Below are positions 1-64,000 of a stretch of 64,000 nt of DNA, in pieces. This DNA comes from a phage. Numbering within the stretch: the stretch's first letter is position 1; the number at the start of each line of letters is the position of its first letter. The stretch lies in sequence record PZ347661.1; one strand, 5' to 3'. Under the pieces are notes generated by a model. It had not been told where the DNA came from. It made no database searches and saw only the letters and a list, made by a program, of their open reading frames with translations. Made by a program: the position numbers and the translations under genes.

Positions 1-86
1 GGCTGAGGCTACACCCTTACACTCAACTAGCCCCCCCGGTATGTTGACGGTGTAGCCACCACCCTACCCCACCTTACACGTTACAC

Positions 87-99
87 GTTGCTCCGCAAC
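87..99 (+). promoter_or_regulatory. Hairpin promoter candidate of the N4 virion-RNAP type (stem GTTGC/GCAAC, loop TCC, then CTATGG)
   Basis: Inverted repeat with 3-nt loop read directly; same architecture and CTCCGC core as the hairpins at 756, 1016 and 5877; lies ~45 nt upstream of the first ORF. Confidence 0.5.
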
Positions 100-142
100 C
101 TATGGACATGTCGTCCTATCATCAACTATTGGAGCTATCATC

Positions 143-466
143 ATGACTACTCAAGCTACTGTACGTATGACCGCAGGAACTTTACTTGGTACTGTTAACT
201 CAGCTGCTACTACTGTTGCAGATACATTCAGCACAGCAACTAAAGCAGTAGGTATGCTTAATTCATATGTTAGTACGATGGCAGAGAAACAAGCCATTCG
301 TACTAAATTAGAAATGCATACCTTTGTTAATAAACTGGCAGAGGAAACAGCTATGACTGAGACTCTGCGTAAGAAAAGTATCGAGGAATTCTGCAAGGAT
401 TCAGAGAACGCTCGAATCTATAACGCAGAATATTCCAAAGTAATCGACATCCTGACTAAAGACTAA
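143..466 (+). CDS. hypothetical early protein (107 aa)
   Basis: ORF with GGAG RBS about 8 nt upstream; between hairpin promoter and terminator. Confidence 0.6.
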   Translation: MTTQATVRMTAGTLLGTVNSAATTVADTFSTATKAVGMLNSYVSTMAEKQAIRTKLEMHTFVNKLAEETAMTETLRKKSIEEFCKDSENARIYNAEYSKVIDILTKD

Positions 467-473
467 GTCATCA

Positions 474-499
474 AGGAGACTCTTCGGAGTCTCCTTTTA
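474..499 (+). terminator. intrinsic terminator (9-bp GC-rich stem, TTCG loop, T tract)
   Basis: AGGAGACTC-TTCG-GAGTCTCCT followed by TTTTAT. Confidence 0.7.
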
Positions 500-554
500 T
501 AAACATTAGATAGATAATCAAAAGTAGATAACTATCTACTTTAGGAGAAGTAAA

Positions 555-749
555 ATGTCCGTGACAGAATGCAAATCTGAAAGTCCAGGAGAAGCTTTGG
601 AAAGATTCGAAAAAGCTTTGATGGATTACCAACACGCTTTAACAATTCATCGCTTAGACTTCGATACAGAAGACGATTTGCCTGATTTAAAGGCAAAGAT
701 GGAAACTGCTAAGGAAGAACTTCTAACCTGGTTGTCTTACATTCCTTAA
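555..749 (+). CDS. hypothetical early protein (64 aa)
   Basis: ORF with AGGAG RBS. Confidence 0.55.
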   Translation: MSVTECKSESPGEALERFEKALMDYQHALTIHRLDFDTEDDLPDLKAKMETAKEELLTWLSYIP

Positions 750-755
750 AACCCG

Positions 756-770
756 AGAAGCTCCGCTTCT
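756..770 (+). promoter_or_regulatory. Hairpin promoter candidate of the N4 virion-RNAP type (stem AGAAGC/GCTTCT, loop TCC, then GTTGG)
   Basis: Perfect 6-bp inverted repeat with 3-nt loop; complementary strand reads GAAGCGGAGCTTC; conserved with 1016 and 5877. Confidence 0.6.
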
Positions 771-794
771 GTTGGATACAATTAGGAGACAACC

Positions 795-1010
795 ATGAAC
801 GTAGAAAATATCCGTATAATTGAGAATTGCTTTAGTAATAAACCTGTAGACCTCAGCAACGCAAGAAGGTCTACAGATAAAGAGTATGGAAAGTTTCTAT
901 CCTTACTCGATGAGTATCGTATGCAAGGGCATGTTGAATTACATGCTTATCTGCATAACTCAGGCTACTTCATGGACAAACTGGAAGCTAATACAGGCTG
1001 TCCATTCTGA
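795..1010 (+). CDS. hypothetical early protein (71 aa)
   Basis: ORF with AGGAGA RBS. Confidence 0.55.
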   Translation: MNVENIRIIENCFSNKPVDLSNARRSTDKEYGKFLSLLDEYRMQGHVELHAYLHNSGYFMDKLEANTGCPF

Positions 1011-1015
1011 AAACC

Positions 1016-1030
1016 AGACGCTCCGCGTCT
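1016..1030 (+). promoter_or_regulatory. Hairpin promoter candidate of the N4 virion-RNAP type (stem AGACGC/GCGTCT, loop TCC, then TATGG)
   Basis: Perfect 6-bp inverted repeat with 3-nt loop; same pattern as 756 and 5877. Confidence 0.6.
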
Positions 1031-1166
1031 TATGGAGTGCGTAGCACAACCTTCGAAGAAGGTTATGATGTAAATGCATCCACTAATCATTGAACTTTTA
1101 TCCTTTTGTTTGGGTGTTCTCACCGACGAGTTCACCCGTAAATCACATAAATCTGGAGAGTACAAA

Positions 1167-1547
1167 ATGTCTATTCAAAAATTCACTTTCGGTCAATCTA
1201 ACGCTGCTGCTACCACTGCTAAAGCTGATAAACCAAAAGCTCAGTTATGGCTGAACATTGGTTATGTAGCTAATGAAGGCTCTGATGATGAGAAATTCAT
1301 CTCTCTGCCTACTGGTATTCCACTGGATACTCAGGAACCACTGCCTACTAACAGTAGCAATGCTGACTTCCGTGCTATGCGTTGTGCACAGAACGATTTG
1401 CTGGAACAGTTAATCGCATATGCTCAGAACCTGGAACCAGGTGAAGAAGGTATCATTAACCTGCAAGTTCAACTTCGTCGTGTGAAAGCAGAGGCTGCTG
1501 ACATCCCAGCAGACGAGAATAAATATGCTCGTAAACTGACTTTCTAA
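1167..1547 (+). CDS. hypothetical early protein (126 aa); track ORF 1074 trimmed to the ATG with GGAG RBS
   Basis: ATG at 1167 preceded by CTGGAGAG; position would fit N4 early transcription factors but no motif supports that. Confidence 0.55.
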
Positions 1548-1557
1548 TCAACTACTA

Positions 1558-1586
1558 GACTCCCTTCGGGGAGTCTTTTATTTTTA
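1558..1586 (+). terminator. intrinsic terminator (GACTCCC-TTCG-GGGAGTC plus T tract)
   Basis: 7-bp stem, tetraloop, TTTTATTTTT tail. Confidence 0.7.
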
Positions 1587-1690
1587 ACTATGCGAAAGGC
1601 TATTTCTACTTTTTGAGTATCTTTAGACGAAGGGTACTGAAACAGTAACCAGATAGATATAGATTTATATTAGATGAAGGAGTAACCATT

Positions 1691-1876
1691 ATGCGTACAA
1701 TTTGTAACCGTTATAATTCACAGAAGATGATTGTTATGTTGCAACCATGGGGCAGTAAGATGACACTAAATGCACGTTGGCAGGTATCTGTAAAAGATGA
1801 GAATGGTCACTGCTATGACCACTTCTTTGTAACTAAACCTACTCGTAAACAAATTCGTAAACTTCATAAGGCATAA
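1691..1876 (+). CDS. hypothetical protein (61 aa)
   Basis: ORF with GAAGGAG RBS. Confidence 0.5.
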   Translation: MRTICNRYNSQKMIVMLQPWGSKMTLNARWQVSVKDENGHCYDHFFVTKPTRKQIRKLHKA

Positions 1877-1880
1877 GACT

Positions 1881-2099
1881 ATGTTGGACTTCATTGCGTT
1901 TGTAATACTCTGTTATGTGCTATATCGCCTACGTGGTTACATCCTCAATGGAGCCAAGTGGGTAAGAACTAAGCTGGTACTTATCTGTAAGTTACCTGTT
2001 GTATTCGTTAAGTGTCTGTTTGCTTCCATCATAGCCAAAGAAGTTCGTAAGCAACTCTGGGCTAAGGAAGCAGAAGAGTTTGCAAAGAGGAACCAGTGA
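1881..2099 (+). CDS. hypothetical small hydrophobic protein (72 aa)
   Basis: ORF tightly packed after previous gene; weak RBS. Confidence 0.4.
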   Translation: MLDFIAFVILCYVLYRLRGYILNGAKWVRTKLVLICKLPVVFVKCLFASIIAKEVRKQLWAKEAEEFAKRNQ

Positions 2100-2278
2100 T
2101 ATTCACTAACATAGAAGATGCCATTGAAGAATGTATCTTTCGTAGGTATCACACTGGTATACAGAAACGACACTATGGTGTTGTACAACTCAATGGCTAT
2201 CAAATGGTTGTAAGAATTGTACGTAAGAGTAAACCTTTTAACTTTATGTGGAGTACTAAATCATGCGTAAGTCATTAA
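2096..2278 (+). CDS. hypothetical protein (60 aa, GTG start)
   Basis: ORF with non-ATG start overlapping previous stop. Confidence 0.3.
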   Translation: MIFTNIEDAIEECIFRRYHTGIQKRHYGVVQLNGYQMVVRIVRKSKPFNFMWSTKSCVSH

Positions 2279-2391
2279 TCATGGGAACCAAAGAAGACGT
2301 ACAAAAGATGAAAGAGCGTCTGGCTGCTAAGAAACAGACATCTGAACCAGTACGTAAGATTGTTACCTTCAATCATCCGTGTATCAAATAA
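2263..2391 (+). CDS. hypothetical small basic protein (42 aa, below the ORF-track cutoff)
   Basis: ATG with GGAG about 9 nt upstream; ends right before a terminator. Confidence 0.3.
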   Translation: MRKSLIMGTKEDVQKMKERLAAKKQTSEPVRKIVTFNHPCIK

Positions 2392-2396
2392 CAAGG

Positions 2397-2427
2397 AGTC
2401 CTCCATTAGGGGGACTTCTATTTTTTA
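2397..2427 (+). terminator. intrinsic terminator (8-bp stem, ATTA loop, T tract)
   Basis: AGTCCTCC-ATTA-GGGGGACT followed by TCTATTTTTT. Confidence 0.6.
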
Positions 2428-2502
2428 TTCCTGAATAGTTAGACCCGAAGGGTCAACCGTACGAAGTACGGTTAGATATGTATTTAAATAGGAGAAATAA
2501 CC

Positions 2503-2820
2503 TTGAATGAAATTGTTTGTATACTTCCTCAATCAGCTAAGATAGCTGACCGGAATATACGTATCCACTTACCATTCCCATTAAGCAATCCATTCACTCG
2601 TAATGAAAGAACCACAGTAGAAGACGTGGAGGTAGCTTATGAGGCTTACCTTCGTAATCGTCTTATTAGTGGTGACAAGTTAATTACAGCAGAGATGGAA
2701 AGGATTGCATCCTTTGTAACAGATAGTACAGGTAAGCCTGTTGGCTTAATTGGTACTGAATCTGATGTGAATGTTATTCGTAAAATATTAATGGAGGCAC
2801 TAAGTGAACAACCTCAGTGA
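2503..2820 (+). CDS. hypothetical protein (105 aa, TTG start)
   Basis: ORF with AGGAG 8 nt upstream of TTG. Confidence 0.45.
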   Translation: MNEIVCILPQSAKIADRNIRIHLPFPLSNPFTRNERTTVEDVEVAYEAYLRNRLISGDKLITAEMERIASFVTDSTGKPVGLIGTESDVNVIRKILMEALSEQPQ

Positions 2821-3037
2821 TGTAATTGTAGGTAATGAGATATTCGTTGACCGAAAAGGTTATGCCCGAATTAAACTAAAGGGTACTAACAGAACTATTG
2901 TTCGTAAGGTGTACTCTAAACCTTTTAGCAATTTCTCTATTGATGAAGTACGTATTAATAACAGGATGTACTTCATAGATAGTAAAGTATCTGTATGTCA
3001 TACAGATGGTAAAACCTCTCTTGAATATACTTACTAA
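2804..3037 (+). CDS. hypothetical protein (77 aa, GTG start)
   Basis: ORF overlapping previous gene end. Confidence 0.35.
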   Translation: MNNLSDVIVGNEIFVDRKGYARIKLKGTNRTIVRKVYSKPFSNFSIDEVRINNRMYFIDSKVSVCHTDGKTSLEYTY

Positions 3038-3049
3038 GGAATAAACAAA

Positions 3050-3271
3050 ATGTTGTTCAGCACTAATTATGGTATTTGCCCGATTTGCAATAAAGGAAGA
3101 GGAGTTGCTAATCATAAGAAGTGTAGTCGTATTCTACAGAAACAACGGAACCAGAAAGAATGGGATAAGATATTGGAAAACCAACACAAAGATGAGTTCA
3201 AGAAGACAGCTGTTAAGGCATCTACTCAGCTCATTCGTCGTACTAACTTCATAGAAGGTTATCAGAAATGA
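3050..3271 (+). CDS. hypothetical protein with N-terminal CPICNK motif (73 aa)
   Basis: ORF with AAGGA RBS; Cys pair may indicate a zinc ribbon. Confidence 0.5.
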   Translation: MLFSTNYGICPICNKGRGVANHKKCSRILQKQRNQKEWDKILENQHKDEFKKTAVKASTQLIRRTNFIEGYQK

Positions 3272-3624
3272 AACTAATCGTAGCTGGTGGAAGAGACTTC
3301 GTAGATACCAATCGTATGATTGAGGAATTACAGAAGTTAGTAAATTCAGGGAATATACCTGAATGCCCAGAATTAGTATGTGGCATGGCTCGTGGAGCAG
3401 ATATATTAGCTTTCCGTCTATGGAAATCTGCAAATATGCAGATACATGTATTCCCTGCTGAATGGGATACCTATGGCAAGTCTGCTGGATTCCGTAGGAA
3501 TAAAGAAATGGGTGAATTTGCAGATGCTGCTGTATGTTTCTGGGATGGTAAATCCAAAGGAACCAAGCACATGATTGATATCATGAATAGGCTTAATAAA
3601 CCTGTATACGTTGTGAGGTACTAA
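3268..3624 (+). CDS. Rossmann-like SLOG/DUF2493-like protein (118 aa)
   Basis: LIVAGGRDF ... CGMARGADILA pattern resembles LOG/DprA-type nucleotide-binding folds; family assignment is an inference. Confidence 0.5.
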   Translation: MKLIVAGGRDFVDTNRMIEELQKLVNSGNIPECPELVCGMARGADILAFRLWKSANMQIHVFPAEWDTYGKSAGFRRNKEMGEFADAAVCFWDGKSKGTKHMIDIMNRLNKPVYVVRY

Positions 3625-3882
3625 ATGATTATTACATATCCTACAGGCAAGAACGTAGATTATATGGGACATACTATCCAAGTACCACATTGGGTTAAGT
3701 ATATAGCTTTATATACTCGGCAATATAAAAGTGCTAATACCTCATTAATAGGATTCTCTAAGAAACCTAAGCTAACAGAAAACAATATCTGGGTATCCTC
3801 TGGGAGACAAGAAGAGATTGGTTTTTGTGATTTGAGTATTATCGATAATAACGTTTACCTAACGCTGGAGAAAGTAGCATGA
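3625..3882 (+). CDS. hypothetical protein (85 aa)
   Basis: ORF in tight operon. Confidence 0.45.
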   Translation: MIITYPTGKNVDYMGHTIQVPHWVKYIALYTRQYKSANTSLIGFSKKPKLTENNIWVSSGRQEEIGFCDLSIIDNNVYLTLEKVA

Positions 3883-4070
3883 ATATTGAAAATTATGAAA
3901 TCACTTTAGTAACAGCAGATAGTAAAACTGTGATTAAAAAACAATTAAATAATGACCCCGAGATGCTTAACTGGGTTGCAGAGCAATTTGCTGATGTTAA
4001 CTCAGCACAGGTAACCATACGGAATATGTCAGGAAAAGTAGTAGCATTTACAGGCAAGGAGCCAGTATGA
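3879..4070 (+). CDS. hypothetical protein (63 aa)
   Basis: ORF, start overlaps previous stop. Confidence 0.45.
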   Translation: MNIENYEITLVTADSKTVIKKQLNNDPEMLNWVAEQFADVNSAQVTIRNMSGKVVAFTGKEPV

Positions 4071-4381
4071 AAACTATTTTAGTAGTCCATGATTCTACAT
4101 TTACTGATGTAGATAAGATGATGCGTAATATTGATTATGTATCTCAGACAAGCCAAGCATTCAATGAAGAGTTTACTCTGTACTGTAATGCTGAATCACC
4201 ACTGGTTCCTATCCTTAAGGAATCAGGTCTACCATTCTCTACAGAGAACTTCCCGGAAGAACCGGACTATGTAATCTCATTTATCTATGACTTACATGAT
4301 GGTTCTGAAACCAGTGAATTAGCTATGAACCAGTGGCGTAGTAAACGTCCTGTGTTCGCATTTCAGGTACTTAAGCCATGA
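4067..4381 (+). CDS. hypothetical acidic protein (104 aa)
   Basis: ORF, ATGA overlap coupling. Confidence 0.5.
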   Translation: MKTILVVHDSTFTDVDKMMRNIDYVSQTSQAFNEEFTLYCNAESPLVPILKESGLPFSTENFPEEPDYVISFIYDLHDGSETSELAMNQWRSKRPVFAFQVLKP

Positions 4382-4620
4382 TATATGAAGAATATTACGT
4401 ATTTAAAAAAGGAGATGAGTTTATAGCCATGCCTGATGATTACATTGATTGGCATACAACTCCAGTATTAAGCGAAGCATTTTCCGTACCTAACCTAGAA
4501 GAGGTTAATAAAGTAATGAACGGGGTAATGTTAACTAGAGGACTAGCTTATAAAATAGACGCATTAGAAGGAACTACTGTATGTAAAGTAGTTACATCTA
4601 TTGAGGTACTTAAACCATGA
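4378..4620 (+). CDS. hypothetical protein (80 aa)
   Basis: ORF, overlap coupling. Confidence 0.5.
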   Translation: MIYEEYYVFKKGDEFIAMPDDYIDWHTTPVLSEAFSVPNLEEVNKVMNGVMLTRGLAYKIDALEGTTVCKVVTSIEVLKP

Positions 4621-4997
4621 AGATTATGTCATTAGGTGACGACACCAATGCTTTACTAGGTGTATCTGCACGCCCAATCATCATTGTTAATAAACATCAC
4701 GGTAAATCCGGTGAGTATATTGGACGTGGCTCACCATTAGGCAATCCATTCGTTATTGGTAAAGACGGTTCGAGAGAACAGGTTATAGCCAAGTATCGAG
4801 TATGGCTTAATGAACAAATTATGAGAAAGAATCCAGTTGTACTGGATGAACTTAATCGTCTTGGTAATAAAGCCATTGACGAGAAAGGATTAGCCTTACA
4901 GTGCTTCTGCTATCCAAAACCATGTCATGGTGAGGTTATTAAAGAGAAGCTAGTAAAGGCTATGTATAACTACTTTGTAGAAAACCCAAAAGGATAA
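4617..4997 (+). CDS. DUF4326-like protein (126 aa)
   Basis: GRGSPLGNPF motif; family assignment from memory, needs HMM confirmation. Confidence 0.5.
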   Translation: MKIMSLGDDTNALLGVSARPIIIVNKHHGKSGEYIGRGSPLGNPFVIGKDGSREQVIAKYRVWLNEQIMRKNPVVLDELNRLGNKAIDEKGLALQCFCYPKPCHGEVIKEKLVKAMYNYFVENPKG

Positions 4998-5000
4998 TTT

Positions 5001-5360
5001 ATGAAAGAAATCCTAGTATTCACTACTAATACACTAGGGCAGCATACCAATGCTGCTGCCAAGCTAGCTTATAAGAAGCATGGTGCTCGCTGGGGTATGG
5101 CCTATGGTCATTACGGTAATAGCTTTGCCATTCCAGTAAGGGATGGCAGTGGTAACCGAATTAAAGAAGGTGCTATCTATGGCTTCGTTGAAGGCTTTAT
5201 TTCCTATGCATCTACTAATCCTCAGTGGGATTTCAAAGTAATGGGGGATGACTTTCTGGACCCATACCTGTTCAATAATGTCACTGGCAATGTGCTATTG
5301 CCAGAAGCATGGCGTAAATACTTAGGTGATGCTTACAACTACTGGGGAACCTCCTCATGA
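5001..5360 (+). CDS. hypothetical protein (119 aa)
   Basis: ORF with AAAGGA RBS. Confidence 0.55.
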   Translation: MKEILVFTTNTLGQHTNAAAKLAYKKHGARWGMAYGHYGNSFAIPVRDGSGNRIKEGAIYGFVEGFISYASTNPQWDFKVMGDDFLDPYLFNNVTGNVLLPEAWRKYLGDAYNYWGTSS

Positions 5361-5533
5361 CTAAAAAAGAGCGCAGTCAATTACAATCCTTAATACGTAA
5401 ACATGTAGCAGCTCAAGTTGCTCTATCATGGTCTGGTTCTCAAGATCCAGAAGACAGAGAAATAATTGAAGCCAATGCAGAGTATGCAAAGCGTAAATTA
5501 TACAATTGGATTTCAATGAGAGTAGACCAATAA
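5357..5533 (+). CDS. hypothetical small protein (58 aa)
   Basis: ATGA overlap with previous stop fills a gap without ORF-track entries. Confidence 0.35.
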   Translation: MTKKERSQLQSLIRKHVAAQVALSWSGSQDPEDREIIEANAEYAKRKLYNWISMRVDQ

Positions 5534-5607
5534 ATGGAGTTACTAACTTATTTAATAGTCCTATGGTCCATAGGTGGAACCACTGTATGGCTTATACCGG
5601 AGATACT

Positions 5608-5871
5608 ACCATGACATATGAAGAACTGTGGTCTGCTCAAGTCAGAGCCAGAGCACTCACACGGCATGACATCTATTGTGCATTACAAAATGAATTAAAG
5701 AGTCGTACTAAACTAGGCCACATATCTGGCTTCATCAAAATACCTATGACTAGCCTAGTCTGGCCTTATCAGAAGAAAAGTAATGAGTTTAATGGTAATG
5801 GTCTGCATGTACGCATCGACTACATTGGTAATGAAAATAGTATTCGTATTACCTTTTGGACCAAACGTTAG
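5608..5871 (+). CDS. hypothetical protein (87 aa; track ORF 5506 trimmed to ATG with GGAG RBS)
   Basis: ATG at 5608 preceded by CCGGAGATACTACC; start uncertain. Confidence 0.35.
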   Translation, partial: TMTYEELWSAQVRARALTRHDIYCALQNELKSRTKLGHISGFIKIPMTSLVWPYQKKSNEFNGNGLHVRIDYIGNENSIRITFWTKR

Positions 5872-5876
5872 GTAAT

Positions 5877-5891
5877 AGCTGCTCCGCAGCT
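5877..5891 (+). promoter_or_regulatory. Hairpin promoter candidate of the N4 virion-RNAP type (stem AGCTGC/GCAGCT, loop TCC, then TTTGG)
   Basis: Perfect 6-bp inverted repeat with TCC loop, immediately upstream of the RNAP II genes. Confidence 0.55.
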
Positions 5892-5924
5892 TTTGGTTAT
5901 TAATCATATTTAGGAGAATAAGCG

Positions 5925-6743
5925 ATGTACTCATCTATTGAACATCAGAAGCAACTTGAAATCCTTTTCAACAAGAATCAATTACTCCCTCGCATGAGGA
6001 AGGAATTCGAGGACTCCGAAGAAATTGACTTTAAGGCATTTGCTGCCTATTTAGAAATTGATTATAAGCTGCTCATTGATGCAATGGTGCAGATTGCCCT
6101 ACATAAACGTGCTGACATTCAGACTATGATTGGCTCTCTCATGAGTCACTCAGATGATGCTCAGTACATCGCTGACTGTCTGTATAAGATGGCAGAGAAT
6201 GACTGCTTCAACTATGACCCTACCATCGACAAGTTCGGTGTTATCTATGAGATTAGTGAAGATGTTCAGATGGAACTGGAAGCATTCCAGTATCCTTTGC
6301 CTATCGTAAGTGCTCCTAAGCCTGTTAAGTGTAACCGTGATACTGGTTACTACGAAAGCAGAGGTAGCATCATCCTCAAGAAGAACCATCATGAGATGGA
6401 TGTCTGTCTTGATCACATCAACCGCATGAATAACCAACGTCTCTGCATTAACTGGGACGTTGCTAACTATGTAAAAGACTCTCGTCCTAATATGGATAAA
6501 CCTAAAGAGGGTGAAACCCGTCAGGACTATGAGAAACGTGTCAAAGCCTTTGAGAAGTACAGCCGTACAGCTAAGGAAGTAATGGAGTTAGTGACCAAGG
6601 AAGGTAATAACTTCTCTCTGGCTCACAAATATGACAAACGTGGGCGTACATATGCCTGTGGCTACCACATCAACTATCAGGGAACCAGTTACAACAAAGC
6701 TGTTCTGGAGTTCGCTGATAAGGAGCTAGTAAACAATGATTAA
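5925..6743 (+). CDS. phage RNA polymerase II small subunit (N4 gp15-like, 272 aa)
   Basis: Size and position match the N4 two-subunit RNAP II (recalled sizes 269 and 404 aa); adjacent to the large subunit, which carries polymerase motifs. Confidence 0.65.
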   Translation: MYSSIEHQKQLEILFNKNQLLPRMRKEFEDSEEIDFKAFAAYLEIDYKLLIDAMVQIALHKRADIQTMIGSLMSHSDDAQYIADCLYKMAENDCFNYDPTIDKFGVIYEISEDVQMELEAFQYPLPIVSAPKPVKCNRDTGYYESRGSIILKKNHHEMDVCLDHINRMNNQRLCINWDVANYVKDSRPNMDKPKEGETRQDYEKRVKAFEKYSRTAKEVMELVTKEGNNFSLAHKYDKRGRTYACGYHINYQGTSYNKAVLEFADKELVNND

Positions 6744-6846
6744 TCATCGTGCAGTAGCTGACTTCTACGCTCACAGAGAACTAGTGTTAAAACGTATTAA
6801 CGAAGCTCTCAAACGTGAGGCAGAGGCCAAACGTAAACGTAAATAA
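6736..6846 (+). CDS. hypothetical small basic protein (36 aa) between the RNAP II subunit genes
   Basis: ATG with AGGAGC RBS; very short, speculative. Confidence 0.25.
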   Translation: MINHRAVADFYAHRELVLKRINEALKREAEAKRKRK

Positions 6847-6900
6847 ATCCAATAAGCAGGCTCTCCATAGTGGGGAGCCAAGAAGCAAAAGGAACATAAA

Positions 6901-8118
6901 ATGCAACTGTTAACCGCTAAAGAATACCTGAAAGTAGATATCGCCAATAACTATGGCTTAGATAAGAAGACATGGGATGAACGTATTGCCTGGTTCGATG
7001 AGAACGAAGCTAACCTGCTTAATCTGGTAGATGAAGCTGAAGATTCTGCTCTGTTCTTTGCAGGTGTAAATGCATGGAAAGACATGAAAGCTGGTAAACC
7101 TATCGGTTATGCCGTAGCTCTGGATGCTACATCATCTGGCTTACAGTTACTGGCTTGCCTGACTGGTGACCGTTCTGCTGCTGAACTGTGTAACGTAGTT
7201 AACTATATGGGTGAGAATGGTAAACCCTTACGTCGTGATGCTTATACAGTTATCTATCACAAGATGCTGGACATCCTTGGTGAAGCATCACGTATTAAAC
7301 GTAGTGACACTAAGCAGGCAGTTATGACTGCATTCTACGGTTCAGAAGCCAAGCCTAAAGAAGTATTCGGTGAAGGTATTCGTCTCAAGACTTTTGAGAA
7401 TGTAATGGAAACTGTTGCTAGTGGTCCTTGGGCACTTAACAAGTTCTTACTGCAATGTGGTAATCCTGATGCTAACCGTTACGTATGGGTACTTCCTGAC
7501 AACTTCCATGCTGTCATTAAGGTCATGGTTCCAGAAGTACAGACTGTTAACTTCTTAGGTAAACCATTCGACATCACTCGTATGGTTCAGGGTACTGAAG
7601 AGAAGACTCGTATGCTCTCTGCTAACATTACCCACTCTATTGATGGGATGGTAGTACGTGAGATGCTGCGTCGTTGTAACTTCGACCCTAAACTGGTTGC
7701 CTATGTACGTGAACTATGTGATATCGGGCCAAGCAATTATCCTGCTATCGAAGGGAACCTGGAAATGACTATGGAAATTTGGAATCATTATGAGAAGTCT
7801 GGGTTCCTGTCACTATCTATTCTGGACTACCTTGACCCGAATACCATTGCATTGGTAGACCGTCAGGTAATAGCAGATATGATTGACACTCTGCCTAAGA
7901 AACCATTCCCTGTAATGACTGTACATGACTGCTTCCGTTGTCATCCTAACTACGGTAATGACCTGCGTCGTCAGTACAATCAGATTCTGTCTGATATTGC
8001 TAAGAGTGACCTACTGGGCTTCATCTTGTCTCAGGTACTAGGACAAGAGTTCTCCGCTGGTAAGCTGGATGACAGCCTCTGGCAGGACATTCTTGAAACA
8101 GACTATGCATTAAGTTAA
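6901..8118 (+). CDS. phage RNA polymerase II large subunit (N4 gp16-like, 405 aa)
   Basis: KQAVMTAFYGS resembles motif B and TVHDCF motif C of T7-like single-subunit RNAPs; size matches N4. Confidence 0.8.
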   Translation: MQLLTAKEYLKVDIANNYGLDKKTWDERIAWFDENEANLLNLVDEAEDSALFFAGVNAWKDMKAGKPIGYAVALDATSSGLQLLACLTGDRSAAELCNVVNYMGENGKPLRRDAYTVIYHKMLDILGEASRIKRSDTKQAVMTAFYGSEAKPKEVFGEGIRLKTFENVMETVASGPWALNKFLLQCGNPDANRYVWVLPDNFHAVIKVMVPEVQTVNFLGKPFDITRMVQGTEEKTRMLSANITHSIDGMVVREMLRRCNFDPKLVAYVRELCDIGPSNYPAIEGNLEMTMEIWNHYEKSGFLSLSILDYLDPNTIALVDRQVIADMIDTLPKKPFPVMTVHDCFRCHPNYGNDLRRQYNQILSDIAKSDLLGFILSQVLGQEFSAGKLDDSLWQDILETDYALS

Positions 8119-8125
8119 TAAACTA

Positions 8126-8159
8126 GCCTCATTCCTTCGGGAGTGAGGCATATTTTTTG
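8126..8159 (+). terminator. intrinsic terminator (10-bp stem with TTCG loop, T tract)
   Basis: GCCTCATTCC-TTCG-GGAGTGAGGC followed by ATATTTTTT. Confidence 0.65.
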
Positions 8160-8175
8160 CTTGGAGGTAATAACT

Positions 8176-8358
8176 ATGCTAATCCCTTTTGAAGTAATCT
8201 CTCAGCTAATACTGATAGTTTTATCTGTACTGGTTCTGTCTACAATAGTTCATGCCCACAAATCTAAGTTTGCTTGCTACTGTTATGGAGCATACTCGCT
8301 AGGCTGCTTTGTAATGGCAGGATGGATAGCTTTTGCTGTCTACTGTGTAAACAACTAA
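8176..8358 (+). CDS. small membrane protein (60 aa)
   Basis: ATG with GGAGG RBS; two hydrophobic segments. Confidence 0.4.
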   Translation: MLIPFEVISQLILIVLSVLVLSTIVHAHKSKFACYCYGAYSLGCFVMAGWIAFAVYCVNN

Positions 8359-8386
8359 CCCTCTTAACGGAGGGTTTTTATTTTTA
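8357..8386 (+). terminator. intrinsic terminator
   Basis: AACCCTC stem, GAGGGTT partner, TTTTATTTTT tail. Confidence 0.6.
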
Positions 8387-8432
8387 TTCATCATGTATAC
8401 TAATCCTGCTATTTACTTATGAGGAAATTGAT

Positions 8433-9266
8433 ATGCCAACTTTGAAAGTAGGTTTTAACAAAACCACTAATGTTGCAACTGTACTGGATGCCAGTGGTTC
8501 TATCCCAGGTGGTTCCGTAGAAGTAGGAACCTTTGTACACCCAGATGCTACCTACCCAGATAGCTTAGTTATCTATCATGGTGTTCGTGACCTGCTGTAT
8601 AAACGTTCTGCTAAAGACCCTAGTAAAGAAGGCTCCTGGCCTAACAACATCGTAGATATGCAGTCTATCTCTATTGATATGAAAGCTACTCCACGACTGA
8701 TTATTGCTACTAAACTGCCTCGTGTAATCTCTGCTATCGAAGGTGAAGACATTAACTGGCACGTTGATGTAGCAGGTGGTAAAGCACCATTTACTTATAA
8801 ATGGCAATTCAAAGCTAATACCGCTGGTGCAGCATTCGCTGATATTAGCTCCAGTACTAACCCATCTGCTGCTACTGCAACATTGACTCTTAATGATGTA
8901 ACAGCTTCTTCTGCTGGTACTTATAAAGTGATTGTTACTGATGCTAATGGAACCACGGTAGAAGATGAGTCGCTGCTGGCTGTAGGTTATTATGAAGCAA
9001 GCTCTCTGGTAGCTACTCCTGCTTCACTGGCTCTGTCTGTTGCTGCTGATACTACTGATGGCAAAACCGTAACTATTGTTGCTATGCCTGTTGGTTCTTC
9101 TTCCGGTGCTTTGTCTATCAAGACTGCTCCAGATTCTGGTCGTGCTACGGCTACCATTGCTGGTAACGTACTGACAGTTAAACCAGTGGCTGCTGGTGAT
9201 GCTACTTCTGTAGTAGTTACCAATGGTACGGTAGATGTAACAATCCCTGTTACTGTTGCAGAGTAA
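8433..9266 (+). CDS. Ig-like domain protein, possible capsid decoration protein (N4 gp17-like, 277 aa)
   Basis: Thr/Ala/Val-rich beta-sandwich-like repeats (YKWQFKANTAG..., SAGTYKVIVTD); start trimmed to ATG with GAGG RBS; N4 encodes its decoration protein in this region. Confidence 0.55.
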   Translation: MPTLKVGFNKTTNVATVLDASGSIPGGSVEVGTFVHPDATYPDSLVIYHGVRDLLYKRSAKDPSKEGSWPNNIVDMQSISIDMKATPRLIIATKLPRVISAIEGEDINWHVDVAGGKAPFTYKWQFKANTAGAAFADISSSTNPSAATATLTLNDVTASSAGTYKVIVTDANGTTVEDESLLAVGYYEASSLVATPASLALSVAADTTDGKTVTIVAMPVGSSSGALSIKTAPDSGRATATIAGNVLTVKPVAAGDATSVVVTNGTVDVTIPVTVAE

Positions 9267-9288
9267 GAGTATTTCTTTTTGTGATTAT

Positions 9289-9313
9289 AGCCCTCCTTAG
9301 TGAGGGCTTTCTT
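9289..9313 (+). terminator. intrinsic terminator
   Basis: AGCCCTC-CTTAGT-GAGGGCT then TTCTT. Confidence 0.5.
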
Positions 9314-9333
9314 GTATATATAGGAGAGTAAAA

Positions 9334-9648
9334 ATGACCCAGAAATTACGTGTATGGCACATCCCCCAAGTGCCAATGAAGGCATTTCATGTAGAGACTG
9401 ATAGTCTTCAGGAAGCTGTTAAGATTAAGAATGCGCTAGCAGACTACGATCTATTCCAATATGAGAACAACGTCAAAGGCGATTATGCTAATGCTAACGG
9501 TATTGAGATGTGGGATGAGTCCCTCACTGACCAAGACCTTATTGATATGGAATTGGATGACCGTTGGGTAGATTGGTATATTGAAACTGAAGAATATTTC
9601 TTTGATGACCCAGAAGAGTATCTGAATTATCTAGCCAAGCAAGTATGA
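9334..9648 (+). CDS. hypothetical acidic protein (104 aa)
   Basis: ORF with GGAGAG RBS. Confidence 0.55.
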   Translation: MTQKLRVWHIPQVPMKAFHVETDSLQEAVKIKNALADYDLFQYENNVKGDYANANGIEMWDESLTDQDLIDMELDDRWVDWYIETEEYFFDDPEEYLNYLAKQV

Positions 9649-9694
9649 TTGCTTTATTTGGGGCTATAAACCCTGAAATAAAACCCTCAAGTTT

Positions 9695-9725
9695 GACCTC
9701 CCTATTGAAGGGAGGTCTTTTTTTG
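9695..9725 (+). terminator. intrinsic terminator
   Basis: GACCTCCC-loop-GGGAGGTC followed by TTTTTTT. Confidence 0.7.
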
Positions 9726-9749
9726 ACTTAAACATCCTGGAGCCAGGAA

Positions 9750-9938
9750 ATGTATAAAGAGATTGCATTTTTCTCATTCTTACTTGGTGGTTTAATAGGT
9801 GCAGGAATTGTAGCTATTTCTAATACCTACTTTGGTTCTACTCCAAACTCTCTAACACAAACCCTCAAGCATGAATGTGAATTGAATATCCCTCGTAATC
9901 AAAACTGTGTAATGCAGTTCGTACCGGAGAAAAAATGA
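9750..9938 (+). CDS. small membrane protein (62 aa)
   Basis: ORF with hydrophobic N-terminal helix. Confidence 0.45.
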   Translation: MYKEIAFFSFLLGGLIGAGIVAISNTYFGSTPNSLTQTLKHECELNIPRNQNCVMQFVPEKK

Positions 9939-10195
9939 ATATTCATAACCTACGTTTGGTTGAAAAACTGTATGAAGAATACAACGACAACCGGCAGCAA
10001 TTAGCTAGTTTGAAGAAGTCACCACATATGGTGAAAGTATCATTCAATGATACGGATTTAGGACTACAAGCCCGTACAAGAATACTTCCTGAACTACTGT
10101 CCTTTTATCAAAAGAGGATTGCTGTTTTAGAAAAACGCTTTGAGCATTTAGGCGTAGATTTATCACCACTCCCAGATGAAGGAGAAGAAGAGTGA
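9935..10195 (+). CDS. hypothetical protein (86 aa)
   Basis: ORF, overlap coupling. Confidence 0.5.
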   Translation: MNIHNLRLVEKLYEEYNDNRQQLASLKKSPHMVKVSFNDTDLGLQARTRILPELLSFYQKRIAVLEKRFEHLGVDLSPLPDEGEEE

Positions 10196-10401
10196 AAGTA
10201 ACAAATCGTTCTGAGAACAATGAGGTAACTTTCGGTGATGTAGAGCCTGCTAATGGTTTTATTTATAACCAGACAGTGTGTCTAAAGATTCACTTACCTG
10301 AAGGTAAACCTGCTGCTGTTGCTGTAGAAACTGGCAAATCATTCTATCTATCAGCAAATACATATGTAACACCAATAAACCTGGAAGGATATTACCTTTG
10401 A
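10192..10401 (+). CDS. hypothetical protein (69 aa, GTG start)
   Basis: ORF overlapping previous stop. Confidence 0.4.
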   Translation: MKVTNRSENNEVTFGDVEPANGFIYNQTVCLKIHLPEGKPAAVAVETGKSFYLSANTYVTPINLEGYYL

Positions 10402-10583
10402 AACTTACCCAGTCCCAAGCAATCTTCCTTCGTATGGTTCAAGGTGGTTCTGCCACCAGCAACCGTAATAACAAAACCGCACAGTCTCTTAAGAAGCTGG
10501 GCTTAGTACAGTTCAATACTGGTCTTGGGTGGTCATTAACCCCTATCGGTGTACTTCAACTTAACGAAATGAAAGGTAACTAA
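10398..10583 (+). CDS. hypothetical protein (61 aa, TTG start)
   Basis: ORF with GGAAGGA upstream. Confidence 0.35.
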   Translation: MKLTQSQAIFLRMVQGGSATSNRNNKTAQSLKKLGLVQFNTGLGWSLTPIGVLQLNEMKGN

Positions 10584-10913
10584 ATGAAAACTTTACTTAA
10601 AGGTATTGCAGTAGCCGCACTGATAGCTTTGGCCCCAAGTGCACAAGCAATTGAACCAGAACCAATTCTGGAAGGTGCTCAGGCTTATCTGGATGACACC
10701 CGTGATGCGTTCGGGCAAGGATTCTTCATGGGCAGTATGATCTCTTATATCGAGAGTACAAATAATTGCGTTCCTGAAGGTGTTAAGTATTCAGTCATTC
10801 TGCCTAAGATTGTCAAAGTAGTTATTTATGACTCTGCAATTCTCAAATTGAAGAATACATCTCAAATTGTTGTGTACTCAGTACACAAGGCATATCCCTG
10901 CACTAAATCTTAA
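10584..10913 (+). CDS. secreted/periplasmic protein with signal peptide (109 aa)
   Basis: N-terminus MKTLLKGIAVAALIALAPSAQA is a typical Sec signal with AQA cleavage site. Confidence 0.55.
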   Translation: MKTLLKGIAVAALIALAPSAQAIEPEPILEGAQAYLDDTRDAFGQGFFMGSMISYIESTNNCVPEGVKYSVILPKIVKVVIYDSAILKLKNTSQIVVYSVHKAYPCTKS

Positions 10914-10947
10914 TCAGTAATTCCATTAGCTTTAGGAGAGTAAGTAA

Positions 10948-12000
10948 ATGGCAAGCATTGACTCCTTGACTGTATGTAATTCACGTCAAGCTCGTAACTT
11001 TATTATCCGTGCCCTGAAAGCAGGTAACGTACCATTCCTGACTTCATCACCGGGCATGGGTAAATCTGCAATCATTCGTTCTATTGCAGAAGAATTTGGT
11101 ATGAAGCTGATAGACCATCGTCTGTCTACTTCTGCTCCAGAAGACCTTTCTGGCTTACCATTCCGCAATGGTGACCGTGCAGAGTTTATCCCATTCGCTG
11201 ACTTATTTCCTATTGAAGGGGATGCTGTACCGAAGGGTTATAATGGCTGGCTCCTGTTCCTCGATGAGTTCAACTCAGCTAAGAAAGAAGTAGTAGCTGC
11301 TGCATACAAACTGATTCTCGACCGTATGACTGGTCAGAAAAAACTACATCCTAATGTGATGATTGTCTGTGCAGGTAACAAAGCTACTGACCGTGCCATT
11401 GTTAACCCACTGGGTACTGCAATGCAGTCCCGTGTGGTTCACTTCGAAATGGAACTTAACTTCGACATCTTTGTTGAAGACGTAATGATTCCTCAGCAAT
11501 GGGATGAACGTCTGGTTGCATTCTTACATGCTAACCCCGGTTACCTGCATGACTTCGACCCGGCACATAAGAACAAAACATTCTGTTGTCCTCGTACCTG
11601 GGACTTTGTTAACAAAGACCTCAAGAACTTGCCAGAAGGTGCTCTGCCTGATGAAGATTCTATCTACTATGCAGGTCACGTTACTGCTGGTAAGGCTACA
11701 GAATTTGTTCAGTTTACCCAGGTGTACAATCGTATCATTACGATTGAGAAGGTAGTCAAAGACCCACTGGGCTGTGCACTACCGGATGATAACAACCTGT
11801 GTTGGGCTACTGTTAACCATCTGGCTAACAAAACTACTGAAGAGAACTTTGTTGATGTTCTTCGGTATATTGAACGCTTTAAAACGTTCACCCATAGGAT
11901 TCTATACTTCCGTACAGTAGGCAATGCATTACCAGATCTTCAGGCTACCCCTGAATGGCGTAAGGCTGCTGCTAATATCTCTCGCTACATTCACGGATAA
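10948..12000 (+). CDS. AAA+ ATPase, MoxR-like (350 aa)
   Basis: Walker A SPGMGKS and Walker B LLFLDEFN. Confidence 0.75.
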   Translation: MASIDSLTVCNSRQARNFIIRALKAGNVPFLTSSPGMGKSAIIRSIAEEFGMKLIDHRLSTSAPEDLSGLPFRNGDRAEFIPFADLFPIEGDAVPKGYNGWLLFLDEFNSAKKEVVAAAYKLILDRMTGQKKLHPNVMIVCAGNKATDRAIVNPLGTAMQSRVVHFEMELNFDIFVEDVMIPQQWDERLVAFLHANPGYLHDFDPAHKNKTFCCPRTWDFVNKDLKNLPEGALPDEDSIYYAGHVTAGKATEFVQFTQVYNRIITIEKVVKDPLGCALPDDNNLCWATVNHLANKTTEENFVDVLRYIERFKTFTHRILYFRTVGNALPDLQATPEWRKAAANISRYIHG

Positions 12001-12007
12001 TCACAAC

Positions 12008-13183
12008 ATGAACCAATTTCCTCAGCACACACTTAGTGATGAACAACTCATGCGTGAGTATGACCGTATTCAGGCCCAAGCCTTCCTGGGCAAGTCTGCT
12101 GCGTTCTTTGGTTCATTACTGTGTAGTCTTAAATTCTCATGGAAACGTGAGGATTGTCCCACTGCATGTACTGATGGGATAGAACTTCATTTCAACCCAG
12201 ACTTCTTTATCTGGATGTGTCCAGATGTAAGAGAAACAGTATTAATGCACGAACTATGGCATGTAGCATATCTACATGACATCCGTCGTGGAAGCCGTGA
12301 CCCGGAAGTCTGGAACCAGGCATGTGACCACTTCATTAACCTTCAGTTAGAAGAGGATGGTTACAAGTTCACTGGTATCGACAAGGGCATTTGCAAAGAC
12401 CCTAAATATAAAGATTGGGTCGAAGAAGACATCTACGATGACCTGATGAAGAACCCTCAGAAAAGGCAGAAGCCGTCAGGGGGTGCTGGAGCAGGTCTTG
12501 CTGGCGACATGAAATCCCCTACTTCGGGGCAGTCCCAGGGTGCTGTCGTCAACAACGTAGTACGTGCAATGCAGAGCCAGAAGATGGCTGGTGGACAGAT
12601 GCCCGGTAAGGGTGCTGGTCGTATGGAAGAGGTTATTACCCAATTCCTTAAACCAGTAGTTCCCTGGCAGGAAGTTCTGATAAACTTCTTTACCGACATT
12701 GATGACACCCATTATACGTGGGCCAGACCTAATCGTCGTTACACTGACATCTATCTACCTTCCATGGAAGATGATGAAGGACGCTTACGACACTTAGCCT
12801 ACTTTGAGGATGTATCTGGTTCCATTAGTAGTGATGACTCTCTGCGTTTTAACTCAGAGGTTGCTTACGTTAAGAGCCAATTCAATCCTAAGAAGATGTC
12901 CTTAATTACCTTCGACGATGTTATCCAGGAAGAAATAGACATCACTGAAGAAGATACTTTCGAAGAGATTAAGATTACTGGTCGTGGTGGTACAAACCTG
13001 GAACCAGTACGCGAATGGATTATTAAGAATAAGCCAACCGCTGCAATCATATTCTCCGATATGTATGTTCGCCCAATGGAAGAATTACCATTTGATATCC
13101 CCATCATCTGGTGTGTTCTGAATAATCCCAATGCTACCGTACCTTTTGGGGAGGTAGTTCATATCCCTAAAGGAATGAAATAA
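12008..13183 (+). CDS. zincin-like (HExxH) plus VWA-domain protein (392 aa)
   Basis: MHELWHVAYLH motif, Gly/Gln-rich linker, C-terminal DxSGS MIDAS-like motif (FEDVSGSISS); start trimmed to ATG at 12008. Confidence 0.6.
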   Translation: MNQFPQHTLSDEQLMREYDRIQAQAFLGKSAAFFGSLLCSLKFSWKREDCPTACTDGIELHFNPDFFIWMCPDVRETVLMHELWHVAYLHDIRRGSRDPEVWNQACDHFINLQLEEDGYKFTGIDKGICKDPKYKDWVEEDIYDDLMKNPQKRQKPSGGAGAGLAGDMKSPTSGQSQGAVVNNVVRAMQSQKMAGGQMPGKGAGRMEEVITQFLKPVVPWQEVLINFFTDIDDTHYTWARPNRRYTDIYLPSMEDDEGRLRHLAYFEDVSGSISSDDSLRFNSEVAYVKSQFNPKKMSLITFDDVIQEEIDITEEDTFEEIKITGRGGTNLEPVREWIIKNKPTAAIIFSDMYVRPMEELPFDIPIIWCVLNNPNATVPFGEVVHIPKGMK

Positions 13184-13689
13184 TGGTTGTTAACGGTAAT
13201 TCTCTATATCGTTCCTCTCAGTTGCTGGATGTTCCAGACCATAAGGTATCTGAACACGGTGTAAGCTATGGATTAGGTGAAGCTGGTTATGATATTCGTA
13301 TCAAACAAGATATTACCTTCTATCGCTTATTTGGGTTGATTCCAATGGTGAAGGTCGTTGATGGAAATCAAGTATCACGCCATCTCGGTAAGTTCACATT
13401 GGCTTCAGCAATTGAGAAGTTCAACATGTCCCCATCCTGTGTAGCTATCGTTCACGATAAGTCTACCTGGGCAAGACGTGCATTATCTGTGTTCAATACC
13501 GTAATAGAACCAGGATGGAAAGGGTATCTTACCCTCGAACTGGTCTATCATGGTCGCAAGAAATTGCATATCCCAGCTGGTTCTGGGATAGCTCAAGTAT
13601 TATTTCATCTGGTTCAGGAACCTGCTAATTACAATGGCAAGTATATGAACCAGGAAAACAAACCAGTAGCTGCAAGAAGCAGCAAATAA
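13183..13689 (+). CDS. dCTP deaminase / dUTPase-fold protein (168 aa)
   Basis: IEPGWKGYLTLEL motif typical of the Dcd/dUTPase superfamily. Confidence 0.6.
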   Translation: MVVNGNSLYRSSQLLDVPDHKVSEHGVSYGLGEAGYDIRIKQDITFYRLFGLIPMVKVVDGNQVSRHLGKFTLASAIEKFNMSPSCVAIVHDKSTWARRALSVFNTVIEPGWKGYLTLELVYHGRKKLHIPAGSGIAQVLFHLVQEPANYNGKYMNQENKPVAARSSK

Positions 13690-13698
13690 GGAAACAAC

Positions 13699-13908
13699 AT
13701 GTCAGTATTTCAAGTAACTCATGCAACCTCAGATGTACGTTTAACCATTAATGCTGCAAATGTAATTGCAGTAGAACAGATTCCACAGTCTGACCATGCA
13801 CGCGTCATATTTGTAGATAATAACTATATAGAAACCAAAGAAACCTATCGTTCAGTACGCAATTACCTGAAGAAAGCTCTTGCTCCTGCAAGCAAAGACG
13901 CTGAGTAA
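13699..13908 (+). CDS. hypothetical protein (69 aa)
   Basis: ORF with AGGAAAC RBS. Confidence 0.5.
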   Translation: MSVFQVTHATSDVRLTINAANVIAVEQIPQSDHARVIFVDNNYIETKETYRSVRNYLKKALAPASKDAE

Positions 13909-13920
13909 GTAGCTGCCTAA

Positions 13921-13946
13921 ATAGCCCAACATAGTTGGGCTATTTG
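13921..13946 (+). terminator. terminator-like hairpin
   Basis: TAGCCCAA-CATAG-TTGGGCTA then TTTG; short T tract. Confidence 0.45.
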
Positions 13947-13981
13947 TGAAGAAACTAACTCAACCTCACATAGGAACCATC

Positions 13982-14224
13982 ATGGAATCTTTAGCAGCAA
14001 TCCTTGTTTTCTTATTCATATTGGCTGTATACCTTATCCCTACTATCATTGCTTTTTCACGAGGCCATGTCTCTAAGTGGGGCATTGGTGTACTCAATAT
14101 CGTATTAGGCTGGTCACTGGTATTCTGGGTAGTAGCACTGATTTGGTCACTGTCCAACAAAGGGCAGAACCAGGTTACAAATGTAACCGTTGTTCAAACC
14201 AATGGTGGCAGTAAAACAGAGTAA
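13982..14224 (+). CDS. membrane protein with two TM helices (80 aa)
   Basis: ATG with AGGA RBS; hydrophobic segments. Confidence 0.5.
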   Translation: MESLAAILVFLFILAVYLIPTIIAFSRGHVSKWGIGVLNIVLGWSLVFWVVALIWSLSNKGQNQVTNVTVVQTNGGSKTE

Positions 14225-14296
14225 CTAATCGTAATAGTCTCATGAGGCTATTACTGGAAGTTACTTCCAGCTCATTGCTTATCCATCTCCTAATCC

Positions 14297-14323
14297 AAGC
14301 CCACCTAACCCGTGGGCTTTTTT
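14297..14323 (+). terminator. intrinsic terminator
   Basis: AAGCCCAC-loop-GTGGGCTT followed by TTTTT. Confidence 0.65.
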
Positions 14324-14339
14324 AATTACAGGTACTCTT

Positions 14340-14720
14340 ATGTCAAACAGACGAAATGGTAAGTCTATCCTGCAAGGACTGGACTTCAGTAAGCTGGAAC
14401 AAACTGCAATGCTTGCTTTAGGTAAAACTATCCATGACCAAGTGGAGAGTAAAATTGAATTAGATCTTTATGCAACAATGCAGACTCTTATTCAGAAAAA
14501 ATGGATTACTAGCAGACTTTTTCCTTCATACATTCCCCCAGAACCTCATCTGAAATCTAAGGTAGACCGAATCATAGATAAGTTCTGGCTTAACCCATAC
14601 GGGGATGATATGCAACTTTATCTGACTCAAATACAAAAGAATCCTCATACTAAGGATGTGTTCAAGGGTAAAAGTACTACCCATCACTACCCCTGGTATA
14701 GAAGAGGTAGTAAATACTAA
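14340..14720 (+). CDS. hypothetical protein (126 aa)
   Basis: ORF. Confidence 0.5.
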   Translation: MSNRRNGKSILQGLDFSKLEQTAMLALGKTIHDQVESKIELDLYATMQTLIQKKWITSRLFPSYIPPEPHLKSKVDRIIDKFWLNPYGDDMQLYLTQIQKNPHTKDVFKGKSTTHHYPWYRRGSKY

Positions 14721-15163
14721 TGCGTATCCCATTCCTAAGAAAAAGGGAACGAAATCCTGTTCTTTATAATAAAGGCATAGAGGATGAGTATGCACTCAAC
14801 AGTAAAGCTCGTTCCTACACAACAAAATTATTTATGGGGACTAAAAACCCTGATAGATTACTGGACTTTGTTTTTGAACAAGTCTTTATCATATACAGCT
14901 TAGCTATGACTGCTGGTTCACAAGAAGTAAGTGATAAGGCAAGAGATGCTCTCTGTATGCTCCGTAAAGAGTATGAAGCCCTCATGTATGAAGACTTGTA
15001 CTCCTTTAAAAAAGAAACCGCTGTAGCGTGTTCTGTGGCTCTTACTGAAGGTGTAGCAGTATTACAAGAACTACCTCGTAGTGAGTTTAAGCTGGTATAT
15101 GTTCAGGTTAAGAGAATCACAGAGACTAGAAGTGGTATCACCAACTATCTAAGGTCATTCTAA
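14720..15163 (+). CDS. hypothetical protein (147 aa)
   Basis: ORF, coupled to neighbours. Confidence 0.5.
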   Translation: MRIPFLRKRERNPVLYNKGIEDEYALNSKARSYTTKLFMGTKNPDRLLDFVFEQVFIIYSLAMTAGSQEVSDKARDALCMLRKEYEALMYEDLYSFKKETAVACSVALTEGVAVLQELPRSEFKLVYVQVKRITETRSGITNYLRSF

Positions 15164-16107
15164 TGATTAAGGCATCAGTAATTGCAGATTCTGTTCATCC
15201 AGAAACAGGAACTCGTATAACAACCTTTGAATTGGTTTATCCCCGATTCATTCACAGTGAGTTTATGACTCACCGTGTATTCAACCGTAATGCTTCGAGC
15301 AGTCGTGCTATTCCTACCTCTAAGCTTATCGAACAGGTTCGTAATGAACCAGTGATGCCAAGTCACTGGGGCAAGAACCAGAAAGGTATGCAAGCAGAGG
15401 AAGAACTCACTCCTATGGAGATTGGGGATGCCAAGTTTATCTGGGATAACGCTGCATCTGCTGCTGCTGTGTACGCTGAACAACTACGCCGTGGTCAGGT
15501 ACATAAGCAGATTGTTAACCGTATTCTGGAACCCTTCACGCATATTCGTGTAGTGGTAACTTCAACTAGCTGGGCTAATTTCTATGGACTGCGTGACCAC
15601 AAAGATGCACAACCAGAGATTCGTGAACTGGCTCAAGCAATGCGTAAGGCACATGAAGAAAGCACACCAAGAGCACTATCATATGGGCAATGGCATATGC
15701 CGTACATTACTCATATTGATCGTGTTGGGGCTTACAATTTCTGCAAACGCAATCGAGTTACACGCGATGAACCAAGTGATGCAGAAGTACATGGACTACT
15801 TCTTAAAGTAAGTGCTGCACGCTGTGCTCGTGCTTCCTATAACAACTTTGAAGGGCGACCTTCTACTATCGAAGAAGACCTTGGCTTATTTGCTAAGTTA
15901 GTGGAAAACCAACCTATTCATGCTTCTCCAACGGAACATCAAGCTACGCCTATGAACCTTAGTGAGAAGTACGTGAATAACATGAACCCAGTTACATGGG
16001 AACAAGGTGTTACATCCATGGATAAAGAAGGGAATCTGTACTCAGGTAACCTGCTTCACTTTATCCAATTCCGTAAATTAATTCCTGGTGAGACTATTAC
16101 TGAATGA
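15163..16107 (+). CDS. thyX: flavin-dependent thymidylate synthase ThyX-like (314 aa)
   Basis: EFMTHRVFNRNASSSRAIP resembles the ThyX RHR-x7-S signature (THR variant); inference from motif only. Confidence 0.55.
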   Translation: MIKASVIADSVHPETGTRITTFELVYPRFIHSEFMTHRVFNRNASSSRAIPTSKLIEQVRNEPVMPSHWGKNQKGMQAEEELTPMEIGDAKFIWDNAASAAAVYAEQLRRGQVHKQIVNRILEPFTHIRVVVTSTSWANFYGLRDHKDAQPEIRELAQAMRKAHEESTPRALSYGQWHMPYITHIDRVGAYNFCKRNRVTRDEPSDAEVHGLLLKVSAARCARASYNNFEGRPSTIEEDLGLFAKLVENQPIHASPTEHQATPMNLSEKYVNNMNPVTWEQGVTSMDKEGNLYSGNLLHFIQFRKLIPGETITE

Positions 16108-16343
16108 AAAAACTAGCTCTATACGCAATGCTAATTAGTACCTTACTTACACTAACCTACGCATACAAAGTTGCCTTTGTCGTAGAAACAGATATGCAGT
16201 TCATTCGAGCTAGTATTCTGTTCTTTGTAAGTGAAATTGGTTTATGGTGTGTCTACTACTTTGCTCGTGATTATGAAGCGATTCGTGAGCATGATGAAGC
16301 AAAGGAACGAATGAGACGCTTCATTGAAGAAAATAGTAAGTAA
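16104..16343 (+). CDS. small membrane protein (79 aa)
   Basis: Two hydrophobic helices; ATGA coupling. Confidence 0.5.
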   Translation: MKKLALYAMLISTLLTLTYAYKVAFVVETDMQFIRASILFFVSEIGLWCVYYFARDYEAIREHDEAKERMRRFIEENSK

Positions 16344-16348
16344 ACTTA

Positions 16349-16376
16349 AGACCTCCTCCGGGAGGTCTTTTTTTTG
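16349..16376 (+). terminator. intrinsic terminator
   Basis: GACCTCC-TCCG-GGAGGTC followed by TTTTTTTT. Confidence 0.7.
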
Positions 16377-16403
16377 GTTTCAATAACTGTCCCAGGAGGA
16401 CTT

Positions 16404-16628
16404 ATGGCAAGTTGGTATGCAACTATGTTGGAGAAAGACTCCAATGGAATATACAGAGAATCCGCAGGCAGTTTTAAAAACATCTGTATAGATGGGCGTT
16501 TATGCAAAATTAATGCAATAGACACTGCGGAAGAAATCCTGTCTAAAGAATCAGGGTATGCAGGATTCAAGTTAGAAAAACTTAGTAAAGCCTGGGATTA
16601 CAGAAATCCCATTGTTATTAAAAAATAA
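16404..16628 (+). CDS. hypothetical protein (74 aa)
   Basis: ATG with AGGAGG RBS. Confidence 0.45.
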   Translation: MASWYATMLEKDSNGIYRESAGSFKNICIDGRLCKINAIDTAEEILSKESGYAGFKLEKLSKAWDYRNPIVIKK

Positions 16629-16637
16629 GGAAACAAT

Positions 16638-16850
16638 ATGCCTGCTAAATATCGTATTAAAGACACTCCCGTAATGTGTGAGGGAGAAAAGGGTGACATT
16701 GTATATGCCTGTATCCAGGATGATTTCAATGCTGCTCTAATGTTAACCCAAATGACAAATACACTGCATGTATCAGTAACACTGGACCCTACCGGTGACT
16801 ATCCATGCTTCCCTATTCCTGCCCATAACCTGGAGCAAATTCATGATTAA
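16638..16850 (+). CDS. hypothetical protein (70 aa)
   Basis: ORF with AAGGAAAC RBS. Confidence 0.45.
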   Translation: MPAKYRIKDTPVMCEGEKGDIVYACIQDDFNAALMLTQMTNTLHVSVTLDPTGDYPCFPIPAHNLEQIHD

Positions 16851-17157
16851 CCCTGAAGTAATTCATAGTAAAACCGGTAAGGCTGTCCCGCTTAGTGAGA
16901 TTGCAGTAACTGGTGATATTGCTGCTTGTCCAGCTAACATCGCTTCTCTATGTATGTGCATTGCTGCATTAGCAGAAGAACGTAAATTATGGCTGGAACC
17001 AAGCAAGGAGATGGTACTGGCTGGTATGTCTGAACTGAATGCTCTTCTGAAAGAAATGTATGACGAGAATGGGCAATTAGTTGAACCTACTGATGACCAA
17101 ATTTCAGACACTGTAGTATTTGTACTACAAGCAATGGCGGAGAAACGAAATGGCTAA
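16843..17157 (+). CDS. hypothetical protein (104 aa)
   Basis: ATG with GGAGC RBS; overlaps previous stop. Confidence 0.45.
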   Translation: MINPEVIHSKTGKAVPLSEIAVTGDIAACPANIASLCMCIAALAEERKLWLEPSKEMVLAGMSELNALLKEMYDENGQLVEPTDDQISDTVVFVLQAMAEKRNG

Positions 17158-17344
17158 CGCTACAGTAAAAAACAAAAAACAATTCTCCATCACTATTGAT
17201 GGTTTATCTGAAGAAGATTTACTAATTCTGGCTAGTTTTATGCAAAACAGTCCTTTTGGTTACAGTCCTCATGAGGAACCGGAAAAAGAACGGGAATTAC
17301 GTAAAGTAATCTTTGAAGCCTGTAAATCGGCATTAGATTCTTAA
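17150..17344 (+). CDS. hypothetical protein (64 aa)
   Basis: ATG overlapping previous stop. Confidence 0.4.
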   Translation: MANATVKNKKQFSITIDGLSEEDLLILASFMQNSPFGYSPHEEPEKERELRKVIFEACKSALDS

Positions 17345-17387
17345 TAGTCATAACCAAGAAGCAACATTTAATCTGGAGAGTAAATAA

Positions 17388-19952
17388 ATGTTAGTTGCAG
17401 ATACTAATGAAGTAGCTACCTCAGCGACACTGGGTGGCAAAGAAACAATTGCCTTTGGCATCTCTGATGACCCGGCATTCTTCCATGTATTAAGTACTTC
17501 TCTGTATAACAATCCTACTCTGGCAGTAGTCCGTGAGACTATCTGTAACAGTTGGGATGCTCATATTGAAGCAGGTAAGACTAATACTCCTATTCGTATC
17601 ACCATTGATACAGACAACTTTATTACCTTCCGTGACTACGGTAACGGTATCCCAGATGAACTCATTGGTTCCATTTATGGTGTCTATGGTGCATCTACTA
17701 AGAAAGCCAACAGTAGTGTTACTGGTGGCTTTGGTCTGGGATGTAAATCCCCATTCGCTTATACGGATAGCTTCCAGGTTACTTCATGGAACCAGGGAAA
17801 GATGTCGGTATACAACGTAGCTAAGGCTGCGATTGAGAATGATGGTAAGCCAGGTATTGTTCCTATTGTTACTGGTATTCCTACTGAGGAATCTGGTCTG
17901 GAAGTTAAATTCCAGTTAGGCAAACATGATTTAAATACCTTTATTCATTACATCAAATCAATCGTGTTTAACGGTGAGATTAAAGCTGAGCTAAGTACCA
18001 CTAAACTCGTTAAAACAGAAGAGGGCATTAGTATTCAGCAAGGTGACTACACTCTACTGAATACATTGGGTATGTCATTTGAACCCGGTTCGTATGATAT
18101 GTCTGATAGCTGGTATCAGGGTTATATGGGTAACAGTAACATTTTCGTTCGTTACGGCAACGTAATGTACCCAATTGTATCCAGTCCTGCTAGTGAAGAA
18201 GCTGTAGGTCTTATTCTCAACTTTATGAATATCATTGGTGCTTCTAATTTAGTAGTTCAAGCTGCACCAGATACTCTGGCTATTGCTCCTAGTCGAGAAA
18301 CTCTGTCTAACCAGAAGTTAACCGACGATGGTATTACTACTCTATGTGTAGATTTAGTAGACCGTATGGAGAAAGAGATTAAGGCTAAAATTCCTGAAGC
18401 TATTAAGCAGGTTGAAGAATTCGCCTCTAAATCCTCTACTCGCTTTTGGGAATATCCTTCTTTCCTGTCTGCTGTTACAAACCCAATTGTTCAACGTTAT
18501 ATGTCTTCTAGTTTGTGGGCTAAGCAACGTAAGCATCACATCAAGCACTGGCGTAACCTATCCAATAAAGCATTACTAGCTCGTCCTGAATATGCAGGTC
18601 TTAAGAAGCTGTATGGTAAAGCTATACGTGCTCTTAAGCATACGCGTACAGACAGCACCTATTTATTCCAGGATTTAGTATACCGTCACCTACACTTACC
18701 CCAACTTGCTGCTCTAAAGGCTACTGGTATTAAGTGGTCTGGTTACATAGTGAACCAGGGTAGCTGTGTTGACTTAGTAAAAGGTAAGCTTACTGATTAC
18801 TTTAAGATGACTCATCTTAGTCATTTAGGTATCGGCATATTCACTACCAAGAACGTTGTAGTTACCCGACGTTTATCTGATTGTGCAGACTCTTTCTCAT
18901 ACTTCCCTGAGTACAACCGAGGTGACTTGGAGCGTACAGCTTTTGTTCATGTCGTTGGTCCTAAGAAGGGTGCAGCAGAGGAAGCTGTAGCTAAGTTTAC
19001 TGTTATGGGTTATCGGGTAATTGACCTTACTCAATATAATGAGTGGGACAAACCAACTAACTTCCGTAGAGAACAAGCTAAGATGGCTGCTGAAAAACGG
19101 GCTAAGACAATAGCTGCCAATAAAACCAAAGCAGGAGGTAAAACCAATGCTCTGATTTCATTGAATGCAGTTCTTGATACTACCCGGGTACGGAATAAAA
19201 ATGGTGATTGGGAACCCAAGCCCTATATCCAGAAGGAATTTGCTGACCCAAGTCGCCATGAGAAGTACGGTTTCGTTGAAGTGGAGCAACCTAAGTACTA
19301 CGTACTAGCCAATCAGGTTGGTTCAGGTAGCCCAGTAACAGCCAGTATTGGAACCATGTGGAAATGGTATGAGTTGTCCGATGAGATGAAAGCAGAGACT
19401 GTTGTCTGCCGTAATCAAATCGAAGCTAACAAGGCCAAGCGACGTGGTGCTATCCACATTGATGATGTTCGCTTTATGGAACTGATGCCCGTAATTACTA
19501 GTAAAGGCTTCAAGAAGTATGTTACTGAACATCGCATCGGTATTCTGGAATACGTAGGACTGGATGACAGGGAATACTGGGAAATTCTAGACATACTGGG
19601 TCTAACCTTCAAACCATTACAGAATCTGATTTTTAAACCAGAGTATGAGTGGGCATATGACTTTCTACGGAATCGACCACATGACAACAAAGAAAAACTT
19701 GTTGAAATGGGTTGTATTAAGTCAGTGAGTGACTTAGAACCATATACAAAACTGGTTAATCCCCGTAATCATAAGTACTTTAAAATACTTAATGATTACA
19801 AAGAATTATTCAGTTATAGCTGGGCTAAAAATGACATCCTACAGACGCTGGACTTAGGTAGTTTGGTCAAACACCTTAAGAAGAATCCAGAGGATATTCC
19901 TGGGTTTAAGTCCCTCTACCGTAATCGTCTAAATAAACTGAAAGGTAACTAA
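17388..19952 (+). CDS. rIIA: rIIA-like protein (854 aa)
   Basis: Large protein with N-terminal ATPase-like region (CNSWDAH), followed directly by a second large gene as in rIIA/rIIB pairs of N4 and T4; inference. Confidence 0.6.
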   Translation: MLVADTNEVATSATLGGKETIAFGISDDPAFFHVLSTSLYNNPTLAVVRETICNSWDAHIEAGKTNTPIRITIDTDNFITFRDYGNGIPDELIGSIYGVYGASTKKANSSVTGGFGLGCKSPFAYTDSFQVTSWNQGKMSVYNVAKAAIENDGKPGIVPIVTGIPTEESGLEVKFQLGKHDLNTFIHYIKSIVFNGEIKAELSTTKLVKTEEGISIQQGDYTLLNTLGMSFEPGSYDMSDSWYQGYMGNSNIFVRYGNVMYPIVSSPASEEAVGLILNFMNIIGASNLVVQAAPDTLAIAPSRETLSNQKLTDDGITTLCVDLVDRMEKEIKAKIPEAIKQVEEFASKSSTRFWEYPSFLSAVTNPIVQRYMSSSLWAKQRKHHIKHWRNLSNKALLARPEYAGLKKLYGKAIRALKHTRTDSTYLFQDLVYRHLHLPQLAALKATGIKWSGYIVNQGSCVDLVKGKLTDYFKMTHLSHLGIGIFTTKNVVVTRRLSDCADSFSYFPEYNRGDLERTAFVHVVGPKKGAAEEAVAKFTVMGYRVIDLTQYNEWDKPTNFRREQAKMAAEKRAKTIAANKTKAGGKTNALISLNAVLDTTRVRNKNGDWEPKPYIQKEFADPSRHEKYGFVEVEQPKYYVLANQVGSGSPVTASIGTMWKWYELSDEMKAETVVCRNQIEANKAKRRGAIHIDDVRFMELMPVITSKGFKKYVTEHRIGILEYVGLDDREYWEILDILGLTFKPLQNLIFKPEYEWAYDFLRNRPHDNKEKLVEMGCIKSVSDLEPYTKLVNPRNHKYFKILNDYKELFSYSWAKNDILQTLDLGSLVKHLKKNPEDIPGFKSLYRNRLNKLKGN

Positions 19953-19956
19953 TCTG

Positions 19957-21993
19957 ATGAAAATCGAACTGATTTCTATCATCGCACTGGCAGTTGACAG
20001 TCGTAACCTTACACTGTGGAAGCCCGATGGCTCCACGCTTATATATCCTCAGAGCGATCCACGGGTTGCTCGTATTGTATCTGAAGCACAAACCAAAGGT
20101 CTGGGAACTACCAAAGACCAAATAGAAGTGAATATTGCACCAGAAGTAAACCTGCGTACTGAATATCTGGAAGCAGAGAAGAACACTAATGGATTCGTCC
20201 GTTTCTTCAAGGTAGCTAAAGCTAAACTTATGGAGTTCTTTCAGGATGGTACAGGTGTTCCTCCTGCACGTATCGTCTCAGATATTAAGCTGGGTAACCC
20301 TACTAAGACGTTGGTATCTAAAGCCATGGATACCTTCCTGGCTGTACAAGCTAATGAACCAGAAGTAACTGTAACAGATGGTTTCTACGACAGACGAGAC
20401 AACCTGATGTGGGTTACTGGCTGGGATAAGGACCATAACCATCCTGCACTGGTTCGTTTTATCAATGACGTACTGCGTTGTGGTTATGACCATACCAACC
20501 GTACTCTTGCACAGGAATGGCCTATTGCAATTCGTGCAGTATCCGATGATGAAATGGGTGAGTTTGCTAAACAAGCTCAGCACATCAAAGGAGTACACAT
20601 TGTATTTACCAGTCGTGATGTAACGCCATTTCCTTACGTAGAAGTAGTTAAAACTACGAACCAGGATAAGCTGGCTGCCGCTTCTGAGAAGCTGGCTGCA
20701 TTGGGGGCTATTAGTACTGATGATGCTAACTTCCACACTGATGTGAAGGAAGATGAAGTGGTTGTTGCTGTTACCAACAATGGGGTTATCCCTGGAGTTG
20801 AGAACCTGCATCGTCACTTGCGTCAATCTGCTCAGCTGAAAGACTACAAGGGCTTTACTAAGTTCCTTGAGCGTCTGGCTCCGGTTATTAAAGACCGTCT
20901 GCACTCAGTAGAAGACCTGATGAAGTTCATGGAGACTGCTGAACTGCCTATTGCCGATGATGGTTCAATCCTGTTCCTCAAACGCCTTAAGTCTAGTGGT
21001 ATAGAAAACGGTAAACGTGTATTCGTTGACTGTCACTCAGGTAACATTCGTCAATGGGTAGGCTGTAAAGTGCAGGTACGTGAAGACCTGGTAGACCCTG
21101 ACCGTCGTCAGGATTGTTCTAACGGTCTGCACGTAGCATCCATGAGCTATCTACGTGGCTTCGGTGGTAACGTAACTATCCTTGGTAAAGTAGCACCGGA
21201 AGATGTATTTGCTGTTCCTGAGTACAGCACTAATAAGATGCGTGTATCTGCATATCATATTATTGCTGAGCTACCCGAAGAGGAACGTAATAACGTTAAC
21301 AACGGTATCTATCTTTCTAAAACTGAAGTAGGTAAAAAGCTACTTAATGATGCCATCGTTGGGAACCATAGTTCACCTACCACACTTATTATGGTTGGTG
21401 GTCATTATGGTACTAACCTCAAATACACCAATCTATCTTCTGGTTCCGTAGAACAATTCCGTACAGTTGCTAGTAAAGAAGCACTGAATATGGAAGAGTC
21501 ACTGAATGAAGCTGTAGCTGCTGAACCAGTGAAAGCTACTGACCTTAAACCTATTAGTAAGAAGGCTCCTACTGTGAAAGAACAAATCCAGGAACTGGTT
21601 AAAGAGTTCCTTAATGCAACAACCCCTGAAGATAAGTTAGCTGCTGCTGACCTTCTGGTAGAACTGCGTGGTAAAGCTCGTAAGCCCTGGGGTGCATTCG
21701 ACGTAGGTAGTGATGTAGTAGACGCTATTGCTACTATCCGTAGTACTCGCATTCCTGCACCAAAAGCTAAACCGGTGAAGGTAAGCAAACCTATTAAAAC
21801 TGCCCCTAAACCAATTAATGGAACACACGCTGATAATCTGCGTAGCATCCTGAACGATACGACGTACTCCGACTATCAGAAAGGCCATGCTCTGCAAGAC
21901 TATAAGCGTCATGCTAAGAAGTCATTCACTGCAATGGGTTTGACTGAAGAAGAAGCTAAATTAGCTACCAAACTGGTCAAAGCTGTTAAGTAA
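19957..21993 (+). CDS. rIIB: rIIB-like protein (678 aa)
   Basis: Position directly after the rIIA-like gene and size; no specific motif. Confidence 0.5.
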   Translation: MKIELISIIALAVDSRNLTLWKPDGSTLIYPQSDPRVARIVSEAQTKGLGTTKDQIEVNIAPEVNLRTEYLEAEKNTNGFVRFFKVAKAKLMEFFQDGTGVPPARIVSDIKLGNPTKTLVSKAMDTFLAVQANEPEVTVTDGFYDRRDNLMWVTGWDKDHNHPALVRFINDVLRCGYDHTNRTLAQEWPIAIRAVSDDEMGEFAKQAQHIKGVHIVFTSRDVTPFPYVEVVKTTNQDKLAAASEKLAALGAISTDDANFHTDVKEDEVVVAVTNNGVIPGVENLHRHLRQSAQLKDYKGFTKFLERLAPVIKDRLHSVEDLMKFMETAELPIADDGSILFLKRLKSSGIENGKRVFVDCHSGNIRQWVGCKVQVREDLVDPDRRQDCSNGLHVASMSYLRGFGGNVTILGKVAPEDVFAVPEYSTNKMRVSAYHIIAELPEEERNNVNNGIYLSKTEVGKKLLNDAIVGNHSSPTTLIMVGGHYGTNLKYTNLSSGSVEQFRTVASKEALNMEESLNEAVAAEPVKATDLKPISKKAPTVKEQIQELVKEFLNATTPEDKLAAADLLVELRGKARKPWGAFDVGSDVVDAIATIRSTRIPAPKAKPVKVSKPIKTAPKPINGTHADNLRSILNDTTYSDYQKGHALQDYKRHAKKSFTAMGLTEEEAKLATKLVKAVK

Positions 21994-22005
21994 TAGCCTG
22001 TTCAA

Positions 22006-22039
22006 ATAGCCTCACTTATAATAAAGTGAGGCTATCTTT
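22006..22039 (+). terminator. intrinsic terminator (12-bp stem)
   Basis: ATAGCCTCACTT-ATAATA-AAGTGAGGCTAT then CTTTG. Confidence 0.5.
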
Positions 22040-22055
22040 GAAGAGGAAATAAGCT

Positions 22056-22451
22056 ATGTCTAAAGTATTCAGAAGTAATCGCAAAGCAACTGATGAAGAC
22101 ATCATTCGTATGAATGCTGTTGGTCTATCCCTCGCAACTATCGCTAAGACGTTGGGGGTTCACCCCACTACGGTTACTTTGCGATTGCGTTCTCTAAACA
22201 TTGAACCAGCCGACACACGTCGGACGTTCATGGAAAACGTATTACGACCTTTACCAACCCATGTGGCTGATTGGCTATCGGAACAAGTTGGTCCTGCTTA
22301 TGAGATTCGCTCATATGTAAGAGACTTGATTCTGGAGGCATATAATAATCGCCACCTTAACCAAGAGAGTGAGCATGACAAGTTCATCCGTTTGTACGCT
22401 GGCAAATACGGAAGCCTGGTTCCGGAAAGCAGTACCAAATCCAACGAGTAA
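22056..22451 (+). CDS. hypothetical protein, possible helix-turn-helix DNA-binding (131 aa)
   Basis: ORF with GAGGAAA RBS; LSLATIAKTLGVHPTTV looks like an HTH. Confidence 0.5.
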   Translation: MSKVFRSNRKATDEDIIRMNAVGLSLATIAKTLGVHPTTVTLRLRSLNIEPADTRRTFMENVLRPLPTHVADWLSEQVGPAYEIRSYVRDLILEAYNNRHLNQESEHDKFIRLYAGKYGSLVPESSTKSNE

Positions 22452-22497
22452 GAACATTAGTACCCAGATTGGCTGCCATCTGGAAGAAGTATGTGAA

Positions 22498-22836
22498 ATG
22501 TTAGATGAGTTAACCCCATCCTGCGAGGATAGTATGCAAGTGTTAGCCGATGCACAGGCTGCTTTGGGTAAATTATCTCTGCTAATGAAATCAAACCACA
22601 TGGCTATCTTCCCAGCGAATAGCAATCGCTTAGCTTTGCTGGATTCACTGGCAGACCAGATTGTTACAGCAACTGGCGTCGGTACTTTCCTTGGGATGAA
22701 TGTCTCTGGAGCATTGGCTGAAGTCAATCGCTCAAACTATTCTAAGTTTGAAGATGGAGAACCTGTCTTCAATGAGAACATGAAAGTTATGAAAGGGAAA
22801 GACTACACTCCCCCAGATTTAACGCCATATATCTGA
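22498..22836 (+). CDS. MazG-like nucleotide pyrophosphohydrolase candidate (112 aa)
   Basis: EEVCEMLDE resembles the MazG EExxE-xxD metal-binding motif; start trimmed to internal ATG. Confidence 0.4.
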   Translation: MLDELTPSCEDSMQVLADAQAALGKLSLLMKSNHMAIFPANSNRLALLDSLADQIVTATGVGTFLGMNVSGALAEVNRSNYSKFEDGEPVFNENMKVMKGKDYTPPDLTPYI

Positions 22837-22843
22837 GGTACAT

Positions 22844-22975
22844 ATGACTGAAGATTTTCTGACATGGTTTGAAAAGACTTTTCCCGTGCATCTTTGGCCC
22901 TCTGAAGAGGAACGGGAGGAACTAAAAACCTACACCTGGCTTGCTTGGCGTGATGCCAAAAGAGTAACTACTTAA
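22844..22975 (+). CDS. hypothetical small protein (43 aa)
   Basis: ATG with GAGG RBS; ends before terminator; below ORF-track cutoff. Confidence 0.25.
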   Translation: MTEDFLTWFEKTFPVHLWPSEEEREELKTYTWLAWRDAKRVTT

Positions 22976-22980
22976 AAACA

Positions 22981-23000
22981 ACCCTCTACGGAGGGTTTTT
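22981..23000 (+). terminator. intrinsic terminator
   Basis: ACCCTC-TACG-GAGGGT followed by TTTTT. Confidence 0.6.
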
Positions 23001-23013
23001 ACTGGAGATTTTA

Positions 23014-24324
23014 ATGTTTTCCAAACCTACCAAAGCCCCGCTGAACAAGGGGCAAGAAGCGGTTGCGAAGGAGTTCTTCGACTTCCTGCTCAACCCTAAT
23101 GCTACCGAATTCAATATTAGTGGCCCAGGGGGAACTGGCAAGACATTCCTGATGTCGCACCTCATTGATGACACAATGCCTGCATATATGGAAACTTGCT
23201 CCCTTATGGGAACCAAGTCTCTGTATAACGAAGTTGTTATGACTGCGACCACGAACAAAGCTGCTGAAGTTCTGGCTCAGGCTACTGGACGTCCTACATC
23301 TACTTATCATTCCTTCCAGGGATTGATTGTTAAGAATGACTTTAAGACTGGTGAGGCTAATGTCGTACCATCTAAATCATTCAATATTAAGAAGAACAAA
23401 ATCATCTTCGTAGATGAAGCATCCATGATTGACCGTCAGTTACTTAAGTATGCCCGTGAAGGTACTCACCAGTGCAAACTGGTATTTGTAGGAGATGCTT
23501 CCCAGCTTCTGCCTGTTAAAGAGAATAAGTCTCCAGTGTATGCAGGTAATATCCCAACACACTATCTGACTGAACAGATGCGTACCGATGTACCGGAACT
23601 CAAAGCATTGAACCAGCAATTGCGTGATACGGTAGAAGGTAAGACAGGCTTCCTGCCTATTAAGTGTATTCCAGGCATCATTGATTGGGTACAGGGGGAA
23701 GAGATGGAGAAACTGGTTCTCAGTCACTTCACTCAACCTACTAATAGCCGTATTGTTGCTTACACAAATGACCAGGTTATTAATTACAATAACTACATTC
23801 GTGAAGCTAATGGCTACGTGGGTGAGTACTCCATTGGTGAACAGCTAGTCTCTAACTCTGCTATTCGCTTAGGTGTGGATAATCGTCTGTCTATCGAACA
23901 AGACGTAAAACTCATCGACCAGGATAGCAGTACTCGCATGATTAAGGTTACAGGTGACCTGGAACTGGAAGTTCGTGATAGTACTCTGGACCTTGGTTAT
24001 GGTGGTATTGTAAGTGAAGTTCCTGTTCCTACTGACCCAGACTACTTCAACCGTTTGGTTAAGTGGTTAGGTAAAGAGAAGAACTGGGAACCTTACTTCC
24101 GTCTTAAAGAAACCATTCCAGACCTGCGTGCTACTCATGCATGTACTGTCCATAAATCACAAGGCTCTACTTACGACACAATCTTCATTGATGCAGATGA
24201 CCTCTCAAGCTGTCGCCAACCTGATATGGTTGCTCGTCTGCTTTACGTCGCTGTGTCCCGTGCGCGTAAGCGAGTAGTGTTCTATGGCAATCTTGCCAGT
24301 AAGTATGGTGGTCTAACTTTCTAA
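23014..24324 (+). CDS. SF1 DNA helicase, Dda/RecD-like (436 aa)
   Basis: Walker A GPGGTGKTF, Walker B FVDEASMI, C-terminal TVHKSQGSTYD motif. Confidence 0.8.
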   Translation: MFSKPTKAPLNKGQEAVAKEFFDFLLNPNATEFNISGPGGTGKTFLMSHLIDDTMPAYMETCSLMGTKSLYNEVVMTATTNKAAEVLAQATGRPTSTYHSFQGLIVKNDFKTGEANVVPSKSFNIKKNKIIFVDEASMIDRQLLKYAREGTHQCKLVFVGDASQLLPVKENKSPVYAGNIPTHYLTEQMRTDVPELKALNQQLRDTVEGKTGFLPIKCIPGIIDWVQGEEMEKLVLSHFTQPTNSRIVAYTNDQVINYNNYIREANGYVGEYSIGEQLVSNSAIRLGVDNRLSIEQDVKLIDQDSSTRMIKVTGDLELEVRDSTLDLGYGGIVSEVPVPTDPDYFNRLVKWLGKEKNWEPYFRLKETIPDLRATHACTVHKSQGSTYDTIFIDADDLSSCRQPDMVARLLYVAVSRARKRVVFYGNLASKYGGLTF

Positions 24325-24334
24325 GGGAGGGTAT

Positions 24335-24865
24335 ATGCCTCAGATTGGTTCAGCGACTATTGGTCAAGTTGCCAATAGCAGTGATATAGTCAAACACCTG
24401 TTCTTAGCAGAACTGGTTCGTCTTGATAGTGTGTTAAACGGTATCATTGATAAGAACGACCGTATCAATGGTATTGATGTATCGGCTGGATTCCTTTATC
24501 AAGGGGAATTCTATCAGCGTTCTAATGCTGCCAGACCCCCAACCTACGGTGAGCGATTAACACTTAATCCAGAACTATGGCCTGCAATGGACAAGTATCT
24601 GAAAGCCTCCAGTCGCTTGATTATGGAAGTACACCTTGTGAACCAGACAGTATATCGTCTGGTTCGTGGTTGTATGTCTTATCAGGATGTACGTGATGCT
24701 TTACCTGAGTGCCTGGTAGCCCAGGACCAGACTGGTAAGTACAAGGAACTGCCACGTACTCGTGAAGCAGCCTGGACACTTGCTGGTGATCCTATGGCAA
24801 TAAAACAGTATGAGAAGATTCTTCCCTCTATTGAGTATTATGCAGCTTCCCATCTGATTTTCTAA
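24335..24865 (+). CDS. hypothetical protein (176 aa)
   Basis: ORF with GGGAGGG RBS. Confidence 0.55.
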   Translation: MPQIGSATIGQVANSSDIVKHLFLAELVRLDSVLNGIIDKNDRINGIDVSAGFLYQGEFYQRSNAARPPTYGERLTLNPELWPAMDKYLKASSRLIMEVHLVNQTVYRLVRGCMSYQDVRDALPECLVAQDQTGKYKELPRTREAAWTLAGDPMAIKQYEKILPSIEYYAASHLIF

Positions 24866-24874
24866 GGTAAAGCT

Positions 24875-27454
24875 ATGCGTTACATCACCTCTCAAGATAC
24901 GGGTAAGTATCCCATTGCTATCCTCGGTCATCAAATCCGAAGGGAGGAGATGATTAAAACCTACCTGCTGCCTAATGACTTAAGCATGGAAGATTTCATC
25001 TTCATTGAGCTTCATTCTGCCCCAGGCAAGAAGAAGACTCCTGCAAGGGAAATTAAAGAGTTCATACAGCAGGAACTTCAACAAGTACTGGATGATGCAG
25101 AAACTCAATACATAATCTGTACCGATTCTGATTACTTCAAAATACTGACTAAAGAAGCTAAAGCAGAGGCTAACCTCGGCTATGTTTGTGACTCAATATG
25201 GGGTAAGCAGAAGGTTATCTATGCACCTAGCTACAGGCAGGTCTTTTATGATCCTCCTGTAGTGAAATCCAAGATTGCTCAGGGTATGGATGCATTACTT
25301 AACCACATCCGTGGGCAGTATGCCGAACCAGGTCAGGGAATCATTGAGTTTGAAGCCTATCCAGATACACCAGAGAAGATTAAAGCCTGGTTAGACCAGT
25401 TGCTTGAGATGAATAAGCCACTGGCTATAGACATTGAAACATTCGGTTTAAAGCACTATAACGCCGAGGTAGGAACAATTACATTCTGTTGGAGTAAGAC
25501 ACAAGGCATAGCCTTTAATGTGGACTACGAGCCGATTCCTGGGGCTACTGAAGCACCTTACGGGCGTATCAACAGAAATGATATTGTTCGAAATCTTCTC
25601 CGTGAGTTCTTCATTAAGTACACCCAACGGCAGATGTATCACAACATTAGCTATGACGTGTATGTGCTTATCTATCAGTTATTCATGGATAACCTGATTG
25701 ATACAGAAGGCTTACTACATGGCATGGAAATCATGCTACGTAACTGGGATTGCACTAAGTTAATTACCTACCTGGCTACTAACAGTTGTGCCGGTAATCA
25801 CCTTAGTCTGAAAGATCAGGCTCAGGAGTATGCTGGTAACTATGCTCAGGATGATATTAAAGACATCTGTCTTATTCCTAATGAGCAGCTGTTACGCTAC
25901 AACCTCATTGACGGTTTGTGTACGTGGTACACCTATGAGAAGCACTGGGATACTCTCATTGCTGATAACCAATTGGATGTTTACAACAACATCTTTAAGC
26001 CAGCTTGTGAAGATATTATCCAGATGCAGTTAACCGGTATGCCCATGAATATGGATACCGTTAACCAAGTAGCTAAGGAGATGGAAACTGACAGGAACCA
26101 GGCTCTGAAAACTATTCGTGAGTCTAAGCTCATGAAGAACTTCACACTGATGCTTCGTCAGGAATGGGTAGACGATAAGAATGCTAAGCTGAAGAAGAAG
26201 CAAGTAACACTTGCTGACTGTGACATCGAGTTTAATCCAAACTCCGGTCCACAGCTACAGAAGCTGTTATTTGACTATATTGGCTTACCGGTTCTTGGTC
26301 TTACTAAGAGCAAGCAACCTGCTACTGATGGTGACACTATTAAAGCACTGCGTACCCATACGCAGAGTGAAGATGTTAAGGAACTGCTCAATGCACTTAT
26401 CGACTATAAGCTCGTGGATAAGATTATCACTAGCTTTATACCAGCTTTCAGGAATGCCCAACCGGGACCGGATGGCTGGCACTACCTATTCGGTAACCTC
26501 AATCTGGGAGGCACAGTCTCCGGTAGGCTATCGGCTTCAGAGCCAAATCTACAAACAATTCCATCCGGCTCTAAATATGCCAAGAAGATTAAGAAATGCT
26601 TCGAAGCTCCTCCAGGCTGGATATTTTGCGGCTTGGATTTCGCCTCGCTGGAAGACAGAATCTCTGCACTGACTACTAAAGACCCACAAAAGCTCAAGGT
26701 ATATACCGACGGCTATGATGGTCACAGTCTACGTGCATATGCTTACTTCGGCGAGCAGATGCCAGACATAGAAGACACAGTAGAATCCATTAACTCCATT
26801 CAGCATAAGTACAAATCATTACGTAGTGATTCGAAGGCTCCAACCTTCCTGCTTACCTATGGTGGTACTTATATGGGCTTAATGAAAAACTGTGGCTTCT
26901 CTGAAGAGAAGGCTAAAACTACAGAGAAACGTTATCACGATCTCTATGTAGTTAGTGACAGGTGGGTTCAGGCTAAGCTGGACGAAGCTGCCAAAACTGG
27001 CTATGTTACTGCCGCATTCGGTTTGAGAGTGCGTACTCCTTTACTGGCTCAGGTTTTACGTGGGACATGTAAGACTCCGTATGAAGCAGAAGCAGAAGGC
27101 AGAACTGCTGGTAATGCTTTAGGGCAAAGCTGGTGTCTACTGAATAACCGTGCTGGTTCAGAATTTATGCGTAAAGTCAGAGCCAGTGAGTTCAGATTAG
27201 ATATTCGTCCTAGTATTCATATTCATGATGCTCAGTACTTCATGATTCGTGACAACATGGATACCTTGCAGTTTACGAACAAGCACTTGGTTGAAGCTGT
27301 TAACTGGCAAGACCATCCTGATATTGCTCATCCAGAAGTTGGCTTGGGTGGGGAACTATCCTTGTTTTACCCAACGTGGGCTAACGAGATTGAAATTCCA
27401 AATCACGCTACCCCAGAAGAAGTTCATCAAATAATTCAAAAGGCATTCGCATGA
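24875..27454 (+). CDS. family A DNA polymerase with 3-prime-5-prime exonuclease domain (859 aa)
   Basis: Exo I LAIDIETFG; Pol A motif A LDFASLEDRI, motif B RSDSKAPTFLLTYGG, motif C HIHDAQYF. Confidence 0.85.
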   Translation: MRYITSQDTGKYPIAILGHQIRREEMIKTYLLPNDLSMEDFIFIELHSAPGKKKTPAREIKEFIQQELQQVLDDAETQYIICTDSDYFKILTKEAKAEANLGYVCDSIWGKQKVIYAPSYRQVFYDPPVVKSKIAQGMDALLNHIRGQYAEPGQGIIEFEAYPDTPEKIKAWLDQLLEMNKPLAIDIETFGLKHYNAEVGTITFCWSKTQGIAFNVDYEPIPGATEAPYGRINRNDIVRNLLREFFIKYTQRQMYHNISYDVYVLIYQLFMDNLIDTEGLLHGMEIMLRNWDCTKLITYLATNSCAGNHLSLKDQAQEYAGNYAQDDIKDICLIPNEQLLRYNLIDGLCTWYTYEKHWDTLIADNQLDVYNNIFKPACEDIIQMQLTGMPMNMDTVNQVAKEMETDRNQALKTIRESKLMKNFTLMLRQEWVDDKNAKLKKKQVTLADCDIEFNPNSGPQLQKLLFDYIGLPVLGLTKSKQPATDGDTIKALRTHTQSEDVKELLNALIDYKLVDKIITSFIPAFRNAQPGPDGWHYLFGNLNLGGTVSGRLSASEPNLQTIPSGSKYAKKIKKCFEAPPGWIFCGLDFASLEDRISALTTKDPQKLKVYTDGYDGHSLRAYAYFGEQMPDIEDTVESINSIQHKYKSLRSDSKAPTFLLTYGGTYMGLMKNCGFSEEKAKTTEKRYHDLYVVSDRWVQAKLDEAAKTGYVTAAFGLRVRTPLLAQVLRGTCKTPYEAEAEGRTAGNALGQSWCLLNNRAGSEFMRKVRASEFRLDIRPSIHIHDAQYFMIRDNMDTLQFTNKHLVEAVNWQDHPDIAHPEVGLGGELSLFYPTWANEIEIPNHATPEEVHQIIQKAFA

Positions 27455-27756
27455 CCAAAAGTACTAAAGAAACTGTAGTCAGAAAATATCATTGGATGGT
27501 GGCAGCACAAGTAGTCTTCCAGCTTCCTAAAGTGGATGATGGTTCCCTGCTTACCATGAACACAATGTTGCTCACTGATGAACCTTATGTGACCTATAAA
27601 GATTTGGCCCGTGCCAATCATTCCCTGAAGATTAGTCTGGACCAGCGTTTCGACACTTCGGTTGACCTGAAAGACATTGTTTATCTGTCTCTTAGTAACC
27701 TGGGTCTGATGTCTGAACCAGAGTTCCAGGCAAACATGATTCCAAAGGATAAATAA
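27451..27756 (+). CDS. hypothetical protein (101 aa)
   Basis: ORF, ATGA coupling. Confidence 0.5.
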   Translation: MTKSTKETVVRKYHWMVAAQVVFQLPKVDDGSLLTMNTMLLTDEPYVTYKDLARANHSLKISLDQRFDTSVDLKDIVYLSLSNLGLMSEPEFQANMIPKDK

Positions 27757-28040
27757 TGACTAAGCTCTCCGGTGGATTGAATAACTGGTATGTAGTACCA
27801 GTTAAGCACCCTCAACGGAAAGAGCAAGAGCCATACCAAGCAGAGTGTGAGGATATTATCCAAGCACTGGGCATGACCTTCGATGAAGGTTGTGCCTTTA
27901 AAGCTCTGTGGCGAAATGCTGCTGCCCGTATGGGTAATGGTAAACCTGGAAACTCTTCAGTGTACGACTCAGAGAAGATTGTGCACTATGCCAACCGTAT
28001 ATTAAAAAAGGCTTACAATGAAGATAACCAACAATCATGA
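27756..28040 (+). CDS. hypothetical protein (94 aa)
   Basis: ORF, overlap coupling. Confidence 0.5.
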   Translation: MTKLSGGLNNWYVVPVKHPQRKEQEPYQAECEDIIQALGMTFDEGCAFKALWRNAAARMGNGKPGNSSVYDSEKIVHYANRILKKAYNEDNQQS

Positions 28041-28998
28041 TGTCTCACTGGCTCTGGCTGTATGGCTACTACATGATGAGTATGATTACGTAGACAATCC
28101 TAAGTATCTGTCTGTTACTACATTGCTTAAGCCTATTAAGCAAATCGTCATGAAACATCGTGTAGATCTCAGTGACCAGTCAATTGATGTTATGGATTTT
28201 GTCTCCACATCAATGGGTACTGGCTTACATGACTCTATCGAGAAAGCCTGGAAGCTGGGTCATAAGACTGCATTGAAGAAGCTAGGTTATCCTCAGCGCG
28301 TAATTGATGCAGTAGTCATTAATCCAACCGAAGCAGACTTTGATGCTAACCCTGACCTTATCCCAATCTACATTGAACAACGTGGAACCAGGGTAGTTAA
28401 GGGTTGGACTATCGGTGGTAAGTTCGACATCGTAACAGAAGGTCTGTTGCAGGACTTTAAGTCCACTTCAACCTATTCCTGGGTTGCTGGTTCCCGTGAT
28501 GATGAACACAAGATGCAAGGTAGCTTATATCGTTGGATTCACAACGACATCATTACCGAGGATGTAATCCGTATTAACTACATCTTCACTGACTTCATGA
28601 AGCATATGGCCAATAGCAATCCGAACTATCCTGCTAATCGTATTATGCACAAGGATATTCCGTTGCTATCTGTCGATAAGACTGAACGTTGGGTAGAAGA
28701 GAAGATTCACCTCATTGAGAAGTACTGGAATGCACCTGAAGAGGAAATTCCTGAATGTACTGACGAGGAGTTGTGGCGAACAGAGCCACAGTTCAAATAC
28801 TTCTCTGATGCTTCTAAGGTAGATGTACCTGGAGCCAGAAGTACCAAAAACTTTGACGATATGGCATCTGCTCGTATCTTCATGGCTGAAAAAGGTGGCA
28901 AGGGTGCTATCAAGGTCGTGGAGGGGCAGGTTAAGCGTTGTCTATACTGCCCTGTCGCGTCCATTTGCAAACAAAGAGAGAGATATTTTCCATCATGA
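28018..28998 (+). CDS. putative PD-(D/E)XK-type exonuclease with C-terminal CxxCx5C motif (326 aa)
   Basis: GKFDIV ... LQDFKST nuclease-like motifs and C-terminal CLYCPVASIC cysteine cluster; N4 encodes a 5-prime-3-prime exonuclease in this region; inference. Confidence 0.5.
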   Translation: MKITNNHDVSLALAVWLLHDEYDYVDNPKYLSVTTLLKPIKQIVMKHRVDLSDQSIDVMDFVSTSMGTGLHDSIEKAWKLGHKTALKKLGYPQRVIDAVVINPTEADFDANPDLIPIYIEQRGTRVVKGWTIGGKFDIVTEGLLQDFKSTSTYSWVAGSRDDEHKMQGSLYRWIHNDIITEDVIRINYIFTDFMKHMANSNPNYPANRIMHKDIPLLSVDKTERWVEEKIHLIEKYWNAPEEEIPECTDEELWRTEPQFKYFSDASKVDVPGARSTKNFDDMASARIFMAEKGGKGAIKVVEGQVKRCLYCPVASICKQRERYFPS

Positions 28999-29510
28999 GT
29001 AAGCTGACCCAGCAACGTCTGAAAGAATTACTGCATTATGATGCTCAAACTGGCATCTTCACTCGTCGTATATCTCTCAGTAATCGCACACCAGTAGGTA
29101 GCATTGCTGGGTCAGTTAACAAGAGTGACGGCTATATCTATATAACTGTTGATGCCAAACGGGAAGCTGCTCACAGATTAGCTTGGTTCTATGTATATGG
29201 GGTATGGCCAGAAGGTCTTTTAGACCATAAGGACACTATTAAAACCCATAACTGGATAGACAATCTGAGAGAAGCCGATAAAAGTACTAACGGAGCTAAC
29301 CGTGGACTGAATAAAAACAACACTACAGGTTTTATGGGTGTTACAAAATTCAGGAGTGGATACCGAGCAGCAATTAAGGTAAACCACAAATCACATTTTC
29401 TAGGTGTATTCCCAGATGTAGTAGAGGCAGCTAAGGTATACGACAAAGCTGCATTAGAACATTTTGGGGAATTTGCCGTTACTAACATGAGCTTAGGATT
29501 ATTTAAATGA
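28995..29510 (+). CDS. HNH homing endonuclease with AP2 DNA-binding domain (171 aa)
   Basis: HNH motif LDHKDTIKTHNWIDNLREA...N and AP2 motif GYRAAIKVNHKSHFLGVF...EAAKVYDKAALEHFGEFA. Confidence 0.8.
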   Translation: MSKLTQQRLKELLHYDAQTGIFTRRISLSNRTPVGSIAGSVNKSDGYIYITVDAKREAAHRLAWFYVYGVWPEGLLDHKDTIKTHNWIDNLREADKSTNGANRGLNKNNTTGFMGVTKFRSGYRAAIKVNHKSHFLGVFPDVVEAAKVYDKAALEHFGEFAVTNMSLGLFK

Positions 29511-31660
29511 GTATTGACCTTACTGGCATAAGTCACCACCCTGCAATTGAAGAAATTGTAGACGTGCTGTGTAACAAGACACAAAACAACGACAGAGGAT
29601 TCTTCCGTGTCGAAGTAGCCTACTTCCTGGCTAAAATGGCATCCTGTATGGGTGCAACCATTGTCACTAAAGACCGTGGTGACTTACCAGTCAACATTTA
29701 CGCTATGGCATTAGCAACGTCTGGCTTCGGTAAAGGTCACTCGGTAAATATTATTGAAGACGGATTTATGACTGGCTTCCGTAAACGCTTTATGGAAGAC
29801 ACCATGCCCGTCATTGCAAATGACCGTTTATGGAAGATTGCTAACGAACGTGCTGCTCGTCAGGGTACAGACCAGAATGATGAGTTTGATAAAGTTGAGG
29901 CAGAGTATAAGCGTGCTGGAGCATATCCGTTTACGTTTGACTCAGGTACTCCACCAGCAGTTAAACAATTACGTCACAAGCTGTTAATGGCTGGGTGTGG
30001 TTCAATCAACCTTCAGATTGATGAGATTGGTTCAAACCTGTTAGCTAACACAGATGTATTAACCCTGTTCCTGGAGCTATATGACCAGGGTAAGGTTAAG
30101 CAGAAGCTAACCAAAAACACTGCTGAAAGTGTTCGTGGAGAAGAACTGGATGGTAAGACTCCAGCTAACCTGTTGTTGTTTGGTACACCAAGTAAGCTAC
30201 TGGATGGTGGTCAGACCGAAGATCAGTTCTATGACTTCCTCGATACAGGGTATGCACGTCGCTGTCTGTTTGCCATTGGGCATTTAGACAAACGAGCACA
30301 TGCAACAATGTCTCCGGAAGAAATCTACCGTAACCTGATTAAACAGGATAACGTGCAGTCTCTTGGCAAGTGGGCTAATCATTTCCATAGTCTGGCTGAC
30401 CCAAACCTGTTTGGTTTTAAAATGGTTGTGGAAGATGCTGTGGGGATTGCTCTGATTACTTACAAGATTGATTGTGAGAAACAGGCAGAGGCTATGGCTG
30501 ACCACGAAGAGATTCGTAAGGCTGAAATTTCACACCGTTACTTCAAAGCTCTTAAGCTGGCAGGAGCACTGGCATTTGTTGACCAGAGTTCATTCATTGA
30601 GATGTCCCATCTTAAACAAGCAATCCTGCTTGTAGAGGAATCTGGAGCAGCATTCCAGGGTATTCTCAATCGTGAGAAAGCCTATGTGAAGCTGGCTAAG
30701 TACATTGCCTCTGTAGGTAAAGAAGTAACTCATGCTGACTTGCTGGAGTCATTGCCTTTCTATAAGAGCGGTAATGCAGCTCGTAATGAGATGATGACTC
30801 TTGCTACAGCATGGGGTTACAAACAGCACATCATCATTAAGAAAACCTTCAATGAAGGTATTGAGTTCTTCCGTGGTGAGACTCTGAAAGAAACTGACAT
30901 CAATGAGATGATAGTGGCATATAGTGATAGCTTTGCTTATGACTACATTGGTGAACGTGTACCGTTCGACCAGTTGCATGTATTAACCCAAGCTCCCGGT
31001 ATGCACTGGGTAAACCATCATATGAAGAATGGGCATCGTTCTGAAGAGAACGTTATTCCAGGATTTAACATGATTGTTATTGACTGTGATGGTGGAGTAC
31101 CACTGCATATGTGCCATGAACTGATGAAGGAATATAAGTTCATGACCTATACCACTAAACGTCATTCTGATGAAGAGAACCGATTCCGACTGATTATTCC
31201 AATGAACTATGAGTTACACCTCGACACTGAGGAATACAAAGAGTTCATGAATAACGTTATGTCTTGGCTACCGTTCGAAACGGATGAGTCTGCTAATCAG
31301 CGAGCCAAGAAGTGGATGTCCTGCGAGATTGGTTCCTATCATTACAATCTTGAAGCAAATCTGTTGGATGTGCGTGACTTTATTCCTCGTACTAGTAAGA
31401 ACGAGCAGTTCCGGAACCAGATGAAGGAAGTACAGTCGTTGGATAATCTGGAGCGTTGGTTCGCTAGTCGTATTGCTACCGGTAATCGTAATAATCAAAT
31501 GATTAAGTACGCACTGGCATTGGTTGACAGTGGTTGGGATTTTGCCCAAGTACAGCAAGCCGTCCACTCATTCAATAAGAAACTGGTTAATCCATTGCCA
31601 GATGATGAATTGAATGCAACCGTAATGGTCACCGTGGCTAAACGCTTCGCTGGCAAGTAA
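29507..31660 (+). CDS. primase-like replication protein (N4 gp43-like, 717 aa)
   Basis: Large replication-module protein with P-loop-like SGFGKGHS; primase role inferred from synteny, not from a clear motif. Confidence 0.5.
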   Translation: MSIDLTGISHHPAIEEIVDVLCNKTQNNDRGFFRVEVAYFLAKMASCMGATIVTKDRGDLPVNIYAMALATSGFGKGHSVNIIEDGFMTGFRKRFMEDTMPVIANDRLWKIANERAARQGTDQNDEFDKVEAEYKRAGAYPFTFDSGTPPAVKQLRHKLLMAGCGSINLQIDEIGSNLLANTDVLTLFLELYDQGKVKQKLTKNTAESVRGEELDGKTPANLLLFGTPSKLLDGGQTEDQFYDFLDTGYARRCLFAIGHLDKRAHATMSPEEIYRNLIKQDNVQSLGKWANHFHSLADPNLFGFKMVVEDAVGIALITYKIDCEKQAEAMADHEEIRKAEISHRYFKALKLAGALAFVDQSSFIEMSHLKQAILLVEESGAAFQGILNREKAYVKLAKYIASVGKEVTHADLLESLPFYKSGNAARNEMMTLATAWGYKQHIIIKKTFNEGIEFFRGETLKETDINEMIVAYSDSFAYDYIGERVPFDQLHVLTQAPGMHWVNHHMKNGHRSEENVIPGFNMIVIDCDGGVPLHMCHELMKEYKFMTYTTKRHSDEENRFRLIIPMNYELHLDTEEYKEFMNNVMSWLPFETDESANQRAKKWMSCEIGSYHYNLEANLLDVRDFIPRTSKNEQFRNQMKEVQSLDNLERWFASRIATGNRNNQMIKYALALVDSGWDFAQVQQAVHSFNKKLVNPLPDDELNATVMVTVAKRFAGK

Positions 31661-31716
31661 GCAAACAGGAGTCTTTCTTTGGTTTGAAGGACTCCTAAAT
31701 TAAATGAGGAAAAATA

Positions 31717-32469
31717 ATGTCCGAAGTAATTCCCAATGATATGAACACTCAGCTAATCCTGATTGCAGGATTCTCAGCGAGCGGTAAATCAGCATCACTG
31801 CGTAACATCCGGAACCAGGAACGCTGGCTCTATCTGAACACTGAAGCAGGTAAACGTCTGCCTTTCCGTAACAAATTCAATACCTACAACATCGAAGACC
31901 CATATCAGATTTGGGAAGCATTTGATGTTGCATCTCCTGGTGGAGAAATGGCAGATGATGTTGATGGTATCATCATTGACTCAGCAACCTTTATGATGGA
32001 TATGCTGGAATCCCAGTATGTATTGCCCTCTGCAAACACACAAAAGGCATGGGGTGATTTTGCACAGTTCTTTAAGATACTGCTGCAACAGAAAGTTGTT
32101 AAGTTTGGTAAGCCAGTAATCATTACTGCTCATGCTAAAGACGAACTGGATGAAGCTGCTGGTGTGATGAAAACATTCATCCCAGTGAAAGGTTCTCTTA
32201 AGAATAACGGGCTTGAAGCCTACTTCTCTACAGTGGTTTACGCAGAACGTGTAGACATTAAAGAACTGGAGAAGTATGGGAACAAGATGCTTGAAATTAC
32301 GGAAGAAGAACGTGACTTAGGGTATAAGCACGTATTCCAGACCCGTCCAACCAAGAAGTCAGTAGGTAAACGACTTCGTTCCCCAATGGGTATGTTTGAT
32401 AAGTCCGAGACTTATATCGACAATGATGCCCAGAAACTCTTAGACCACCTGGCTGAATACTACGCTTAA
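31717..32469 (+). CDS. P-loop ATPase (250 aa)
   Basis: Walker A GFSASGKSAS and Walker B-like IIIDSAT. Confidence 0.55.
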   Translation: MSEVIPNDMNTQLILIAGFSASGKSASLRNIRNQERWLYLNTEAGKRLPFRNKFNTYNIEDPYQIWEAFDVASPGGEMADDVDGIIIDSATFMMDMLESQYVLPSANTQKAWGDFAQFFKILLQQKVVKFGKPVIITAHAKDELDEAAGVMKTFIPVKGSLKNNGLEAYFSTVVYAERVDIKELEKYGNKMLEITEEERDLGYKHVFQTRPTKKSVGKRLRSPMGMFDKSETYIDNDAQKLLDHLAEYYA

Positions 32470-32508
32470 GCGTTTGTCTGGTTGTTAATCACTTATTAGG
32501 AAAATCAT

Positions 32509-33312
32509 ATGTCATTGTTCAGTAATCTGAAAGAAAAAACCAAAAACGTTGAAGCTGCTAAAGACTCCCTGGGTGGGGGTGGCTTCGGTGCAAAAGAAAC
32601 CGATATCTACACCGGTACTGTAAAAGTAGCTTACGTAGGCAAAGCTGACTCTGGTGCAGACTGGATGCAGTTAATCATTGAAGACCTGAAGAACTCTGAT
32701 GGCGTACCTGCTGGTGAGTTCCGTGCTCAGGTGTACTTCACTTCTGGTAATGCTAAAGGTAACAAGCCAACTTACGAGAAGAATGGCAAAGAATACTTCT
32801 TGCCTGGCTACACTGTCATTAACGACATGATGCTGATGGCTACCGGTACTGAACTGCCTGAAGCAGACTTCGAAGAGAAGATTGTTAAGGTCTATGACTT
32901 CGATGCTAAAGCAGAGGTTAATAAATCCGTCATGGTTCCAGTTGACCTGGTTGGTCAGACTGTTACCTTCGCTCTGGAAAAAGTTCTGGAATCTAAGCAG
33001 GTTAAAGGTGACAACGGCTACGTTGACTCCGGTGAAACTCGTGAAGTAAACGAGATCCAGAAAGTGTTTCATCCGGAACTGCTGGTCACAGTCGTCGAGG
33101 CTCAGGAAGCAGAGAAGGCTGAGAAAGAACTGACCCCAGAACTGGCTGTATTCTATGCAGCATGGCTGGAAAAGAACAAAGGCAAGACTCGTGATAAGAC
33201 CAAGGGTTCTGCTGGTGGTAATGGTAAAGGTGGCTTGCCTCCTAAACCAGGTGCAGGTGCTGGCACGGGTACTACTCCTGCTGGTGGTAAATCACTGTTC
33301 GGTAAACGTTAA
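32509..33312 (+). CDS. single-stranded DNA-binding protein candidate (N4 gp45-like, 267 aa)
   Basis: Size and position match the N4 SSB (recalled as ~265 aa); Gly/Pro-rich flexible C-terminal tail; inference. Confidence 0.5.
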   Translation: MSLFSNLKEKTKNVEAAKDSLGGGGFGAKETDIYTGTVKVAYVGKADSGADWMQLIIEDLKNSDGVPAGEFRAQVYFTSGNAKGNKPTYEKNGKEYFLPGYTVINDMMLMATGTELPEADFEEKIVKVYDFDAKAEVNKSVMVPVDLVGQTVTFALEKVLESKQVKGDNGYVDSGETREVNEIQKVFHPELLVTVVEAQEAEKAEKELTPELAVFYAAWLEKNKGKTRDKTKGSAGGNGKGGLPPKPGAGAGTGTTPAGGKSLFGKR

Positions 33313-33866
33313 TGAAAATCCCAATTGTTGGTGCAGACATTAGTCTCCGCAATTGGGGTTTAGCTCGTGGGATGCTGGACATTGAGTCCGGCGTCTTCGA
33401 GCAGGTCGAACTTAAACTGGTTCAAACTGAAGTTGACCACAACAAACAAGTTCGAACCAACTCCAAAGATATACAAGCCGCTCACGATTTGTTTCTTGGT
33501 TGTGAGGAATGGTTACGGTCTGCTAAAGCAGTATTCGTAGAAGTACCAGTAGGCTCTCAGTCTGCTAACGGTATGAAATCCTATGGAGTATGCGTAGGAT
33601 TAATCGGTGCATTTCGTGCATTGGGTTGTCCAATCTTTGAAGTATCCCCAATTGAAAACAAACTTGCACTGGTCGGTGATAAAACTGCATCTAAGGACAC
33701 GATGATTCGTGCTGCTCATGCCATTTATCCTGAAGCCAACTGGCTCACAGATAAGAAGGGCAAACTTCTGAATAAGAATGAGCACTTAGCAGATGCAATC
33801 GGTGCAATCCATGCTGGTGTAAATCTCCCAGCTTTCCAGAACCTCATTAAGTTATTAAAGGCGTAA
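33312..33866 (+). CDS. RuvC-like Holliday junction resolvase (184 aa)
   Basis: N-terminal VGADISL (catalytic Asp), FVEVP (Glu), C-terminal HLADAIGAIHAG resembling the RuvC HxxDAxxxA motif. Confidence 0.55.
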   Translation: MKIPIVGADISLRNWGLARGMLDIESGVFEQVELKLVQTEVDHNKQVRTNSKDIQAAHDLFLGCEEWLRSAKAVFVEVPVGSQSANGMKSYGVCVGLIGAFRALGCPIFEVSPIENKLALVGDKTASKDTMIRAAHAIYPEANWLTDKKGKLLNKNEHLADAIGAIHAGVNLPAFQNLIKLLKA

Positions 33867-33867
33867 T

Positions 33868-34320
33868 ATGCAAATCATTTTGAACCAGTCCGAAGTAGAA
33901 GCTGCTGTACAGGCTTATGTTGATGATCAAATCAATCTTGCTGGTGACATTAATATTGTCATCAATGCAGATGGTACAGCCTCCGTTGGTATCAACGAAG
34001 AGGTTCACGAAGATACTCCACCCGTGGGAGTAGAGAAGAAAACTCGTCGTTCTCGCAAAAATCCACAGGAAGCTAAACATCGTCCGGTAGAACCAGAGCC
34101 GGAAGAAGCTGTTGAAGAGGTAAAGGTAGAAGAAACCCAGACCTCTACTGGTGGTCCGAACGGGAATTCTACGCCGGAACCTGAAGAAGAAGCAGTAACT
34201 GAACCAGTAGCACAAGAAGAAGTTGTGCAGGAAGAGGCCAAGAAAGAAGATCGTGAGCTTCCTCCGGAAGAACGACCGGTAACGAAGCCTTCACTGTTCG
34301 CTGGCCTTAAACGTAGTTAA
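33868..34320 (+). CDS. hypothetical acidic protein (150 aa)
   Basis: ORF; Glu/Pro-rich C-terminal half. Confidence 0.5.
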   Translation: MQIILNQSEVEAAVQAYVDDQINLAGDINIVINADGTASVGINEEVHEDTPPVGVEKKTRRSRKNPQEAKHRPVEPEPEEAVEEVKVEETQTSTGGPNGNSTPEPEEEAVTEPVAQEEVVQEEAKKEDRELPPEERPVTKPSLFAGLKRS

Positions 34321-34551
34321 TCTGGTAGGTGGCTCAGAAGCTGCTGCTATTTGTGGTAGTGTTCATAATTCTGATGCTATTGCTTATCAGGATTCTGGAC
34401 GTGTCGGCTCCATACATAGCATTTATCATCACTGTGCTTATACTTTGGAAACTCAGTGATAAAAACGGTGGTGACAAGCCGCCAGACTAACAACAACCGA
34501 ACCAGTGTGCAGGAATACTCTCCCCTGTGCATTGGTTCAACTGAGACTAAT

Positions 34552-34722
34552 ATGAACAAATTTACTATTCACTGGCTCAATGGAAAGGTTAGTTCTTTCA
34601 TGGGTGGAGAACCTGTTGAAGGAAAGAAAGCATTTCACATTGAATCAGAAGGCTGCAAAATCTTAATACCATACGCTTGGTATAAAGATGGTGAAGTAGA
34701 AGCATTAAAAAAGAGTAGTTAA
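34552..34722 (+). CDS. hypothetical small protein (56 aa)
   Basis: Internal ATG of track ORF 34456; weak RBS. Confidence 0.25.
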   Translation: MNKFTIHWLNGKVSSFMGGEPVEGKKAFHIESEGCKILIPYAWYKDGEVEALKKSS

Positions 34723-35144
34723 TATCGTGAAGGGTTCTGTTAGAATCCTTTGAGATAGGAACTCCTATCATAACCTTTCTTAACTTAATCTTTGCCGTAT
34801 GGCACTGACGCTAGGGGTGGCCCCCCATCCGTCAGGTAGACTATTTTAAGAATGGGTTATCACAGCAAATGTAAAGCAACATTCGGGTTAATCAATGGCC
34901 TCTCCCTATAGGGGCCATTTCTGAATCTTAGGCTATATCCCAAAGGTTAATATCTTTGGGATAAGGCTTCAGATCCCTTATCAACTAACCGCTCAATGTT
35001 GAGCATTTTAATCACATAAGCCCCTATATGGGCTGGGTTAAATGTCGGATAGCATAGCTACCTACAGCATCGAATTGTTAGGTCTTACATGCAAACTAAA
35101 TCATAGGGTAAAGAGGGACTCGTCCTCCCTCCCCTATTATAATG

Positions 35145-35214
35145 GTCGGGGTAGCGCGTAGGCATGTGCAGAAGGTCGCTACTTCTCTCGCTGGTTCGAA
35201 TCCAGCCCCCGACC
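35145..35214 (+). tRNA. tRNA-like element A (about 70 nt, isotype undetermined)
   Basis: 7-bp acceptor pairing GTCGGGG/CCCCGAC, U8-A9, T-arm GCTGG-TTCGAAT-CCAGC, possible anticodon stem AGAAG/CTTCT; hand fold leaves a short variable loop; no encoded CCA. Confidence 0.4.
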
Positions 35215-35765
35215 TACTGACATCCTATCAATGAGTACATTAGGCTAACGTGCGGAGGTTTACACTGTAGCCGGTGTAGGTGGAGAAGACGGCAGGATAG
35301 CTACCTGTGCTTAGTGTACTCTTTGATAGTTTTCGTAAGCGATTATGCGGTTTTTTAGAAACGAACCAATAACATAAATGCAAACGATGATGTTGTTCTG
35401 ATGGCGGCGTAATAGCCTATAAGTCAGCAAGGTCTTCCGATTCCTTGTAAACAAATTCGGCGCAGTGGCCCGCTGTGATTAATAATGGGCACACAACAGG
35501 TAAGAGCATTTAGGCTACTGAGAAATCATCCGAGGCAATCAGACCTATCTTCTGTTAAGTGCTCTTTCCGTTGTGGTGAATGTGCAGGCTGATGCGCAGT
35601 GGGACGTGGCTGACTCACGAGGATGGCTCAAGCGAATAAGCAAGCTCGACGCCGCCGAATAAGCGCCTTATGCCGGAGATCAGTACCGGCCACCACAACA
35701 AGTCCAGACGATATCTGAGTGACTATAAAAACAGATGGAGCCAGGTGGAATCCCTGGCAACTAAT

Positions 35766-35831
35766 TCCGGTGTAGGTACTAGTGTCGTGCACGGCATGAG
35801 TGTTCTGGTTCGAGTCCAGACGCCGGAACCA
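35766..35831 (+). tRNA. tRNA-like element B (only about 63 nt plus encoded CCA; non-canonical)
   Basis: Acceptor pairing TCCGGTG/CGCCGGA (one G-U), T-arm TCTGG-TTCGAGT-CCAGA, discriminator A and CCA encoded; too short for a standard D plus anticodon arm. Confidence 0.3.
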
Positions 35832-35833
35832 AT

Positions 35834-35957
35834 TACCAGTTGCACGAGATGGCTTGATATGTTCAAGTTTGGACTAAGTGTGACACCGCTAGATTGGAGA
35901 GCTGCTGCGGTAAGCTATAGACTCCAACCGGGGGTTCGAATCCCTCACTGGTAACCA
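35834..35957 (+). tRNA. tRNA-like element C (perfect 7-bp acceptor pairing spanning about 121 nt; possible insertion)
   Basis: TACCAGT at 35834 pairs with ACTGGTA at 35947; T-arm GGGGG-TTCGAAT-CCCTC; discriminator A and CCA encoded; internal length exceeds any standard tRNA. Confidence 0.3.
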
Positions 35958-36401
35958 ATTCAAAGTAGCATTGCACTAATCCATCCCGGAGTTCAAAGGC
36001 CAAACATGGAGCAGTGCTACTTTGAATTAGAAAGATTATGGGGGTAAGTCGTAACCATACGACGGCGTAAGTACCAGATGAGACTTCTGGACGCCCCTAC
36101 CAGATTTGGGGTGTAACAGTTAGATCCAGTTGCCGGAAGTGCTATTCTAGATACGCTGCCAATGTGTGAACGGTAAGGCTGTACAGGACTCGGACTCCCA
36201 CCTCAAACCAAAGTCGCCAGGTACTTATGGCAAACGGGTAGTAACGAACTAGTCATTCGTCAAACGCCCAACCTATTATGAGTCAGCAAGAACGCCTTCA
36301 CTTAAACTTAAACAAAAAAGCTTAACGCAATAATTATGTAGGGGTATGTAAGGATTGCGAAGAAGGAGCCAGTTAAAGTCTGGCATGGCTCAACCTATTA
36401 T

Positions 36402-36475
36402 GCCCACTTAGCTTAGACAGGGAAAGCAACCGACTAATAATCGGAAGGTCACTGGTTCAAATCCAGTAGTGGGTA
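36402..36475 (+). tRNA. tRNA candidate D (74 nt cloverleaf, anticodon uncertain)
   Basis: Acceptor GCCCACT/AGTGGGT (G-U first pair), D stem GCTT/AAGC, anticodon stem CCGA/TCGG with loop CTAATAA, T-arm ACTGG-TTCAAAT-CCAGT; the hand fold gives an unusual AAU anticodon. Confidence 0.45.
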
Positions 36476-36791
36476 CTTATTTGCTGCAATATTCCCATAG
36501 GGAATGGTGCCGTATACGCCACCTAGTTTCTGGTGAAACTCCAGATGCAGCAATCCATTCAGCAGTAACATAGTCCTGATTGCATTGCACTCTAAAGACA
36601 ACACTGGTAAGACAGTCCAGTGACTGCTAATGTACTGTTATTCCCCTCGACGGGAATTTCGCTAGTGAAGGTAACACTTAAAAATCCAAACCTACGTCTT
36701 ACTACTATCGGGCTATCAACCCACAGTCGCTTAACACACTAGTGGTAGTAGTTTGACGGCCTAGCCTCGTTAGCTGCGTTAAAGCTACTAA

Positions 36792-36817
36792 GTCCCTCTT
36801 CGGAGGGACTTTTTTAT
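36792..36817 (+). terminator. intrinsic terminator
   Basis: AGTCCCTC-TTCG-GAGGGACT followed by TTTTTT. Confidence 0.7.
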
Positions 36818-36986
36818 TTGAGTATTAATAAATGGATATTCAGGATGATTGACCTAATTTCTACTCCGTATGCCTATGAGGTAACGGATAACCGAGGACA
36901 TAAGTACTTGGTATTTGCAGGTAGCGTAGCCTATAACAACGCAGTAATGTTTAAGTACAAACTCAAACCACTCTATGAGGCTAATA

Positions 36987-37367
36987 ATGGCAACAGTAAG
37001 TAAAGAAGCAATCGAAGCTAAGATTAAGAGCATTTACTTTTTCAATGGTGCTGACGCAGTGAAGTCTGCATTCGTTGATCCATCTGCACTTCCAGCAGAT
37101 GATTTGGCTAACCTGGGTCTGACAACTCATTGCATTATCATCCTGGAAAATGGATTCAAAGTTGAAGGCGTATCCGCCTGCGTAGACCCGGCTATCTATG
37201 ATGAGCAAAAAGGTCGTCAGTATGCATATGAAAATGCATTCAATAAGATTTGGGAATTAGAAGGTTATCTGCTACGTCAGGCACTGCATGAGAAAGAAGA
37301 GACTGCTAAAGCTCTGGCTTCCTTTGCAGAAAACAATACCTGTGATGGTGGTGGTTGTACAATCTGA
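36987..37367 (+). CDS. hypothetical protein (126 aa)
   Basis: ATG with GAGG RBS. Confidence 0.5.
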   Translation: MATVSKEAIEAKIKSIYFFNGADAVKSAFVDPSALPADDLANLGLTTHCIIILENGFKVEGVSACVDPAIYDEQKGRQYAYENAFNKIWELEGYLLRQALHEKEETAKALASFAENNTCDGGGCTI

Positions 37368-37449
37368 TTCAAAGGTGTATGGTAGTTTTTACCGAAAGGT
37401 ACTGAACTACCCGACAAAGTAGTAAGGCTCAAGAAGCCAAAACAAAACA

Positions 37450-37472
37450 AGCCCTCCTAGCGAGGGCTTTAT
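37450..37472 (+). terminator. terminator-like hairpin
   Basis: AGCCCTC-CTAGC-GAGGGCT then TTATCATTT. Confidence 0.5.
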
Positions 37473-37486
37473 CATTTGAGGTAGTT

Positions 37487-37978
37487 ATGTCAGAAGAAAT
37501 TAAAGTCCATTTCACCAATTATATCGGAACCAAGTGTGTAAATGGTTTCCCGATGAACAAAGAAACATACTGCAAACTTCGTGGCTGGAATGTACCTGCT
37601 AAAGAAGACCCACTAGAAGAAGGTTATTTAGTCGAGTACCCAGACTCTAAGTCCAACCATCCTCAGTTCCGTGGCTATATTAGCTGGTCACCTAAAGCTG
37701 CATTCGAAGCTGCATACCATGACGTAGAAAAAGGTTGTACCTTTGGTCATACAGTAGAGCTTCTCAAATCAGGCTTCAGAATGACCCGTAAAGGTTGGAA
37801 CGGAAAAGGAATGTATATCACCTTAGTATCTGGTGAAAATTGGGCCATGGATAAACATGAAAATACCGTTTGTGAGAAACGGGATTGGCTGGGTATTAAA
37901 ACCGTTGATAACCAGTTTATGCCATGGGTTCCATCTCAATCAGATGTATTAGCAGAAGATTGGGTGTTAGCTCAGTAA
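37487..37978 (+). CDS. hypothetical protein (163 aa)
   Basis: ORF with GAGG RBS; last + strand gene before the strand switch. Confidence 0.55.
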   Translation: MSEEIKVHFTNYIGTKCVNGFPMNKETYCKLRGWNVPAKEDPLEEGYLVEYPDSKSNHPQFRGYISWSPKAAFEAAYHDVEKGCTFGHTVELLKSGFRMTRKGWNGKGMYITLVSGENWAMDKHENTVCEKRDWLGIKTVDNQFMPWVPSQSDVLAEDWVLAQ

Positions 37979-37984
37979 AAAGAT

Positions 37985-38009
37985 AAGCCCCTCATTAGAG
38001 GGGCTTTTT
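37985..38009. terminator. terminator hairpin between convergent + and - strand gene blocks
   Basis: AAGCCCCTC-ATTA-GAGGGGCTT with TTTTC on the + strand; sits between the stop at 37978 (+) and the stop at 38013 (-). Confidence 0.6.
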
Positions 38010-38012
38010 CAT

Positions 38013-41000
38013 TTAGTTAGTGAGGTTGAGCCAAGGGTTCAGGTTATGAGCACGTAAGCCTTGACCGAAACCGAAGGAGTAACCAAGGTTGCCTTGTGCA
38101 GCAATGCTAAAGATGTTGTCCTGAATAGGCAGGCCAACGTTACCAAACATAGTAGGAGTTGGAGCCAGCATAGCCATAGCAGCATGTACAGGGTTGTTAC
38201 GAATCATGGACACTGCAACTTTTGCGGAACGAATCTTAAAGTTGTAGAACCACATAAGACCAACGCTTTCCATATAACCACGGAAGCGTCCTGGCAAACG
38301 GTCATAGTTAATGAACTCTTCCGTCACACGTCCAAGTGCTTCTTCACGGGTTTTACCTTTACGCTTAGTCAGTTCATCATAGATGATCGCTTTAGCAATA
38401 AAGTCAGAGTACTCAACCGTCTTCTGGATACCCTGGAAGAGAGCAGTATCCTTAGTGATAAGTGCATAACGACCTGCATTGCGTACAGACTTAGGCAGCT
38501 TATCAGCCAGCTTATCCATGTATTCGTGGAGTTTGCCCTCAGTAATCAGGATGTCATCACGTCCAATACCAGCATCTGCAATTGAGGAGAACTCACCTGC
38601 TTCTAGCAGAGGCCAGATACTCAAACGCTTATGACTATCCGTGATGGACTGAATCTCAGCTTTCAACTTACGAATCTGGTTCGGGTTAGTAGCTGCACGT
38701 AATTCTGCTTCTGCATCTACCTGACGTAAACGAGATTTCAGATACTGGTTAATCTCAGCAGTCTTCTGTGGAATGCTCTTAGCAATGTTCTTAACGGGTA
38801 CACCACGAGCAACCATCTGATAAAGGTTAGCCAGGAAGTTAACAGCAGGTACGACTACTGACTTAACTACAATCAGAGTCTTAGCTTCTTTAACTAAGTT
38901 TTGAACCAGGTTCTCACCACCCATTACATACTTGTAGGCACGGTTGCCGAATACACCCAACATAGCCTTCTTGAAGGTATCCAGCGTTTCTGGGGACCAA
39001 CGAGAATTACCAGACCAGGCATCACCAACGGAAGCTGCACGATAACCAAGAGCATCATTAAGCATGTCACGACGTACCCACAGCTCACCTGGGCCAAACA
39101 GACTTTCTGCTTTCTGACGTGTTTCACTGTTCATCAGTTTAAGAGCATCGGCAGTTACTGGGTCCAGTTTAGAACCAAGAAGGTTAACGTACTGAGACTT
39201 ATTAGAAGCAGACATCTTAATGTCGTTCTCATACATGCTATACAGATTCTCAATTAGCATATCGTTGAAACGCTGGGCCTTGGCCTCTTCTACCTGACGA
39301 CCACGCCATACACCAATTGCACGAGCAAGATGGTTCTCACCCTCAATGTGCTTCAGCATGTTAGGGTCAATGGATTGCTCATAAGCAACCACATTACCAT
39401 TGGCATCATATACAGGCAGAAGTGGTTCATTACCTCGTTCACCACGAGCCAGTGCTTTGGTGATACGGTCCACGGAAGGCTTGTCAGTAATACGACCTGC
39501 TACCATGGTTCCCATCGTAAAGCCTGTACCAAGGTCTACACCACCAGCAGTATTACGAACGTTCTGTAAGATACCCTGTGAGAATGGAGCCTGTGACTGT
39601 ACTGGTGCAAAGTAGTAGCTACGTGCTGGACCACGATTAGCAGAGCTACCCTGATAAGTACCCAGACGTACATAAGACTTCTCAATCAAATCAGCAAATT
39701 GATTATCTTCAGCAACAATCAGGTTAACACCTTGTTTGTTCTCACCAGGGATATACCCTTTGTACTGGTTCAAGGTTGCACGCGAATCAGACTTGGCTTT
39801 AGCCATTTCATCCTTACGTTGACCAACCAGGTAAGAAGTAGCAAAGTCCATACCTTCAATTTCTGTCTGAGCCAGTAAAGATAACATCTCACGGTCAGAT
39901 TTATTCATTGCTTCCAGTGCATACAGGGTAATGAGTTTATCCAGTTGAGCTACATCAACAACAGAGCGTGTAGTCTTACGCTCACCCAGCAAGCGTGAAA
40001 TTGCAGTAGCATTACGCAACAAGTTATTTCCGACTGTACCATTAATCATGTACTGAGCCAGTTGCTTAGATTTACGGCTAATCAGATGCCAGTTACGTCC
40101 TGCTTGTTTCTGCAAATCTGCTTCCAGTTTATTAACCTCACGGTCAACAATCTTCTGGTCAGACAACAGGTCACGAATTTCAGCCAGAGACATAGTGTCA
40201 CGCAGGACAGCTAAGTCAGTTTTACCCATACCGGTATGCATTGCTTTCCACTCAACATTAGTCAGCTTACGGCTGAACTTAGATGCGATAGTGGTAGGCA
40301 GGTGTTCACGGAACTGTTGACGGTCAGCCTGTACCTGTGCACGTACTGCTTTAATCAAATCATATACAGAAGCATTACTCTTAGTACGACCGATTATGTC
40401 ATTAACCAGGTCATGGAACGGTTGCCATACTTTACCCTGGTTCATTGCAGCCATAACACCTTCAGCTACGATTGAACCATTCTTCTCTGTAGCAATAGCA
40501 GCTACCAGTTGTGCAGCATGAGCAGCACCTTTAACCAATGGGTTCTTGGTATTAGCTGCAACTTCACGAGCACCTTCCAAAGCACGGGTAGACAGTACAT
40601 CAATAGAATCCACCAGATACTGGTTAGCACGGTCAATAGCATTACCGGTAGGAGTAGCAACGGAATCATAGAAGGACTCTGCATTAAGACTGGTCTGCAT
40701 AATTGTCTGAGCTAGTGCATCCATACCTTCTTGTACGTTAGTGGCTTTAGTATCGCCTGCTACACGGGCATTCAGACTAGCCATTGCAGCAGTACCGATG
40801 TTAGTCAGCATTGCATCAACAGTATTGCCTGACTTCTTATCTGCTTTCATAACAGGAATATCAGCCAGTACTTTACGTACCTCTTCACTTACCATTGCCA
40901 GACCAACAAAGGTAGGCAGCAAGGAAGAACGACCCTGTGCATCAAACTCAATGTTGTTAGCACCCATGATGGTATCGAACTTCTGCTGTGCATAGTAACG

Positions 41001-44000
41001 GTCAGCAGGGTTAGTACTATCTGGGTCAGCCATGAACGATTCAACAGTTAGGTTCTTAGTAACGTGTGTGTAGTATTCCTGTGCACGAGCCATGGCAGCT
41101 GGGTTAATAGCAGCCTCGGTAGCCAGTGCAGCAACAATGTTAGTGAAGAGACGCTGTTCCTGCATATTCATGGTGAAGCCATGAGCCTGAACATCACGAG
41201 TTACTTTAGTTGCATTCACTACTGCATCAGAGAACTTACCTTTACGAATTACTTGCTGTACTGGTTCTGAACCAATGTAGTCAGTAATCAGTTTATCGAA
41301 GGTTTTTCCTAACTCTTCCAGACGAGTATTGTTACCGTATGCTTTGTTATGGAACAGGGTAGTGTCCTTAGCTACAGCAGCAGTAGGAGCCTGTCCACGC
41401 ATAACTACAGCAGAGTTAAACAGTAAGCCAGAGAACATATCATCTGCATTAGACGGAGCTTTCTTACGTCCAAATACCAGGCGTTTGATTGCTTCATATA
41501 CAGCCTGAGCCATAGCTTTAAGTGCAGTGGTTTTCTTCTGCTTACCAATCAGTTCACGGTTAGTTAAGCCCCAAGCCATGTACTCATTCAATGCAGCAGC
41601 TTTAGCCATTGCTGGTTCAATGAAGCCATTGGACAAGTGACCATTAATGGTATTCAGTGCATCAGCATATGCTTCACGTACTACCGGAGATTCATCCTTA
41701 ACATCCAGAGTACGGAATTGGTTCATCAGGTCTTCAATATTCTGGACAGCTTCATTAGGAGTACCCTCATAGTGAGCCAGTACAGATTCAAAAGTAGAGG
41801 CATGTACTAATTCATGAACCAGAGTCTCTAAGGAAGGGGTAACTAAGTAGATGGTCTTATCTTCAAAGTTAGTCCAGCCATATGCATTACCAGCTTCAGC
41901 AGCTTCAATATCTTCCGGTGCAGGGCGAGTAATATTCTTCTCAATAGCGTAGGCATCCAGTTGAGAAGGTGTACCGTAAACAACCTTATAGTCTTTAGCA
42001 GCAAGAGATTTCTGTATTTCTTTCAATACTGCTTGCTGTTCAGGAGACATCTCTTTAGCCAGCTTAGTGATAGCAGTATTAGACAGCAGACGTACACCAG
42101 ACTTCAGTACACGACCTACCTTCTCCATAGCTGGTACAACTTTCACCGGCACTTCCTTCACTGGTTCTGCCTTCGTTGGTTCCGCTTTAGCAGCACGTAC
42201 TGCTTCACGACGCTTGTTTAGTTCAGCATCAAACAGCTCGTTCAGCTTAGCTACTTGCTGGTCTACAGTCAGACCTTCCAGAGAGATTTTACCGTTGTTC
42301 ACATAAGGAGCACCTACAGCAGCCATCTGGTCAACAGTGACCTGTACCTGGTCCATTACCTTGTGACGAATATCTACACCCAAAGCAATGTTACGCAGGT
42401 TACGCTCAATCAGTGCAATACCAGAATCTCTAATCATAGAAATTTTATAATCTCTATCACCATCTACTCTGGCAATATGAGCACGTTGCTCAAAGTCTAA
42501 AGCAGACTTTGCAATAGCATCTATTGCTGAATCGGACAGCTTATTTAAATCAACATTCTTAACAAACTTAGAGAAAGACTCATATACATTCTTGATAGGG
42601 TTACCCTGCCAGGAAGTATATACAGCCTCATTAGCTTTACGGCTTGCATCAGTAATGTCATTAATACCAATGTTCATACCATCAAAGATTTTCAGGGTAT
42701 TCTTCGGAGCACCTTTCATAGTAGAAAGAGTCTGCATCATCATGCCATCACCAGTACCGATGGTCATAAATGGAATACCTGCAACACCTGCTTGCGAAGG
42801 AGCATAGATGCTCATTGGCACACGCATACGGTCATCTAAGTTGGTGGCCAGTACTTGGTTAGCAACATCAGTGTTTTCACTACCAGCAATGTAGAAAGTC
42901 TGTGAGCCAGTCTTAATCATTGGAGCCAGTGGTGCTAAGCTATTCTGGATTTCATTCAGTTCTTTCTGTGTTAAGAAATCGCCTTTTTTCCATGTTGGGT
43001 CTTTTTCTTTTTCTGCCAGCTTAGCCTGTACTGCCTGTTGGAACATATCCTGCAATACCAGAGATTGTATCTGAGTAGCCTTCTGCAAGTTCTCAGTAGA
43101 GTGCATCAACCCTTCACCAACAGTAAATCGGATACCTTGTCTCATTGGCTCAACAAAGAAATGCAGCATATTCTCTTGTAAGTTCTTCAGAGCATCCCCG
43201 GATACGGTAAACTCCTGAGGATTTAACTCACCAGTCAGAACACCATCTACTTCCTTAATAAATAACCTACCTTTGCGTTTGGCTGGAATCTTGCCAGTCA
43301 ATGCTTCCATAGAAGTAAGGAAGGTATCCAGCATAGCCTGAGCATCAGCTTCAGAAGCAGCCTCCTTACCAAACATCGCCATAGCTGGGGAAATGCTAGG
43401 GTCAGCAGCACGGGCTTTTAGAACGTCGCTTAAGCGTTCATAGATGGCGTCAGTAATTGCACTTACCATCTTGCCTGCAATACCGCGAGCACCAGAACCA
43501 TAAATGGTAATAGTCAGTGGGTTTTTAGCGATACCACGCTTCAGGTCCAGAGTACCATCTTCATTAAGATTGAAGTCTTTGATGAACAGGTCCATTAACT
43601 TCTGGAGATGGTCCATCTGATTTATAATAGGAATATTTTTGCTGTAAGTATTGCGTAGTTCATTCAGATGGAATTGCAGACTATTGGTAGATGCTTCATA
43701 CAGGTCAACATTATCATCCTGAGTATGATGCTCATTCATAGTCTTACCGGCTTTACCGAAGAACAAACCACCTTTAGCAGTATTCTTAATCCAGTTTGGG
43801 GTGAACTTACCACCAGTCATTAATACCATTGCGTTGATTGGCCCGTTGGTTACACCATCGGCTTCAACGTACAGTGGGGTATTAAAGTTGGCTCGGTCAT
43901 CACTGTTAAGGTAACGGGCATATTCCATAAGAGCCATGAGAGCTACAAATGATTTATCATTACCCAGAGATGTTCTCAGGATATCCACTGCGTCAGCAGG

Positions 44001-47000
44001 CAAGTATCCAGACTTATCAAACTCAACCATCATATCTACAGCAGGCTTCAGTTTACCTTCCAGAGCCTTGGTAAGTTCTTCTGACATAGTTTCACGAGTC
44101 ATTTTATGAACTTTGATACCCAATGCCTGAGCCAGACCTAACTGGAAGCCAGAGAAGTCTTCATTGTTTTGGTTCGATAAATCCAGAGTAGCTTTAGTAG
44201 GTAAGATAGCCTCACGAACCAGCTTAGCTGATTGAGGATTGTATTTGCCCAACATCTGCATACGACCAACACGGGTCATATTGTAAGCATAGTGAATAGG
44301 TACAGAAGAAATGTCTTCACTCTGTGCTCTCACCTGTTCAATAACAGAGAACAGTTGGTTGTAAGAATCTTCTACAGAACGATTCTTACCTTCCAGAGAT
44401 TTAGCATGGTTCTTATTAAGTAAATCCTTATCCAGAGTACCTGCACCCATCAGTTCAAGGATACGGTCTTTACCTAATGCTTCATAGAACTGAACCATTG
44501 GAGTATGTACAAAGAACTCAGTAGCCTGTTCTGCTTTAAGAGCAGCTTTCTGTTCTGGAGTATTACGGACAGCAGGGTTACGTAACTGAGTAGGAGCCAC
44601 TGAAGGAATATCATCACCCAGGTACAATTTCTCTTCTGGTTCTACGAGGACAGCTTCCTCGATAGCAGTAGGGAATTTGTTAATGGCATCGTTATCATCC
44701 AGTTTCTCAATGGTATACAGACCAATAGTCTTATTAGATTCTGGGTCAATTTCAGACACATCAAGCATAGACTCTTTAACTTCACCCATCTCAATGAGAG
44801 AAGACAGAATCTCTGTAGCCATTGCCATTGGAATACCTTTGGTATAACCCAATGGTGCATCAGCATTACGATTAAGTCCCCAATAAGATTCAATCTTTTG
44901 AGCCAGTGAGTTAGTAGCTTCTACTAAGGTTTGTGCATTCTCAAATTCTGCGAGGATGCCCTCTGGTAACAAGGAAGCATTTACACCAGTAATTGCAGCC
45001 ACATCCTGCATGTCTTTAATAGCAGCATTCTGTGTAGCAGTAAGTCGCCATTGCAGACCAGCAAGTACAGCAGTCTCTAATAACTGGTCATTGAACTTAA
45101 AGGTATCACCATCTTTCTCTACGATGTTAAGCAGTTTGCCACCTACCCAACGGTTAGCCTCAGTACCCTCTGCAAAACGTTTACCAACATTCTTGTTAGC
45201 AAGGAACTTAGCCAGACGATCAGACAGAGTAGTCTTCAGAGTTTCACCAAAATCAAATAAGTCCTGGTAACGCTTAATCACATCACTTGTGAGAGCGTTA
45301 TTTTCTCTTTGAGTGAATGCTTCAAAACGAGCAGCAGAAGACAATGCTTTCTTAACATCAGTCAAAGGAGATTCAGAACCAATGGTACGAGACTTAGGTT
45401 CTTCTGGAAGAGAAAATGCTTTAAGGAACTGGTTCGGTGTCTTGTCGTTGTTATAGACAGGGAACACTGTTTCTATTCCCGATAGAGGTTTACCGCCAAC
45501 GGTATAGTCTGCTTTCAGTTGAGCCAGTGATACTTCTTCCTTCTCGACGTTATTGGTATTAAGCCCAGATGTATCTACACCAATCTGAATCAGTGCATTG
45601 TTTGCTTCTACGAATGATTGAACAGTATTAAATTGTTCCGGGGTCAGCTTCTGGTTATCAAACAGTTGCAAAGATACAAATGGTTGTTCACTACCTTTGT
45701 AGAAGGTAGAGCGAATAGCACCAGTATCTAAAGACATATCACGATAACCATCATGACCAAATACATCAGACAGACTGATATGGTCACCATTAGAACCAAC
45801 AACAGTACCATCAGCAAAGAGCCATGGACTTTCCCTACGGTCACCATACTTATTAAGAGTATCTTGTGAAATAGTATTCTCTTTCACATAAGAATCTCTT
45901 TCAGATTCAGTAGGCTGTTCAACGGTATCCTGTTTTTCAGACTGGTTCTCAGGTTCTTTTACAGTCTGTGGTTTAGACTCTTTATTAGTAGGTTCTGTTT
46001 TAACAGCTTCACTAACAGAGGGTTTAGTCTGTACAGTAGGGGTAACTGGTTCCTGTTTCGTAACAGGAGTTTCATCAACCTGATTCACTGGTTCATTGGT
46101 CTGTTGGGATTGAGCAGCATCAAGATTGCCCTGACGGAACTCTTTAACTACCTGGGCAGCAGGCTTGTCCAGACGTGAATCCAATGGGGTAACTTTCACA
46201 TGAGAAACATTAAGCTCCGGGTAAGCCGTAGCAAGTGCGTTAGCAATATCAGCTACGGTCTTGGCTTCCAGTCCTACTTGCTGGGCAAACTTAACAGACT
46301 TGGTATCATACGGATTGACACCGAGGCCAGTACGACTACGTACCCATTCACGCGAGGGAGTAAGAGCCTGATAATGGACAGACTTATTCTTATCCGCATT
46401 CCCAGAAATCAGATGCTCATTCAACGCTCCGACCTTATTCTGCATGTGCTGGGCGAACTTCATAAAGTCGTCGAGATAAGCGGAAGCCAAATCGAAGTTA
46501 CCAGAGTTGTACGCAGAACGAATGCGTTTAGCATGTTGCAACGCAGAGTACTGGCCTTCATTAGAACGAGATTCGTCGGTTTTAATTTGTTTACTAACAA
46601 TGTCTTGAGGACGTAAGCCTAGTTCTTCTGCTTTAGCGTCAAATTCTCGTGCTCCTTGCAATAGAGCAGCAGCAGATTGCAGGGCAGCACGCTGACGATT
46701 CCCCAGTGTAATCTTACCTTCACTCGCATGTTTCAGAACCATGTTCACTGAATCTGCATCCAGTACTTCTGGAGACACATCAGCAGCCATAGCAATATTG
46801 TTTGCCTGGGCTTGGTTAGCTTCTTCAGTAGCTTTCAGTTTACCTGCTTCAGCCTGTTCCTGAATCATGGAATGAATGGCACGGAATGCACGGAGTACTT
46901 TCGGTGTATTCTGAACATTAGCCATCAGGCCGGAGAACTGGTCAACGATATTAGCAGCAGGAGAACCCTGTTCCAGATTAGCTAATGCACCTGGGTCACG

Positions 47001-48848
47001 GTTAATGAAGCTATCCATAGACATGATGTTGTCATACATCTGGATTGCAGCTTCCATTTGAACGTTAGGGTCTTCAGCAGTATTAACCAGGTCAGCCATC
47101 TTCTGAATAGCTTCAACACGGTTAGTGGAACCAGAAACAGCTTCACGGATTGCAGGACTAGCTTGTTCCAGTTCTACTGGGTCAAACTTCATTGCCTGAG
47201 TTAAGTCAGCAGCATACTGAGTAGCAGCAGCTTTCTCTTCAGGAGAAATATCCATTGCATCTACTGCTTCCTGAACAGTTGCTTGTGCTTGTTCTGCCTG
47301 AGCAGTAGCTTCCTGTGCAGCAGCGTTAACTGTAGCATCTGATACAGGGGATGCTTGTTCATTACGCTTAGCAACTTCTTCTCCACGTTGAACCAGAATG
47401 TTAGTAATAGGTGAAGCTACTTTTGCTAATGCCTTACCAGCCAGAGAAGCACCAGCCAAGGTAGTACGTACAGCAGGACCAACGGCAGCACCAGCAGCCT
47501 TAACAGTTGCACCAGGAGCTTGAGCAACTCCAGCAGAACCGAAGCCGTACAGTGCACCCAGACCTGCTTGCTCACCAACACCTTTGAGGATGTCACGAGA
47601 TGCATCAACATTACCTTGGATTGCCTTGTTCTGTGCAAACTGACTTGTACCAGACTGGATACCTTCTTCTACAGTCTCACGCAGCATGTTGGAACCAGCA
47701 CCAGCCAGTGAACCTACCTTAAGTGGATTAAGTTCAAACTTGGATACCAATGGAGCAGTAAGAGCAGCAACTGGAGCAGTTAAACCAGCAGCAGTGATAC
47801 CTGTTTCAGATGCAGTCTGACGTCGTGCCTCTTCAGGAGTTAAGCCGTCTTTAATGTGTTGTTGGTATACAGGAGATTTAGCAGCCAGTTCACTGAATGG
47901 CATTTCCATAATTTCATTGGCAGTCTGTTGATATGCACCACCAGCTTCCATACCACCAATTGCTATAGCAGGTGCAGCAATACGACCAGCAGTCTGTGCA
48001 ATCCGTGCAGGACGTGAACCTAACTCAGCAGCTAAGGTAATACCCTTAACAGCTTTGTCCCCACCTACCATTACTTTACCAAGTGCGGATACACCACGGA
48101 TAAGTGGACCACCAGTGAAGAGAGAACCAACGCCTTCAGCCAGACCATCTGTAGCAGCCATGCCATTGGACAAGGTATTAGCAACAGAATCATAAGCATC
48201 CCGACCAATTCGAGACAGAGAAGCAACGAGTTCACTTTCTCCTTTAGCAATATCCTGCTTATAGAGTTTCTCATTTTCCTGTGCAGATATTACGTTCTGG
48301 TTCTGTACTACATTACGACGAGCATTCAGTGCATCAGACTGTAGGTTGTGTACACCTTTATTCAACCAGTCAAGACCGGAAGCAATGGATGCCCCGGCAT
48401 TATCATTGACCAAGCCTGTGCCAAGAGCAGCAATGCCCCCAAGGGTATTAGCAACACCAAGACCAACACCAGAAAGGGTATCACCAAGTGCTTCACCATA
48501 TGTGCGACTCTTAGTTAAATCACGACGAACAGCATTAGCTGCATTGACACGAGCATTGAGAATGTCCATTCCTTGCTCATTGCCATACTTGTTTACGATT
48601 TCAAGAGGGGAGGCATTAGTAAAATCTGCCTGAATAGAACCTGGGTCAAATGCACCAGCACCTAAGTCACCGGCACGTCCTGCCTGTAATTGGTAAGCGT
48701 TCTGAGAAGTTAATTGGAAAGGGTTTTGCCCTTGTTCAGCTTGTTTCCGAGAGGTTGCAGTAGAGACATCGACTTGCTTAGCAGTAGTGATGCTGTCTGC
48801 GAAACCTGCCAGACGGTCAAATGTTGACATAGCATGATTCCTGTTCAA
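38013..48848 (-). CDS. virion-encapsidated RNA polymerase (N4 gp50-like vRNAP, 3611 aa)
   Basis: Single giant ORF at the late-region position where N4 encodes its ~3500-aa vRNAP; internal KNPLTITIYGSGARG resembles motif B of T7-like single-subunit RNAPs. Confidence 0.85.
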   Translation of the reverse strand: MNRNHAMSTFDRLAGFADSITTAKQVDVSTATSRKQAEQGQNPFQLTSQNAYQLQAGRAGDLGAGAFDPGSIQADFTNASPLEIVNKYGNEQGMDILNARVNAANAVRRDLTKSRTYGEALGDTLSGVGLGVANTLGGIAALGTGLVNDNAGASIASGLDWLNKGVHNLQSDALNARRNVVQNQNVISAQENEKLYKQDIAKGESELVASLSRIGRDAYDSVANTLSNGMAATDGLAEGVGSLFTGGPLIRGVSALGKVMVGGDKAVKGITLAAELGSRPARIAQTAGRIAAPAIAIGGMEAGGAYQQTANEIMEMPFSELAAKSPVYQQHIKDGLTPEEARRQTASETGITAAGLTAPVAALTAPLVSKFELNPLKVGSLAGAGSNMLRETVEEGIQSGTSQFAQNKAIQGNVDASRDILKGVGEQAGLGALYGFGSAGVAQAPGATVKAAGAAVGPAVRTTLAGASLAGKALAKVASPITNILVQRGEEVAKRNEQASPVSDATVNAAAQEATAQAEQAQATVQEAVDAMDISPEEKAAATQYAADLTQAMKFDPVELEQASPAIREAVSGSTNRVEAIQKMADLVNTAEDPNVQMEAAIQMYDNIMSMDSFINRDPGALANLEQGSPAANIVDQFSGLMANVQNTPKVLRAFRAIHSMIQEQAEAGKLKATEEANQAQANNIAMAADVSPEVLDADSVNMVLKHASEGKITLGNRQRAALQSAAALLQGAREFDAKAEELGLRPQDIVSKQIKTDESRSNEGQYSALQHAKRIRSAYNSGNFDLASAYLDDFMKFAQHMQNKVGALNEHLISGNADKNKSVHYQALTPSREWVRSRTGLGVNPYDTKSVKFAQQVGLEAKTVADIANALATAYPELNVSHVKVTPLDSRLDKPAAQVVKEFRQGNLDAAQSQQTNEPVNQVDETPVTKQEPVTPTVQTKPSVSEAVKTEPTNKESKPQTVKEPENQSEKQDTVEQPTESERDSYVKENTISQDTLNKYGDRRESPWLFADGTVVGSNGDHISLSDVFGHDGYRDMSLDTGAIRSTFYKGSEQPFVSLQLFDNQKLTPEQFNTVQSFVEANNALIQIGVDTSGLNTNNVEKEEVSLAQLKADYTVGGKPLSGIETVFPVYNNDKTPNQFLKAFSLPEEPKSRTIGSESPLTDVKKALSSAARFEAFTQRENNALTSDVIKRYQDLFDFGETLKTTLSDRLAKFLANKNVGKRFAEGTEANRWVGGKLLNIVEKDGDTFKFNDQLLETAVLAGLQWRLTATQNAAIKDMQDVAAITGVNASLLPEGILAEFENAQTLVEATNSLAQKIESYWGLNRNADAPLGYTKGIPMAMATEILSSLIEMGEVKESMLDVSEIDPESNKTIGLYTIEKLDDNDAINKFPTAIEEAVLVEPEEKLYLGDDIPSVAPTQLRNPAVRNTPEQKAALKAEQATEFFVHTPMVQFYEALGKDRILELMGAGTLDKDLLNKNHAKSLEGKNRSVEDSYNQLFSVIEQVRAQSEDISSVPIHYAYNMTRVGRMQMLGKYNPQSAKLVREAILPTKATLDLSNQNNEDFSGFQLGLAQALGIKVHKMTRETMSEELTKALEGKLKPAVDMMVEFDKSGYLPADAVDILRTSLGNDKSFVALMALMEYARYLNSDDRANFNTPLYVEADGVTNGPINAMVLMTGGKFTPNWIKNTAKGGLFFGKAGKTMNEHHTQDDNVDLYEASTNSLQFHLNELRNTYSKNIPIINQMDHLQKLMDLFIKDFNLNEDGTLDLKRGIAKNPLTITIYGSGARGIAGKMVSAITDAIYERLSDVLKARAADPSISPAMAMFGKEAASEADAQAMLDTFLTSMEALTGKIPAKRKGRLFIKEVDGVLTGELNPQEFTVSGDALKNLQENMLHFFVEPMRQGIRFTVGEGLMHSTENLQKATQIQSLVLQDMFQQAVQAKLAEKEKDPTWKKGDFLTQKELNEIQNSLAPLAPMIKTGSQTFYIAGSENTDVANQVLATNLDDRMRVPMSIYAPSQAGVAGIPFMTIGTGDGMMMQTLSTMKGAPKNTLKIFDGMNIGINDITDASRKANEAVYTSWQGNPIKNVYESFSKFVKNVDLNKLSDSAIDAIAKSALDFEQRAHIARVDGDRDYKISMIRDSGIALIERNLRNIALGVDIRHKVMDQVQVTVDQMAAVGAPYVNNGKISLEGLTVDQQVAKLNELFDAELNKRREAVRAAKAEPTKAEPVKEVPVKVVPAMEKVGRVLKSGVRLLSNTAITKLAKEMSPEQQAVLKEIQKSLAAKDYKVVYGTPSQLDAYAIEKNITRPAPEDIEAAEAGNAYGWTNFEDKTIYLVTPSLETLVHELVHASTFESVLAHYEGTPNEAVQNIEDLMNQFRTLDVKDESPVVREAYADALNTINGHLSNGFIEPAMAKAAALNEYMAWGLTNRELIGKQKKTTALKAMAQAVYEAIKRLVFGRKKAPSNADDMFSGLLFNSAVVMRGQAPTAAVAKDTTLFHNKAYGNNTRLEELGKTFDKLITDYIGSEPVQQVIRKGKFSDAVVNATKVTRDVQAHGFTMNMQEQRLFTNIVAALATEAAINPAAMARAQEYYTHVTKNLTVESFMADPDSTNPADRYYAQQKFDTIMGANNIEFDAQGRSSLLPTFVGLAMVSEEVRKVLADIPVMKADKKSGNTVDAMLTNIGTAAMASLNARVAGDTKATNVQEGMDALAQTIMQTSLNAESFYDSVATPTGNAIDRANQYLVDSIDVLSTRALEGAREVAANTKNPLVKGAAHAAQLVAAIATEKNGSIVAEGVMAAMNQGKVWQPFHDLVNDIIGRTKSNASVYDLIKAVRAQVQADRQQFREHLPTTIASKFSRKLTNVEWKAMHTGMGKTDLAVLRDTMSLAEIRDLLSDQKIVDREVNKLEADLQKQAGRNWHLISRKSKQLAQYMINGTVGNNLLRNATAISRLLGERKTTRSVVDVAQLDKLITLYALEAMNKSDREMLSLLAQTEIEGMDFATSYLVGQRKDEMAKAKSDSRATLNQYKGYIPGENKQGVNLIVAEDNQFADLIEKSYVRLGTYQGSSANRGPARSYYFAPVQSQAPFSQGILQNVRNTAGGVDLGTGFTMGTMVAGRITDKPSVDRITKALARGERGNEPLLPVYDANGNVVAYEQSIDPNMLKHIEGENHLARAIGVWRGRQVEEAKAQRFNDMLIENLYSMYENDIKMSASNKSQYVNLLGSKLDPVTADALKLMNSETRQKAESLFGPGELWVRRDMLNDALGYRAASVGDAWSGNSRWSPETLDTFKKAMLGVFGNRAYKYVMGGENLVQNLVKEAKTLIVVKSVVVPAVNFLANLYQMVARGVPVKNIAKSIPQKTAEINQYLKSRLRQVDAEAELRAATNPNQIRKLKAEIQSITDSHKRLSIWPLLEAGEFSSIADAGIGRDDILITEGKLHEYMDKLADKLPKSVRNAGRYALITKDTALFQGIQKTVEYSDFIAKAIIYDELTKRKGKTREEALGRVTEEFINYDRLPGRFRGYMESVGLMWFYNFKIRSAKVAVSMIRNNPVHAAMAMLAPTPTMFGNVGLPIQDNIFSIAAQGNLGYSFGFGQGLRAHNLNPWLNLTN

Positions 48849-48892
48849 ACTTATATCGTATAAGAAGATTCACTGTACAGTAAGTGAATGTA

Positions 48893-48918
48893 AGAGAAAA
48901 GCCCCGGATGGGGCTTTA
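48893..48918 (-). terminator. intrinsic terminator between the 648-aa gene and the vRNAP gene
   Basis: On the - strand AAAGCCCC-ATCC-GGGGCTTT followed by TCTCTT. Confidence 0.5.
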
Positions 48919-48933
48919 TTAGTATGTAAGATT

Positions 48934-50880
48934 TTATCGAGGTTGCATATAGGGAGGTAAACCCTCTGCTAATTTTAGGTAACGTTTAGCACGTTCTTCA
49001 TCTTCACGACTACGTTCACGCTCTACTGAAGCATTAGAACGGAAGTTCTGTGGAACCAGGTTTCCTTGGTCAGCCACTACAGTATTGACAGCAGCATCTA
49101 GTGCAGCCCGTGCTCTTGCTAACTCAGCTTCACGAGCAGGGATAGTAGCAGCAAGCCCACTTTGCCCAGCAGCTACACGACGACGAGTATCAGCAAGTAA
49201 GGCTTCTGCTTGTGTTACCTGGTTCTGGGCATTAGCAATATTACCCTGTACCTGGGTAAGAACATTATCACGAGCAGTAGCTTCAATACCTTCCCCACGT
49301 CGTACCGAACGTGCCAGTTCTCTGGCAACGGTATCGTCAATACGAATTCCATTACCACCTTCCGGTGATTTCCCTGGTGTAAGCGCATCCCAGGTACGAC
49401 CGAGGATACCTTCCGGTACGTTGGTAATAGACTGCTTAAGAATCTCAGCAGCTACAGCAGGAGACTGTCCGGATTCCTGCATAACTTTATTCAGTCGAGC
49501 TATCATCCATCCTTTCTCAGAACCTTTGAAAGCATCCTTAAGAAGACGGTCTGCCACTTCACCAATGGTAGAATTATCACGCAATGCACGAGCATAGTTA
49601 GCAGTAATGGTTCCAGTATTATCTTCCGACTGACGTGCAGCAACTGTATTGCCTGCCATGTTTGAAACTACTTGCTGGGTCTGTAGCTGGTCAATAGGTG
49701 CACCTACTTCTGCCTGTGCAATTAACTGACGTGCTTCACTCCATGGCATGTCCTTATAACCACCCACACCCAAGTCAGGCAATGCTGCCCAAGTCTTGGA
49801 AAGGTTACCATTCTTACGGTCATTGAAGATTGCTTCAGCTATTTTGTCCTGTACTTCAGGAGTCATTTGCTGATTACGCCAACCTGAACCAAGTACTTTG
49901 GGGGCATAGTCTTCCAGAGTAGCTTTATTAATCTGGAATGCACCTACAGGAGAATGACCTTGTGATGGGTTATTAATCATAGTTTGCTGATGATTAGTAA
50001 CCTCTCCCAGTGTCATCTCGGTAATAGGCTTATCAGTAGCAGCAAAGGTATATGTTGCATCATAAGGGGAACCAGAACGAGTACCAGCAGTTCCTGGAGC
50101 AGAGCCAGAAGAAGACGTAGCATAAGTACCAGGGAATCTCTGGTTCACACCTCGCATGATTGCAGCACGTACACCAGGAGAAGCATTCTGCATAGCAGAC
50201 TCTGCCAGTGTAAGAGCATCCATAGGTGTGGAAGCACTACGGAAAATATCAGTCAGTATACCGGATGCAGCTTGCGAATCAGCATCATTACGCTGAGCCA
50301 CACCCAAATCAAAGCGGTTCTGTGCTTGGTTAATAGCCTGACCACCCTGACCTTGAAGACGACTCAGCATATCCAGTTGTTGGTCAGCAGGAAGTGCAGA
50401 CAGTGCCTCACGAGTCTGATTCAATGCAGCATTAACACGGTTCTGGTCACCAGACTGATAAGCCTCAGATAATAAACGGATAGCTGGGGATGCATTATCT
50501 AATGCAGAATCAGTATTCTGTAAACGATCAAAACGATATGCATTGTAATCATTAATTCCCTGCTGACCTTGTTGAGTCAGAAGAGTACCTGCTCGCTCAT
50601 CCAGATTCTGGAGGGTATGTTGGTTTACCAGTGATGGGTCAACTCCCTGGAACAATGCACCAGATGCCAAAGCATTGCGATACTCAGTAGGGTCTTGATA
50701 CTGCATAGCATTCATCATGACGGCATTGCCAGCCTCCTGCTTGGCAGCGTTCTGGAAGTTACCCAGTGCATCACTTAAGCCGGAGGTGGCGTTACCAATC
50801 ATGCTTCCAAATGTGCGAATGCTGTCACCAACTCCAGAAAAGTTAGGTGCATCAACATTACGCCATGTAATCTGAGCCAT
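48934..50880 (-). CDS. virion protein (N4 gp51 position, 648 aa)
   Basis: Large ORF in the late operon; role inferred from synteny only. Confidence 0.55.
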   Translation of the reverse strand: MAQITWRNVDAPNFSGVGDSIRTFGSMIGNATSGLSDALGNFQNAAKQEAGNAVMMNAMQYQDPTEYRNALASGALFQGVDPSLVNQHTLQNLDERAGTLLTQQGQQGINDYNAYRFDRLQNTDSALDNASPAIRLLSEAYQSGDQNRVNAALNQTREALSALPADQQLDMLSRLQGQGGQAINQAQNRFDLGVAQRNDADSQAASGILTDIFRSASTPMDALTLAESAMQNASPGVRAAIMRGVNQRFPGTYATSSSGSAPGTAGTRSGSPYDATYTFAATDKPITEMTLGEVTNHQQTMINNPSQGHSPVGAFQINKATLEDYAPKVLGSGWRNQQMTPEVQDKIAEAIFNDRKNGNLSKTWAALPDLGVGGYKDMPWSEARQLIAQAEVGAPIDQLQTQQVVSNMAGNTVAARQSEDNTGTITANYARALRDNSTIGEVADRLLKDAFKGSEKGWMIARLNKVMQESGQSPAVAAEILKQSITNVPEGILGRTWDALTPGKSPEGGNGIRIDDTVARELARSVRRGEGIEATARDNVLTQVQGNIANAQNQVTQAEALLADTRRRVAAGQSGLAATIPAREAELARARAALDAAVNTVVADQGNLVPQNFRSNASVERERSREDEERAKRYLKLAEGLPPYMQPR

Positions 50881-50892
50881 GATGGTTTCCTA

Positions 50893-51336
50893 TTAACGGG
50901 TTAATTTATTAGCTGCAATATAAGCATCAGCAGTAGACTGGTCACGGTTCTCTGCAACAGCACGACTACGAGCACGGTCTTCCAGTGCAGTGTTATAAGA
51001 CTTAATCTGGTTATTCAGGTTAGTGTTAGTAACACTCTTAGCAAAGTTCAACTGGTCTTTGGCTAACTTATTGGCCTGGAAACCACTATAGATATTAGCT
51101 AATGAACCAAGTGCACCCAGTCCTAACTGAAATGTGGGTACGTTCATACCCAACTGATTGGCCGAACCAGACATGAACGAAGTAGGGGCAGATGCACCCA
51201 AATTCGTACCCATACCAATAGCTGCACCTGGGTTATAGTTCATAGCCGGGGTATTAAAGTTCTGATTGTTATTAGACATCCAAGACATAGCTGCTGGCTG
51301 TGGGGTTTGGTTGCCTGTTAAGAATGACAAATCCAT
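50893..51336 (-). CDS. virion protein (N4 gp52 position, 147 aa)
   Basis: ORF in late operon; Asn/Gly/Ala-rich. Confidence 0.5.
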   Translation of the reverse strand: MDLSFLTGNQTPQPAAMSWMSNNNQNFNTPAMNYNPGAAIGMGTNLGASAPTSFMSGSANQLGMNVPTFQLGLGALGSLANIYSGFQANKLAKDQLNFAKSVTNTNLNNQIKSYNTALEDRARSRAVAENRDQSTADAYIAANKLTR

Positions 51337-51349
51337 GGGGATTCTCCTG

Positions 51350-53992
51350 TTAAACTAAGTCAGTATTAAGGGTCATGTCAGAGTAGTTACCTATCATGTC
51401 TAAAGACAGGTCGGCTATATCTGAACCAGTCATGAGAGTACGTGATAAGAATGAATCCAGTGACTCCATTGACACGAATTGCATTGGGTCAATTACACCC
51501 TGTCCAGCAGTACCAAACATTTCTTCATACTGCTTATTGATTTCCATCATATCAGTATTGTACTGCTGCATTACTTTCTCTGCTTTCTGAATAGTAGCAG
51601 CCGTAGATGCATTAATATACTGGCTAATACCATTACCTACTGAACTGGTAAGCTGCATGATGTTTTGGGCATTCATCATTTCACTTGCCAGAGCAGACAG
51701 AGATGTACCAGTAGACATAGCAGTACCAACATTCATAGCTACCATCGAAGCAACGGCTGCAATGATAAAGCCCAGTTTGTCTCCGAACAGTGCAGCAGAT
51801 ACTTTAGTGATAATGGATACCAGAATCATTCCAGCAATAGCGTTTGCTACAGCACCGACTATCACAGCAGCTAATCCAACAAAACCCAGAGATGCACCAA
51901 CTGCACCATATGCACCAAGTATACCTGCACCACCAGCACCAGCTGTAAATACAGAGATAACCACAGCGACCACTACAACAACAATCTTAAATGCCCCAGT
52001 CTGATACCACTTCTGCTTAACCTTCTTATATGAGTTCATCACTAAGTAGGAGCAGGCAGTAGATAACTGAGTACTTCGAACTAGTGACATGGAACGATAG
52101 ATGTTGGTGTGCAGTGGGATAATGAACCCACTCTCTTCTGCATCACCCATTGCTTCGGCTACATCAATGTGCACTGACTTATTTTTGTATACCCTGTTAT
52201 TGTGGTTTAGGCCCAGTACCCTGAGTTTACGGTAAGTGTCATTACCATCCTGCCAGAGTAACTCATACTCCTGCATAGAGTAGAATGTAGTGGTAACTTC
52301 CAGTTTGTTGTTAGTACCAGTGCGTATGTTCTTACGAGTAAGAGTTATATCCCCTGCATATCTGGATCGAAGTTGCCCTTGCTTAGCACCAGACCATGCT
52401 TGCCCCGAATGAGTAGTTTCAGATACATAGTTCCAGCCAATAGTCATGTCGTACTTGTACTGCTTATTGCTATGTACCCTAAACTCTCGCTTAGGTATAA
52501 CTGGGTATTCCGGCAGTGGAGGAGGTGTTCCAACAATCTGACCTTCCTGCCTGTTCCACCATTCTACATATGCATCAACTGCATCATTAGCTGCCTGATA
52601 ACCTGCAATTACTGCTTCCAAAGTCGGGTAGGTTGGGTCAGGTGGGAATGCTTCAGTAGCCATCTGAAAGAAACGATAGATATATTCCTTAGCAGTGTCT
52701 TCTGGAGTATTAAGAGATACACCGAATGTGCCGTAAATGTACTGAATATCTCCTATGTCATCATTCTTCTTAAGCTCTGTCACCACCTTATCAATTTTCC
52801 CACCAGTAGCTTTATAAAGAGCTTTCTTACAGTGTGGGTAGATTGAGTCATTCTCTACCCATTGCTTGTCATTCCTGATTGGAATGAATGGATAGAATCG
52901 GTTATCAGTAGCTTCGGTATTAAACAGTGAATCTAGTGCAACATTACCAGAGTTTTGCTTATAGATAAGCAATTTAGGTGTACCAACAGCAGTCATCTCA
53001 GTATCTGTACGGGTAGTCTGGGATGAGTACTTACGAACCAGTGTCTCTGTGGTTGTAGTAATTGTGTCAGTACGTGTAACACCACCACCTATATCAACTA
53101 CATTGGTAGTTACAGTAGTACTGGATTGAACCTCACCAAACTTTTTGTGGGTCATTACTCTGTCAGATACAACTACAGTCACATCATCAGGTTTCTCTGT
53201 AAATCCTCTACGATAAACCTTAACGTAAGAATTCCAGTTATCCACACTTGGTTCAGTGACAGTACTATCTTCATCCGGTCTGCCATCAGAGTAGACAGAA
53301 TGAGTATGTGTAGTCTTAGTAAGATTAGTTGTATTAGCTGTTGTATCACTTGATACAGTAGTCCATAACAAAGTGGAGGGTAAGTCACCCTCATTGTCAT
53401 AGACAGTAGTCGGCCCTACTACCGGAGGATTAGTATTAGGGGACTTGTAAAATGAGTAATAAGCATAGAGATATAAAGCACCTGGTTCAAAGTTAGTAGG
53501 TGTGAATTTAATAGTGGAACCTCCATCTAAGGAGGTCATAGTAATTTCATTGGTATCTTCATCAATATCTATGTCGAATCGTTCCATGATTCGACTTGGA
53601 GCATTCTCATAAAGATACTGGTCACACCATTGTTCAAAGTCAGCAAAGCCAATCTCTGCTGCCTGAACATAGACAGACTCTCCAGTAGGAGGTGTAATTT
53701 GACCCTCTATAACAGTAGGGTCAATCTTAGCCAACACACCTAATGAAGAACCAGCCATACCAACTTTTGAATCATAGTGATTCTTACTCCAGCTGGAGAA
53801 CAGTCGCATACGAATACCCGGCCCATTCAGATAACTATCAGAGATAGTGTCTGCCATAGTGAATCCTGTATTGGAAACAATGTTACCAATGACCACAGTT
53901 TTCATATAGTTAGGACGTTTATGTATATCCCCTGCCATGTTATAGACAGAGGATGCTACGTATACTTTGGTCTTCCCACTGAATAAGCCCAT
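51350..53992 (-). CDS. virion protein with C-terminal multi-helix hydrophobic region, possible ejection/channel protein (880 aa)
   Basis: C-terminal ~200 aa contains several Gly/Ala/Val-rich hydrophobic segments (e.g. FKIVVVVVAVVISVFTAGAGGAGILGAYGAVG). Confidence 0.55.
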   Translation of the reverse strand: MGLFSGKTKVYVASSVYNMAGDIHKRPNYMKTVVIGNIVSNTGFTMADTISDSYLNGPGIRMRLFSSWSKNHYDSKVGMAGSSLGVLAKIDPTVIEGQITPPTGESVYVQAAEIGFADFEQWCDQYLYENAPSRIMERFDIDIDEDTNEITMTSLDGGSTIKFTPTNFEPGALYLYAYYSFYKSPNTNPPVVGPTTVYDNEGDLPSTLLWTTVSSDTTANTTNLTKTTHTHSVYSDGRPDEDSTVTEPSVDNWNSYVKVYRRGFTEKPDDVTVVVSDRVMTHKKFGEVQSSTTVTTNVVDIGGGVTRTDTITTTTETLVRKYSSQTTRTDTEMTAVGTPKLLIYKQNSGNVALDSLFNTEATDNRFYPFIPIRNDKQWVENDSIYPHCKKALYKATGGKIDKVVTELKKNDDIGDIQYIYGTFGVSLNTPEDTAKEYIYRFFQMATEAFPPDPTYPTLEAVIAGYQAANDAVDAYVEWWNRQEGQIVGTPPPLPEYPVIPKREFRVHSNKQYKYDMTIGWNYVSETTHSGQAWSGAKQGQLRSRYAGDITLTRKNIRTGTNNKLEVTTTFYSMQEYELLWQDGNDTYRKLRVLGLNHNNRVYKNKSVHIDVAEAMGDAEESGFIIPLHTNIYRSMSLVRSTQLSTACSYLVMNSYKKVKQKWYQTGAFKIVVVVVAVVISVFTAGAGGAGILGAYGAVGASLGFVGLAAVIVGAVANAIAGMILVSIITKVSAALFGDKLGFIIAAVASMVAMNVGTAMSTGTSLSALASEMMNAQNIMQLTSSVGNGISQYINASTAATIQKAEKVMQQYNTDMMEINKQYEEMFGTAGQGVIDPMQFVSMESLDSFLSRTLMTGSDIADLSLDMIGNYSDMTLNTDLV

Positions 53993-53993
53993 A

Positions 53994-54836
53994 TTAGTTC
54001 AGCCCGTTGTTAGACTTCAGCTTGGTCAGAATGGTGTCAATACTTGCGTTAGTGAAGCCATTCGGTGGGTTCAAGCCTTCATCAATAGTCTTCTGTGTAA
54101 TCCATGCATCAGTAAACAGCTTAGATGCTTTAACTTCTGCATCACGTTGATAAGAAGTAATCTGTTGGGAGTACAACTCTTTCTGTTTACCTACAGAACC
54201 AGTAACAGTAGCACCATCACTACGGGTATCCAGTGTCTGTGCACGTTGTGCTTCGGTCTGCTCAGTAACCAGCTTAAGCTGTTGAGGTAACATCTGACTA
54301 GCATTAAACAATGCAGCACAGTATGTCTCAGACTCAGTAGCAATTTTCATCTTAGTAAGAGCATATTCACTCTTAGCAGATATTGCCTGAATCTTAGCCA
54401 GTACAAACTGAGCTTTAGAAGTAGCTAATGTAACGCGTGCAGTAACTGCCTGAATCTGTGCCAGTGCAGCAGCCCAGTATGCCTGGTCACGACCAAGTAA
54501 GAACTGAACAGCATTACTCATGCATGATTCCATCATAGCAATGTATGCTTTGGTATATTCACCACCTGTAATACGGTTAGCCTTAAACTCAGCTTTAAGG
54601 TGATTATGTGCAGACTCCATTAATGCATCAAACGTACCACTACCACCTACTTCACGGGTAGTAAGGGATTCATTGGTTACTTTAGAAATAGCACCAAAGA
54701 TTGGAGAACCATCTCCACCTGGGATATCCCATTCAGGGCCGGACATATCAATATCAGGAAGGGTAAAGTCATCACCCTTAGTTAACTCTTCTAGAAGTCG
54801 GTTAGCTTCTACCTCAGCAGAACAAGACATAATCAT
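53994..54836 (-). CDS. virion structural protein (280 aa)
   Basis: ORF in late operon. Confidence 0.5.
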
Positions 54837-54847
54837 TCCTCTTGGTT

Positions 54848-54886
54848 CAAAAAGAAACGGCCCACGGAGTTACCCCAGTGAGCCGT
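54848..54886 (-). terminator. terminator-like hairpin
   Basis: On the - strand ACGGCTCAC-loop-GTGGGCCGT (one mismatch) followed by TTCTTTTTG. Confidence 0.45.
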
Positions 54887-54906
54887 GTTGAACTGTAGCT
54901 TATACG

Positions 54907-55545
54907 TTAATCGTTAAGGCTACCAGCAGCAATCTGTGCTTGAGCCAGTTGAGCTAATTCAGCTTCAGTCAACGGAGGCAGTACTTCAATGGAGAACTCA
55001 CGTGCTTCTGTTGCACGGATGTCCGGTAAGCCATTCTTACCTTTACGAGTAGTAATGTTAATGAACTTACGTTCTTTAAGAAACTCGTAGATACAGTACG
55101 GAATATGATAACCATTGTCGGTCACTTCACCGAATGGAACAAACTTACGTACAGTACCCATATATTCGTTAGCTACGGTGATAATCTCACCTGGCAGGTC
55201 TTTCTTCTTCGGATCAAGGTTCTGGATACGTACACGAATCAGTCGAGTCTGTTCTGCACGAATCTTCTGACCCAGGGTCATCTTCTTAACACCAGATTCT
55301 TGGTTAGCACCCAGTGGGTTAACAGCAGCTTCTACTACTGGTTCATCTTTTACTTGTGCAGCTTCAATCTTCTCGCGAAGCTTCTCAACGGAAATGTTGT
55401 TAGAGAACTTGATATTCATCAACGTTGCACGTTGCTTAAGAACTTCAAGTTCGCTAGGCATTGCAATATCGTTAACGGTATCTTCGTTGCCCTGTACGTT
55501 CACTTCTACGTCAGTGGTCGGTTTATCGTTAATGCTCATGTTCAT
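54907..55545 (-). CDS. virion structural protein (212 aa)
   Basis: ORF in late operon. Confidence 0.5.
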   Translation of the reverse strand: MNMSINDKPTTDVEVNVQGNEDTVNDIAMPSELEVLKQRATLMNIKFSNNISVEKLREKIEAAQVKDEPVVEAAVNPLGANQESGVKKMTLGQKIRAEQTRLIRVRIQNLDPKKKDLPGEIITVANEYMGTVRKFVPFGEVTDNGYHIPYCIYEFLKERKFINITTRKGKNGLPDIRATEAREFSIEVLPPLTEAELAQLAQAQIAAGSLND

Positions 55546-55575
55546 ATTTCCTGTGGTTCATTTAGTTTTATTAAG

Positions 55576-55595
55576 AGGGGGACTTATGTCCCCCT
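55576..55595. terminator. GC-rich hairpin downstream of the major capsid gene
   Basis: GGGGGAC-TTAT-GTCCCCC; T tract is on the + strand side, so - strand terminator function is uncertain. Confidence 0.4.
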
Positions 55596-55612
55596 TGTTT
55601 TATTTCGGACTA

Positions 55613-56815
55613 TTACAGAGGAGCAACAGTCTTAATCAGAGCCAGACGTTCTGGGCGTTTAACCAGGATACCATAGTACCACTTGATAGAACTGAAGCCA
55701 GTTTCACCATACGGGTCATTACGGTCAGCAGTTTCTTTACCAGGCATCTTAGTCATGATGGTGAACTTAACAGACTTACCATCAGTCTGGAAGCCAATGG
55801 TAGAGAAGGAGTCATCACCAACTACCAGCATTGGGAATACGTCGTAGTGCTCCTGACCAGATACCATAGAAGTACGGTAACCCGGGTTAGTAGTAACCTG
55901 AGCACCAGCACCTGCCCAATGCAGCATCTCAGGAACCTGAATGATACGGAACTTATCAATACAACCGATTTCACCATTCATCAGAGTACCAGCATCAGCA
56001 TAGTGCTGAACTTCGATGAATGCTTTATTACCGAACAGGTCTTTCATCGCTTTCAGTTCTGGAACCAGTTCAGAACCAACGTACATTACACGAGTACCAC
56101 CAAGTACTTTGGTATCTGTCAGTTTAGAACCAGTGATGATAGTAGTCTGGGTCGGAGTACGGTTCTCAGTAAGAATCTGGTCAAGACGCATCAGGTTCTT
56201 ATAAGAAACTACAGACGGGGTAGCACCTTCACCTGTGATGGTAGCATCAGAGACAGCAGCACCTGCATACAGTACAGTACCAGCAGCAGCCAGCAGGTCT
56301 TTCTGGAGAACAGCTTCAGTCAACTGCACAGCACCGTTCATCAGTTCACGAGACAGGTGTTCTTTCAGTTGGTCATCAGAATCAAAGTCCAGAGACTCTT
56401 GGGTAAATTCATAGAAGAAACCGAACTTATGAATAGAGCCTTCACGAGCAATACGAGTAAAGCCTACACGGTTAACACGACCACCGTTCTCTGACAGCAG
56501 AGGCAGTTTAGAAGTGATGTTACCTACGTCTTTGGAAGAACCGTACAGGTTACCATTAACGATGGTAGCACCATTAGCATCAATACCCTGGTCGTTAATG
56601 TTCTTATCGTCGAGCAGAGGAACGTACTCATACACCTTAACAGTCTTACCGTAGTTCTTCGGCATGTTAACGGTGTTAGCCAGAGGCATAAAATACTGGT
56701 CTTTACGGGACTGAATAATAGCCTTCTTCAGCCAGTAATAGGTATTCATCTGGTCGGAACCAGCACCATCAATGCTAGATTTCTGACCGTCAATTGGAGC
56801 GTTATAGTTTAACAT
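55613..56815 (-). CDS. major capsid protein (N4 gp56-like, 400 aa)
   Basis: Size and position match N4 gp56 (recalled as ~401 aa); upstream of portal in the late operon; followed by a strong hairpin; no motif-level proof. Confidence 0.6.
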
Positions 56816-56831
56816 ATCATCTCATTCCTGT

Positions 56832-58052
56832 TTAAAGACTACCCGGTACTGGGAGTTTAGCGAAATCTTCATCACTCATAGCGAGTGGGTTTACAATAGG
56901 CGTTGCTTTACGTGTAGCAGCCCGATTAAGGGAAGCTGCTTTAGCTTGCTCACTGTTAGCCAGAGTCTGCTTAGGTCGTGCTACACGCACTACCGGCTGA
57001 ACTGCTGGTTTAACTGCTTGTACCGGTTCAGGCTTAGCCACTTGGTTAAATGCACCCTGCTGTGCAAGGAGATTACCAACGTAGTTATAAGCCTGAATGA
57101 ACGGAGTACCTACCGGAATCTGACCTAACACCTGAAGACGATTCACTTCGTTAGCAATGGTGTCATAAATACCATTCTCACGCTGTTCGTGAATGGTGTG
57201 GAGTAAGCCACGATTCTGATAAAGAGCATCTTTACTGGCAGCATCCCATGTCGAGCTAATAACACCTAATGTAGCTTGTCCTTCTTGAGTAGACTTTAAG
57301 TCGTCAATTTCGGTTGCAAAATCTGCTTCGGTGTCTGTAACACGGTGTTTGCCACCCTGGTAGTTAATTTCCTCATCAGGATTAAAGTCCAGAGGATCTG
57401 TACCAGAGTCTTTTAACAACTTTTTAATGGCTTCAGGATTCTTTTTATCCAGGTCAATCAGGAAAGAAAGTTTTTCCTCATCCATTAAACCGTTGTTCTG
57501 TAGCATCAGCATTACCTTACGGTACGGCTGAAGTTCTTGCATCTTACGAGTATAGTTAGCACCCATCTGCATCAGGCTAATGGCCTCCTCCGGTGAACGG
57601 GGAGTAATCATTTTGCCGTTAGCTTTAAAAGGAGCCATCAACTTCTCGTAACCTTCCTTATAGTTGAAGTCAGCAGGCAGACCTTCAGACTGTTTGCCTT
57701 CTTCTTTCTGTTCCTGGCCTGGTTCAGTAGTAGAAGGTTCAGCTTTAGTAATCGGCTCACCGTTACTATCAACTTCTGTGTCAACAACTTTATCATCAAC
57801 TTTATCAGAAGTTAAAGAATTTGCTGAATCATCTTCAACTGGCTCAGTTTCAGGGGAGGTTTCTTCGGTTGGTAGGTCTTCAACAGCAGAGGGGTCAACT
57901 TCTTCATCAGGAGTCTGTACGCCGTTGGTTTCTGGGTTGTTCTGAGTGGAAGTATCTTCCTCAGCAATAATTGCTGGGGCTTCCATATTCAGAATCTCAT
58001 CATCCGACATTGCGAGAATGTCGGAAGCTGTGGTTGCAGCTTCCGTAGTCAT
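56832..58052 (-). CDS. head assembly protein, possibly scaffolding (406 aa)
   Basis: Strongly acidic N-terminal third; lies between portal and capsid genes. Confidence 0.45.
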   Translation of the reverse strand: MTTEAATTASDILAMSDDEILNMEAPAIIAEEDTSTQNNPETNGVQTPDEEVDPSAVEDLPTEETSPETEPVEDDSANSLTSDKVDDKVVDTEVDSNGEPITKAEPSTTEPGQEQKEEGKQSEGLPADFNYKEGYEKLMAPFKANGKMITPRSPEEAISLMQMGANYTRKMQELQPYRKVMLMLQNNGLMDEEKLSFLIDLDKKNPEAIKKLLKDSGTDPLDFNPDEEINYQGGKHRVTDTEADFATEIDDLKSTQEGQATLGVISSTWDAASKDALYQNRGLLHTIHEQRENGIYDTIANEVNRLQVLGQIPVGTPFIQAYNYVGNLLAQQGAFNQVAKPEPVQAVKPAVQPVVRVARPKQTLANSEQAKAASLNRAATRKATPIVNPLAMSDEDFAKLPVPGSL

Positions 58053-58071
58053 AGGAAATATCTCCGGTTAA

Positions 58072-58416
58072 TTATTCGTCTTCAGGTTCAGCACGAACTG
58101 CATCGAGTTCTTCTTCTACCTGAAGAATAACGTCAGCTTCATTTTCACCCATACGAATGGCGAGGTCGAGCCAACGACGTAAGTGACCAGCAGCTTGAGC
58201 CATGTTGAGTGCATCTGCACGGTTATTCGGTTCAAGCAGTGGATCACCAGACTCTTGTACGTAACGTGCACAATCTTCCACACAGAACTGACGAAGGATT
58301 ACTTTACGGAACAGTGGATTCTCCAGAAGTTTACGTACATCTTCTGCATGTGCAACTGCACCTTTAGCAGCTTCCAGTCGATGTTCCAGTCCTGCGATTG
58401 TTGATTCTTTACTCAT
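58072..58416 (-). CDS. hypothetical protein (114 aa)
   Basis: ORF in late operon. Confidence 0.5.
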   Translation of the reverse strand: MSKESTIAGLEHRLEAAKGAVAHAEDVRKLLENPLFRKVILRQFCVEDCARYVQESGDPLLEPNNRADALNMAQAAGHLRRWLDLAIRMGENEADVILQVEEELDAVRAEPEDE

Positions 58417-58429
58417 GTGAAGGTCTGCC

Positions 58430-60700
58430 TTATAAGTTCATACCAAGAGCCGATGCTGGGTCTTGGCTAGGGTCATAAAACTGGGAACTAAGTGAATAAG
58501 TCGGATCTTGCTGTGCAGCTAAGTCACGTTCCTGTAAAGAGTTCCCGTTAGTCAAAGCGTTATATCCGACAGCAGCAGATATGTTGGGGGTAGTTTCACC
58601 TTCTTTAGTAGGTGTTGTCAACGCCTTAGTTATTTGAAGGTTCTGGTTTCCTTGAGATTGTGCTTTTTGTTTTTCCATATCACGGGCATGTTTAGTACCA
58701 GATTCTTGTTCCAGATAATCCAGGTCTTTAAGGTCACCGCTAGAAATAGCTTCTTTAGCCTTAGCATTATTGAGTGCAATCTTACTTTTCAACTCCTCAT
58801 TCTCAAGCTGTGCTTTCTGAATTGCTAATTGCTTAAGCTGTTCTTCCATAGGGTCTGGTTGTGGTTTCCAGGTACGTAACTCATGTGCAAGGTCTGGCAT
58901 ACGTTTAAGTTCTGCAATCTTAGCTACAAGAGATAACGTAATAGTCTGGTCAACTGTATTACCTAATGTTTGAACCATGAAGCTCAAATCCTGGGACTTC
59001 TGGTTATCAATTTCAGCAGTATTAATATCAACCTCAATGTCGAAGTTACCTTTAAGGTCTTCACGGTTAATTTCTACATACTGCTCATTAGTAATACGTA
59101 CCACTTCCTTTTCAGATAAGAACACAGCATTCATTGCACAAATCTTAGTACCAATGTCTGCCATACCCTTAGCTAATCGACGAAGGATTGCCATCTCACG
59201 TTTGGATGCTGCATCGAGTGCACCACGAATACCAGCAGCTACATCCCCATAAGCTGCACCAGTTACACCACCAGAAAATGCTTTAACACCAGTTAGTGCT
59301 TCTGCTTCCTGGTTCTGCATCTGAGTCATTACTATTGCCGACTGAGGTAATTCCGGGAACTTATGTTCCATAATGGCCTGACTAGGATTACCCTGCATTG
59401 GGTTATATTCATAGTCTTGCCCATCATCATATCGACGACGGTTAAGGGTATCTAACATCCCCTTGGGATATCCACGCTGCCCATTTGCACTTCGGCCTAA
59501 CAGGTCAATCATCCCACGCATAGTTGCACCAAGAATTGCTTGGTTATCCCCTAACAGTTCAGCATCAGCCTCACCATAGAGTTCACGTTTACGTGGCATA
59601 TAAGGAACAACTACCAAAGGTAGCTTACCATCCGGGAATGGGTTCTTTTCCATACGGATAAGAGTAGAACCAATCCAGGTAGCAACAATTGGTTCCAGTG
59701 AACCATCGTCGTTAATGTCGTAGAATCCCCAGTATTCATAGGCAATGACTTTCTTACGAAGTGCATCCTTAAACTGGAAATCGCCAGGGGTTTTACTTTC
59801 ATGGTCTGGGTCAGTCATAGGACTGGAACTTTCCCAGTCAATCTTATCCAGATTGTGGTAACGGTCCTTGTTCTTCATAAGGTCTGCTTTGCAAGTCTCA
59901 AATGAGATAACTGCATACAGAGCCTTATCCAAATCACCATTACAGCTTGGGTCAATAACTACGTTATTGGGGTTAAGCATTTCAACAGTAGGCCTGTTAA
60001 CCAGTGCCTTCTCTACCTCTACCTCAGTAACACCAGTCTGGATTGCATAGGTAGCTTCCCCAGTTTCATTGAAGTAGTTAACAGCTTCCTTAATATCTTC
60101 TGGCATTGTTTCGTCATATTCACGAGGATTTTCTGCCTGAAGCTGCAAAGCCTGCTGAAGAATATCTGCTTGCTCTTGGTTCTCAATTGGATACAACTGG
60201 AAGACTGGTGTTTCTGTTTTAATCTTAACAGTCTTACGTTCCCAACCAATACGAGCAATACCAGTACCGTCATCTACGACACTGTGTACGTAATCATCTA
60301 CCAGTTTTACTTTATTAAGCTGGGTACGGAATTGGTAGTTAAGAACTAATTCATTCTGACGTGCAGCTAACTCATCTTCAAAAGTAACAGGGGTTACTTT
60401 AAAGAGTTTGTTAGACGAGAGGAATGGTTCTGACAATGGTGCATAACGCCACTCTGCCTGACGGCGAACCAGTCTAGGTTGGACTTGTGATCGTCCCTTA
60501 ACCTTTGGGGGTTTAGCCTTACCCTTAACTTCCATTAAGTCATTCCACTCACGAATCTGAGCCATGATTGCATCGTGAGCAGGCTTAGCTGATTCCAAAT
60601 CACCCTTGAGTAATTGGATACTTGGTTCCTTCTTCCAGTCCGTTAACTTCTCTGATTGAGTCGGGTCTGGTAAAGGCTTAAAAGTGTCTTGGTGTTCCAT
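58430..60700 (-). CDS. portal protein (N4 gp59-like, 756 aa)
   Basis: Size and position match N4 gp59 (recalled as ~760 aa), three genes upstream of the capsid gene; synteny inference. Confidence 0.6.
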
Positions 60701-60702
60701 AG

Positions 60703-61209
60703 TTATTCCTGTTCAAAAAGTTTACGGTCAGCCTGAATCTGTTTACCCAACTCAATTAGTTGGCTGTCACGGAGTCTAACAGTTGCCCTGAGTTCTTCAA
60801 CCAAACGTCTGCCTTCTTCAAGACTGTTGTCGAGTCTGGCTGCATGGCTTGCAAGACTTCTGCACTCAAAGGTTCCGGCTTCGGCTTTACGTTTATATAC
60901 CGATGCTCGTCTTTCAGACTGTTGCATCCGGCTGTCGTAATCACTGCTAACGCGAGCAAGCTCGCTTGCGTAATTACTCTCAGCCGTCTGCAACCGGGAA
61001 GTGAGTAACCCGACTTCATAACTATGGTTTCTTTGGAGAGCATTGTATTTGTCCTGTAATTTTTGTGTTGCCTTTTGATCTTCAATCTTTTGGTCATCCC
61101 ACTTCTTTTGAACAGTAGACTGTCCATTGGAATTACCCCAAAAGTAAATGGTGGCCCCTAGGACCACCACCAGAAGATAAGGCCAACCTTTAGAGATTAG
61201 CATCTTCAT
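60703..61209 (-). CDS. Rz: i-spanin (Rz-like, 168 aa)
   Basis: N-terminal TM helix [22 protein letters not shown] then charged coiled-coil periplasmic domain; GGAGG RBS before the ATG at 61209; directly after the endolysin gene. Confidence 0.6.
60756..61019 (-). CDS. Rz1: o-spanin (Rz1-like lipoprotein, 88 aa precursor) embedded in the +1 frame of Rz
   Basis: Embedded ORF with lipoprotein-type signal ending ...[11 protein letters not shown] and a Pro-rich mature part (VKPKPEPL); start codon choice uncertain. Confidence 0.45.
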   Translation of the reverse strand: MKSGYSLPGCRRLRVITQASLLALAVITTAGCNSLKDEHRYINVKPKPEPLSAEVLQAMQPDSTTVLKKADVWLKNSGQLLDSVTAN

Positions 61210-61825
61210 TACATGCCTCCAGTGGCACATTGCCTATTCGGTTAGCTACCCAACCATACGTAAAGTCTGGCATGTTTAATGAGGTGTAGTGGTTCAGTTG
61301 TTTGGCATCAAGTAACTTAATCATTACCTGACATGCTGCAACTTTGCCTCGTTTTTTCTGCAATGCTTTATATGCATTAACAGTACTTGTACCGACTTTA
61401 CCATCAACCTGTATTTTAGGGTAGTCTTTGCCATTGCGAGACATTTCATTAAGAGATAACTGCAACCATTTAGCAGGACGAGTTACACCAGTGTTAACAC
61501 CAGCATCTACCAGCTTGTGTGTTACAGCAGGAGATATATCAGCGAAGGCTACGAAGTTAGGCTTAAGTACGTAGTCATCAATGTATATCTCAGCAGCCAT
61601 CTCTTTAGATAAACCTTTCATAGAACCATCCCAACCATACTCAGTAGCCAGAACTTCTTTATGAGATTTAGCTACAGATTGGGTAATACCATAATTAGTT
61701 TCCCCACCTGGGTCACGAGGATTGTTTACATATCCCCCTTCCATATAGAACACTGCCCCCAGGATAGCAGCGACAACTCCTCCCACTGCACCACCTTTCG
61801 CAGCAAGTTTCTGTTTAGCTTTCAT
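61190..61825 (-). CDS. endolysin, GH108-type N-acetylmuramidase with N-terminal SAR-like hydrophobic segment (N4 gp61-like, 211 aa)
   Basis: YMEGGYVNNPRDPGGETNYGIT matches the GH108 EGGY signature; N-terminus KGGAVGGVVAAILGAVF is Gly/Ala-rich like signal-anchor-release domains. Confidence 0.7.
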   Translation of the reverse strand: MKAKQKLAAKGGAVGGVVAAILGAVFYMEGGYVNNPRDPGGETNYGITQSVAKSHKEVLATEYGWDGSMKGLSKEMAAEIYIDDYVLKPNFVAFADISPAVTHKLVDAGVNTGVTRPAKWLQLSLNEMSRNGKDYPKIQVDGKVGTSTVNAYKALQKKRGKVAACQVMIKLLDAKQLNHYTSLNMPDFTYGWVANRIGNVPLEACNEDANL

Positions 61826-62075
61826 GTGAATCTTCCTTTGGTCGGAATCGTATTAATCTGCCTACGATGTTTAAGGCAAACAGTGCAATTGCAATATTGG
61901 AACCATGGGGAATATCTTCCAGGATGTGACGAGGTAATCCTGTCAGCATTGGTTGAATGATATCTATGGCAGAAAACATAATTAACCCAAAAGTACTAAT
62001 CTGAATGGATGCCCACTTCCAGCATCTTTTCCAATTAGGTACTAACTCAATCTTTCTTCTTAACCTGCGAACCAT
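61815..62075 (-). CDS. holin candidate with two TM helices (about 86 aa)
   Basis: Internal ATG with GGGAGA RBS; two hydrophobic helices; immediately upstream of the endolysin. Confidence 0.4.
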   Translation of the reverse strand: MVRRLRRKIELVPNWKRCWKWASIQISTFGLIMFSAIDIIQPMLTGLPRHILEDIPHGSNIAIALFALNIVGRLIRFRPKEDSHES

Positions 62076-62389
62076 GCGAATATCTCCCGTCTTGCAGCAG
62101 CCAATACACCAATGATTGCACCTGCCCCAGCCCACACCCACTTACCAAAAATCCCAGCACCAACAACTTTATGTTTAATGGTAATGAACTCTTCAATAGT
62201 AGGTTCATTCTTAGCTAAACTATCCTCCACGTTTTTCAGTCTATTACCTATGTCATTGATTGAATCCCGTAGCTCCACCAGAGTTTCCTCCAGTTTCTCA
62301 CGATCCTGTCTTTCTCTTGTCTGGTTCTCAAACAGAGTCTTCAATCGTTCCTCCAGCCTGACTAGGAGTAGTTCACCCGATTCATTCAT
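62060..62389 (-). CDS. membrane protein with N-terminal coiled coil and C-terminal TM segment, holin/antiholin candidate (109 aa)
   Basis: C-terminal VVGAGIFGKWVWAGAGAIIGVLAAA hydrophobic region; first gene of the lysis cluster. Confidence 0.45.
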   Translation of the reverse strand: MNESGELLLVRLEERLKTLFENQTRERQDREKLEETLVELRDSINDIGNRLKNVEDSLAKNEPTIEEFITIKHKVVGAGIFGKWVWAGAGAIIGVLAAARREIFAWFAG

Positions 62390-62629
62390 AATATTACCGT
62401 AGTTGTGTAGTTAGAATCCCCAATAGGGTCATATCATAAGATGACTCATAGATAATACTTAGTATGATGAGGTACATCCAGACATAGTGTCTGGTATCAA
62501 CACATGGTAGATAGCGTTCAGTTGGGTATGTTTAATATCTCAAGGCAAGTAATTACCTTAACAGCAGTATCAGTTAGGGTAATGCAAACAGTGAACTCTA
62601 TATAAAAAGTATCATTAGTAGGTAAAACT

Positions 62630-62652
62630 AACCCCGCCGAAGCGGGGTTTTT
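62630..62652. terminator. GC-rich terminator hairpin between tail gene and lysis cluster
   Basis: ACCCCGC-CGAA-GCGGGGT with T tracts on both sides (stronger on the + strand). Confidence 0.5.
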
Positions 62653-62653
62653 G

Positions 62654-64000
62654 TTATGGCATTCTTATGATTCCAGTTATGTTATTAGGGGTTGCTGGCA
62701 AGGCTGTACCGCTGAATGTCAACTTCAAGAGTCCACCATTATTTGACGGTGTTATAGTTAAATTAGGTGCCGTCCCGTCTAAGTAAACAGCATCGTTATA
62801 TACGCGACCCCGCACCCGAATACCTTCAACCGTCAAGTTGATTAGAACAATCATATGCGGTCTAAAAGTAATGGCGGTATAGATAGCCCGGGTCGCAACA
62901 CCCTCATTAATCTGAGAGCAGAACGGTATAGTTGTGGAAGCATCACCTTGGTCACCACTAAACGGCAAATCTACTTTACCGCCGGTGAAGTTCTGACGTG
63001 CAATGAAATTACCAGACCCATCAAGCGCCACAGCAGGAAATACTATTTTCTCGAAACCAGAGAATGTCCACCCAGACGGAACCCCCGGCAGAGTGTTAAC
63101 CGATACCGCAGCAGGAGGAATGTTGACCGTTAAGCCATTCAGGTTTCCAGCATCAGTATTGAATTTGGTGGTGCAGTTCAGGAAGTACGTATTCTCACCG
63201 AATACACCAGAGCTTAACTGGTTGCCGTAGAAACAAGTATTTACGTTGTTAAAGAATCCACCAATTTTAACGGCTCTATGCGCTTGCGCCGCACCCATGT
63301 CAATGGCTACATCGGTGATATCTTCGTAGTAACCGTAAATTTCCAACGGCATTACTTCCCCGGTGAATACTAGCCCTTTATCACAGCTTTCAGCGTTCAC
63401 GAATTCAAGGCGCTGCCCGTTTATAGCGCCGTCAAAACGATACGCAAGTTTGCGCTGTGTAACGTTAATGTTATGGATGTTCTGCGAGTTGATATAGGTA
63501 TCAAACAAGAACGCCGGTTGTGTATGCGTTTTTGGTGCCGTCAGGTTTCGGGAAGTCATAGTATGGAACGCACCATACCAGCTTGACTTAGCAATTAGGT
63601 TTTGAGCACAATCCACGAACGTAATAGAGTGTAATTCGCTTGCCTCTGCAAAGTTCCGTACGCTAAAACCAATCCCTGCATTTCTTACGATGAAATTTCT
63701 AATCTTGGTTCCAGTTACGCGATAAGTATTATCTGCGAGGGCCACATTGCTCTCTAACACCCCTGTTGATGGGTTAAACCCACCAGTAACAAACATAGTA
63801 TTTGTACCATTTCCGACTAGTTCAGCGCCGTTCAGGTCGATGTCTACCATGGCAGGAATGATGATGGGGGAGCTGCCGATTACGTTAAATCGACCACCCC
63901 TTGATGATACTTTGCGGATGCCTTGTTTCATAGCATCAGCGTAGACATCGCCACTTATTCCATTACCAGCAGCTTTAACTGCATCAGCAATAGCTTGTGT
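62654..64000 (-). CDS. tail protein, partial (N-terminus lies beyond the window end)
   Basis: Reading frame stays open from the first Met at 63931 to the window edge; Asn/Gly/Thr-rich repetitive sequence typical of fibre or beta-helix tail proteins. Confidence 0.55.
   Translation of the reverse strand, partial: TQAIADAVKAAGNGISGDVYADAMKQGIRKVSSRGGRFNVIGSSPIIIPAMVDIDLNGAELVGNGTNTMFVTGGFNPSTGVLESNVALADNTYRVTGTKIRNFIVRNAGIGFSVRNFAEASELHSITFVDCAQNLIAKSSWYGAFHTMTSRNLTAPKTHTQPAFLFDTYINSQNIHNINVTQRKLAYRFDGAINGQRLEFVNAESCDKGLVFTGEVMPLEIYGYYEDITDVAIDMGAAQAHRAVKIGGFFNNVNTCFYGNQLSSGVFGENTYFLNCTTKFNTDAGNLNGLTVNIPPAAVSVNTLPGVPSGWTFSGFEKIVFPAVALDGSGNFIARQNFTGGKVDLPFSGDQGDASTTIPFCSQINEGVATRAIYTAITFRPHMIVLINLTVEGIRVRGRVYNDAVYLDGTAPNLTITPSNNGGLLKLTFSGTALPATPNNITGIIRMP

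Follow-up and report, generated by a model that had tools for sequence, protein, structure and literature searches.

Positions 60703-62389 on the minus strand of the window (the whole 64,000-nucleotide stretch of phage DNA analyzed here, sequence record PZ347661.1) very probably make up the late host-lysis cassette of an N4-like Gamaleyavirus coliphage (G7C-like, Schitoviridae), orthologous gene for gene to the cassette of phage N4. The region holds five tightly overlapping genes in the order gp63-like, gp62-like, gp61-like and gp60-like, with the gp60a-like gene embedded in the gp60-like gene. The original prediction had described a complete lysis cassette of four to five genes. All of the elements that it listed are present where it had placed them on the minus strand, and the lysis unit stands, with the count corrected to five. 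The features are as follows:

62060..62389, minus strand: gp63-like protein, 109 aa, orthologue of N4 gp63 (67% identity), probable pinholin
61815..62075, minus strand: gp62-like protein, 86 aa, two transmembrane domains (TMDs), orthologue of N4 gp62, Pfam DUF7940
61190..61825, minus strand: gp61-like predicted endolysin, 211 aa, orthologue of N4 gp61, GH108 and PG_binding_3 domains
61742..61795, minus strand: SAR-type segment of the endolysin, residues 11-28, GGAVGGVVAAILGAVFYM, from composition and hydropathy
60703..61209, minus strand: gp60-like predicted i-spanin, 168 aa, orthologue of N4 gp60, phrog_6197
60756..61043, minus strand: gp60a-like predicted o-spanin, 95 aa (from ATG 61043) or 87 aa (from ATG 61019), embedded in the +1 frame
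62630..62649, no strand assigned: GC-rich hairpin with T-runs on both strands, from a terminator scan and visible in the sequence

For the window, the analysis establishes how the genes are arranged, which domain families they encode, their orthology and conservation, and the constraint that dual coding places on the spanin genes. The functions of the proteins in the window phage, on the other hand, are ones that we infer from their N4 orthologues. On the strength of the N4 experiments and of conservation, suitable labels would be pinholin, lysis regulator, SAR endolysin, i-spanin and o-spanin.

Relatives and layout of the cassette

At the DNA level, the cassette is 95-97% identical over 2.1-2.2 kb to those of the Gamaleyavirus phages PD205, ECBP1, ZQ2, St11Ph5 and Bp4, and over a 25-kb stretch the window shares about 93% identity with St11Ph5, ECBP1 and EC1-UPM. 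The gene layout is the same in all of these phages and in G7C, with only point differences inside the cassette. Upstream, the similarity to the Gamaleyaviruses stops at a distance of about 220 nt from the cassette, where the window phage has a different tail-fibre gene. Judged by its sequence, the cassette is thus a near-copy of Gamaleyavirus cassettes that are already known and annotated, and nothing in it is new. Its value for discovery is small, as studies of the N4 orthologues have already revealed the mechanism.

The cassette sits between the tail-fibre gene and the portal gene, an order common to N4, Moo19, St11Ph5 and ZQ2. The hairpin at 62630..62649, which is likely to be the terminator of the upstream tail-fibre gene, forms the upstream edge of the 264-nt leader region of the cassette. 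A promoter scan of this leader found no sigma-70-like promoter on the minus strand. The late promoters of N4 are not expected to match the sigma-70 consensus, and the empty scan is therefore uninformative.

In N4, the same five genes, with the same order and overlaps, are found on the late strand, flanked by a tail gene and the portal gene. The gp60-gp63 proteins of the window are 55-69% identical to their N4 counterparts: 67% for gp63, 58% for gp62 (over the long-form alignment), 69% for gp61 and 55% for gp60. For gp60a, the identity is 60% and falls mostly within the mature 56 aa. Conserved between the two phages are the SAR-type N-terminus and EGGY motif of the endolysin, the “Receiver” segment and Gly-rich TMD of gp63, and the 56-aa mature o-spanin.

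Complementation and genetic tests have been carried out on the lysis proteins of N4 (Awuah et al., bioRxiv 10.1101/2025.11.12.688109, 2025 preprint), following earlier work on N4 lysis (Stojkovic & Rothman-Denes 2007, as cited in the preprint). The mechanism proposed for the window phage would run as follows. The muramidase would be exported by Sec and tethered to the inner membrane by its weakly hydrophobic, Gly/Ala-rich N-terminal segment, and it is proposed to be held inactive there because the catalytic Glu29 comes immediately after the SAR segment. The C-tail-anchored gp63-like protein would accumulate in the inner membrane and, through timed small holes, collapse the membrane potential. 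The SAR segment would then exit the bilayer across the whole cell and the released muramidase would refold, probably with the end of the SAR segment as helix 1 of the GH108 fold, and would cut the glycan strands. The inner-membrane i-spanin and the o-spanin, a lipoprotein of the outer membrane, would pair through their C-terminal parts and, after loss of the murein, would bring about fusion or disruption of the outer membrane. The two-helix gp62-like protein would be an accessory that adjusts the timing and has slow holin-like activity of its own.

The two small membrane proteins

The gp63-like protein matches phrog_5211 (E 4.5e-50), a family for which no function is annotated, and gave no Pfam or NCBIfam family above threshold. 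A Pfam match to MIP-T3_C (19.4 bits against a cut-off of 25.8) was discarded as a coiled-coil artefact. The protein had been predicted to consist of a coiled coil followed by a C-terminal transmembrane helix, and this is borne out. The heptad pattern of residues 5-61 was matched by 5 of 5000 shuffles, and a single-sequence AlphaFold2 model places helices at residues 3-61, 65-76 and 82-108. The model is informative for the N-terminal helix only, with block-mean pLDDT values of 93-96 over residues 11-50 and below 50 in the TMD region. Residues 75-99 form the hydrophobic, Gly-rich C-terminal segment that would span the membrane. The conserved Receiver segment reads PTIEEFITIKHK, and residues 62-78 (PTIEEFITIKHKVVGAG) are identical to those of N4, including the equivalents of T65 and T71.

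The gp62-like protein has two hydrophobic segments and its gene overlaps the gp63-like gene by 16 nt, in line with the overlapping pair, one member with two transmembrane helices, that had been described. Its ATG at 62075 is preceded at 8 nt by a GGGAG Shine-Dalgarno sequence. The protein belongs to Pfam DUF7940 (PF25612; E 1e-13, 52.1 bits against a cut-off of 27), and from its N4 orthologue it would be an accessory lysis regulator with slow holin-like activity and both ends in the cytoplasm. A longer isoform starting at GTG 62141, comparable to the 109-aa form of N4, is probably not a general feature. The ATG that starts the long N4 gp62 is not conserved in the window, nor is the internal Met17 of N4 gp63, GTG codons being all that is available, and in Moo19 the extension is closed by a stop. 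The similarity of the extension to N4 arises because the overlapping, highly conserved TMD of gp63 forces it.

Both of these proteins had been put forward as holin candidates. By analogy with N4, the one with the coiled coil and the C-terminal TMD is the probable pinholin, while the two-TMD protein is an accessory. The converse, that the two-TMD protein is a true large-hole holin and the gp63-like protein a tape-measure protein or a mere regulator, is improbable, even though it agrees with a good deal of existing annotation. The gp62-like protein matches phrog_1356, “holin” (E 2.3e-29), and many public records, including those of ZQ2, Moo19 and Bp4, label the gp62 orthologue “holin” and the gp63 orthologue “tail length tape-measure protein”. 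N4 gp62 itself is lethal only late, is triggerable, and allows the release of soluble lambda endolysin after about 2 h, although it was found to be a non-essential regulator of lysis (bioRxiv 10.1101/2025.11.12.688109). N4 gp63, in contrast, is lethal, can be triggered by depolarization and is conditionally essential, and it behaves as a pinholin in that it complements a defect in the S21 pinholin but not one in lambda S105 (same preprint). In the phages Meara and RG-2014, moreover, gp62 is absent and the gp63-type gene directly adjoins the endolysin gene. A tape measure is impossible for a 109-aa protein with a membrane helix, and the N4-like podophages have no long tail. The practical use of the cassette lies in annotation, for the records that carry these labels and for those that leave out the embedded o-spanin.

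The endolysin and the control of lysis

The gp61-like protein is predicted, from its homologues, to be a GH108 N-acetylmuramidase with an N-terminal SAR-type segment. A GH108 muramidase had been proposed and an HMM search suggested for it and for a PG_binding domain, and both Pfam families score above their cut-offs: Glyco_hydro_108 (PF05838) with E 4.6e-20 and 72.4 bits (cut-off 21.2), and PG_binding_3 (PF09374), at residues 117-196, with E 1.6e-7 and 31.8 bits (cut-off 24.6). The protein also falls into a PHROG endolysin family. The NCBIfam model “holin-associated N-acetylmuramidase” scores only 57.7 against a cut-off of 240, and the protein is therefore not an equivalog of the bacterial T10SS muramidases. 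Structural homologues are found in the Salmonella muramidases TtsA and Sen1395 (PDB 6V40 and 6V3Z; PMC6996933), which have the same two-domain fold family (E 1.4e-20 and 1.4e-27, respectively). The E29-G-G-Y motif of the gp61-like protein aligns with the catalytic Glu of these structures, and the downstream Thr is also common to them. At the position of Asp19 in TtsA, the window protein has Asn, as do Sen1395 and N4 gp61. TtsA and Sen1395 lack a SAR segment, however, and have a polar helix where the hydrophobic segment of the window protein ends.

The N-terminus reads MKAKQKLAAK-GGAVGGVVAAILGAVFYM-E29GGY, with four Lys before the segment and the codon of the catalytic Glu29 (61739-61741) directly after it. 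The Gly/Ala-rich, SAR-like character that had been noted for this stretch is upheld by its composition, 11 of the 20 residues from 8 to 27 being Gly or Ala (55%), and by its hydropathy. The maximum KD19 of 1.78 is below those of P1 Lyz (2.07), R21 (2.11) and N4 gp61 (2.17), and the segment is three residues longer than that of N4. An equivalent segment is found in N4, Moo19, Axy12, Meara and RG-2014, always together with a gp63-type gene, while Erwinia phage S6 lacks both. In the window, the gp63 orthologue stands two genes upstream of the endolysin gene, with the gp62-like gene placed between them.

The Pfam GH108 match begins at residue 24 and the PDB alignments at residues 19-23, and the end of the SAR segment therefore corresponds to the first helix of the soluble homologues. 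The proposed refolding of this part as helix 1 is drawn from sequence alignment only, because a single-sequence AlphaFold2 model of the endolysin is unusable (mean pLDDT 34).

It is very unlikely that the N-terminus is instead a cleaved Sec signal peptide or a stable type II anchor, with lysis under a control that is not of the pinholin type. The layout does resemble the n-region and h-region of a signal peptide, and N4 gp61, a muramidase that has been purified, was reported to be membrane-associated (bioRxiv 10.1101/2025.11.12.688109). Cleavage after the h-region would cut into the fold, however, because it is the last 5-10 residues of the segment, abutting Glu29, that align with the first helix of the soluble GH108 structures. 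The high Gly and Ala content and a hydropathy lower than that of proven SAR domains also speak against this reading. In N4, gp61 has been found to be a SAR endolysin, which Sec exports uncleaved and which stays tethered and inactive until depolarization frees it; single acidic substitutions that place a negative charge in the SAR domain of gp61 cause early lysis, gp61 alone lyses slowly and cooperates with the pinholin, and the partner pinholin cannot release a soluble endolysin (bioRxiv 10.1101/2025.11.12.688109). The original prediction had argued that SAR-type export would imply pinholin-type control, which matches these N4 experiments and, by analogy, would apply to the window phage.

Such a SAR endolysin would share its logic with the S21/R21 pair of phage 21 and with P1 Lyz, in which a Sec-exported, tethered endolysin is released when a small-hole holin depolarizes the membrane, and the N-terminal hydropathy and composition are comparable. 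N4 gp61 and gp63 can in fact substitute for R21 and S21 (same preprint). There is no sequence relationship to R21 or P1 Lyz, however; the window enzyme combines GH108 with PG_binding_3 and does not have their T4-lysozyme-like fold. S21 likewise has two TMDs, whereas the window pinholin candidate has a single TMD, is C-tail-anchored and carries a cytoplasmic coiled coil of about 74 residues.

Two wider suggestions arise from the cassette, and together they are offered only tentatively, as a reading that is rather doubtful. The first concerns lysis inhibition, which is shown by N4 and is reported to be lacking in G7C, the Gamaleyavirus type phage. The Gamaleyavirus of the window keeps the gp62 partner and an intact Receiver segment, which in N4 is the site of rapid-lysis mutations. 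A lysis-inhibition response, latent or conditional, may thus have been overlooked in G7C-like phages; the other possibility is that the Receiver segment and gp62 take part in basic gating of the pinholin and not in lysis inhibition. With regulatory segments that are nearly identical, a comparison between N4 and the G7C-like phages could locate the inhibition signal. The second suggestion concerns activation of the GH108 SAR endolysins, for which no structural definition of the mechanism was found in the literature consulted. With Glu29 directly after the SAR segment, and the end of that segment aligned to helix 1 of the soluble enzymes, the arrangement suggests that the active-site helix may be sequestered in the membrane.

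The nested spanin genes

The gp60-like protein matches phrog_6197, Rz-like spanin, with E 3.3e-77; a Pfam match to DUF2514 (16.9 against a cut-off of 26) was discarded. The start of its gene is placed at 61209 by a GGAGG Shine-Dalgarno sequence, and a nearly identical ECBP1 protein with the same GGAGG is listed in SpaninDB; the outer limit of 61230 given in the original prediction belongs to a longer open reading frame and does not hold. The N-terminal transmembrane helix that was expected is found at residues 9-23, followed by a helical periplasmic domain with one periplasmic Cys (C116). The periplasmic coiled coil, also expected, is supported only in the C-terminal part, where heptad periodicity over residues 120-165 was matched by 41 of 5000 shuffles, because the heptad test found no single register in the N-proximal periplasmic residues 33-95.

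The o-spanin ORF is offset by 166 nt, which puts it in the +1 frame, and spans 0.33-0.90 of the length of the i-spanin. The start is ambiguous between 61043, 61019 and the later, non-ATG start of one SpaninDB version. The lipobox is TTAG|C, with the Cys codon at 60926-60924 and a mature part of 56 aa. The signal fits the PROSITE-type lipoprotein pattern but misses the strict [LVI][ASTVI][GAS]C by having Thr at -3; the residue at +2 is Asn and not Asp, as is needed for sorting to the outer membrane. N4 has IVGC where the window has TAGC. The pairs of ECBP1, EC1-UPM and G7C are catalogued in SpaninDB (2018) as embedded and of family “N4”, with lipobox TTAG and a mature o-spanin of 56 aa, so that the same TTAG box has been accepted for EC1-UPM, and St11Ph5 annotates the embedded ORF as gp60.1. 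The embedded +1 gene and TAGC lipobox that had been predicted thus stand, while “Pro-rich” was a generous term for a mature peptide with 4 Pro in 56 residues and a KPKPEP motif.

The length of the ORF says little, as 21% of the synonymous-codon shuffles of gp60 also gave an ORF of 87 or more codons in another frame, and it is therefore conservation that supports the embedded gene. Six divergent N4-like relatives carry a lipobox-bearing ORF embedded in the +1 frame, and the ORF, the lipobox Cys and the mature peptide (..NVKPx..) are kept even where i-spanin identity outside the overlap is only about 20-35%. Exactly along the mature part of the o-spanin, the synonymous sites of gp60 are frozen: identical residues use identical codons at 40 of 44 positions there, compared with 10 of 20 upstream, in the comparison with N4, and at 25 of 30 compared with 4 of 15 in that with Meara. 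From this pattern, the embedded o-spanin gene is judged to be real. The notion of a chance open frame, with the outer-membrane step carried out by the gp60-like protein alone or absent, can be set aside as almost certainly wrong: the ease with which such frames arise, the departure from the strict lipobox and the many GenBank records that omit the embedded gene are outweighed by this conservation, by a lipoprotein-like signal in just 1.8% of the shuffles, and by the finding that N4 gp60 and gp60a are a working spanin pair that complements lambda Rz/Rz1 (bioRxiv 10.1101/2025.11.12.688109).

The architecture is that of lambda Rz/Rz1, in which the o-spanin lipoprotein gene also lies inside the i-spanin gene in the +1 frame, although the window pair belongs to a different sequence family, the “N4” family of SpaninDB. 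Compared with lambda Rz1, the mature o-spanin of the window has no periplasmic Cys and a short PxPxP in place of the penta-proline stretch, and compared with lambda Rz, the periplasmic Cys of the i-spanin is a single one.

Layout and relatives of the lysis cassette

The original prediction of a lysis cassette on the - strand is confirmed, and its outer limits coincide exactly with those of five genes lying between 62389 and 60703, which are joined by short overlaps with no gaps. The genes are named after their orthologues in phage N4, which has the same five in the same order:

62389..62060, -, gp63-like (candidate pinholin), 109 aa
62075..61815, -, gp62-like, 86 aa
61825..61190, -, gp61-like (endolysin), 211 aa
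61209..60703, -, gp60-like (i-spanin), 168 aa
61043 or 61019..60756, -, gp60a-like (o-spanin), in the +1 frame inside gp60, 95 or 87 aa

The gp63/gp62 overlap is 16 nt, as expected for the two overlapping small membrane proteins that had been described, while those of gp62/gp61 and gp61/gp60 are 11 nt and 20 nt. The gp60 stop is separated by 2 nt from the start of the portal gene (Pfam SU10_portal, E 2e-150). Upstream of the cassette are a 264-nt non-coding leader (62390-62653), a GC-rich hairpin with T-runs and then a 425-aa tail-fibre-like ORF.

At the nucleotide level, the cassette shares 95-97% identity over 2.1-2.2 kb with Escherichia phages PD205, ECBP1, ZQ2, St11Ph5, Bp4, pSb-1 and EC1-UPM, and another 25-kb stretch of the window, spanning the virion RNA polymerase gene, is ~93% identical to St11Ph5, ECBP1 and EC1-UPM. 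Since the matched phages belong to the genus Gamaleyavirus (Schitoviridae, subfamily Enquatrovirinae), the window comes from a G7C-like, N4-related podophage. In the St11Ph5 record, these five appear under the names gp63, gp62 (putative holin), gp61 (N-acetylmuramidase) and gp60.2 and gp60.1 (Rz/Rz1 spanins). Such a cassette has been described before: annotated ones are almost identical to it, a 2018 catalogue includes spanins of this kind, and the way in which the N4 orthologues work was established in 2025-26.

The cloned N4 cassette lyses E. coli in ~25 min (Awuah et al., bioRxiv 10.1101/2025.11.12.688109). By analogy, the cassette is probably best explained as an N4-like pathway of pinholin, signal-arrest-release (SAR) endolysin and two-component spanin, which supports the interpretation first given to it. 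Sec would export the muramidase, and the SAR segment would keep the enzyme inactive in the inner membrane until the C-tail-anchored gp63-like protein triggers and depolarizes the membrane. The SAR segment would then leave the membrane, allowing the enzyme to degrade murein around the whole cell, after which the spanin complex would disrupt the outer membrane; gp62 would modulate the timing.

The endolysin and the small membrane proteins

The gp61-like protein contains both of the domains proposed for an HMM check, GH108 (Pfam, E 4.6e-20) and PG_binding_3 (E 1.6e-7), matches the solved muramidases Sen1395 (E 1.4e-27) and TtsA (E 1.4e-20), and is 69% identical to N4 gp61. It begins with MKAKQKLAAK, followed by GGAVGGVVAAILGAVFYM and then E29-G-G-Y, with the alignment pairing Glu29 and the catalytic Glu of TtsA. 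The predicted Gly/Ala-rich, SAR-resembling N-terminus is borne out by a Gly+Ala content of 55%, with a hydrophobicity lower than in P1 Lyz, R21 and N4 gp61, whose SAR domains are proven. The Pfam match starts at residue 24 and the alignments to PDB structures start at residues 19-23, so that the last part of the hydrophobic segment falls on helix 1 in the soluble enzymes. To judge from these alignments, it would refold as helix 1 beside Glu29 after release. It is unlikely that the segment is instead a signal peptide that is cleaved off or a stable anchor, as its composition, the placement of the catalytic Glu and the results in N4 all speak against this. N4 gp61 complements both soluble-endolysin and SAR-endolysin defects, causes slow lysis when accompanied by the spanins alone, and acquires spontaneous acidic substitutions in its SAR segment that lead to rapid lysis (Awuah et al., bioRxiv 10.1101/2025.11.12.688109).

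The gp63-like protein, 67% identical to N4 gp63, fits the description of a coiled coil followed by a C-terminal TM helix. Its heptad pattern at residues 5-61 was matched by 5/5000 shuffles, a single-sequence AF2 model gives one helix at residues 3-61 (block-mean pLDDT 93-96 for residues 11-50), and the C-terminus beyond the coiled-coil helix is Gly-rich and hydrophobic (VVGAGIFGKWVWAGAGAIIGVLAAA). Searches of Pfam and NCBIfam returned no family, the sole family match being one PHROG without annotation. N4 gp63 is lethal, complements the S21 pinholin but not lambda S105, and has rapid-lysis mutations in a “Receiver” segment adjoining the TMD (Awuah et al., bioRxiv 10.1101/2025.11.12.688109). 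Across the Receiver segment and into the TMD (PTIEEFITIKHKVVGAG) the window protein does not differ from N4, and the residues equivalent to T65 and T71 are among those shared. The segment is thus kept unchanged although this phage group is reported to lack lysis inhibition.

The gp62-like protein has the two hydrophobic segments expected of the other small membrane protein, matches Pfam DUF7940 and PHROG 1356 “holin”, and is 58% identical to N4 gp62, which is non-essential, with a late, triggerable lethality (Awuah et al., bioRxiv 10.1101/2025.11.12.688109). The 22 codons 5' of its ATG (62076-62141, -) are open in frame, as in N4. However, the in-frame upstream starts are both GTG in the window, whereas the 109-aa long form of N4 starts with ATG; St11Ph5 and ZQ2 have an ATG at -20, Axy12 has ATGs, and Moo19 has a stop 4 codons upstream. 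The group as a whole therefore does not conserve a dual start.

In database records gp62 is labelled as the holin, and gp63 carries the name “tail length tape-measure protein”, the latter label being widely attached to the 109-aa gp63 orthologue (Moo19, L003 1359-1688; ZQ2, L008 1961-2290; and others, in the relatives' own record coordinates). Both labels are contradicted by N4 genetics. Moreover, in Meara (L005 1612-2537) and RG-2014 (L006 1595-2534), the gp63-type gene abuts the SAR endolysin gene and gp62 is absent, which argues against gp62 as the holin and makes it an accessory that is dispensable in some lineages. The tape-measure label is a propagated annotation error, as is the omission of the embedded o-spanin, which is often missing from annotation (N4 RefSeq, Moo19, ZQ2).

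N4, Moo19, Axy12, Meara and RG-2014 each combine a SAR N-terminus with a gp63-type gene, a sequence pattern that lends support to the proposed pinholin/SAR pathway. In contrast, Erwinia phage S6 (L007 1468-3600) encodes a soluble-type GH108 endolysin that starts just before EGGY and lacks the SAR segment. Its small membrane protein is a different one of 91 aa, with a TMD near its N-terminus and a coiled coil at its C-terminal end, opposite to the order in gp63. This looks like a switch of holin/endolysin type within N4-like phages. S6 also encodes a further acidic protein of 176 aa, placed between its endolysin and spanin genes.

The embedded spanin pair

The gp60-like protein has the N-terminal TMD predicted for an i-spanin and matches PHROG 6197 “Rz-like spanin” (E 3e-77). 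The coiled coil was only partly upheld: heptad periodicity is clear in the C-terminal third, but the same test found no clear periodicity in the N-proximal part.

Of the synonymous-codon shuffles of gp60, 21% contain an alternative-frame ORF of 87 codons or more, and the length of the embedded ORF is therefore not evidence in itself; a lipoprotein-like signal arises in 1.8%. Conservation is decisive: N4, Moo19, Achromobacter phage Axy12, Pseudomonas phage Meara, Delftia phage RG-2014 and Erwinia phage S6 all carry, within the i-spanin gene, a +1 ORF that encodes a signal peptide, a lipobox Cys and a conserved mature sequence. Codon usage was compared at identical gp60 residues, within the mature o-spanin overlap and upstream of the overlap.

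Identical codons at identical gp60 residues, window versus relatives
N4: mature o-spanin 40/44; upstream 10/20
Meara: mature o-spanin 25/30; upstream 4/15
RG-2014: mature o-spanin 22/30; upstream 2/9

This freezing of codons over the mature o-spanin is the signature of two selected coding frames and, with the conservation in six relatives, excludes a chance open frame.

The predicted +1 frame and TAGC lipobox both stand, although the lipobox fits a PROSITE-type pattern and departs from the strict [LVI][ASTVI][GAS]C consensus at -3 (Thr). The residue at +2 is Asn, which would be compatible with outer-membrane sorting, and the mature peptide has 56 aa, 4 Pro and no further Cys. Candidate starts are ATG 61043, with AGGA 8 nt upstream, and ATG 61019 (the 87-aa form). 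Identity to N4 is 55% for the gp60-like and 60% for the gp60a-like protein; N4 gp60/gp60a complement lambda Rz/Rz1, and mature gp60a has 56 residues (Awuah et al., bioRxiv 10.1101/2025.11.12.688109). SpaninDB already holds the pairs of ECBP1, EC1-UPM and G7C as embedded, family “N4”, with lipobox “TTAG” and a 56-aa mature o-spanin, the i-spanin having a single periplasmic Cys and the o-spanin lacking one (Kongari et al. 2018, PMC6139136). The GGAGG Shine-Dalgarno before ATG 61209 is that of the ECBP1 entry.

The tail-fibre module and its junction

The 425-aa tail-fibre-like ORF (62654-63931, -) lies where G7C has its gp63.1 tail spike. A search of the phage collection gave no close DNA match; the protein matches phrog_17640 (E 2e-16) and no family in Pfam. 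There are only three remote protein matches, including the tail fibre of Iodobacter phage PhiPLPE (32%) and a “putative pectin lyase” of Aeromonas phage PS2 (28%). By sequence, it is a putative receptor-binding module that was seen in none of the sequenced relatives.

Nucleotide similarity ends at ~62608 for PD205, ECBP1, ZQ2 and PE007 and at ~62501 for Bp4, PD38 and “nithesis”, which puts the recombination junction for the host-range module within the lysis-cassette leader. Immediately past the tail-fibre stop codon, the hairpin at 62630-62649, with a perfect 8-bp GC-rich stem (AACCCCGC-TTCG-GCGGGGTT) and T-runs on both strands, forms a bidirectional terminator-like site. The non-coding piece that includes it (~62503-62655) gives an 85% match to Escherichia phage YX22 (154.9 kb). 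The same search, most of whose matches were at 95-99% identity, also returned 107 Salmonella phage records, counted for any part of the query. The piece may be a short segment common to unrelated phage groups.
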